In this document: piece after piece, positions 1 through 35,219 of the stretch
Numbering within the stretch: position 1 is the first letter of the stretch
Layout of the letters: every line of letters starts with the position of its first letter
DNA from: a candidate division TA06 bacterium
GTDB lineage: Bacteria; Hydrothermota; DG-26; E44-bin18; JADFOU01
DNA length: 35,219 nucleotides
Direction of reading: 5' to 3'
Assembly (NCBI GenBank): GCA_022562655.1
Contig: JADFOU010000001.1
Coordinates: 392 to 35,610, forward strand
Notes under the pieces: model-generated
Told to the model about the DNA's origin: nothing
The model's database searches: none
What the model saw: only the letters and a program-made list of their open reading frames with translations
Translations under genes and position numbers: made by a program

Positions 1-1477
1 TGCCCACACCATAATTTATTGCAGAGGCAAAGGTTCCATTTCCGTTGTTGAGGAGAATTGAGACATCGTTGCTGAACTCGTTTGTCACAGCTAAATCGGA
101 ACCATTCACCCCGTCCAGATCCGACGTTTCAACAAAGGAGGGGCCACTGCCCGCTGTGTAGGTTGAATCAAAGGCAAAGGTCCCATCTCCGTTGTTGAGA
201 AGAACCGAGACACCGTCAGATGGCCAAGTGTTTGCTACAGCCAGGTCCGGGCCATTTACCCCATCCAGGTCCGCACTGACTACTGAAGAAGGATCACCAC
301 TCGCCCCGTAGTTTAGAGCAACTCCAAAGGTCCCGTCTCCATTATTGAGGAAAAAAGAGACATAGCCATTGCCAGGATTAGCTGAGTTGTAGTTCGCCAC
401 GGCGAGATCGGGATCCAAATCTCCATCCAGATCCGAGATCGCCACTGAGACTGGATTATTTCCTACCTCGTAATTTATTGCGGAGGCAAAGGTCCCATCC
501 CCGTTGTTGAGATAGACCGACATGTGGTACCTGGTGCCGAGGTTGGCCAGAGTCAGATCTGGCCCATCCACGCCATCCAGATCCGCGATGGCCACGAAGG
601 AGGAGATGTTGCCCGCTGAGTAGGTCGAATCAAAAGTGAACGTTCCATTCCCATTGTTGAGAAGAACCGAGATGCCACCAGCGTTCGCCACTGCCATGTC
701 AGGACCATTCACTCCATCCAGATCCGCAATGGCCACAGAGGAAGGGCTATTGCCCGCACCATAGTTTACAGCAGCTCCAAAGGTCCCGTCTCCATTGTTA
801 AGGAAAATTGAGACGTCGAAGCTGGTCTCGTTTGCTACGGCTAGGTCCGGCCCGTTCACACCATCCAGATCCGAGATCGCTACAAACAGTGGGCGATTGC
901 CCGCGGCGTAATTGATGTGGGGGGCAAAGGTCCCATCTCCGTTGTTGAGAAGAACCGAGACACCTCCAGTTGACCCAACGTAGGCCACAGCCAGGTCCGG
1001 ACCATTCACTCCGTCCAGATCAGCGATCGCCACGGAGCGAGGGAAACTGCCCGCGGAGTAGGTCGAATCTAGGGTAAAGATTCCATCCCCATTATTGAAA
1101 AGAACCGAGATACCACCATTTCCGTTCACCACAACCACATCCGGGTTTCCATTCATATTCAGGTCTGCAATTGCCACTGAATATGGAAAATTTCCTGCCC
1201 AATATTTCAATGCTTGAAAGGTTCCATCTCCATTGTTGAGATGAACCTCGAGGTAGCAGACGTCTCCATTGCCAATACAAAAGCCAAAGTAGCCTACCAC
1301 TGCCATGTCAGGACCATTCACCCCATCCAGATCCGCAACCGCAACTGACTGAGGCCCAACCTCCACTCTGTGGTCCACCCGGTTTGGAAAGAAAAGGGGA
1401 ATTGCAAAGGCTGTGCCAGTGAGACTCAGCATTAGCACAACCGCTACCGACGACTTTTTTAGAAAAGTTCTTCCCAT
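1..1477 (-). CDS. Secreted FG-GAP/VCBS-like repeat protein; C-terminus lies beyond the window edge
   Basis: Absent from the ORF track because it has no stop in the window. Hand translation from ATG 1477..1475 (GGAGG at 1485..1489, 7 nt upstream) gives MGRTFLKKSSVAVVLMLSLTGTAFA, a signal-peptide-like start. It continues PNRVDHRVEVGPQSVAVADLDGVNGPDMAVV...LNNGDGTF... and the segments I hand-translated (about 1141..1477 and the last codons at 1..28) are in frame with no stop. Confidence 0.8.
   Translation of the reverse strand, partial: MGRTFLKKSSVAVVLMLSLTGTAFAIPLFFPNRVDHRVEVGPQSVAVADLDGVNGPDMAVVGYFGFCIGNGDVCYLEVHLNNGDGTFQALKYWAGNFPYSVAIADLNMNGNPDVVVVNGNGGISVLFNNGDGIFTLDSTYSAGSFPRSVAIADLDGVNGPDLAVAYVGSTGGVSVLLNNGDGTFAPHINYAAGNRPLFVAISDLDGVNGPDLAVANETSFDVSIFLNNGDGTFGAAVNYGAGNSPSSVAIADLDGVNGPDMAVANAGGISVLLNNGNGTFTFDSTYSAGNISSFVAIADLDGVDGPDLTLANLGTRYHMSVYLNNGDGTFASAINYEVGNNPVSVAISDLDGDLDPDLAVANYNSANPGNGYVSFFLNNGDGTFGVALNYGASGDPSSVVSADLDGVNGPDLAVANTWPSDGVSVLLNNGDGTFAFDSTYTAGSGPSFVETSDLDGVNGSDLAVTNEFSNDVSILLNNGNGTFASAINYGVG
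111..1335 (-). repeat. Tandem coding repeats, period about 141-162 bp, about 9 copies (FG-GAP-like units)
   Basis: The word cc(a/g)tccag(a/g)tc starts at 111, 261, 423, 573, 714, 861, 1011 and 1323. Each unit encodes ...VAIADLDGVNGPDLAVAN..VSVLLNNGDGTF....Y.AG..P... Confidence 0.85.
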
Positions 1478-1595
1478 TTTACTACCTCCTCAACTTTAAG
1501 AGATATTAAATGGTTAAACCAGTTCGGAACGCCCTTCTCATTAATTCTAAAAGTATACTGACTCACCCAAAGTTGAATTCTTGAGTTCTTCAATT

Positions 1596-1769
1596 CTACA
1601 TCTGTCCCCCATCCACCACGATCGTCTGCCCCGTCACATAAGAGGCGTCGCACAGTAAAAACAGGGCTGCATTCACTACATTCTGATAGGTCTCCCCTCC
1701 GGGAAGCCGAACTTTCAGCCAGTCGGGCTTTTTGAGGACTCCAGCTTGATCTCTCCAAGTTCTTTCCAT
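1596..1769 (-). pseudogene. C-terminal remnant (57 codons) of a second SDR-family gene
   Basis: Hand translation gives MERTWRDQAGVLKKPDWLKVRLPGGETYQNVVNAALFLLCDASYVTGQTIVVDGGQM*. This matches the last ~35 residues of the intact SDR at 3173..3910 (RFGSYQDVVNAVLFLLCDTSYVTGQTLVIDGGGVLN). The N-terminal ~190 residues, including the Rossmann fold and catalytic YxxxK, are missing. It is below the 60-aa cutoff of the ORF track. Confidence 0.6.
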
Positions 1770-1811
1770 TTATTAGCCCATCTCCTAATTAGGTGAAGAG
1801 GATAACCTAAT

Positions 1812-3131
1812 TTACTTAAATTTACTTGCTCTTTTAGGCCTTATTTTTGCTTCCTTCATTATTTTAAATGGATCATAGATCCTTTTAATAGTCTCTCCCG
1901 TAGTTAGATCTAACGTCATTAAAAAAGTTTTAACAGCTGATTCAGTATGTCCAATCTTCCGATATACATTCCCTAAAAGAATACCCAAGCGAGGGTCTGA
2001 AGATATAGCTGACCTTACTTCTTCATCGGATAAATCCTTATTGAGGAGATGTTTTAATTTTTTTAATTCTTCATCACGTACTCTCCTATGTACTCCAGAT
2101 AACTCTTTTGGAGCAATCTCAAGAACTCGGTTTAAAAGATGCTCTAATCTCTTTTTTAATCCTTCCCTATCTTCCTTATCATATACGTTAGACGTTAACT
2201 CTTTTTCTACAAGTATAAGAACTTCATCCCGCAGGTGTCCCAATCCTTCAAGTTCTTCATTATATTCTTTCCTGTGTAATCCATTTAATATTTCTTCTGC
2301 AACACTCTCAAGTCTTTTTTTGTAACCCGCTGTATAAACTGCCTGCTTCTCTCTAACCCCAAACCCTAAAGAAGCAGAAGGCTTTCGGAGTTCTAATTTT
2401 GAGAGTTCAGATTCTGCTTTATATTTAAATTCTTGAACTTTATTTGCACATAATTGATAGTATAACAGTATCGATTCATTGAACTCATTTCTTCCAACTT
2501 CCTTATATAAATTTGAAACTTTTTCACACCGTGAAATTACATTCCTATAGAATACAGTTTTCTCATGACCCTGTTTTTCTTTTGAAACATTGAAATTACA
2601 TAAAGCCAAAAAATAATTGGCCATTAAATCAATTTCTTTATTTTTTAAAGACTCATTTGCCCAAAGCGCTGTCTCAAAATGAGTGTCATCGATTGCTTTT
2701 TCATATTCTCCTAAAACCGTATTCACCATCCCGCCGTCTAAGTGTACAAGTACAAGGGTAAGGTCATCGCGATTTGCAGTTGAATTTCTAACAATTTCTT
2801 TTAGCTCTTTTCTTAATTCACCTTTCCTCTGCTCATATTCCAAGAAAAGCGACTTTTCCAATGAAGACAAGGTTAACTCCGGTTCTGGTAACAATGCGGG
2901 TACCAACGCGGGTACCAACGCAACTTTTAACGTCTTCTTAACTTTCTCATTAATTCCCTTTAACTGATCTTGTTGAACCTCTTCCCAAACAAATTCATTA
3001 TTTACATGTCGTCTTATTTTTTTCCACTTAATTTCTAAGTTATCTATTACATTCAATAAAATCTTTGAAGAAATCCCAATCAGATTAGGATCGCTTCCTA
3101 ATTTCGATTCCATTCCTTTCCCTTCAACCAT
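1812..3131 (-). CDS. Hypothetical protein (439 aa), Lys/Glu-rich, probably all-helical; no family recognised
   Basis: Long ORF (track 1812..3152 with a TTG start). I prefer ATG at 3131 because GAGGGG lies about 9 nt upstream. It is markedly AT-richer than all neighbours. I could not see a P-loop, HxH or other catalytic motif. Confidence 0.7.
   Translation of the reverse strand: MVEGKGMESKLGSDPNLIGISSKILLNVIDNLEIKWKKIRRHVNNEFVWEEVQQDQLKGINEKVKKTLKVALVPALVPALLPEPELTLSSLEKSLFLEYEQRKGELRKELKEIVRNSTANRDDLTLVLVHLDGGMVNTVLGEYEKAIDDTHFETALWANESLKNKEIDLMANYFLALCNFNVSKEKQGHEKTVFYRNVISRCEKVSNLYKEVGRNEFNESILLYYQLCANKVQEFKYKAESELSKLELRKPSASLGFGVREKQAVYTAGYKKRLESVAEEILNGLHRKEYNEELEGLGHLRDEVLILVEKELTSNVYDKEDREGLKKRLEHLLNRVLEIAPKELSGVHRRVRDEELKKLKHLLNKDLSDEEVRSAISSDPRLGILLGNVYRKIGHTESAVKTFLMTLDLTTGETIKRIYDPFKIMKEAKIRPKRASKFK
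2896..2919. repeat. Exact 2 x 12-bp tandem repeat (gcgggtaccaac) inside the orphan gene
   Basis: Read directly from the sequence. It encodes the VALVPALVPALLP stretch. Confidence 0.9.
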
Positions 3132-3172
3132 TTTCGATTGTCCCCTCTTCAATGAAAATCAAAAAAGCATAA

Positions 3173-3910
3173 TTAATTCAACACCCCTCCTCCATCGATT
3201 ACGAGGGTTTGCCCAGTCACATAAGAGGTGTCACAGAGAAGGAAGAGGACTGCATTCACCACATCCTGATAAGATCCAAATCGCTTCAAGGGAATCTGAT
3301 CCTTCAACTTCTCTTTTCTTTCCTCACTCAACTCTTCGGGTACGGTTATGGTTCCGGGGGCTATGCAGTTCACCTGGATATCGGGAGCCAGAGTCTTGGC
3401 AAGCCCTTTGGTTGCCATGATCACACCTGCTTTCGAGATACAGTAGGCAAGATATCCGGGCCACGGTCTCAAACCTCCCACATCAGCAATGTTGAGTATT
3501 TTTCCCCTCTTCTTTTGAAGCATCCCTTCTGAAACTGCCTTTGTGGTAAAGAGAACCGATTTTAGGTTTGTGTCGAGGACTTCTCCCCACTTCTCCTCGG
3601 TGAGGTCTTTCAAGGGGGTTCTCATAAAGATCCCGGCATTGTTGATCAGAATGTCTATTTTTCCAAAGGTCTCCATGGTCTTTTGAACCATCCCCTCTAT
3701 TTCAGTAACTTTGGATACATCTGCCTTGTAAAGAATTGCTTTCACGCCAAAGTTTTCAGTTTCTTCGACCGTTTTTTTTGCCTCTTCTTCCGAAAAGCGG
3801 TAGTTGACCACGAGATCCGCTCCTTCTCTCGCCAGGGCACACGCAATTTCGCGCCCCATATTCCTACCACTTCCGGTGATGAGGGCAACCTGCCCTTTCA
3901 ATCGCTTCAT
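3173..3910 (-). CDS. Short-chain dehydrogenase/reductase (FabG-like 3-oxoacyl reductase family)
   Basis: TGSGRNMG cofactor-binding motif, NNAG, catalytic YCISK (YxxxK), and the typical C-terminal YVTGQTLVIDGG. Confidence 0.9.
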   Translation of the reverse strand: MKRLKGQVALITGSGRNMGREIACALAREGADLVVNYRFSEEEAKKTVEETENFGVKAILYKADVSKVTEIEGMVQKTMETFGKIDILINNAGIFMRTPLKDLTEEKWGEVLDTNLKSVLFTTKAVSEGMLQKKRGKILNIADVGGLRPWPGYLAYCISKAGVIMATKGLAKTLAPDIQVNCIAPGTITVPEELSEERKEKLKDQIPLKRFGSYQDVVNAVLFLLCDTSYVTGQTLVIDGGGVLN

Positions 3911-3916
3911 TTGGAT

Positions 3917-3982
3917 CAGTAGGTTGTAGGTAGTAGATTGTAGTTAGGGCCTCCACCCCTACATACTACCTACTATCTACTG
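3917..3982. repeat. Imperfect long inverted repeat made of GTAG/CTAC words, overlapping the stop codon of the IscA-like gene
   Basis: Left arm cagtaggttgtaggtagtagattgtag (3917..3943). The right arm (3959..3982) reverse-complements to cagtagatagtaggtagtatgtag. About 20 positions can pair and no U-tract follows. Confidence 0.45.
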
Positions 3983-4327
3983 ATTTTTTGGGGTAGAGGT
4001 GTGTCCACAGCCACAGGTGTGTACGGCATTGGGGTTCCTCATGACGAACCCCTTCCCCAAATGGGTCTCTCCGTAGTCAATCTCCATCCCTTTTAAGTAG
4101 GAGATGGAATCTTTCTCCACGAAGACTTTTAACCCTTCCAGCTCCAAAATCTCATCTCCGACCTTGGGCTCCTGCTCGAGGGACATCTCATACGGGTAAG
4201 AAGTCCCGGTGTCGGAGCAACCTCCCTGGGAGACAAAGAGTCGAAGGCCCGGGTTAGGTCCGCCTAAGTTGGAATCCTTCATGAGGTCCTTCACCTTGGC
4301 GACTGCCCCATCCGTCAAGGTAACCAT
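3977..4327 (-). CDS. HesB/IscA-family iron-sulfur cluster insertion protein
   Basis: LRLFVSQGGCSD...C-terminal CGCGH matches the three-Cys IscA/ErpA signature. Start set at the MVTLTDGAV ATG (4327), which has AGAGGA about 6 nt upstream. The longer track ORF (to 4396) would read through two GC-rich hairpins. Confidence 0.85.
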   Translation of the reverse strand: MVTLTDGAVAKVKDLMKDSNLGGPNPGLRLFVSQGGCSDTGTSYPYEMSLEQEPKVGDEILELEGLKVFVEKDSISYLKGMEIDYGETHLGKGFVMRNPNAVHTCGCGHTSTPKNQ

Positions 4328-4355
4328 CTTTTTCCTCTTTCCATCTGCTTGTAGG

Positions 4356-4408
4356 GGCGAACCGATGTGTTCGCCTTCTTGGGGGTGGGCAGACACTCAG
4401 GTCTGCCC
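4356..4408 (-). other. Two GC-rich stem-loops immediately downstream of ccmF
   Basis: ggcgaac-cgatgt-gttcgcc (4356..4375, 7-bp stem) and gggcagac-actcag-gtctgccc (4387..4408, 8-bp stem). Neither has a U-tract, so they are not canonical intrinsic terminators. Confidence 0.35.
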
Positions 4409-4416
4409 CTACGATT

Positions 4417-6438
4417 TTAAACTTCAATCAGTTCACGAACCTCTGTCTCTTTAGCGAGAGACTCCTTTTCTTTTCTCTCCCTTTCAAAAATGACTCTCCT
4501 CTTCGGTCTTCGGGTGGGAAGAATGGCAATCAGGGTTCCCAGAATATTCACGATCCCGCCAATCCAGATGAAAGAAACGAGGGGGTTGAGATAAACCTGC
4601 AAAGTAGCCTCTTCATTCTCTGTGAGACCTGCAAGAACGACATAGAGGTCCTCTTTTAAAGTAGAGCGGAGAGCCACTTCTGTAGTGGGCTGCTCTTGCA
4701 TCCAGTAGAAATACCTCTGAGGAATGAGACGACCCACCTCCTCTCCCTCCCGATACACCCTGAGACGAACCGCCACAGACATCTTATTATCATCTCTCGA
4801 ACGATACGGCTTCTCATATTCAAGGCGATACTTCCCCAGGTGTAAGGATTCACCGGGCATGAGCGTCCCTTCCACCTTTTGATTAAAGGCGCTTCCGGTG
4901 AAACCAACAAAGAGGAGGACAATGGCCATATGGACAATATACCCTCCATAACGCCTTTTATTTTTTAAGGTCAACTTATAGAGGGCTTTGGGAAGGATCT
5001 CCCCTGTGGCGTGGCGTCGGGCTCGAGCTCCCCGAGTAAATTCAGAGACAATCGTTGCAGTGACAAAGAGGATAATGGAAAAGGAGATGAGGGCATAGAA
5101 ATGCCTGACAAATCCCAGGAAGAAGAGGAGGCTTCCGCCTATCAATGCAGTGATCAAGGGAATGGAGAAGTGCTTCCTCAAAATTCTCCCGGAGGTCCTC
5201 CGCCATGCCAGAAGAGGACCCACCCCGGTGAGAAGCAAGAGAATGAGTCCGATAGGAACCATTATAAAATTGAACCAAGGAGGACCTACTGTGATCTTCG
5301 TATCTGTCACTGCTTCGGAAATTACTGGATAAACGGTTCCTAAGAAAATGGCAAAGGCAGCAGTTAAGAGAAGAAGGTTATTGAAAAGGAACCCTGTCTC
5401 CCGTGAAGTGAAGGAATCCAAATGCTCTTGACTCCGGAGGTCCTTCCACCGCCTCCCCAATGCAAAGGCAGAAAAGAGAACGATAGCGAGGAGGAAGATG
5501 AGAAAGAAGGGGCCGATTGAGGATTCGGTAAAGGTATGAACAGAGGAGATAATTCCACTCCGGGTGATGAAAGTTCCGAAGATGGAAAGGGTAAAGGTGA
5601 GAAGGATCAAGACCATATTCCAGACTCGGAGTATTGGTTTCCGCTCCTGGATCATAATCGAATGGAAGAAGGCGGTTGCGGTGAGCCAGGGCATAAACCC
5701 GGCGTTCTCCACAGGGTCCCATCCCCAGTATCCCCCCCAGCCCAGTTCCACATAAGCCCATCGGCCACCCAATAGGAGACCTGTCCCCAAGAAAAGCCAG
5801 GGGACCAAGGTCCATCTCCGAATCGTAACAAGCCAGCTGGAACCCACCGAACCCACGAGGAGGGCGGCAATCGCAAAGGCAAAGGGAACGGTAAAGCCCA
5901 CAAAACCCAGGTAGAGCATCGGGGGATGGATGGCCATCGCGGGGTGCTGGAGGATGGGGTTCAATCCCTGACCATCCGCAGGAAGGAAGGGGAGGGTCTC
6001 AAAGGGGTTGGCTAAAACAACATTGAGGAGGATGAAGAAGGCATTCACAGACATGAGAACCGCCACCACATAAGGGAGAAGGTCTCGATTCCTCTTTCGA
6101 TTGATGAAGATGACAAGACCACTATAGAGAGAGAGAAGCCACCCCCAGAAGAGGAGAGACCCTTTCTGTCCCCCCCAGAGGGCGGTGAACGTGTAGCCGA
6201 TGGGAAGGTCACGGTTGGAATAACTGGCTACATACTCATTCTGAAAATCATGGGTGAGGAGTGCATGGAGTAGGAGGATGACCGCCAGGGTGAGGAGCCC
6301 GGTAACAGCCAGGGCCCCTCTCTCTCCAGAGCGGATAAGATCCTCCCGCTTCTGCCGCACGCCAAGAACGGAGATGAAAATCGCATAGACGGCACTTGCT
6401 AAAGCGAAAATGAGGAGATAATATCCCAACTGGTTCAT
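4417..6438 (-). CDS. ccmF: Cytochrome c maturation haem lyase CcmF (System I)
   Basis: 673-aa polytopic membrane protein with the WGGYWGWDPVENA tryptophan-rich (WWD) motif. Confidence 0.92.
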   Translation of the reverse strand: MNQLGYYLLIFALASAVYAIFISVLGVRQKREDLIRSGERGALAVTGLLTLAVILLLHALLTHDFQNEYVASYSNRDLPIGYTFTALWGGQKGSLLFWGWLLSLYSGLVIFINRKRNRDLLPYVVAVLMSVNAFFILLNVVLANPFETLPFLPADGQGLNPILQHPAMAIHPPMLYLGFVGFTVPFAFAIAALLVGSVGSSWLVTIRRWTLVPWLFLGTGLLLGGRWAYVELGWGGYWGWDPVENAGFMPWLTATAFFHSIMIQERKPILRVWNMVLILLTFTLSIFGTFITRSGIISSVHTFTESSIGPFFLIFLLAIVLFSAFALGRRWKDLRSQEHLDSFTSRETGFLFNNLLLLTAAFAIFLGTVYPVISEAVTDTKITVGPPWFNFIMVPIGLILLLLTGVGPLLAWRRTSGRILRKHFSIPLITALIGGSLLFFLGFVRHFYALISFSIILFVTATIVSEFTRGARARRHATGEILPKALYKLTLKNKRRYGGYIVHMAIVLLFVGFTGSAFNQKVEGTLMPGESLHLGKYRLEYEKPYRSRDDNKMSVAVRLRVYREGEEVGRLIPQRYFYWMQEQPTTEVALRSTLKEDLYVVLAGLTENEEATLQVYLNPLVSFIWIGGIVNILGTLIAILPTRRPKRRVIFERERKEKESLAKETEVRELIEV

Positions 6439-6550
6439 CTTAGAAAATATTGATAGAAATTGGAAATACGTAATGGAAACTCGAGATTGGAAAGCAGTTT
6501 AACGAATTGCTAATTTCCACTTTCAATAACCAATTTCTATTTTCCAATAA
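6439..6550. repeat. AT-rich ccmE-ccmF spacer built from TTGGAAA / TTTCCAA and AGAAAT / ATTTCT words in both orientations
   Basis: atagaaat (6453..6460) is complementary to atttctat (6533..6540). attggaaa (6459..6466) is complementary to tttccaat (6541..6548). The pairings cross rather than nest. tagaaattgg recurs at 35115. Confidence 0.5.
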
Positions 6551-6967
6551 CTAATTTCCAACTTTCCTATCCTCATACACCTCTCCCTCATACTTAGAGG
6601 GACATTTGGTGAAGACATGGTTCGCCTCGAAATAACCTTCAGGATGAGCCTTCCCTTCTACAAGAACATCGTTCCCCTCCTTGAAGATGTCGGGAAGGAC
6701 TCCGTGATACCGGACCTGAATCTCTCCCCCCTCGTCGGCTATGGTAAAACTGTAGTCGAGGGTCTTGGAGGTCTGTTTGAGGGACCCCTCCACAACTATC
6801 CCTCCCAATCGGACACCCTTCCCATAGAGATCTTCTGCCTCAGCCTTCACCTCACTCACGGTCTTATAATAGACCATCGTATTCTGGTTGAAGCCCGAAA
6901 CAACAAGGTATCCAAGAAGTCCGACGATGAGAAGACCACCTGCAATAAACCGAATCCTTTTCTTCAT
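6551..6967 (-). CDS. ccmE: Haem chaperone CcmE, CxxxY variant
   Basis: N-terminal membrane anchor followed by an OB-fold-like body. The haem-binding position reads FTKCPSKYE where canonical CcmE has HxxxY. The Cys codon is at 6602..6604. Confidence 0.88.
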   Translation of the reverse strand: MKKRIRFIAGGLLIVGLLGYLVVSGFNQNTMVYYKTVSEVKAEAEDLYGKGVRLGGIVVEGSLKQTSKTLDYSFTIADEGGEIQVRYHGVLPDIFKEGNDVLVEGKAHPEGYFEANHVFTKCPSKYEGEVYEDRKVGN

Positions 6968-7038
6968 TTTTCTTTCCTTCTTTGAATTTCGAATATTGAA
7001 TATCGAACAATTGAAGAAGAGTGTTTATCGAAAAATCG

Positions 7039-8112
7039 TTACTGAGAATTTGACTCGTGAGATTTTTTAATTTCATCTAAAAGGGCAGGGATCAGCTGGT
7101 CCTCGGGCAGGGTGCGGAGGATCTTACCGTCCTTCATGATCAACCCTTTGTCTTTCCCACCTACAATGGCAAAATCTGCCTCTTGGGCCTCACCAGGTCC
7201 ATTCACCACACACCCCATTACAGCAACCCGGACAGGTTTCTCCATTGTCTTCAAGGCTTCCTCCACTTGCTGGGTCAGTCCAATGAGATCCACTTCTACC
7301 CGACCACAGGAGGGACAGGCTATCAAAATGGGTCCCCGTTCTCGTAAATTTAAAGACTTCAGGATCTCAAAACCCACCCGAACTTCTTCGACGGGGTCAG
7401 TTGTAAGAGAGATCCTTATGGTATCCCCGATCCCCTGGGCAAGGAGGTAGCCGATTCCCACAGAAGATTTGATGATCCCGGTAGCGGGTGGACCGGATTC
7501 TGTAATCCCCAGATGGAGGGGATAGTCCGTTTTCTCGCTCATCAGGGAATAGGCCTCGATGGCTCTCGGGACATCAGAAGCCTTCAAGGAGAGGACAAGA
7601 TCTTCAAGACCCATGGATTCGAGAGTATGAATCTTCTCTAAGGCTGATTCCACCATCCCTTCAGGGGTTATCCCTCCATATTTTTCAATGAGGCGCTTCT
7701 CCAAGGATCCCGAATTGACCCCAATCCGAACAGGAAGTTGATGCATCTTCACTGCATCCACAACTGCCCTCACCCGATCCTCTCCCCCGATGTTTCCGGG
7801 ATTGATTCGAATTTTGTCGGCCCCATTTTCACAGGCGAGGATCGCAAGGCGATAGTGAAAATGGATGTCTGCAACGAGAGGGATATGAATCTTTTCTTTA
7901 ATCGCTGGAAGGGCACGAGCCGCCTTCTCATCGGGCACTGCCACCCGGACAATCTCACACCCTGCGTTCTCTAATTGAAGAATCTGGGCAACCGTAGCCT
8001 CCACATCCCGAGTGTCCGTTGTGCACATCGACTGGACACGAATGGGGTTGTCCCCTCCAATCTTGACCCCACCAATATTGACCTCTTTTGTCTTTTTTCT
8101 TTTCAAAACCAT
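7039..8112 (-). CDS. ispG: 4-hydroxy-3-methylbut-2-enyl diphosphate synthase (IspG/GcpE)
   Basis: Full-length GcpE-like sequence (VRVAVPD, INPGNIG, C-terminal CPSCGR and GCVVNGPGE cluster ligands). AAGGAGA lies 5 nt upstream of the ATG. Confidence 0.95.
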   Translation of the reverse strand: MVLKRKKTKEVNIGGVKIGGDNPIRVQSMCTTDTRDVEATVAQILQLENAGCEIVRVAVPDEKAARALPAIKEKIHIPLVADIHFHYRLAILACENGADKIRINPGNIGGEDRVRAVVDAVKMHQLPVRIGVNSGSLEKRLIEKYGGITPEGMVESALEKIHTLESMGLEDLVLSLKASDVPRAIEAYSLMSEKTDYPLHLGITESGPPATGIIKSSVGIGYLLAQGIGDTIRISLTTDPVEEVRVGFEILKSLNLRERGPILIACPSCGRVEVDLIGLTQQVEEALKTMEKPVRVAVMGCVVNGPGEAQEADFAIVGGKDKGLIMKDGKILRTLPEDQLIPALLDEIKKSHESNSQ

Positions 8113-8153
8113 GAAATCTCCTTGTACGACAGACTTCGATATCTGTCCTCCGA

Positions 8154-10073
8154 TTACTGAATAGATGGGACAAGAATCTTACTATCTGCAACCATCAACT
8201 TTTCTTCAACCGTATTTGCGATCTTATTGGATGAGAGACCAACCAGATCCAGGAGAAGCTCCCGGGGTCCGTGATCAACAAAGCGATCTGGTATTCCCAG
8301 ATGATGAAGACTGTTCCTCTGGATATGGCGGGCTTTGAGAAAATTGGCTACCGCGCATCCAAAACCTCCCTGTAAGACATTCTCCTCAATGGTAAGGATG
8401 GATGGATACCGGTTTGCAAGGTCGAGTAACTGTTCTTCATCCAAGGGTTTCACGAATCGGCAATTGACCAACCCCGGATAGACCCCCTTCTCTCTGAGGC
8501 TCTGACACGCACTCCGAGCTATTTCGACCATTGATCCGACGGCAAGTATCACCAAGTCTTCTCCTTGCTCCAACTCCTCCCAGGAACCGATCTTAATGGG
8601 TTGAAAATGAATCTTCGTTGAGAGCCGTATAGCCGAATCCTTCGGATAACGGATGACAAAAGGACCCCTCTCATAGGAAATGGCTGTATGAAGAAGGTTT
8701 CTCAATTCATCTCCATCCTTCGGGGCGGAGAGGATCATCCCGGGAAGGCAGGAGAGGTAGGAAAGGTCGAAAACCCCGTGATGGGTGGGCCCATCGGGCC
8801 CGACCAGCCCCGCCCGATCGAGACAGAAGACAACAGGGAGATTCTGGAGGGCGATATCATGGAGGATTTGATCAAAACTTCGCTGGAGAAAGGTGGAGTA
8901 TATGGCTGCCACCGGACGGAGCCCATTGGCAGCCAATCCTCCAGAGAAGGTTACGGCATAGGACTCTGCAATCCCTACATCGAAGAACCGATCGGGATAC
9001 TTCTTTTCAAATTTGACAAGCCCCGTTCCTTCCGCCATTGCCGCCGTGATGACACATACACGAGAGTTCTTCTCTGCCATTTTTATGAGGGCATCCACAA
9101 GGACTTCACTGTAAGAAGGCACCGTTTTTTGCTTAAGGGTGGCTTTGGGTTTCACTGCCCCCTTTAATGCATAAAATTTTACCGGATCCTTCTCCGCATC
9201 CTTCACCCCTTTCCCTTTCACGGTGAGGACATGAAGAAGGTTGGGTCCCCTCAATCTCTTGAGCCGCTTCAAGATGGAGACGAGTTCTTTCAAATCATTG
9301 CCATCGATGGGACCAAAATATCGGAAGCCCAATTCTTCAAATAGCATTCCGGGAACCAGGAATCCCTTGAGGCTCTCTTCTGCGCGATGAACCCACGCCC
9401 TCACCGTCTCCTTTCCCCCCGGCATTTTTTCAGTAAGTTTCCAGATCTCCTTCTTGAACCGATTATAAATGGGGTTGGTCGTGAGACCTGTGAGATATTG
9501 GGAGATAGCCCCCACATTGGGGGATATGGCCATTCGGTTGTCATTGAGGATGACGAGGATATCGGTTTTTTGGGCACCGGCATTGTTAAGCCCTTCATAG
9601 GCAAGACCACCCGTCAAGGCTCCATCCCCAATGACAGTGACAACTTTATAATTTTCCTCCTTGAGATCTCTCGCCACGGCGAAACCCATTGCTGCAGCAA
9701 TGGCGGTAGAGGCATGTCCTGCTCCGAAGGTATCATAAGGGCTTTCCTCCCGTTTTAAGAAGCCACTGATCCCCCCAAACTGGCGGATCCTCTGAAACGC
9801 CTCCTTTCTCCCAGTAATGATTTTATGAAAGTAGGCCTGATGTCCAATATCCCACACCAGGATATCCCTCGGGGTGTCGTAGACAGAATGGAGGGCAAGG
9901 GTGAGTTCTACCACACCCAGGTTGGGGGCGAAGTGCCCTCCCGTCTCTTTGACGATGGGAACCATGTACTCCCTCAAGTCCCCGGCAAGTTGTTCCAGTT
10001 CCTTGGTGGAAAGCCCCTTCAGATCTTTCGGGGTCTCAACTCGATCGAGAACTGAGAATTTTGATTTTTTCAT
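8154..10073 (-). CDS. dxs: 1-deoxy-D-xylulose-5-phosphate synthase
   Basis: 639 aa with HFAPNLGVVELT, the GDGALTGG ThDP motif, and transketolase-like pyrimidine-binding and C-terminal domains. Confidence 0.95.
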   Translation of the reverse strand: MKKSKFSVLDRVETPKDLKGLSTKELEQLAGDLREYMVPIVKETGGHFAPNLGVVELTLALHSVYDTPRDILVWDIGHQAYFHKIITGRKEAFQRIRQFGGISGFLKREESPYDTFGAGHASTAIAAAMGFAVARDLKEENYKVVTVIGDGALTGGLAYEGLNNAGAQKTDILVILNDNRMAISPNVGAISQYLTGLTTNPIYNRFKKEIWKLTEKMPGGKETVRAWVHRAEESLKGFLVPGMLFEELGFRYFGPIDGNDLKELVSILKRLKRLRGPNLLHVLTVKGKGVKDAEKDPVKFYALKGAVKPKATLKQKTVPSYSEVLVDALIKMAEKNSRVCVITAAMAEGTGLVKFEKKYPDRFFDVGIAESYAVTFSGGLAANGLRPVAAIYSTFLQRSFDQILHDIALQNLPVVFCLDRAGLVGPDGPTHHGVFDLSYLSCLPGMILSAPKDGDELRNLLHTAISYERGPFVIRYPKDSAIRLSTKIHFQPIKIGSWEELEQGEDLVILAVGSMVEIARSACQSLREKGVYPGLVNCRFVKPLDEEQLLDLANRYPSILTIEENVLQGGFGCAVANFLKARHIQRNSLHHLGIPDRFVDHGPRELLLDLVGLSSNKIANTVEEKLMVADSKILVPSIQ

Positions 10074-10091
10074 TCGGTATTCCCTTTTCTC

Positions 10092-11244
10092 CTACTCACT
10101 ATTCTTAATGATCTCATTTGCTATGACGATCCGTTGAATCTCGCTTGTCCCCTCACCGATCTCGCAAACCTTTGCATCCCTCATATATCGCTCTACAGGA
10201 TAATCTTTGATATAGCCATATCCACCAAAGATCTGGACGGCTTTCGTGGTTACCCGCATTGCCAATTCTGAGTTGTAGAGTTTCGCCATGGAGGCTTCCT
10301 TCCGGAAGGGCTTACCTTGATCCTTAAGGCGAGCCGCTTCATAGACGAGATGTCGTCCGCATTCGATCTCTGTCGCCATATTCGCCAGCATAAACCGGAT
10401 CGCCTGAAATCGGTTGATCGGCTCTCCAAACTGCCTCCTCTCGGAAGAGTATTGCAAAGCGGCTTCATAAGCAGTTTCTGCAATCCCGAGAGAGAGGGCA
10501 GCAATACTGATCCGTCCATGGTCGAGACCTACAAGGGTCTGTTCAAATCCCCTTCCTTCCTGACCCAATAGGTTTTCCTTCGGAACTTTTACATTTTCAA
10601 AGACGAGGGAACGGGTGTCGGAAGCCCTCCACCCCATCTTGTCCTCCGCCTTCCCTACTTGAAACCCCTCCATCTCTTTCTCTAAAATAAAGATGCTGAG
10701 TGCCACCCGATTCGGGTGCTCCTTTTCACTTTCAGTCACGGCGGTAATGACAATGACATCTGCAACACCCCCATTGGTAGAGAAGTTCTTGCTTCCATTG
10801 AGGAGGTAGCGGCGGGCTTTGGCGAACCGCTCTTGTCGAGATCCCTTTTAAGTCCGAACCAGCTCCAGGTTCCGTAAGGGCAACAGCCCCTATCTTCTCC
10901 CCCTTCGACATAGGAACCAAATACTTCTCCTTCTGTTCCTCCGTCCCGAAGAGGTATATAGGACCCGCGGAATTGGAAGTATGGGTCGCCACAGTGACAG
11001 CGGTGGAGGCACATCCCTTTGCCAATTCCTCGATGACCAGAGCATAACTGAAATAATCCAAACCTGTACCGCCGTATTTCTCCGGAACAGGGATCCCCAG
11101 GAACCCCAGTTCCCCCAATTTCCGGATATTCTCCATGGGAAACTGGCAGGTCTGATCAATCTCAGCGGCGATGGGAGCCACCTCTTTCTGGACGAACTCC
11201 CTCGCCATCCTCTGGATCATCTTTTGATCTTCAGTCAGTTCCAT
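10092..11244 (-). pseudogene. Acyl-CoA dehydrogenase interrupted by a single frameshift near 10805..10825
   Basis: Track ORFs 10732..11244 (N-terminal half, ...LTEPGAGSDLKGISTRAV) and 10092..10739 (C-terminal half) belong to one ACAD. The downstream frame, read upstream by hand, gives ARRYLLNGSKNFSTNGGVADVIVITAVTESEK. This is the expected continuation, but it sits in another frame. Confidence 0.8.
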
Positions 11245-11315
11245 GACACATCGGTTAAATGGTAACGGGTGAGTGGTTAAATTTAAACATTTAACTATTT
11301 AACCAATTACTATTC
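11245..11315. repeat. Intergenic GGTTAAAT-family element, copy A
   Basis: ggttaaatggtaa at 11253..11265 and catttaactatttaaccaa at 11288..11306. The latter is a 19-nt exact match to 17677..17695. Confidence 0.7.
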
Positions 11316-13643
11316 TTACAGGTTTTCCAGTATCTTCAACACTTCCTCCGTATGTTCATCTACTTGAACATTGGGGAAGATGTGGCGAAGAATACCATTC
11401 TTGTCAATGATAAAGGTAACCCGTTTGTCCCATCCCTTCTCACTGAGAACTCCATAGCGTTTGCTCACCTCTTTCTCTTCATCACTCAAAAGGGTGAAGT
11501 TGAGGTTGTATTTCTCCTTAAACTTCTCGTGAGAGTCTAGACCGTCCACACTCACCCCCAAAATTTCAGTATTGAGTGCTTCAATCCTTGAGAGATTATC
11601 CCGGAAACTGCAAGCCTCTTTCGTACATCCAGGCGTATCGTCCATTGGATAGAAGTATAGAACTACATTTTTCTTTCCCTGAAAATCCTTGAGGCTCACG
11701 TCCCGACCGCCAATGGTTTTGAGTGTAAAATCCGGTGCCGGCTTTCCCACTTCTAACAAATCACTCATCTCGTCTTCTCCTTTTTCTTTCTCTTCAGATT
11801 CTCTCACCGGTTCTCCACCTCCCCTTTTCCCTAAGGTTGCCTTTAAGGCGATCTCTCCTCTCTCCCTCAAAACGAGAAGATCCACCGCATCCCCAGATTT
11901 CTTTGAACGAAGTGCATAAGTTAAATCATAAAGATCCTTGATCCCCTTCCCATCAAATTTTATGATCACATCTTCTCCCTGCAGCCCTGCCTTCTCTGCC
12001 GGGCTTCCTGCACGTACGCCGGTTATTCTCACCCCCTCATCCTCAAACCCAAATTCAGGAATCACTCCGAGATAAGCTCCATACCCTCTCCCTCCTCCCA
12101 TACTCCTCCTTGGCGCAGAGGCAACCTCAACATAAGTGGGAGGCTCAGAAGACCTTTGAATGGATTGAATGGTGCGATAGACCAATTGGGTCACCCGTTT
12201 GAGACCCCGAGTATTAATCTTCTCCCAATCATCGGAGGGTCTATGGTAGTCCTTATGGACGCCGGTGAAGAAGAAGAGGACGGGGATCTTTTTGGAATAA
12301 AAAGAAGTGTGGTCACTGGGTCCATAGCCATCATCGTGATAGGAGATGTCGAACTTCGCCTTCCGATTCAACCGTTTCAGGGTATTTTTCCACCCTTTCC
12401 CTGTTTCCACCCCGCTCACCATCAATTTATTGTTTTTGCTCCTACCGATCATATCCATATTGATCATGCCAATGGTCTCTTCCAGAGGAAGAGGAGGGTT
12501 GTTCACATAATGGTTAGACCCCAGAAGACCCAACTCCTCGCCGGTAAAAGCAACGAAGACGATGTTTCGTCTCAGACGGCTCTTTTGCAGAGCAAAGGCT
12601 TCCGCCAGTTCAAGAAGCCCCGCAGTTCCGGATGCGTTATCATCGGCGCCATTGTGTATCTCTGACCGATCTGGATCCAAACTCCCCGATCCTCCATAGC
12701 CCAGGTGGTCGTAATGGGCTCCCACGACAATCGTTTCATGAGAATTTCTTCCTTCCAAATAACCCACCACATTCCGAGCCTTCTTCTTCTCACGGACCAG
12801 ATCCACATAAGCCTTCACTTCCACTCCTACCATCGAAAAGGATTCTGGCTTTAGATCTTGATCGATCTTTGATTGAATCTCTTTTAAATCTTTCCCTTGC
12901 TTTTTCAACATCTCTTCAAGAAAGGAACGCTTCAAATGAAAGGCTGGAATCCCAGCATCTCTGGTTCCTGCATACCCAAGCCTCACAAGCTCATCCTCCT
13001 CATCCAAATGATTGTTTGGGTCATTGACCAGGAACAACCCAATAGCTCCATGATGCCGGGCGTTGATCACTTTGTCTCGGAGACCTGCATAACGTGTGAA
13101 ACCAGTGCCTCGAAATACGGAATTCTCATCTTTCTCTTGGGGTTCGTGACGGAGGATTACAACGATCTTTCCATCGACCTCTATGTCCGCATAATCATCA
13201 TAATGATATTCCTCTGCCGTAATTCCATATCCACAAAATACCATTTCCCCTTCCAACTCTCCTGAAGAAGAGAATCCAAAGGGAATGTAATCTTCTTCAA
13301 GTTTAAGTGCGGGATGCGGAGTGCGGGATTCGGAATGCACAAACTCTAAGGAGTTCTCTTCCCCGAGGTGGACACCGGAGACAACCTCTAAAAACTGGAA
13401 GTAGGTTCCGTCGTCACCCTGGGGAGAGAGTCCGTATTTTTCAAACTCCTTTGCAATATACTCCCCTGCCTTCCACTCCCCCTCTTCCCCTGCCCTCCGG
13501 CCTTCCAGTTCATCACTGGCTAAATACTGTATGTGCCTCAATAAATCCTCCGAGTGAATGCTCCGGAGCCCCTTTGTCTGAGAGGGAGTAGCGGCATAGG
13601 ACAATGATCCGCCTAAGGCGGATAAAATGACAAAGGCAGACAT
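11316..13643 (-). CDS. Fusion protein: signal peptide + PA domain/M28 aminopeptidase + PDZ + C-terminal Bcp-type peroxiredoxin
   Basis: M28 zinc-ligand motifs (HYDHLGYGG, GADDNASG, GEELGLLGS, NMDMIG, GPSDH). PDZ (GVRITGVRAGSPAEKAGLQGEDVI). Then, with no stop, a complete Bcp (FYPMDDTPGCTKEAC) from 11768 to 11316. Start set at MSAFVILSALGGSLSYAA (13643). The longer track ORF would overlap pdxT. Confidence 0.75.
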   Translation of the reverse strand: MSAFVILSALGGSLSYAATPSQTKGLRSIHSEDLLRHIQYLASDELEGRRAGEEGEWKAGEYIAKEFEKYGLSPQGDDGTYFQFLEVVSGVHLGEENSLEFVHSESRTPHPALKLEEDYIPFGFSSSGELEGEMVFCGYGITAEEYHYDDYADIEVDGKIVVILRHEPQEKDENSVFRGTGFTRYAGLRDKVINARHHGAIGLFLVNDPNNHLDEEDELVRLGYAGTRDAGIPAFHLKRSFLEEMLKKQGKDLKEIQSKIDQDLKPESFSMVGVEVKAYVDLVREKKKARNVVGYLEGRNSHETIVVGAHYDHLGYGGSGSLDPDRSEIHNGADDNASGTAGLLELAEAFALQKSRLRRNIVFVAFTGEELGLLGSNHYVNNPPLPLEETIGMINMDMIGRSKNNKLMVSGVETGKGWKNTLKRLNRKAKFDISYHDDGYGPSDHTSFYSKKIPVLFFFTGVHKDYHRPSDDWEKINTRGLKRVTQLVYRTIQSIQRSSEPPTYVEVASAPRRSMGGGRGYGAYLGVIPEFGFEDEGVRITGVRAGSPAEKAGLQGEDVIIKFDGKGIKDLYDLTYALRSKKSGDAVDLLVLRERGEIALKATLGKRGGGEPVRESEEKEKGEDEMSDLLEVGKPAPDFTLKTIGGRDVSLKDFQGKKNVVLYFYPMDDTPGCTKEACSFRDNLSRIEALNTEILGVSVDGLDSHEKFKEKYNLNFTLLSDEEKEVSKRYGVLSEKGWDKRVTFIIDKNGILRHIFPNVQVDEHTEEVLKILENL

Positions 13644-13645
13644 TA

Positions 13646-13683
13646 GACTTTGGACTTTGGACTTTAGTCTACAGTCTACAGTC
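13646..13683. repeat. Heptamer micro-tandem repeats just upstream of the peptidase start
   Basis: gactttg-gactttg-gacttta (13646..13666) followed by gtctaca-gtctaca-gtc (13667..13683). Read directly from the sequence. Confidence 0.85.
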
Positions 13684-13773
13684 AATAGTCTATGGTCTAT
13701 TGCATTTGTCATTTGATTATAAGTATGCCTCCGTGACTCAATAGCCAAATACCCCGATCGCAGGAGAATTTTG

Positions 13774-14349
13774 TCATTTGTCATTGATTCTCACAAATTC
13801 ATCCACAAAATACCGGTGGATTCGAACATCGGGAGTGAGTTCAGGATGAAATGTAGAGACTAAAATCCGCTCATTCTTCGACATCACAACCTCACCCTTA
13901 CACGTCGCCAGAGACTCCGTTCCTTCTCCAAGCCGTGTGATTTTAGGGGCACGGATGAAGACCATCCGAATCCCAGCACCATTTCCAAGAAAGGGAGCCT
14001 CTCCTTCTGCCTCAAAGGAGTGGATCTGCCTCCCATAAGCATTCCGCTTCACGGTGAGGTCAATGAGATTCAAGGTCTCTTTCTGGATCCCTTCAATTTC
14101 TTTTGCCAGAAGGATCATCCCGGCACAGGTGCCGAAGATGGGCTTTTCATATTCCTGGATCGCCTGGAAAAGACCATTCCACTGGAGAAGACTCCACAGC
14201 GTTGTGGTTTCCCCTCCAGGGAGAATCAATCCATCGCACTTATTTAAATCCTCGCAACTCTTCACCCGATGCGAATCAACCCCGATCTCTTTGAGTCGCT
14301 TCTCGTGCCGTTCAAAATCCCCTTGGAGGGCAAGGATACCGATAAGCAT
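13774..14349 (-). CDS. pdxT: Pyridoxal 5'-phosphate synthase glutaminase subunit PdxT
   Basis: IGILALQGDF, LILPGGETTT and GTCAGMILL (catalytic Cys). Start at MLIGIL (14349), with AAGGAAG 5-6 nt upstream. Confidence 0.9.
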   Translation of the reverse strand: MLIGILALQGDFERHEKRLKEIGVDSHRVKSCEDLNKCDGLILPGGETTTLWSLLQWNGLFQAIQEYEKPIFGTCAGMILLAKEIEGIQKETLNLIDLTVKRNAYGRQIHSFEAEGEAPFLGNGAGIRMVFIRAPKITRLGEGTESLATCKGEVVMSKNERILVSTFHPELTPDVRIHRYFVDEFVRINDK

Positions 14350-14363
14350 TGAACTTCCTTTCA

Positions 14364-14542
14364 ACCACAAGATTACACGAGATTAGAACAATAGTAGCAG
14401 TGGCAGTAGCAGTTGGTAGGACAATTTGTCAGTATATTTATCGAATTAATAATTGATTTAAACCACAAGATTAGTACGGATTGTATCAGGGTTTAAAGAA
14501 CTATAAGAAAATCTTGTGATAATCTGTGAAATCTCGTGGTTA
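14364..14542. repeat. Word repeats filling the pdxS-pdxT spacer
   Basis: aaccacaagatta occurs at 14364..14376 and again at 14461..14473 (direct repeat). aatcttgtg (14510..14518) and aatctcgtg (14530..14538) are complements of cacaagatt (14367..14375) and cacgagatt (14377..14385). There is also a gcagtagcag-type stutter at 14392..14412. Confidence 0.6.
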
Positions 14543-14551
14543 CTTTTTAGT

Positions 14552-15442
14552 TCACCATCCCCGGGTCTGGAGGAGTTTTTCGGGTTCGATCTCGGCAATG
14601 TCAAGCCCCTTCATGGGCTCTCCCAGCCCTCCAGAGACCCTTGCCAGAACTTCGGGATCATTGAAATGGGTTGTTGCCAAGACAATGGCACGAGCCCGCT
14701 TATCAGGATCGCTCGACTTGAAGATCCCGGATCCCACGAAGACGGATTCGGCACCCAGCTGCATCATCAGGGCGGCATCGGCCGGGGTAGCGATCCCACC
14801 GGCAGCGAAGTTGGGTACAGGCAGACTGCCTTTCTTGGCAACCCCCTTCACCAGTTCCAGTGGAACCCGATACTCTCGGGCTCTTTCCTTTAACCCCTTC
14901 TCGTCCATTTCTTGGAGTTCCCGGATCGCCTTGGTGACCGCCTTCATATGACGAACCGCCTCCACCACATTCCCACTCCCTGCCTCCCCCTTCGTTCGGA
15001 TCATCGCCGCACCTTCATCCACCCGTCGGAGGGCTTCACCCAGTTCTCTTGCCCCGCAGACAAAGGGAATCTTGAAAGGATGTTTTTGAATATGATGCTC
15101 CTCATCGGCAGGGGTCAAAACTTCACTCTCATCCATGAAGTCCACTTCCAAGGCTTCCAGTATCTGGGCCTCTACAAAGTGTCCGATCCGGCACTTCGCC
15201 ATGACCGGGATGGAGACACCCGCTTGAATGGCTTTGATCTTATCAGAATCTGCCATTCGGGCGACCCCACCCTCTTTCCGAATATCAGCCGGCACACGCT
15301 CCAAAGCCATCACCGCCACTGCCCCTGCTTTCTCCGCAATCCTCGCCTGCTCGACATCGATGACATCCATGATGACCCCACCTTTGAGCATCTCCGCCAA
15401 GCCGACCTTTACCCGAAAATTGTCACTATTGTTCTCACCCAT
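14552..15442 (-). CDS. pdxS: Pyridoxal 5'-phosphate synthase lyase subunit PdxS
   Basis: Highly conserved PdxS sequence ([34 protein letters not shown]-like). AGGAGG lies upstream of the ATG. Confidence 0.95.
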
Positions 15443-15469
15443 CTGAACCTCCTAAAAAACGTATAGATC

Positions 15470-16192
15470 TTACAAAGCGACTTCTGCCTCAATGGCCGTT
15501 AGTAGTGAATGATGAATGTACTCCTCAGTGAACAAGGGGTGAATACTAAAGACCTCCTCAAAGCCTTTGACAATTCGCTCTTTTACTTCTTCCAATTCAA
15601 GAGATCTCCCCAGGAGTTTTTCAAGAGAGGTCACCCCTTTATCGTTGATTCCACATGGACAGATGAGGTTGAAGTAGGAGAGATCGGTATTCACATTCAT
15701 GGCAAATCCGTGAAAGGTGATCCAGTGCTTTACCGCCACGCCGATTGCTGCAATCTTCTCCCCATTCACCCAGACCCCAGTGTATCCTTCCACCCGCTCT
15801 CCTTTTAGAGAATAAGACTCAAGAGTTTGTATAAGAACTTCTTCCAAGTTTCTCAAAAACCGATGGAGGTCTTTCCCGTGGCGATTGAGGTCGAAGATGG
15901 GATAACCCACGATCTGACCCGGCCCATGATAGGTGACATCTCCTCCCCGTTCAATCTCGTAGAGTAAAACCCCTTTCTCGCGAAGGGTTTGAGAATCAAC
16001 CAGAATATTCTTTCCATCTCCCCCTCGACCTACCGTGATTACAGGAGGATGTTCAACAAAGAGAAGAAGGTCTTCCTCTCTTCCATTCCGCTTCTCTTCT
16101 ACCCGTTTGTGCTGCAGGTCAAGGGCGGCATTATAGTCCATTCGACCCAAATCCAGAATTGAACAAGGAGTTTTCATGGACCCATTCCTCAT
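15470..16192 (-). CDS. lipB: Octanoyl/lipoyl transferase LipB
   Basis: HPPVITVGRG, TYHGPGQIVGYPI, KIAAIGV and PCG motifs. ATG 16192 overlaps the lpd stop (ATGA). The alternative ATG at 16177 has a GAGGAA SD. Confidence 0.9.
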   Translation of the reverse strand: MRNGSMKTPCSILDLGRMDYNAALDLQHKRVEEKRNGREEDLLLFVEHPPVITVGRGGDGKNILVDSQTLREKGVLLYEIERGGDVTYHGPGQIVGYPIFDLNRHGKDLHRFLRNLEEVLIQTLESYSLKGERVEGYTGVWVNGEKIAAIGVAVKHWITFHGFAMNVNTDLSYFNLICPCGINDKGVTSLEKLLGRSLELEEVKERIVKGFEEVFSIHPLFTEEYIHHSLLTAIEAEVAL

Positions 16193-17613
16193 CTTTTATT
16201 CACAACATGAATCGCCTGGAGATTCACATTCAGGGCGGCTTCCATCACGGATTCGGAAAAGGTGGGGTGGACATGGATCGTAGAGGCCAAATCCTCAGCT
16301 GTGGCCTCCATTTCCATCGCCACCGCCGCCTCTGCAATCAATTCGGAGGCATGATGTCCTAAGATATGAACCCCTAATAGTTCATCCGTCTCGCGATCGG
16401 CGATGATCTTAACGAGACCCTCTGTCTCATCAACACTCCGGGCTCGTCCGCTCGCACGGAAGGGAAACCTTCCTACTTTCACCTCATGTCCTGCAGCTCT
16501 TGCCTCCTCTTCTGTTACCCCCACCCCCGCTAGTTCCGGATCGATGAAGACACAGTAAGGGACAACCCGCCAGGACATCGTTGCCGCTTTTCCTGCAAGG
16601 GCTTCTGCCAGAATGGTCCCCTCCCGGGAGGCCTTGTGGGCCAACTGTTGATTCCCCGCAACATCTCCAATGGCATAGATCCCCGGAATCCCTGTCTCCA
16701 ATTTCTCATTTACTTTAAAGTTCTCCTGACGATCCTTTTGAATTGAAAGGTTCTCCAACCCTAAATTATGGCTCAAAGGTCTCCTACCCACAGAGACCAA
16801 TACTTTGTCAAAGACCATCCGCCTCTCTTCCGTTTTTCCCTCTGCACCTGTAACCACAAGTTCAACCATTCCCTCCGGGGTGACATCCCCCTTTTCCACT
16901 TTCACCTTAAGGAGGATCTCCATCCCCTGATTTTTCATAATCCTCAATGCCTGGGTAGAGAGTTCCCGCTCCATGCCGGGCAGGATGGTGTCCTGCATCT
17001 CGATCACTGTGACCTTACTTCCCAGACGATGTAATATCGTTGCAATCTCCAGACCTACATAACCGCCGCCGATCACGCCAAAAGTCTTGGGAATCTCCCT
17101 AAGCTCCAGGGCATCCCTACTGTCAATTACCTCTTTGTGATTAAATGGAATCATCGGAAGTTGGACGGGTACAGAACCTGTAGCAATGATGATGGATTTT
17201 GCTTGAATCAATTGTGTCCCTCCACCATTGATCACCACCACTTCTCCAGGTTTGGGGATCTCACCTTCTCCCTCCACAAGCTCCACATGATTTCCCTTAA
17301 ACAGGGTATGGACTCCTCCCACGACTCCCTTCACCATCTCGTTCTTCCAGTCGATCATTTTCGAGGGATCCATAGAGACCTTCTCCGCCACAATCCCCCA
17401 CTGCTTTGCCTTCTCAATCTTGGAATAAAATTCTGTGATGGTGAGAAGGGCTTTGGAAGGGATACATCCATAGTTGAGACAAGTGCCTCCCAGGGCATCC
17501 CTTTCGACGACCAGGACAGACTTCCCCAACTGTCCTGCCCGGATGGCGGCAACATACCCTCCAGGCCCGCCACCGATTACCACAATGTCCTTTACGTTAT
17601 TCCCCTCAACCAT
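16189..17613 (-). CDS. lpd: Dihydrolipoyl dehydrogenase (E3)
   Basis: GGGPGGY FAD motif, redox disulfide GGTCLNYGCIPSK, and C-terminal HVHPTFSE. Confidence 0.95.
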   Translation of the reverse strand: MVEGNNVKDIVVIGGGPGGYVAAIRAGQLGKSVLVVERDALGGTCLNYGCIPSKALLTITEFYSKIEKAKQWGIVAEKVSMDPSKMIDWKNEMVKGVVGGVHTLFKGNHVELVEGEGEIPKPGEVVVINGGGTQLIQAKSIIIATGSVPVQLPMIPFNHKEVIDSRDALELREIPKTFGVIGGGYVGLEIATILHRLGSKVTVIEMQDTILPGMERELSTQALRIMKNQGMEILLKVKVEKGDVTPEGMVELVVTGAEGKTEERRMVFDKVLVSVGRRPLSHNLGLENLSIQKDRQENFKVNEKLETGIPGIYAIGDVAGNQQLAHKASREGTILAEALAGKAATMSWRVVPYCVFIDPELAGVGVTEEEARAAGHEVKVGRFPFRASGRARSVDETEGLVKIIADRETDELLGVHILGHHASELIAEAAVAMEMEATAEDLASTIHVHPTFSESVMEAALNVNLQAIHVVNKR

Positions 17614-17698
17614 ATTTTGGTTATCGGTAATTGGTTAAATGGTAATCTGTTAAATCACACTATTTAACCATTCAAGCATTTAACTATTTAACCAAATA
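17614..17698. repeat. Intergenic GGTTAAAT-family element, copy B
   Basis: ggttaaatggtaa at 17633..17645 and catttaactatttaaccaa at 17677..17695. Confidence 0.7.
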
Positions 17699-18958
17699 TT
17701 ACTCATTCAGAATCCAGAGGATTGGATCTTCCAAGTATTCCACCAGGCGGTGAAGGAACTGAGATGCAACGCCTCCATCTACCACGCGATGATCCCAGGT
17801 ACCGGAAAGGCTTGTCATCCAAGAAATGACAATGTTTCCATTCCGAACAACAGGTCTCTCCATAATCCGGTTGACACCTAATATCCCCACCTGAGGCTGA
17901 TTGATGATGGGGGTTGCCGCAATCGTTCCATACATCCCAGCATTGGTGATGGTAAAGGTCCCACCTTGCACCTCATCCAGAGTGAGTTTGTTCGTTCGGG
18001 CTCTCTCCCCCAAATCCTTCAACTCCCGTGTTATCTCCAGGAGGTTTTTCTGGTCGGCATTTTTTAAAACGGGGACAATGAGTCCTTCCTCTCTATGAAC
18101 TGCAATTCCAATATTGTAGTATTTTTTGAGATGGAGTTTGTCCCCATTCAGTGAGGAGTTAAGAAGAGGGAAATCCTTCAGGGCGAGAATCAGTGCCTTA
18201 ACAATGAAGGGGGTATAGGTAAGGTGGACCCCGAATTTCTCCTCAATGTTCTTTTGATTCCTTTTGACAAATTGGACAATGCCAGTCATGTCCGCCTCAT
18301 CGATTGTAGTGTAATGGGCGGAAGTCTGTTGGGAACGGATCATGTGATCGGCGATGGCTTTCCGAACAGTCGTGAAGGGTATGACCTCCTCCTCTCCGAG
18401 GGGAGTTGTGACTCTCTCCCCAACGAGAGGGGTAGGGGCGCCAACGGGTGTAGGTGTGGGTGCCCCTTTCCGACTCTCAATAAACTTGAGAATATCCTCC
18501 TTCGACACCCGTCCACCCCCTCCCGTTCCCTGAATCTCATCTATATTGATGTTATACTCCCTTGCCAGCCTCCGAACGGCTGGAGAAGATCTCTTTTTGG
18601 GTGCTTCTGAGACGACTGAAGGCCCCACTGTAGTCTTGGACTCCACAATCGGGACTGTAGGCCTCTCCTCTTTGACCTCGGAAGCAGGAACAGAAGCTTT
18701 GGATATAATTTCCGCAGCCCCCTCTCCATTCAGGACTCCAATCTGGGTTCCGATAGGCACAACAGCTCCCTCCTCCTGAAGGATTTTCACGAGAATTCCT
18801 TCTTCCGGTGACGGGAGTTCCACATTGATCTTATCGGTCATAATCTCGACAACGGGCTCGTCCTTTCCAACCTTTTCCCCCTCCTTCTTCAGCCATTTGA
18901 CGATCGTCCCTTCGACAATACTCTCTCCCAAAGGCGGAACCACAATTGATACAGCCAT
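17699..18958 (-). CDS. Dihydrolipoamide acyltransferase (E2) of a 2-oxoacid dehydrogenase complex
   Basis: A single lipoyl domain (EIMTDKINVELPSP), a subunit-binding domain (SPAVRRLAREYNI) and the catalytic DHRVVDG motif. AAGGAGGA SD present. Confidence 0.93.
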   Translation of the reverse strand: MAVSIVVPPLGESIVEGTIVKWLKKEGEKVGKDEPVVEIMTDKINVELPSPEEGILVKILQEEGAVVPIGTQIGVLNGEGAAEIISKASVPASEVKEERPTVPIVESKTTVGPSVVSEAPKKRSSPAVRRLAREYNINIDEIQGTGGGGRVSKEDILKFIESRKGAPTPTPVGAPTPLVGERVTTPLGEEEVIPFTTVRKAIADHMIRSQQTSAHYTTIDEADMTGIVQFVKRNQKNIEEKFGVHLTYTPFIVKALILALKDFPLLNSSLNGDKLHLKKYYNIGIAVHREEGLIVPVLKNADQKNLLEITRELKDLGERARTNKLTLDEVQGGTFTITNAGMYGTIAATPIINQPQVGILGVNRIMERPVVRNGNIVISWMTSLSGTWDHRVVDGGVASQFLHRLVEYLEDPILWILNE

Positions 18959-19214
18959 CTCTCAGATCCTCCTTGAAGTTTCTAAATATTATAAAGTTAT
19001 TCTACAAATATCGTTTGTTAGTTGCGTCAATCAATTGAAAAATAAAAATGAAAAGAGAAAAAATTAAAGATTCGATTCAAAATTAAAACTTAAAACTTCA
19101 ATGCCAAGGTATTTCGTATCGTTCAATACATTACTTTTTTAGAATCATCCACTGAGCTCTTTGAACTTTGTCCGCCTTAGGCGGATTGCCCTTTTCTTTT
19201 TTCTTTTTCAATTT

Positions 19215-20198
19215 TCAGTATTCCACCGTTTTTCGAATGACTTTAGCAATTTTCTCAGCATTCGGCATATGGAACTTCTCCATGGGAATCGAAAAAGGAA
19301 TGGGGGGGACATCGGGAGCACACACTCGATGGATCGGGGCATCCAAATAGTCGAAAGCCTCTTCAGCAAGAATGGCGGCCAGTTCTCCCCCAAATCCTCC
19401 AGTCCGATTCTCCTCGTGGGCGATGACCACCCTCCCCGTCTTCTTCAGGGAATTGATCAGCGTCTCCTTGTCAATGGGTACCAGGGTCCGGAAGTCTATC
19501 ACCTCTACACTGACCCCCTCCTTCTCCATCATTTCTGAAGCTTCTAAAGCTGAACGGACCATATTCCCCCAGACAACAAGAGTCACATCCTCCCCCTCTC
19601 TTCGAATGGCTGCAGGTCCTATGGGGACGATGTAGTCATTCTCCGGAATATCATCCTTGACACTTCGATAGAGGGCTTTGTGTTCGAAGAGGATGACGGG
19701 GTCTTCCTGCCGAAGAGCCGCTTTGAGAAGTCCCTTAGCGTCGTAGGCTGTAGAAGGGTAGACCACCTTCAGACCGGGGGTATGGCAGAACCAAGCGGTA
19801 TTCTCCTGGGAGTGATAGAGACCTGCTTGGACTCCCCCTCCACTATTGGTTCGGATCAGAACAGGGCAGGACCATCCTCCACCGGAACGGTACCGCATCT
19901 TCGCCATGTGCTGAGTAATTTGATCCATTGCCAAGGAGATAAAGTCTGCGAACTGAATCATGGCGATGGGACGCATCCCCATCATCGCTGAGCCCACGCC
20001 AAGACCCGCGATAAGATTCTCAGAGATGGGAGTATCAATCACCCGATCACTCCCAAACTCATGAAAGAGACCCCGGGTCTCCCCCCAGACCCCTCCATGA
20101 ACCCCCACATCCTCACCGAAGAGGAAGATGCTCTCATCCCTCCGCATCTCCTCCGCCGTCCCATCCACAATCGCTTGGATAAAAGTCGTTACAGCCAT
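19215..20198 (-). CDS. 2-oxoacid dehydrogenase E1 component, beta subunit
   Basis: 327 aa with transketolase-like pyrimidine-binding and C-terminal domains (FGEDVG, DTPISE). Confidence 0.93.
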   Translation of the reverse strand: MAVTTFIQAIVDGTAEEMRRDESIFLFGEDVGVHGGVWGETRGLFHEFGSDRVIDTPISENLIAGLGVGSAMMGMRPIAMIQFADFISLAMDQITQHMAKMRYRSGGGWSCPVLIRTNSGGGVQAGLYHSQENTAWFCHTPGLKVVYPSTAYDAKGLLKAALRQEDPVILFEHKALYRSVKDDIPENDYIVPIGPAAIRREGEDVTLVVWGNMVRSALEASEMMEKEGVSVEVIDFRTLVPIDKETLINSLKKTGRVVIAHEENRTGGFGGELAAILAEEAFDYLDAPIHRVCAPDVPPIPFSIPMEKFHMPNAEKIAKVIRKTVEY

Positions 20199-20205
20199 AT
20201 TGTGC

Positions 20206-20220
20206 TACCCGATTCGGGTA
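20206..20220 (-). promoter_or_regulatory. 15-nt hairpin (tacccga-t-tcgggta) lying between an SD-like AAAGGAG and the E1beta start codon
   Basis: mRNA sense reads TAAAAAGGAG-TACCCGAATCGGGTA-GCACAAT-ATG. GGAG is 22 nt from the ATG in linear sequence and 7 nt away if the hairpin forms. Confidence 0.3.
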
Positions 20221-20227
20221 CTCCTTT

Positions 20228-21256
20228 TTATGTCCGTATGGGTTCAGGCTTCACCTTCTCCGCCTTCGGCCGCTCATAAATCATCGTCTGATTGCCCGCA
20301 TAGACATCCGTTAGAGCCTCCTCCGGAGCAGGGAGAGGGCTCTCTTCGGCAAATTTGATCGCCGCCTCAATCTCTTCCTCAACCTCCTTCTCAATCTCTG
20401 CTTTAATCTTATCATCCAAAACCCCATTCTTACGGAGAAAAGCCTCAAATCGTGGGAGGGGGTCCTTCTTCTTCCACTCCTCCACCTCTTCCTTCATCCG
20501 GTAATTAGCGGGATCCACTTCCGAATGACCATACCACCGATAGGTTTTCATCTCGATGAGGGTGGGACCTTCACCTTTTCTGGCACGCTCAATCGCCTTT
20601 TTCGACTCTTCGTAAACCGCCACCACATCATTTCCGTCAATGCTGATCCCGGGAAATCCATAGGCTTTTGCCCGGTCCGAATAGTCAATGATGGCGGATG
20701 TGAATTTGTAATGGACTGACTCCGCCCAGAGGTTATTTTGACAGACAAATACGATGGGTAGTTTATGAACCCCTGCGAAGTTGCAGGCTTCATGCCAGCT
20801 TCCCTGGGAGGTGCCCCCTTCCCCAGTGAAGGCGAGGACGACACGGGGTTCTTTTCGGATCTTGAAGGCTAAGGCACATCCTGTTCCGATTACCGTTTGG
20901 GCCGCAACAGTGCTGGCAGGAGTGATGATATTCAGTTCGGGATAACCAAAGTGACACGGATGGGATTTTCCTTTATCGGGGCTCGTCTTTCGGGCGTAGA
21001 TTTGTGCGGCAATATATTTCGTGGGCATCCCCTTTCCAAAACAGGCACCAATCTCCCGATGCTGGGGACCGACGACATCCTCTTTCCTCGCAAGAAAGGT
21101 AGGCACAACCGTCGTCGCCTCCTGTCCGACGCACGAAAAAAAGGTCCCTGCATATCTTGCCTGGCGGAAGAGGGTCCGCATCTTCTCATCAAAGTTCCTG
21201 CAGAGGAGAAGTCTGTAAAAAAGTCTCCTTTGATCTTCTTTATTGAGATCCATCAT
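20228..21256 (-). CDS. 2-oxoacid dehydrogenase E1 component, alpha subunit (ThDP-dependent)
   Basis: ThDP-binding region (FTGEGGTSQGSWHEACNFA...NNLWA). Start set at ATG 21256 (MMDLNKEDQ) with AAGGTGA 5 nt upstream. The longer track ORF would translate a perfect palindrome. Confidence 0.9.
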   Translation of the reverse strand: MMDLNKEDQRRLFYRLLLCRNFDEKMRTLFRQARYAGTFFSCVGQEATTVVPTFLARKEDVVGPQHREIGACFGKGMPTKYIAAQIYARKTSPDKGKSHPCHFGYPELNIITPASTVAAQTVIGTGCALAFKIRKEPRVVLAFTGEGGTSQGSWHEACNFAGVHKLPIVFVCQNNLWAESVHYKFTSAIIDYSDRAKAYGFPGISIDGNDVVAVYEESKKAIERARKGEGPTLIEMKTYRWYGHSEVDPANYRMKEEVEEWKKKDPLPRFEAFLRKNGVLDDKIKAEIEKEVEEEIEAAIKFAEESPLPAPEEALTDVYAGNQTMIYERPKAEKVKPEPIRT

Positions 21257-21313
21257 GTCTTCACCTTTTTGCTTTGCATTCAGCATATTAAATCTGATTA
21301 AATCTGCTAAATC

Positions 21314-21333
21314 CCTGCCTGCCGGCAGGCAGG
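21314..21333 (-). terminator. Perfect 20-nt GC-rich palindrome (cctgcctgccggcaggcagg) just after the methyltransferase stop
   Basis: Read directly from the sequence. In mRNA sense it is followed by GATTTAG-CAGATTTAAT-CAGATTTAAT, a 10-nt tandem repeat that is moderately U-rich. Confidence 0.35.
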
Positions 21334-21339
21334 CGCTGA

Positions 21340-21990
21340 TCAAATTTTAATACTCACAGAAATTCCATCCCTTATAGGAAGAATGGTAGTGAACAATTCC
21401 TCGGATCCATAGATTAATTGAGTAAAATCTTGAATTCCTTTTGTCGCCTCATCCGGATCTTTGGAAAGGACTTCCCCATGCCACAAGAGGTTGTCGCTGA
21501 TGAGGAGTCCTCCCTTGCGAAGTTTTGGAACCGCCTTTCGGAAGACTTCCGGATACTGCTCTTTATCCACATCATTGAAGATGATGTCAAAAGGACCTTC
21601 TTCCTCTTCGATCGCCTCGAGGGCATCTCCATTCCGGAAATCGACCCGATCTTCCATTCCCCCTTTTTTGAAGAATTCTCTTGCCAGACAAACATTTTCT
21701 TCACTTCCCTCGACGCAGAAGATCTTTCCACCGTCTTGCCCGGACCGGGAATCCCCGAGACCCTTGGCAAGCCAATAGGCAGAGTAACCAAAGCCCGAGC
21801 CTAATTCGAAAATCTTTCTTGCTTGTGACAACATCACCAACTGGTAGAGGATTCGCCCTACAAGAGGACCCACAATAGGAAAATTCCTCTCCTCAGCCAG
21901 AGACTCCATCTCTTTCAGGACTGGGTCTCTCTCTGGAGTCACTTTGAAGAGGTAATCGACTATTTCAGGATCGATGATCTTCTTTCTCAA
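21340..21990 (-). CDS. Class I SAM-dependent O-methyltransferase (caffeoyl-CoA OMT-like, family 3)
   Basis: ELGSGFGYSAYWLA SAM motif, and DIIFNDVDKEQYPE, typical of family-3 OMTs. The TTG start overlaps the bcp stop. Confidence 0.85.
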   Translation of the reverse strand: MRKKIIDPEIVDYLFKVTPERDPVLKEMESLAEERNFPIVGPLVGRILYQLVMLSQARKIFELGSGFGYSAYWLAKGLGDSRSGQDGGKIFCVEGSEENVCLAREFFKKGGMEDRVDFRNGDALEAIEEEEGPFDIIFNDVDKEQYPEVFRKAVPKLRKGGLLISDNLLWHGEVLSKDPDEATKGIQDFTQLIYGSEELFTTILPIRDGISVSIKI

Positions 21991-22421
21991 CGAATCTTCT
22001 CCAAAACTTCATCGATGTGCCCTTTTACCTTGACTTGAGGAAAGGCATGGGCGATTTTCCCTTCCCGATCAATGATAAAAGTGGAACGTTTGGATGTTCG
22101 AAAGAGACTTAAAACACCATAAGTTTTTGAAATTTTTCGATCTTTATCAGAGAGAAGAAGAAATTTCAGGTCGTATTTCTCCGTGAAGGTCTTGTGAGAC
22201 TTGGGACCATCCACACTCACCCCAATGATCTGAGAATTCAACGCATCGAATTCCTTCAGGTGCTCATTGAACCCACAGGCCTCCTTTGTGCACCCTGGGG
22301 TGTTGTCCTTGGGGTAAAAATAGAGTACGACACTCTTTCCTCGAAAATCGGAAAGGCGGATTTTCTTCCCATCAAAGGTCTCCCCTTCAAAATCAGGCGC
22401 TTTCTCTCCCACAGTATTCAT
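21987..22421 (-). CDS. bcp: Thioredoxin-dependent peroxiredoxin Bcp
   Basis: KAPDF...VVLYFYPKDNTPGCTKEAC peroxidatic Cys motif. It is a paralogue of the Bcp domain at 11316..11768. Confidence 0.9.
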   Translation of the reverse strand: MNTVGEKAPDFEGETFDGKKIRLSDFRGKSVVLYFYPKDNTPGCTKEACGFNEHLKEFDALNSQIIGVSVDGPKSHKTFTEKYDLKFLLLSDKDRKISKTYGVLSLFRTSKRSTFIIDREGKIAHAFPQVKVKGHIDEVLEKIR

Positions 22422-22450
22422 TGCTAATTTTGAATTTTAAAATGATCGAT

Positions 22451-23293
22451 TTAAAATGAATCCGTTATCTTCACCACAGCCATCCTTCCATCTTTCTTCT
22501 GCAAGTGACCCAAGGGGGTATTCACATCATGCTCAAAGATCAAAAGCCAGTTTTCCTCCAGGGCTTGTGGGAGGATTTTCTTCTTCGTCTCTAAAGTGTC
22601 CATGGGCTTCAGGTCATACGCCATAATATAAGGATAAGGAACATGAGAAGTCATGGGGACTAAATCTCCTAAGAAGAGGGCATTCTTTCCCTCAGACTCA
22701 ATGAAGACACACTGGTGGTGGCCGGTATGTCCAGGGGTTCGGATAACGGAGATCCCCTCCATAATCTCCTCATCCCCATCCAAGAATTCGAACTGCCCTC
22801 TTTCCTCGATCGGAACAAAATTTCTCGAAAAATAACTCGCCTTCGTCCTGTCATTCGGATGGGTCGCTTCTTCAAACTCACCCCTCTGGACAAAATATTT
22901 CGCCTTCGGAAAGGTAGAAACAACTTTTCCATCAAGAATATGTGTATTCCCTCCACAATGGTCAAAGTGGAAATGGGTATTGATCACAAGGTCAATATCC
23001 TTTGGCTCGAGACCCAATTCCTTGAGATGGGCTACCAGCCCTGGATTCCTCTCCACGCCGTAGATGTCGCAGAACTTCTCCACCTCTTTCCCACCGATCC
23101 CCGTATCCATCAGGATGTTCTTACCATAGGCACGAACGAGAAGACAGTTCAGACCCATTAAAATACGGTTCCGCTCATCGGGTGGATTGGTCTTCTCCCA
23201 GAGGACCTTTGGCACCACCCCAAACATCGCGCCCCCATCCAGCCGCTGGACCCCATCCGAGACGATATGAATCTCAAACTCCCCGAATTTCAT
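22451..23293 (-). CDS. MBL-fold metallo-hydrolase
   Basis: HFHFDHCGG (HxHxDH) plus a downstream TPGHTGHH. Confidence 0.85.
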   Translation of the reverse strand: MKFGEFEIHIVSDGVQRLDGGAMFGVVPKVLWEKTNPPDERNRILMGLNCLLVRAYGKNILMDTGIGGKEVEKFCDIYGVERNPGLVAHLKELGLEPKDIDLVINTHFHFDHCGGNTHILDGKVVSTFPKAKYFVQRGEFEEATHPNDRTKASYFSRNFVPIEERGQFEFLDGDEEIMEGISVIRTPGHTGHHQCVFIESEGKNALFLGDLVPMTSHVPYPYIMAYDLKPMDTLETKKKILPQALEENWLLIFEHDVNTPLGHLQKKDGRMAVVKITDSF

Positions 23294-23309
23294 GGTTCCA
23301 TCAATAGTT

Positions 23310-24755
23310 CTACCCTTTTATCACCCCAATCGGTTTCAATTTTGCAACGATCTTGGAAATCCCTGCCCCTGCCACGACATTGACAACTTTTGCTACGTCC
23401 TTATAAGCCTCCGGGATTTCCTCCACAAGGGTTCTCCATCCCTGCCCTCGAACCTCAACCCCTTGATCCCTTAATTCCTTCACAATATCCCTTCCCCGGC
23501 TCGCCCTCTTCGCCTTAGCACGACTCATCCGTCGTCCGGCACCATGACAGGTGGAACCGAAGGTCTCCTCCATGGCCCGATCCGTCCCCACCAAGACAAA
23601 GGAGTATCTCCCCATATCCCCGGGTATCAGGACCGGCTGACCCACATCCCGGTAGACATCAGGAAGGACCTCATGACCGGCGGGAAAGGCTCTTGTCGCC
23701 CCCTTTCGGTGGACACAGAGCTTTCGCTCCTTCCCATTCACCATGTGGGTCTCGAATTTGGCAATATTGTGACAGACGTCATAGATCATTCGAAGTCCTA
23801 AATCCCTCGGAGAGAGATCCAGAACCTTCTGGAGGGTCTCCCGGACCCAATGGGTGATCATCTGACGATTCGCCCAGGCATAATTCGCGGCACACCGCAT
23901 CGCCCCGATATAGTCCTTCGCCTCTTTTGTCGAGAGGGGAGCACATGCCAACTGCCGATCCGGGAGCTCGATCCCTTCCCTCGCCACCACTCTTGCCATT
24001 ACCTTCAAATAGTCGTCACAAACCTGATGACCAAATCCCCGTGACCCACAGTGGATGATGACGGTGATCAGGTCTTTCTCGAGACCCAAGACTTGAGCGA
24101 TCTTTTCATCATAGACCTCCTCCACGAAACCCACCTCACAAAAGTGGTTCCCGGACCCGAGAGAGCCCAGTTGTTCCTTCCCTCTCTTCTTTGCTATATC
24201 ACTGACTGCATCCGGGTTAGACCCTTTCAGACAGCCTCCATCCTCCGTCCGTTCCAAATCGGTCTCAGTGCCATACCCATGCTCAATCGCCCACCTCGCC
24301 CCCTGAACAAAGACCTTCTCCTCATCCTGATGGGAGAGTCTGATCCTCCCTTTTGAGCCCACACCGGTAGGAACCCCTGCCATGAGAGCGTCCACGACGG
24401 CCTTCATCTTCTCCTGAATATCTTTTCGAAAGAGGTTGGAAGCCAAGAGGCGAACCCCGCAGTTGATATCATACCCCACCCCTCCTGGAGAGATCACCCC
24501 CTCTTCTGCATCCGTCGCCGCCACCCCTCCAATGGGAAACCCGTAGCCCCAGTGGATGTCGGGCATCGCCAAAGAGTACTTGACGATCCCAGGAAGTTCC
24601 GCCACATTCTTCACCTGTTGAAGGGCCTGGTCCAGACGGATCTCCTCAAGCAGAGAGGCATCGGCATAGATCATCCCGGGCACCCGCATCTTCCCTTCCT
24701 GGGGAATCATCCAGCGGTAGTCATCAATCTTCTGAAGTTTTATCTTTTCGTCCAT
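23310..24755 (-). CDS. rtcB: RNA 3'-phosphate/5'-OH ligase RtcB
   Basis: MPDIHWGYGFPIGGV, GYDINCGV, GSGNHF and HCGSRGFGHQ. Full length at 481 aa. Confidence 0.95.
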   Translation of the reverse strand: MDEKIKLQKIDDYRWMIPQEGKMRVPGMIYADASLLEEIRLDQALQQVKNVAELPGIVKYSLAMPDIHWGYGFPIGGVAATDAEEGVISPGGVGYDINCGVRLLASNLFRKDIQEKMKAVVDALMAGVPTGVGSKGRIRLSHQDEEKVFVQGARWAIEHGYGTETDLERTEDGGCLKGSNPDAVSDIAKKRGKEQLGSLGSGNHFCEVGFVEEVYDEKIAQVLGLEKDLITVIIHCGSRGFGHQVCDDYLKVMARVVAREGIELPDRQLACAPLSTKEAKDYIGAMRCAANYAWANRQMITHWVRETLQKVLDLSPRDLGLRMIYDVCHNIAKFETHMVNGKERKLCVHRKGATRAFPAGHEVLPDVYRDVGQPVLIPGDMGRYSFVLVGTDRAMEETFGSTCHGAGRRMSRAKAKRASRGRDIVKELRDQGVEVRGQGWRTLVEEIPEAYKDVAKVVNVVAGAGISKIVAKLKPIGVIKG

Positions 24756-24813
24756 AATAATAAGGATATTATTGGTTAAATGGTTGAATGGTTAAATTTA
24801 ATTATTTAACGAA
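24756..24813. repeat. Intergenic GGTTAAAT-family element, copy C
   Basis: ggttaaatggt at 24774..24784 and ggttaaattta at 24790..24800, followed by tatttaacgaattacgatttaacc running into the transketolase stop. Confidence 0.6.
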
Positions 24814-25776
24814 TTACGATTTAACCAGATCCTTGACAGCCTTCACAACATTTTTAGGAGTGAGGCCGTATTTTTCAAAGAGAGCGTCCGGTGAGCCCGA
24901 CTCCCCAAAGACATCTCGAACACCCACTCGTCGCATGGGAACCGGATACCGCTCCGTCACCACCTCCGCCACTGCCCCTCCCAGACCTCCATAGATATTG
25001 TGCTCCTCCACGGTCACAATCCTCCCTGTCTCCCGGGCAGCTTTTTCAATGGCATCTTGATCAATCGGTTTAATGGTGGACATGTTGACTACCCGAACCT
25101 CAATCCCCTCCTTCGCCAATTCCTCAGCCGCCTGTATTCCAACAGCCACCATCTGTCCGCAGGCAATGATCGTCGCCTGGCTCCCCTCCCGAAGGGTTAC
25201 GGCTTTTCCTAAGGTGAATTTCTGATGAAATGACTGGTCATTTTCATCCAGAATCGTCGGAACTTTGTTCCGTGTCATTCGGATATAGACCGGACTCTTC
25301 GGTTTGTCCCAGATCTCATGAATCAGCGCCTTAGTCTCCGCCGCATCACAGGGGACGATTACCGATATATTAGGAATGGAACGCATAATGGCAAAATCCT
25401 CACAAGCCTGGGCTGATGAACCATCCTCCCCGATGGAAATCCCCCCATGGGAGAGACATATTCGAACGGGAAGGTTCGGCCTGCAGATGGTGTTCCGAAT
25501 CTGCTCCCACGCCCTCCCCGCTCCGAAGATGACAAAGGTAGAGACAAAGGGGATCTTGCCAGAGACGGCGAGCCCTGCCGCCGTGCACATCATATCCGCT
25601 TCACTGATCCCCATCTCAAAGAACCGCTCCGGAAACTTATCGGCAAATCGGCGGGTTTGGGTGGAACCCGCAAGATCGGCGTCCAGGGCAACGATCTCGG
25701 GGTGGATTTCCCCTAATTCAGCAAGGGCGACCCCATAGGCGTTCCGGGTAGATTCTCTTTCTCCGAGTTTAACCAT
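24814..25776 (-). CDS. Transketolase, C-terminal (pyrimidine-binding) subunit
   Basis: 320 aa with the typical split-transketolase B subunit sequence (FFEMGISEADM, THGGISIGEDG-like). Confidence 0.9.
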   Translation of the reverse strand: MVKLGERESTRNAYGVALAELGEIHPEIVALDADLAGSTQTRRFADKFPERFFEMGISEADMMCTAAGLAVSGKIPFVSTFVIFGAGRAWEQIRNTICRPNLPVRICLSHGGISIGEDGSSAQACEDFAIMRSIPNISVIVPCDAAETKALIHEIWDKPKSPVYIRMTRNKVPTILDENDQSFHQKFTLGKAVTLREGSQATIIACGQMVAVGIQAAEELAKEGIEVRVVNMSTIKPIDQDAIEKAARETGRIVTVEEHNIYGGLGGAVAEVVTERYPVPMRRVGVRDVFGESGSPDALFEKYGLTPKNVVKAVKDLVKS

Positions 25777-25821
25777 TTTTCATTTGACATTCAGAATTCT
25801 ACATTCAGTATTCGATATTCA

Positions 25822-26745
25822 TTATTCACTTTCATCCAGTTCCTTTATGGCCTGCTCCATCTGTTCTCTTGTCGCTGACTTGCCGTGGAAGCCGACATTG
25901 TTCTCCATAAAGGAGACCCCTTTCCCCTTCACCGTCTGGGCAACAATCATGGTGGGTTTCCCTTTCGTCGCTTTCGCTTCATCGAGGGCGGCAAAAATCT
26001 CGTCGAAATTATGCCCGTCAATCTCGATGGTATGCCAGCCAAAGGCGCACCACTTTTCCGCCAAGGGAGCAATGTCCATCACCTCTTCCACAGTCCCCTC
26101 TGTTTCCAAATGATTATAATCTATAATACCGCAAACGTGGTCAAGTTTGTAATGAGCACCTGACATCGCAGCCTCCCAGACCGATCCCTCCTGCTGTTCC
26201 CCATCCCCCATCACCACATAAACCCGATAATCCTTCCCATCCAACCTCCCCGCCAGCGCCATCCCATTCCCCACAGAGAGCCCGTGTCCAAGAGAGCCTG
26301 TGGAGATCTCCAGGGTTGGCAGGTGGATCATACAGGGATGTCCCTGAAGAGGGGAGCCCAACTTTCTCAAAGTGGGAAGAATCTCGTGAGCAATATAGCC
26401 CGTTCGGGCGTAGACCGAATAGAGAGCAGGACACCCATGGCCCTTGGAGAGGATAAACCGATCCCGATCCGCCCAGTAGCGGTCATTGGGCTTATGTCTC
26501 ATCTCCCCCCAGAAGAGAGCCACCAAAAGATCTGTGGCAGAGAGGGAACCGCCAGGATGGCCCGAACCCGCCTCCGTCGTCATGCGAATGATATCTTTCC
26601 GAACCTCCCTCGCAATTTCCCTCAGTACCTTCTCATCTCGGGTCTGGGAGAAGGGAGAGACCCTCTCTATATTGACAGGAGATTCTGGTGCCGTTTTCAT
26701 CACCTTTGCTGTGATCATTTCCCTTTTCATCTCTTTCACCTTCAT
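25822..26745 (-). CDS. Transketolase, N-terminal (ThDP-binding) subunit
   Basis: GSGHPGGSLS, SKGHGCPALY and GDGEQQEG. The true start may be one of the internal Met codons (M6, M10 or M16). Confidence 0.9.
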   Translation of the reverse strand: MKVKEMKREMITAKVMKTAPESPVNIERVSPFSQTRDEKVLREIAREVRKDIIRMTTEAGSGHPGGSLSATDLLVALFWGEMRHKPNDRYWADRDRFILSKGHGCPALYSVYARTGYIAHEILPTLRKLGSPLQGHPCMIHLPTLEISTGSLGHGLSVGNGMALAGRLDGKDYRVYVVMGDGEQQEGSVWEAAMSGAHYKLDHVCGIIDYNHLETEGTVEEVMDIAPLAEKWCAFGWHTIEIDGHNFDEIFAALDEAKATKGKPTMIVAQTVKGKGVSFMENNVGFHGKSATREQMEQAIKELDESE

Positions 26746-26769
26746 CTCTTCCCCAAGAGATGAAGGTGG

Positions 26770-27294
26770 TTATGCCAACGCCTTAATGAGTTCAACACAG
26801 AAGACAGGGAGGTCATCCGGTTTGCGGGACGTAATCAGTTTCCCATTTACGACTACTTCCTGATCTACATACTTGGCACCCGCATGGATCAGGTCATCCT
26901 TTATCGCAGAGAAGCAGGTGACGGTCTTGCCCTGAAGGATCCCAGAAGAAGCCAGCATCCATCCCCCGTGACAGATAGCGGCGACTACTTTGCCCCTCTC
27001 ATGTGCCTCTTTCACCAATCGAACCATCGCCTCACACCTCCGCATCAGATCTGGAGCATACCCTCCTGGGATCACGACCGCATCATAAGATTCATCGATA
27101 ACCTCATCCACCCGTTTCTCTTCCTCCAAGGGATAGCCATGCTTACCCTTATAGTGCTTTGAGCGTCCCGTCCCGACAAAGATCACCTCTGCCCCTTCTT
27201 CCTTAAGACGATAGTAAGGATACCAGACTTCCAATTCCTGATAGAGGTCTTCCACCAGGATGAGAACCCGTCTCCCTTTGAGGGTTTCATTCAT
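26770..27294 (-). CDS. DJ-1/PfpI family protein
   Basis: VVIPGG...AAICHGG nucleophile elbow (Cys-His). The ATG overlaps the nuoI stop (ATGA, 27291..27294). Confidence 0.88.
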   Translation of the reverse strand: MNETLKGRRVLILVEDLYQELEVWYPYYRLKEEGAEVIFVGTGRSKHYKGKHGYPLEEEKRVDEVIDESYDAVVIPGGYAPDLMRRCEAMVRLVKEAHERGKVVAAICHGGWMLASSGILQGKTVTCFSAIKDDLIHAGAKYVDQEVVVNGKLITSRKPDDLPVFCVELIKALA

Positions 27295-27863
27295 TTTTTT
27301 CTTGTCGTTCCGGTGATCCCTGCCTCCTCCATCTTGCCCCTTGTTCCGCCACCGCCGAGAGGCCCGAAATGGGGCCTATATCCGTTATCAAATCCCAGCT
27401 TGTCCGCACGATTGAGGAGCATCTCCATGGTAAAGATAGACTCTTCTCGGGTATCGGTGGCAAGATCATACTCCTTACTCATGATGATCGCCTCTTCCGG
27501 GCAGGCATCCACGCAGTAACCACAGAAGACACACCGAAGCATGTCAATGTCAAACCTTGTCGGAATTTTCTCAACCCGGTTATTGGGGTGCTCCCCCGCC
27601 TCAATATGGATACAGTCCGCGGGACAGATGGTCGCACAGAGGAAACAGGCGGTGCATTTGGGAGTACCATCCTCATGTTTTGTGAGGATGTGAACTCCCC
27701 GAAACCGTTCGGAATAGTCTCGTTCCTCCTCTGGATACTGGATGGTCACCCGATTCCTCAGGAATATCGTTCGAAAAAAATTGGAGAGAGTGACCCAGAG
27801 CCCCCTCAGAGTATCCAGGGGTCCCACCTTCTCGACCTTCACCACCTTCACATAAGATTCCAT
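27291..27863 (-). CDS. nuoI: NADH-quinone oxidoreductase subunit I (2x[4Fe-4S])
   Basis: CTACFLCATICP and CVFCGYCVDACP ferredoxin motifs, plus a ~35-aa Gly-rich C-terminal tail. Confidence 0.9.
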   Translation of the reverse strand: MESYVKVVKVEKVGPLDTLRGLWVTLSNFFRTIFLRNRVTIQYPEEERDYSERFRGVHILTKHEDGTPKCTACFLCATICPADCIHIEAGEHPNNRVEKIPTRFDIDMLRCVFCGYCVDACPEEAIIMSKEYDLATDTREESIFTMEMLLNRADKLGFDNGYRPHFGPLGGGGTRGKMEEAGITGTTRKK

Positions 27864-27963
27864 GAGTTTGGTTAAATGGTAATTGGTGATTTGTTAAACG
27901 GGTAAATTTGGCTAAACGATATTTGGTTGGACATTCAATTGAACCATTTAACGATTCTACAAT
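27864..27963. repeat. Intergenic GGTTAAAT-family element, copy D
   Basis: ggttaaatggtaa at 27870..27882. Downstream come gttaaacgggtaaat, gctaaacg and ccatttaacgattctacaatttaac. Confidence 0.65.
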
Positions 27964-29574
27964 TTAACTACTAATCCGCCTTCCTAGATCTCCAATCCCC
28001 TTCAGTGTCATTCCCTGGAATGCCCTCTCCTCTTTGGAGAGTTGAAGAAAAACGTCCTGGGCGGTAGGAAAAGAGAGACTCACACCAAAATGCACTAAAA
28101 GATCTCTGAAGATCTCCCAATCCGGTCTCGACTCCCCGATAGGAGGAAAAGCCCTGTGGATCTGTTGAACCCTGTCCTCATAATTGGTGAAGGTCCCATC
28201 CTTCTCCGCATAGGTACAGGAAGGAAGGACGACATGAGCAGCCCTCATTCCCTCTCCATTATGAGTGGCATGCATCACCACAAACTCCGCCTTCTCGAGA
28301 GCTTCTTTGAGTAAGGTCTTATCCGGGAAATGGTCAATGGGTCTCTGCAGATAAAGCCCCTTGATCTTCCCTTCTTTGACAGCGGTCAATATCCCTTTTG
28401 TATCCAAACCTCCATTCTTGGGAACAAGATCCAGGGCAAGGGCTCCTCGGGTATTCGGATTCTCATCCTTCCTCCGGAGAATCGAATCCTCCATTTCCCG
28501 GACTTTTTTATCCTCATCATTCACTCGAAAATCCATAAGAGAGGTTCCAATCCCCTCTCTTATCCATTTCTTGAAGAGAAAGAGATCCTCATTTGTCCCT
28601 TGAGGGGATGCAATCCCTGCGATGGCTTCTGGACCTGACTCTTCTTTGATTTTTTTGAGTTCTTTGACGACCCGATCCAGAGCCTCCTCCCAGGGTGAGG
28701 GCTCCAGGTTTTCACCATTCCGGATCATCGGGTATTTTAACCGGTTTTCCCCGTTGATCAATGGGTAAGCCATCCTCCCCTTATCACACATCCAACTCTT
28801 ATTCACCTCGGGGTTCCTCCGGGGGACAAGGCGAAAGACAACTCCCTTTGTATGGTCAATCCGGATATTACAACCCGTAGAACAGGTCGGGCAGACCGAC
28901 TTCGTCCCCTTCAGAAACCAGACCCTCTGTTTGAATCGGAAGTCCTTGCTTGTGAGGGCTCCCACCGGACAGATATCCACCACATTTCCTGAGTAGGAAT
29001 TATCAATGGGTTGGTCTTTATAGGTCCCGATCTCTGTCCGATCTCCCCGTTTGTAGAATTGCAACTCTCCCGTATGGGTCACCTCGTCAAAAAAGCGGAT
29101 ACAACGTGAACAGAGGATACACCGCTCCGTATCCAGGACGATCATCTCGCCGAGATCAATCACCTTCCGCTTCAGAACCTTCTCCCTGAGGCCAATCCGA
29201 CTGTTGTGGAGACCATGGTTCATATAGTAATCCTGGAGCCCGCACTCTCCTGCCTGGTCACAGATGGGGCAGTCGATGGGGTGGTTGATCAGGAGAAACT
29301 CCATCACACTCTCCTGAGCCTTTGTCACGTTTTCGTTCTTTGTATGAACCACCATCCCATCCGCCACAGGAGTGGCACAGGCGATGGGGAGTTTCGGCAT
29401 CCCCTCCACCTCCACGAGGCACATCCTACAGTTCCCATCAATGGAGAGATCCGGGTGATAGCAGTAGTGGGGGATATGAATGTCGTTTTCCAAGGCTGCC
29501 TGGATGATGACCGTCCCTTCCGGAACCTCTAATTCTTTTCCGTCAATAGTGATCTTAACCATATAGGTTTTCAT
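27964..29574 (-). CDS. nuoG: NADH-quinone oxidoreductase subunit G, short form (536 aa)
   Basis: N-terminal 2Fe-2S domain (CYHPDLSIDGNCRMCLVEV), HPIDCPICDQAGEC, CILCSRCIRF, and a partial molybdopterin-like domain. Confidence 0.88.
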   Translation of the reverse strand: MKTYMVKITIDGKELEVPEGTVIIQAALENDIHIPHYCYHPDLSIDGNCRMCLVEVEGMPKLPIACATPVADGMVVHTKNENVTKAQESVMEFLLINHPIDCPICDQAGECGLQDYYMNHGLHNSRIGLREKVLKRKVIDLGEMIVLDTERCILCSRCIRFFDEVTHTGELQFYKRGDRTEIGTYKDQPIDNSYSGNVVDICPVGALTSKDFRFKQRVWFLKGTKSVCPTCSTGCNIRIDHTKGVVFRLVPRRNPEVNKSWMCDKGRMAYPLINGENRLKYPMIRNGENLEPSPWEEALDRVVKELKKIKEESGPEAIAGIASPQGTNEDLFLFKKWIREGIGTSLMDFRVNDEDKKVREMEDSILRRKDENPNTRGALALDLVPKNGGLDTKGILTAVKEGKIKGLYLQRPIDHFPDKTLLKEALEKAEFVVMHATHNGEGMRAAHVVLPSCTYAEKDGTFTNYEDRVQQIHRAFPPIGESRPDWEIFRDLLVHFGVSLSFPTAQDVFLQLSKEERAFQGMTLKGIGDLGRRISS

Positions 29575-29656
29575 TTAGAATTCTAAATTCCAACATTCGG
29601 GTTAACCTTCTAATCTAAAATCCGTTCTGAGAGATTAAATCCATTGGTTACGGTAA

Positions 29657-30037
29657 TTACAATTTTTTAAATGTAGAAAAAATCTGAGTTGCCACTATCA
29701 TTCCCTTTGCACTAAGAGAAGAAAGGTTGGGTATAGTATCATCATAGTCTGCTTTTCTTCTGTCTTTCTTCAGACGCCTCCCTGCTTCACCTATTTTCTT
29801 AAGGGGAATTTCAGTCTGGCTTCTGAACCACTTCCAAACGATTATATGATCTGTCCCAGTGTTAGTGATCTGAACCTCAGGCTTATTATCCCGCAAATAA
29901 TTTCTTGCCTTACAAAAGACTGCGTAATAAGCTCTGCTGATGGCTGAACGCAATTTGGAGTCTTGAGTCGAAGGGTTCGTTGGTTGCCCTGCGAGTTCCT
30001 TCGCTAAATTTAGATAGTCGATCCAATCGAAACTCAT
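29657..30037 (-). CDS. Small hypothetical protein (126 aa), tentatively a HEPN-like four-helix domain
   Basis: Pattern WIDYLNLAKELAG...LRSAISRAYYAVFCKARNYL...RRLKKDRRKADYDD resembles HEPN-type helices. I could not find a canonical Rx4-6H. The ATG overlaps the upstream stop (ATGA at 30034..30037). Confidence 0.45.
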   Translation of the reverse strand: MSFDWIDYLNLAKELAGQPTNPSTQDSKLRSAISRAYYAVFCKARNYLRDNKPEVQITNTGTDHIIVWKWFRSQTEIPLKKIGEAGRRLKKDRRKADYDDTIPNLSSLSAKGMIVATQIFSTFKKL

Positions 30038-30537
30038 AAGAATTCAACATCAATGCAGAGTTTGCCTTGCCCTCGGTCCATAGCTCTAAGCCACCACTCC
30101 TTATCAAATTTATCAAGTCTCTCCAATGCTTCCTTCGGTGAGAGACTCGTTTGAATAAAGGCGAAGAATTCCTTCTCTTCTTCTTCCGCTTCAGGATCGG
30201 TCACTACTTCAAGGACCACATGGGGGTGATGTCCGAAGTAATCCTCAATCCGGGCATATACTTCCAGCAACAGAGTAACGAGAAAAGAATTGGTTGAAAG
30301 AAATTGAAGAACTTCTGATCTTCTTCTTACAGTATAAGATCGCTCAAGAAATTCCAATAGAATTGGGTCGAGGCGAACAGTTGCGGCACCCACCTGTTGC
30401 CAGGGAGTACCAAGTTTTACAACATTCCATGCATGAGTCCGTGAATGTAATGAAATCCACTCCTGTTCATGAGCTTCGGCAATTCTATAAATCGGTTGAT
30501 CGATTAAATCCTCAGAAAAGTTCTCTACTTCAGGCAT
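30034..30537 (-). CDS. Hypothetical protein (167 aa) with an acidic segment in its C-terminal half; no family recognised
   Basis: Track ORF 30034..30615 begins with TTG. I prefer ATG 30537 (MPEVENF) because GGAGGAG lies immediately upstream. It is translationally coupled to the 126-aa gene. Confidence 0.6.
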   Translation of the reverse strand: MPEVENFSEDLIDQPIYRIAEAHEQEWISLHSRTHAWNVVKLGTPWQQVGAATVRLDPILLEFLERSYTVRRRSEVLQFLSTNSFLVTLLLEVYARIEDYFGHHPHVVLEVVTDPEAEEEEKEFFAFIQTSLSPKEALERLDKFDKEWWLRAMDRGQGKLCIDVEFL

Positions 30538-30615
30538 TCTCCTCCGTTGAAACCACTGAGACTGGTTAGGTATAGGAAACGACGCTTTCCCTAATGTAGA
30601 TGAAAGATTGGCCAA

Positions 30616-31359
30616 TTATTCTTTCTCCTGTTCAAATATTTGTCTCAATCGGTCTGTTAGGCAGGCCTCAAAAGTATCCTTGATATGTTGATGGGCAATC
30701 TGTATCCATTCAAGGACATTATCAAAGGTTATTTTCCTAGATTGAGCAAGAGAATAATCTAAATCGAGGATCATTGCTATCAAGCCGGGTCTATCCACTT
30801 CAGCGTTTGCCAACTCCATCTTCAGGATATCTCTTGAATTTTGATGAGACAACTGAATCCCTGCAATAAAGGGACCATGCTCTTGGGGTAATTGTTTCCC
30901 TAAAAAGGGGTAAAACTGCAAGTAATCTTCTATCTTTATTTCCTGCACTGGAATTTCAATGCGGTTAATGTATCGGAGCCCAATGTTTTGAATTCCTTTC
31001 GGCTTGGCTATTCTACGATAAACATCGAAGCCCTGCTGAATTAAAGGCAGGAACTCCTCCCAAGTAGAATAAGGCTTCAAGTGGTTGACGGATAGAAAAT
31101 TGGGTCCGACCTGTATCAAGACCTTTCCATCGTCTCGTAAAAACTGAATTCGTTCTGTTGTTCTCATTTGTTGTTTAACACCTTCTTGATCGGCAGTAAG
31201 GTTTCCTTCAATTACCTTGACTGGCCGTCTTTTCGGGAAGTCCTTCTTCACCTCTTCATAGACCAGGCCTGGGATAGCGAGATCCCATGAGGCGTCTGGC
31301 TCAAACTGAATACCACAGAGTGCCTCAATGAGAGGAGGATTCTTATACTTTCTATCCAA
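30616..31359 (-). CDS. TIGR04255-like uncharacterised protein (247 aa)
   Basis: The N-terminus YKNPPLIEALCGIQF matches my recollection of the TIGR04255 family signature, and the size fits (~250-270 aa). TTG start with no clear SD. Confidence 0.55.
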   Translation of the reverse strand: MDRKYKNPPLIEALCGIQFEPDASWDLAIPGLVYEEVKKDFPKRRPVKVIEGNLTADQEGVKQQMRTTERIQFLRDDGKVLIQVGPNFLSVNHLKPYSTWEEFLPLIQQGFDVYRRIAKPKGIQNIGLRYINRIEIPVQEIKIEDYLQFYPFLGKQLPQEHGPFIAGIQLSHQNSRDILKMELANAEVDRPGLIAMILDLDYSLAQSRKITFDNVLEWIQIAHQHIKDTFEACLTDRLRQIFEQEKE

Positions 31360-31410
31360 ATTAGCAATATTTTGAACCTTGAAATGATCCGTCTAAGGCA
31401 GATTGCTTTG

Positions 31411-32700
31411 TTAATTCTGAGTTTGACTATGCGATGCACACCCTCCATTGGCGATATGATCCTCAAACTCTTTCCGATATTTTATGATAAAACTCTCAAT
31501 CGGGGAGGCCGCCGCATCGGCAAGGGTGCAGACCGTCCGGAACTTCATGCGATCCGCAACATCCATCAGGAGGTCTAAATCCGGCAGTTCTCCCTTCCCT
31601 TCTACAAAAGGATGGAGCAACTTAACCGCCCACCCCGTCCCTTCCCGGCAAGGGGTACACTGACCACAGGACTCATCTGCAAAAAACTCGGTTAATACCA
31701 AGAGGGACCTGACCATGCATGCCTCCTCCCCAAAGACGATCACCCCTCCCGACCCCAGGTGTGAACCGATCTCTTTCATGGAATCAAAGTCAAGGATCGC
31801 CTTATCGCACTCCTCTGCCGTCAGGATGGGAACAGAAGGACCTCCTGGAATAATCCCCTTCAACCGACTCCCATTCTGCATCCCACCACAGTGGTCATTG
31901 ATCAATTCCATCAAGGGTGAACCCATTTCTAACTCATAAACCCCAGGTTTCTTCACATGCCCGCTCACGCAGAAGAGGCGGGTTCCCGGGCTCTTCTCGG
32001 GGCCGATCTTGGCATAGGTGTCACTCCCGTTCTGGAGTATCCAGGGGACCGTAGCCAAGGTCTCCGTATTATTCACCACTGTCGGACACCCGAAGAGACC
32101 CTGGATTGCAGGGAAAGGAGGCTTCACCTTGGGATAGCCCCGTTTTCCTTCCAAAGAAGAGAGCATGCCCGTCTCATCCCCACAGATATAAGCCCCTGCT
32201 CCTTTATAGACAATGATCTCCAGATCAAAACCCGTCCCCAGAATATTCTTCCCCAAATACCCCTTCTCCTTCGCCTCTTCAACTGCCCTCTCCGTATTCT
32301 CAATACAGGAGGTATACTCCCCACGAATATAGACAAAGGCGAGGTGAACATCCAGGGCATAAGCGGCAATGATCATCCCTTCCAACATCTGATGGGTGTT
32401 TCTCTCCATCAGGAGGCGATCCTTGAAGGTCCCGGGCTCACTCTCATCGCTGTTGTTCACAAGATATTTGGGCTTGGGAGACTTCTTATCCATAAAACTC
32501 CACTTGAGCCCCGTGGGAAATCCGGCACCACCCCGCCCACGTAAGCCCGACTTCTTCATCTCCTCAATAATCTCCTCCGGCGTCATCTCCTTGAGGGCTT
32601 TTTGAAAAGCCTTGTACCCCCCATGAGCCTCATAACTCTTCAGGGTATGGGACTCCGGATCGTCAAGGTTTGCGGTGAGGATTTTCTTATGCTCTCTCAT
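31411..32700 (-). CDS. nuoF: NADH-quinone oxidoreductase subunit F
   Basis: GRGGAGFPTG, GAGAYICGDETGMLSSLEG (FMN/NADH site) and ESCGQCTPCREG (N3 cluster). Confidence 0.95.
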   Translation of the reverse strand: MREHKKILTANLDDPESHTLKSYEAHGGYKAFQKALKEMTPEEIIEEMKKSGLRGRGGAGFPTGLKWSFMDKKSPKPKYLVNNSDESEPGTFKDRLLMERNTHQMLEGMIIAAYALDVHLAFVYIRGEYTSCIENTERAVEEAKEKGYLGKNILGTGFDLEIIVYKGAGAYICGDETGMLSSLEGKRGYPKVKPPFPAIQGLFGCPTVVNNTETLATVPWILQNGSDTYAKIGPEKSPGTRLFCVSGHVKKPGVYELEMGSPLMELINDHCGGMQNGSRLKGIIPGGPSVPILTAEECDKAILDFDSMKEIGSHLGSGGVIVFGEEACMVRSLLVLTEFFADESCGQCTPCREGTGWAVKLLHPFVEGKGELPDLDLLMDVADRMKFRTVCTLADAAASPIESFIIKYRKEFEDHIANGGCASHSQTQN

Positions 32701-32730
32701 CAGCGGATTTCCCGGATTTTTTGGAATTTT

Positions 32731-33228
32731 TTATTTTCCATTTGTCATTGCCTCCTTCCTCCACCCCTCAACCAACTCCGTCACCCTCTCCCTCGTCAGA
32801 TCTTCATAATATCGGTTGTTCACCATCATCATGGGAGCTGTCCCGCAGGATCCAAGGCATTCTGCCAGTTGTAGGGTAAAAACTCCATCCTTTGTCGTCT
32901 CCCCCACCTGGACCTTGAGAAGGTCTTGAAGATGGGTCAGGATATTTTCATACTCCCGGAGATAACAGGAGATGTTCTTACAGAGACTGATCACATACTT
33001 TCCCGCCGATTTTCTCCGAAGCATCCAGTAGAAGGAGAGGACGCCTAAAACCTTTGCCGCGGAAAAGTCAAAGAGACCTGCGATATATTCCACCGCCTCA
33101 TCATCCACACACCCCCTTTCATTATGGACAATCCAGAAGACGGGGAGGAGGGCGGAATCTTTCACCGGATATCGCCCCAACTCCCGCTCAATTTCTTTCT
33201 TCGCCTTCTCAGAAAGTTCGAATGACAT
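32731..33228 (-). CDS. nuoE: NADH-quinone oxidoreductase subunit E
   Basis: Thioredoxin-like 2Fe-2S subunit with CKNISCYL and ECLGSCGTAPMMMVN. Confidence 0.93.
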   Translation of the reverse strand: MSFELSEKAKKEIERELGRYPVKDSALLPVFWIVHNERGCVDDEAVEYIAGLFDFSAAKVLGVLSFYWMLRRKSAGKYVISLCKNISCYLREYENILTHLQDLLKVQVGETTKDGVFTLQLAECLGSCGTAPMMMVNNRYYEDLTRERVTELVEGWRKEAMTNGK

Positions 33229-33338
33229 CGAAGTCTAGAATTTGGATAATGGGTTTTGGTAAATCGTTTGAGTAATTCTAAATTGGAAATTCGTTATTCG
33301 ACATTCGAAATTCTATGCACCCATTACTCAGTTATCGC

Positions 33339-35114
33339 CTAACGTTCGAGCTCCCCTGCTACGATATTGAGACTCCCCAGAATGGCAACCAGATCCGCGA
33401 TGAGCCCCCCCTTAACCATACTGTCAAAAGCCTGAAAGACGGCAAAGCAGGGGGGACGAACCTTGAACCGATAGGGATGCCCCGTCCCATCACTGATGAT
33501 ATAGAACCCCAGTTCCCCATTGGCGGCTTCGGTATAGGTATAGACCTCTCCAGGCGGTACCTGGATCCCCTCCATCACCAGTTTGAACTGCTGCATGAGT
33601 GCCTCAATATTGGTATAGACCTCCTCCTTCGGGGGCATCGCCACCCGCTTGTCATCGGTGATGACAGGTCCTTCAGGGATATCCTTCAATGCCTGTTCAA
33701 TGATCCGGATGGACTGGCGCATCTCCTCCATCCGAACCAGATACCGGTCATAGACATCCCCCCGGGTCCCGATGGGGACATCAAATTCAAACTGGTCATA
33801 TCCATAATAGGGATGGGCCTTCCGGACATCATAGGGGACCCCCGCCGCCCGCAGGCAGGGACCCGTGAATCCCCAATCCACGGCATCTTCAGCCGTCATA
33901 TCACTCACCCCCACCGTCCGCCTCCGGAAGATGACATTCCGGGTATTCATCTTGTCCACATCGTTGATAAACTTGGGAAGCTTTTTCAGAATCTCCTTCG
34001 ACCTCGGAATAAAATCCTTTGGTATATCCCACATCAGCCCACCGATCCTGGCATAACTTACCGTCAGGCGGGCCCCACAGCAGGACTCAATCAAACTATA
34101 GATCTCTTCCCTCGGCTGGAAGAAATACCAGAAGTTGGTGAGGGCACCCAGATCCACAAGATTCGTCCCGATACAGACCATGTGGTCCATGATCCGGTTG
34201 AACTCGGAGAGGATCACATGAATCCGCATTGCACGCTCCGGGACCTCAATCCCCAGGAGCTTCTCCACCGCCATACAGTAGCCCACATTGTTCATAAAGG
34301 CGGAGAGATAATTGAGCCGATCCACATAGGGCATCACCTGATTGTAGTCATGGGTCTCGCACATCTTCTCGAAACACCGGTGGAGGTAACCGATCTCGGT
34401 CTGGCACTCCTCGATCCGCTCTCCATCTAAAACGACCTGGAACCGGTAGACCCCGTGGGTGGCAGGATGGGCGGGACCAATGCTGAGAACCATCCTCTCC
34501 CCTGTCTCCATGTCCTCCTTTGGCTTCGCCAAAACCTCCTCAATATCCACTACTTCATAGGTCCGGCTGAGCCGATGGCGCTCCTCCGCATCATAATCCT
34601 TTCTCAGTGGGTACCCCACAAACTCCTCATGGGTGAGGATCCGCCGGAGGTAGGGATGTCCCTTGAACTGGAACCCGAACATATCAAAGGCTTCTCGCTC
34701 AAACCAGTTTGCCCCCTTCCAGATAGGGGTAACAGATTCGAGAGAGAGATCGGACTCCTCCAGGGGAACCTTGAGCCTCACGCGGTGTTTCTTATCGATG
34801 GAGTAGAGGTGATAAACTGCCTCAAAGCGATGATTCTGAACAGTACCTCCCCCCGGACCCTTTCCTTGGAGATGAACATGATACGGTGCTTGAAACTGAG
34901 GTCCCTGATTTCGGTTCAGGTTATCCACCCCACACAAATCCAAAAAGAGTTTATAATCAAGATCCGGGTGGGTCTTCAGAGTCTTGCAGACCTCAAGGAG
35001 ATCCTCTCGTTTGATCGTCACCACAAGATTTCCAAAAGGGTCCTCGGCATGGAGGATCGCCTCAGGATGGCGTTCCTTCAAAACTCGAACAGTAGCCTTT
35101 GTGTCTAACGTCAT
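33339..35114 (-). CDS. nuoCD: Fused NADH-quinone oxidoreductase subunit C/D
   Basis: N-terminal NuoC part (RFEAVYHLYS, ANWFEREAFDMFG) is joined in frame to a full NuoD (GPAHPATHGV ... C-terminal LGSLNIVAGELER). Confidence 0.93.
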   Translation of the reverse strand: MTLDTKATVRVLKERHPEAILHAEDPFGNLVVTIKREDLLEVCKTLKTHPDLDYKLFLDLCGVDNLNRNQGPQFQAPYHVHLQGKGPGGGTVQNHRFEAVYHLYSIDKKHRVRLKVPLEESDLSLESVTPIWKGANWFEREAFDMFGFQFKGHPYLRRILTHEEFVGYPLRKDYDAEERHRLSRTYEVVDIEEVLAKPKEDMETGERMVLSIGPAHPATHGVYRFQVVLDGERIEECQTEIGYLHRCFEKMCETHDYNQVMPYVDRLNYLSAFMNNVGYCMAVEKLLGIEVPERAMRIHVILSEFNRIMDHMVCIGTNLVDLGALTNFWYFFQPREEIYSLIESCCGARLTVSYARIGGLMWDIPKDFIPRSKEILKKLPKFINDVDKMNTRNVIFRRRTVGVSDMTAEDAVDWGFTGPCLRAAGVPYDVRKAHPYYGYDQFEFDVPIGTRGDVYDRYLVRMEEMRQSIRIIEQALKDIPEGPVITDDKRVAMPPKEEVYTNIEALMQQFKLVMEGIQVPPGEVYTYTEAANGELGFYIISDGTGHPYRFKVRPPCFAVFQAFDSMVKGGLIADLVAILGSLNIVAGELER

Positions 35115-35219
35115 TAGAAATTGGTTTTTGGGAATCGGAGATTGGCAATAGACATTGGAAACCTGTCCTGACGACAGGTCAGGAATGGAAATTTGCTTAA
35201 CTGATTTCTAATTTTCAGC

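Follow-up and report, generated by a model that had tools for sequence, protein, structure and literature searches.

Small HEPN toxins of the MNT class are usually regarded as paired with nucleotidyltransferase antitoxins. In the HEPN-MNT (HepT/MntA) type VII toxin-antitoxin (TA) systems, a tyrosine beside the HEPN motif serves as the AMPylation site of HepT (PMC13000451). The MNT-associated HEPN variant has an aspartate in place of the motif histidine and a conserved histidine elsewhere, through which it is possibly active, and HEPN domains that lack the motif may act non-catalytically (PMC3710099). In RnlA-RnlB and LsoA-LsoB, the HEPN effector is kept inactive through direct binding of a small protein encoded by the neighbouring gene, and an antitoxin encoded by the upstream gene is the usual order in TA loci (PMC3710099). 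The tripartite TAC systems combine a SecB-like chaperone with an antitoxin that carries a chaperone-addiction extension (PMC9098466).

Here we describe three genes found within a 35,219-nucleotide stretch of DNA from a candidate division TA06 bacterium (contig JADFOU010000001.1), hereafter called the window. A preliminary description, made from the sequence of the window, considered them a toxin-antitoxin or defence-type module. Our analysis supports this reading, toxicity and a role in defence being presumed.

A cassette of foreign composition between nuoF and nuoG

The insertion interval (29575..31410, minus strand) spans 1836 bp and contains three intact genes on the same strand, A, B and C; analysis of the open reading frames agreed with the preliminary description that three minus-strand frames fill the space between nuoF and nuoG. 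Its upstream flank is nuoF (31411..32700, minus strand) and its downstream flank is nuoG (27964..29574, minus strand). On the sister contig L111 their products carry the Pfam domains Complex1_51K, SLBB and NADH_4Fe-4S, and Fer2, NADH-G_4Fe-4S_3 and Molybdopterin, respectively. The local nuo cluster consists of peripheral-arm genes only (nuoCD-E-F-G-I) and is devoid of nuoH. The spacers first given as 51 and 82 bp were confirmed: 51 bp separate the nuoF stop from the A start (31360..31410, minus strand), with no promoter or terminator call, and 82 bp separate the C stop from the nuoG start (29575..29656, minus strand), with no terminator call. A scan of the cassette and both spacers gave no terminator-like site, as had been suspected, and no separate promoter for the module was called in the window. 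Around the cassette, the search for flanking repeats or an integration scar yielded only short matches at chance level. The window contains no tRNA, and no Rfam family was found in it at significance.

The genes are tightly coupled. Gene A (30616..31359, minus strand) encodes 247 aa from a TTG start, and gene B (30034..30615, minus strand) encodes 193 aa, also from TTG. At the junction of A and B (30613..30628, minus strand), whose arrangement is that of translational coupling, a GGAG sequence (30628..30625) lies inside A, 9 nt upstream of the B start codon; it is followed after 6 nt by the stop codon TAA of A (30618..30616) and then by the start codon TTG of B (30615..30613). Since the TTG of B comes directly after the TAA of A, the distance between the two genes is 0 nt and not the 78 nt originally proposed. 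The product of B had correspondingly been taken as 167 aa. The residues upstream of the ATG at 30537, however, align with conserved N-terminal motifs of B homologs, and gene callers on the sister contigs give B as 193 aa. Gene C (29657..30037, minus strand; 126 aa) begins within B, and the predicted ATGA overlap (30034..30037, minus strand), where the start codon ATG of C overlaps the stop codon TGA of B, is present in the sequence. Of 21 other A-B loci inspected, 12 have the same type of junction, with GGAGG in the last codons of A and a start codon abutting the stop, and the 4-nt overlap recurs in most other B-C loci.

The cassette is horizontally acquired and of foreign composition. Its GC content is 41.6% (0.416), against 52.1% (0.521) in nuoF; the contrast noted earlier therefore stands, whereas the figures then given for it, 38% and 54%, were somewhat exaggerated. 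Codon usage agrees: GC3 of the cassette genes ranges from 0.37 to 0.42, whereas the remaining 29 genes average 0.556 (SD 0.07).

To place the insertion in context, genome contigs were searched for nuoF, which gave 26 loci. The relatives were at most 55% identical and no TA06 genome was among them, so the spacing in 17 distant loci was used as a proxy for the empty site. In these 17 loci the distance from nuoF to nuoG was about 17 to 450 nt, in comparison with 1836 nt here, and none had an insert at the junction; nuoF and nuoG are adjacent in these loci, as had been assumed. The trio was found at nuoF-nuoG only in three contigs (L111-L113) that are 99.1-99.4% identical, a level of identity that indicates the same population. 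Four samples of that population carry the three genes in intact, conserved form; the window differs from L111-L113 at 1-3 positions per gene, too few for a test of selection. Searches of the contig index with the exact A, B, C and nuoF proteins gave no match, and contigs were obtained with a 99%-identical variant of C alone. A trio broadly conserved at this junction with native composition had been named beforehand as the finding that would speak against a TA or defence module. What we found was a single 99%-identical population and foreign GC3, and no tendency of the trio to accompany nuo genes in different lineages. That insertion into an essential operon guarantees retention of the cassette is speculation.

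Protein families encoded by the cassette

By its sequence, C, the putative effector (toxin), belongs to the HEPN superfamily and to the UPF0332/MNT-associated type, in agreement with its first assignment as HEPN-like. Many of its 482 homologs are labelled UPF0332 or PF05168, and the family profile matched the HEPN proteins 9xbd and 9xbc in the PDB (E=2.6e-6), with which it has the SRAYYA and RNxxDY motifs in common. C also matched phrog_5176 (E=4e-12) and, weakly, the PADLOC model HEPN_IX (E=1.3e-4); as a single sequence it falls under the gathering score of Pfam PF05168 (13.8 vs 22 bits). Invariant residues of the family are R30, S34, R35, Y37, Y38, N46, R93, D97, Y98 and D100, and H64 is nearly invariant. 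The canonical Rx4-6H (R-phi-xxx-H) motif was not found in C. At this place C reads R93-N-K-A-D97-Y98, with tyrosine at the histidine position, and the family-wide motif is R93-N/R-x-x-D97-Y98; for want of the canonical motif, C may not be an RNase. Its residue pattern does agree with the MNT-associated HEPN variant described in PMC3710099. Y98, next to the HEPN motif, is invariant in 42 C sequences. C is basic, with a pI of 9.8 in the window and of 8.7-10.1 in eight of nine trios; the neutral one belongs to trio L114 (pI 6.8). Literature searches on UPF0332 with HEPN and on 9XBD found no paper.

B, the putative neutraliser (antitoxin) of C, belongs to a family whose members fall into 4393 clusters at 50% identity and for which no match was found in Pfam, NCBIfam, PADLOC or PHROG. 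Residues ~1-80 form a low-confidence, possibly disordered N-terminal extension with conserved Trp motifs; in B proteins that accompany A, the motifs MP[YH], F.LP.QAQW and W[QE]E.G.S.VR lie in this low-pLDDT region. Residues ~80-193 are predicted to form an acidic alpha/beta domain (AlphaFold2 pLDDT >85, from a shallow alignment of 15 sequences). The core has a pI of 4.7 and a net charge of -10 in the window, and a pI of 4.1-5.1 across the trios. Invariant or nearly invariant acidic residues (E136, D140, E142, D189 and E191) are on adjacent predicted strands. Foldseek gave no significant fold match in the PDB, and a sequence search of the PDB with B gave none. No DNA-binding domain (HTH, RHH or AbrB) was found in B, ten long family members included, and none was recognisable in C either; the ten long members likewise revealed no informative domain fusion. 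We also considered B as a degenerate nucleotidyltransferase and rejected it: B has no NTP_transf match in Pfam or NCBIfam, no GSx10DxD motif and no sequence match to an MNT protein in the PDB, no nucleotidyltransferase was among the top 50 Foldseek matches, and in the predicted topology the two acidic-strand elements are not separated by a helix.

A is a full-length member of the NCBIfam family TIGR04255, as originally suggested. It scored 157 bits (E=7e-46) against a curated cut-off of 30 bits, with residues 4-243 aligned to positions 1-252 of the 252-position profile, and 593 homologs were at least 50% identical to it. The AlphaFold2 model (pLDDT 82, pTM 0.82) has a duplicated beta-alpha-beta4-alpha arrangement that matched TBP and AdoMetDC in Foldseek, and the predicted fold is a TBP-like, pseudo-dimeric alpha+beta saddle. 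The TBP matches reached a probability of 1.00 in PDB and BFVD, with low TM-scores of about 0.3. Unlike the DNA-binding TBP, A is acidic (pI 5.8 in the window, 4.8-6.0 across the trios). No Pfam or PADLOC model matched A, nor did SecB, and no PDB relative of TIGR04255 was found. NCBIfam describes the family as 'sporadically distributed' and of unknown function; our literature search found no mention of it, and we found no description of its function, fold or context.

No ordinary metabolic fold was thus assigned to any of the three proteins: C is HEPN, A is TBP-like, and B has no convincing match. In PADLOC-DB v2, A and B had no match and C had the weak HEPN_IX match only. Because A and B are without PADLOC or Pfam models and no paper on TIGR04255 was found, the earlier remark that the trio is not a named system holds.

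Recurrence of the module in unrelated contexts

The trio is mobile across genomes. A (~247 aa), B (~178 aa) and C (~125 aa), in unchanged order and with unchanged couplings, were found together in at least 25 other loci with unrelated neighbours, which answers the earlier question of whether the three families co-occur elsewhere. A lies directly upstream in 22 metagenomic loci of the B family; of the 20 that leave room for C, 19 have it immediately after B. Three A homologs picked blind all headed the arrangement A (247-248 aa), B (178-180 aa, 0-nt gap) and C (123-125 aa, 4-nt overlap). Neighbours of the trio vary from locus to locus and include serS, priA/Memo, BioY and Wzz. As to whether the module resides in defence islands, most other copies are among housekeeping genes and not in such islands. 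Some copies have TA neighbours (HicAB, PemK/SocA, PIN/RHH and VapBC). On the megaplasmid pTB1 of Thermus brockianus, where the neighbours are CopG-VapC, a methylase and cas6, A is accompanied by a divergent B and by a C that lacks annotation. The Thermus B is highly divergent and could be recognised only from its motif and a low score against the HMM; tblastn searches for B on plasmids gave no match. More distant TIGR04255 genes head other sets of small overlapping genes on plasmids, beside integrase, recombinase or Abi genes, and a P2-like phage has such a set at one end of its genome.

The core of the module is the B-C pair. A short B occurs with C alone, at times in tandem duplication, and the first gene, where present, encodes either A or an unrelated protein, D; the D form was found next to mutS/ybeY. 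B has a median length of 128 aa in the two-gene form; with A the median rises to 177 aa, and with D to 210 aa. The added length is in the N-terminal extensions, which are of low pLDDT, differ between the A-type and D-type modules and are specific to the partner. The co-variation of A with a specific extension of B points to a protein-protein contact, and it is on this joint variation of gene presence and extension that the suggested contact between A and B is based.

Proposed function and its alternatives

We consider it probable that the cassette is an acquired, mobile three-gene toxin-antitoxin or abortive-infection module. It would have inserted between nuoF and nuoG and would depend for its transcription on read-through that starts at the nuo promoter. 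As the effector, the small and basic HEPN protein C would presumably act on RNA, by binding or by cleavage. B would be the cognate neutraliser of C, with an acidic alpha/beta domain in the place of MNT. Made just before C by way of the stop/start overlap, B would bind C directly and mask its basic surface. A, the third and exchangeable component, may dock on the Trp motifs of the B extension and control the stability or release of B as a sensor, adaptor or chaperone. The acidic B core and basic C are complementary in charge, and the layout is that of a generic type II TA locus, with small, co-directional, coupled genes, the putative antitoxin upstream, and a patchy, mobile distribution. B differs from the usual type II antitoxin in having no DNA-binding domain for autoregulation.

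Among described systems, HEPN-MNT is similar in that C is a small MNT-class HEPN protein encoded by the downstream gene and overlapped by its upstream partner, in its invariant Arg-containing motif followed by the invariant Tyr that in HepT accepts AMP, and in its mobile, patchy distribution. It differs in that the GSx10DxD motif is missing from B, which matches no nucleotidyltransferase family or fold, the canonical catalytic His is replaced in C (RNxxDY), and the module here usually includes A or D as a third gene. The module resembles TAC (PMC9098466) in being a three-gene operon and, by analogy only, in that B has its additional low-confidence segment only when a third gene is there, the segment being specific to the type of that gene. 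However, A is not SecB-like but a predicted TBP-like duplicated saddle whose chaperone role is only presumed, the extension of B is N-terminal, A is the first gene of the operon, and the putative toxin is HEPN rather than HigB or MqsR. For the proposed mode of action of B and C, a parallel is RnlA-RnlB/LsoA-LsoB, where an HEPN effector is held by a small, non-enzymatic binder encoded next to it. We found no relation of B to RnlB in sequence or fold, and RnlA is a large multidomain protein in contrast to the minimal 126-aa HEPN of C; gene order and the third component differ as well.

A large unnamed family that occupies the place of MNT without nucleotidyltransferase features implies a different control of HEPN proteins. 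More tentatively, and with the balance leaning against it at present, TIGR04255 could be the widespread, exchangeable front end of many modules, as a sensor, adaptor or chaperone with a TBP-like pseudo-dimeric fold, and B a non-enzymatic substitute for MNT, which together would make a new tripartite class of TA or defence system in which a third protein reads a docking peptide of the antitoxin. If so, TIGR04255 heads many different small effector modules, whether chromosomal, plasmid-borne or in phages, and B (>4000 clusters, no Pfam model) is an unrecognised neutraliser of MNT-class HEPN toxins. For the orphan family TIGR04255, the present data give a first context, as the lead gene of small coupled mobile modules, and a first predicted fold, the TBP-like duplicated one. 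From the association of the first gene (A or D) with the partner-specific extension of B, a three-way protein interaction can be predicted and put to the test. The plasmid copy in Thermus brockianus GE-1 offers a cultured organism for experiments. The locus also indicates that a respiratory operon can accommodate modules of this kind, which share its transcription and have no obvious promoter or terminator of their own.

Three genes that run in the direction of nuoF and nuoG, with no terminator called between, and that stay intact in four samples of the population could be lineage-specific accessory or assembly factors of complex I, native to the nuo operon and co-regulated with it. One D-B-C copy (L047) even lies directly after nuoD-nuoH-nuoI-like genes, but downstream of the module that locus continues with Trm5 and RadC instead of nuo genes. 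This explanation is largely refuted and we regard it as very improbable: the at least 25 copies in unrelated contexts have no nuo genes nearby, the nuo-embedded copies are all 99% identical to each other, the composition of the cassette is foreign, and the 17 other nuoF-nuoG junctions are uninterrupted. Another reading keeps the module mobile and makes it non-toxic. C would then be a catalytically inactive binder of RNA or nucleotides and A and B its partners in regulation or stress response. The module would spread as selfish cargo, or as cargo of slight benefit, and would involve neither addiction nor abortive infection. The missing His at the Rx4-6H position, the possible non-catalytic action of motif-less HEPN domains (PMC3710099), the neutral C of L114 and the housekeeping surroundings of most copies are all consistent with this. 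C nevertheless retains the invariant R30, R35, N46, R93, D97, Y98 and D100 and the near-invariant H64, a pattern that would still allow activity by means of a different His (PMC3710099), and the strict two-gene core, antitoxin-like order, charge pairing, tandem duplications and TA-rich neighbours are typical of TA. We therefore think a non-toxic module unlikely, though the likeliest of the alternatives weighed here.

The other two alternatives retain a toxic C and change the role of a partner. B could be an enzyme analogous to MNT, which inactivates C by covalent modification of Tyr98 rather than as a stoichiometric binder. C does belong to the MNT-associated class and keeps the Tyr that is AMPylated in HepT, a position at which its closest solved relatives differ (RNRSDYD in 9xbd, RNRSDFD in 9xbc), and B has its invariant or nearly invariant acidic residues on adjacent predicted strands. 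Against such an enzyme stand the failed searches for nucleotidyltransferase motif, family and fold and the predicted topology of B, which leave it improbable. We give equally little credence to A as a transcriptional repressor of a two-gene TA, like omega in omega-epsilon-zeta, that would bind DNA with its TBP-like saddle. The high Foldseek probability for TBP and the want of a DNA-binding domain in B and C would suit a repressor; the acidic pI of A, the low TM-scores and the absence of a promoter call in the window that A could repress would not, and its co-variation with a peptide extension of B argues for a protein as its target.

Homology between A and D was examined by two hhalign runs, which returned probabilities of 0.05 and 0.12, and the two were treated as unrelated or too diverged. 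Both proteins have a similarly placed GL(R/N)(Y/F)..IE motif.

Gene content of the nuoF–nuoG interval

The interval between nuoF (31411..32700) and nuoG (27964..29574; short, 536 aa) contains three intact ORFs, on the minus strand as are both flanking genes: gene A (30616..31359, 247 aa, TTG start), of the TIGR04255 family; gene B (30034..30615, 193 aa, TTG start); and gene C (29657..30037, 126 aa), HEPN-like. The preliminary description had reported three same-strand ORFs in 1.8 kb between two normally adjacent genes, and this holds: in 17 further nuoF loci, which span diverse phyla, nuoF and nuoG are uninterrupted and ~17-450 nt apart, against 1836 nt in the window. The spacers were also upheld, at 51 bp between nuoF and A and 82 bp between C and nuoG, and a consensus scan found neither a terminator-like site nor a strong promoter match in the cassette or its spacers. 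The cassette presumably shares transcription with nuoCD-E-F and nuoG-I. Its composition is clearly foreign, with a GC content of 0.416 compared with 0.521 in nuoF, and a GC3 of 0.37-0.42 compared with a mean of 0.556 (SD 0.07) in the 29 remaining window genes. The earlier hand count (38% against 54%) was right about the low GC of the cassette and somewhat overstated the contrast.

The genes B and C overlap by ATGA, as described before. The B gene itself, however, had been taken as 167 aa (30034..30537) from the ATG at 30537, which is also how NCBI annotates the source MAG, a candidate division TA06 bacterium (locus tag IIA15_00150), and would leave 78 nt between A and B. In 12 of 21 other A-B loci examined, translation of B starts, at ATG or GTG, directly after the A stop codon, with a GGAGG Shine-Dalgarno sequence within the final codons of A ('..MFEEV.E*'). 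The window junction follows this arrangement (GGAG, 6 nt, TAA, TTG), the peptide encoded from 30615 to 30537 matches conserved N-terminal motifs of B homologs in alignment, and gene callers likewise give 193 aa in sister contigs. The 167-aa start was therefore rejected in favor of 193 aa (30034..30615) and an A-B gap of 0 nt, and all three genes are translationally coupled. The window B exceeds the ~177 aa of its relatives because of a lineage-specific insertion in its N-terminal extension (30430..30540, residues ~26-62, roughly RRRMPEVE...EQEWISLHSRTHA), which is absent from other A-associated B proteins.

The nuo cluster of the window (25822..35114) is non-canonical. Fused nuoCD (33339..35114) is followed by nuoE, nuoF and the cassette, and the short nuoG by nuoI (27291..27863), then directly by a gene of the DJ-1/PfpI family (26770..27294) and a split transketolase (25822..26745); no nuoH lies between nuoG and nuoI, and no membrane-arm nuo genes occur downstream of nuoI within the window. 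Elsewhere, a minus-strand ORF of 446 aa (1812..3152), with weak TPR matches and nothing else, has the lowest GC of the window (0.343; GC3 0.277). Since these values are below those of the cassette, it is probably another foreign gene.

Recurrence of the module in other loci

Three homologs of A were chosen blind to their neighbors, and all three loci showed the same arrangement of A (247-248 aa), B (178-180 aa, 0-nt gap) and C (123-125 aa, 4-nt overlap). Metagenome contigs were scanned with a back-translated pattern from the B alignment, and ORFs called on the 80 loci returned were searched with A, B, C and D, the last being an unrelated protein of ~206 aa. In 69 loci the gene directly after B was C, which usually overlapped it by 4 nt; the gene directly upstream of B was A in 22 and D in about 21, the rest being B-C pairs. 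On four single contigs (L011, L024, L025, L030) B-C pairs are tandemly duplicated or triplicated. In one JGI assembly the C gene is present yet uncalled (L115, 6248..6652); it is called in the sister contigs L116 and L117.

The neighbors of the trio vary among loci: FTCD and serS, Memo and priA, NUDIX, Wzz-like genes, or a PQQ beta-propeller protein and BioY; one D-form copy lies by mutS and ybeY. Some copies have toxin-antitoxin (TA) neighbors (PemK/SocA, UPF0150/RHH/PIN, HicAB). The megaplasmid pTB1 of Thermus brockianus GE-1 carries a trio with an A of 43% identity, a divergent B and a HEPN ORF, adjoining CopG-VapC, an N4/N6 methylase and cas6. That HEPN ORF of the C family (L120, 4785..5192; NZ_CP016313.1, about 201173..201580; profile E=1e-28) lies downstream of TIGR04255 and the divergent B in a stretch without a listed gene, perhaps because it lacks annotation or because the gene table of PLSDB, which is incomplete, omits it. 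In L114 (4163..7521) the genes on either side of the trio both have Wzz-family matches (faint in one case), an arrangement that resembles insertion within or between genes for chain-length determinants.

Other copies between nuoF and nuoG were found in only three contigs (L111-L113), which are 99.1-99.4% identical to the window and, by that identity, represent the same population in other samples. If A, B and C were native complex I accessory factors, their varied non-nuo contexts and the confinement of the nuoF-nuoG copies to a single population would be hard to explain; this reading, to which we give very little credence, is therefore rejected. The recurrence of all three families beside varied genes, including on pTB1, bears out the co-occurrence check set by the preliminary description and identifies the trio, as judged from gene order, as a recurrent, mobile module unspecific to complex I; its nuo location seems to reflect a chance insertion within one population. 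Among the 84 module loci searched, homologs of other window genes were limited to NuoI-like and NuoCD proteins, in L046 and L047. There, D-B-C (L047, 2256..3876) directly follows nuoD-, nuoH- and nuoI-like (2x[4Fe-4S]) genes and precedes Trm5 and RadC, a second, independent placement beside complex-I-type genes that may be coincidence.

At the 3' end of nuoF adjoining the cassette junction (31441..31584), the window differs from the three sister contigs at 10 positions within 144 nt, about 7% compared with about 0.3% inside the cassette. The variants are identical among all three, and the segment may be a recombination tract. In L112 (ENA ERZ23498856) nuoF has an in-frame stop and is called as 52-aa and 360-aa pieces, which may reflect a pseudogene or a sequencing error.

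Protein features and proposed mechanism

The HEPN-like nature of C was confirmed. Its single sequence scored 13.8 bits with Pfam PF05168, below the gathering score, and E=1.3e-4 with PADLOC HEPN_IX; many of its 482 homologs are labelled UPF0332 or PF05168, and a 42-sequence profile matched the solved 'HEPN domain-containing proteins' 9xbd/9xbc (E=2.6e-6), with SRAYYA and RNxxDY in common. In that profile R30, S34, R35, Y37, Y38, N46, R93, D97, Y98 and D100 are invariant and H64 nearly so. The canonical HepT motif, R-phi-xxx-H (PMC13000451), is absent from C, where the position reads R93-N-x-x-D97-Y98; such a variant was described by Anantharaman et al. in the HEPN class associated with minimal nucleotidyltransferases (MNT) (PMC3710099). 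From the profile match and this motif, C is assigned to the MNT class and is a candidate catalyst with a variant motif.

B had no match in Pfam, NCBIfam, PADLOC or PHROG, nor did its profile match PDB sequences. When 1.84 billion representatives were searched exhaustively with a B profile, 4393 clusters passed E<=1e-3 and 2584 passed E<=1e-10; among the matches listed, the B domain reaches the C-terminus or nearly so after a variable N-terminal extension, and ten long members contained no known domains. In the AF2 model, residues ~80-193 are confident (pLDDT above 85), with helices on a three-stranded sheet, and residues 1-80 are mostly of low pLDDT except for a predicted helix at 43-67. Foldseek against PDB gave nothing convincing (best E=7e-3, TM ~0.25, OsmC/Ohr), with nucleotidyltransferases absent from the matches. 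Adjacent strands carry conserved acidic residues (E136, D140 and E142 invariant; D189 and E191 nearly so).

A matches TIGR04255 over its full length (E=7e-46; 157 bits, where the cut-off is 30), as the preliminary description had suggested, and has no PDB relative by sequence. Its AF2 model (pLDDT 82, pTM 0.82) shows an internally duplicated beta-alpha-beta4-alpha fold, whose best PDB matches are AdoMetDC and TATA-box-binding proteins (TBP; probability up to 1.00, E ~2e-4, TM ~0.3); a viral structure library returned giant-virus TBP-like proteins and one unnamed protein (TM 0.49-0.58). We read the modelled fold as a TBP-like pseudo-dimeric saddle topology, short of proof of homology. DNA binding in the manner of TBP is disfavored by the acidity of A (pI 4.8-6.0). 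D had no family match and no detectable profile similarity to A.

B and C, in that order and joined by a stop/start overlap, form the invariant core of the module. The B core has an acidic pI of 4.1-5.1, whereas the pI of C is basic, at 8.7-10.1, in 8 of 9 trios. The median length of B rises from 128 aa with C alone to 177 aa with A and 210 aa with D; a first gene thus goes with an N-terminal extension on B. The A-type and D-type extensions are unlike in sequence, the former having conserved motifs (MP[YH], F.LP.QAQW, W[QE]E.G.S.VR) in the low-confidence region. We propose that C would be the effector, an RNA-targeting toxin, and B a stoichiometric neutralizer that displaced the MNT, while A, or alternatively D, would dock on the B extension and control B as sensor, adaptor or chaperone. 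That the cassette is an undescribed tripartite HEPN module, conserved and mobile, is solidly supported; that it is TA or defence-like we hold to be probable, and the specific roles, wholly inferred, are less certain. The module reading yields testable predictions.

A mobile yet non-toxic HEPN-based binding or regulatory module would agree with the missing canonical His of C and with the housekeeping neighborhoods of the copies, and we rate it as rather unlikely. The invariant Tyr98 of C and the acidic cluster of B would suit a type VII-like system, with B as an enzyme that modifies Y98, but B lacks any nucleotidyltransferase feature; this version is improbable, and so, to a like degree, is A as a DNA-binding repressor, given its acidity and its co-variation with the B extension. 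Both are variants within the TA framework and not strictly exclusive of the tripartite mechanism preferred here. Among known systems, HEPN-MNT type VII TA shares the HEPN class and the conserved Tyr, but B fails its defining nucleotidyltransferase test. Toxin-antitoxin-chaperone (TAC) systems offer a formal parallel in the chaperone-addiction extension of an antitoxin tied to a third gene, but the module has no SecB-like protein. In RnlAB, too, a binding partner holds the HEPN protein, as proposed for B-C, but no relation was detected. The trio thus matches no named system, A and B being in neither Pfam nor PADLOC and TIGR04255 unmentioned in the literature found.

TIGR04255 genes on plasmids and a phage

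Distant TIGR04255 members (20-30% identity) occur on plasmids of Methylocystis, Chroococcidiopsis and Crinalium, again at the head of small gene sets whose members overlap. Their downstream partners differ, one being an Xre-type HTH protein, and the sets adjoin recombinase, integrase or Abi genes. Together with a phage-borne example, they suggest, tentatively, that TIGR04255 could be an exchangeable front-end component. The phage is the unannotated, P2-like Ralstonia phage YO139_2 (L124, ON170239.1), in which a TIGR04255-like ORF lies at the genome end, before a 165-aa ORF that overlaps it and then a 146-aa ORF; together they may form a TIGR04255-led module in a P2-like variable region.
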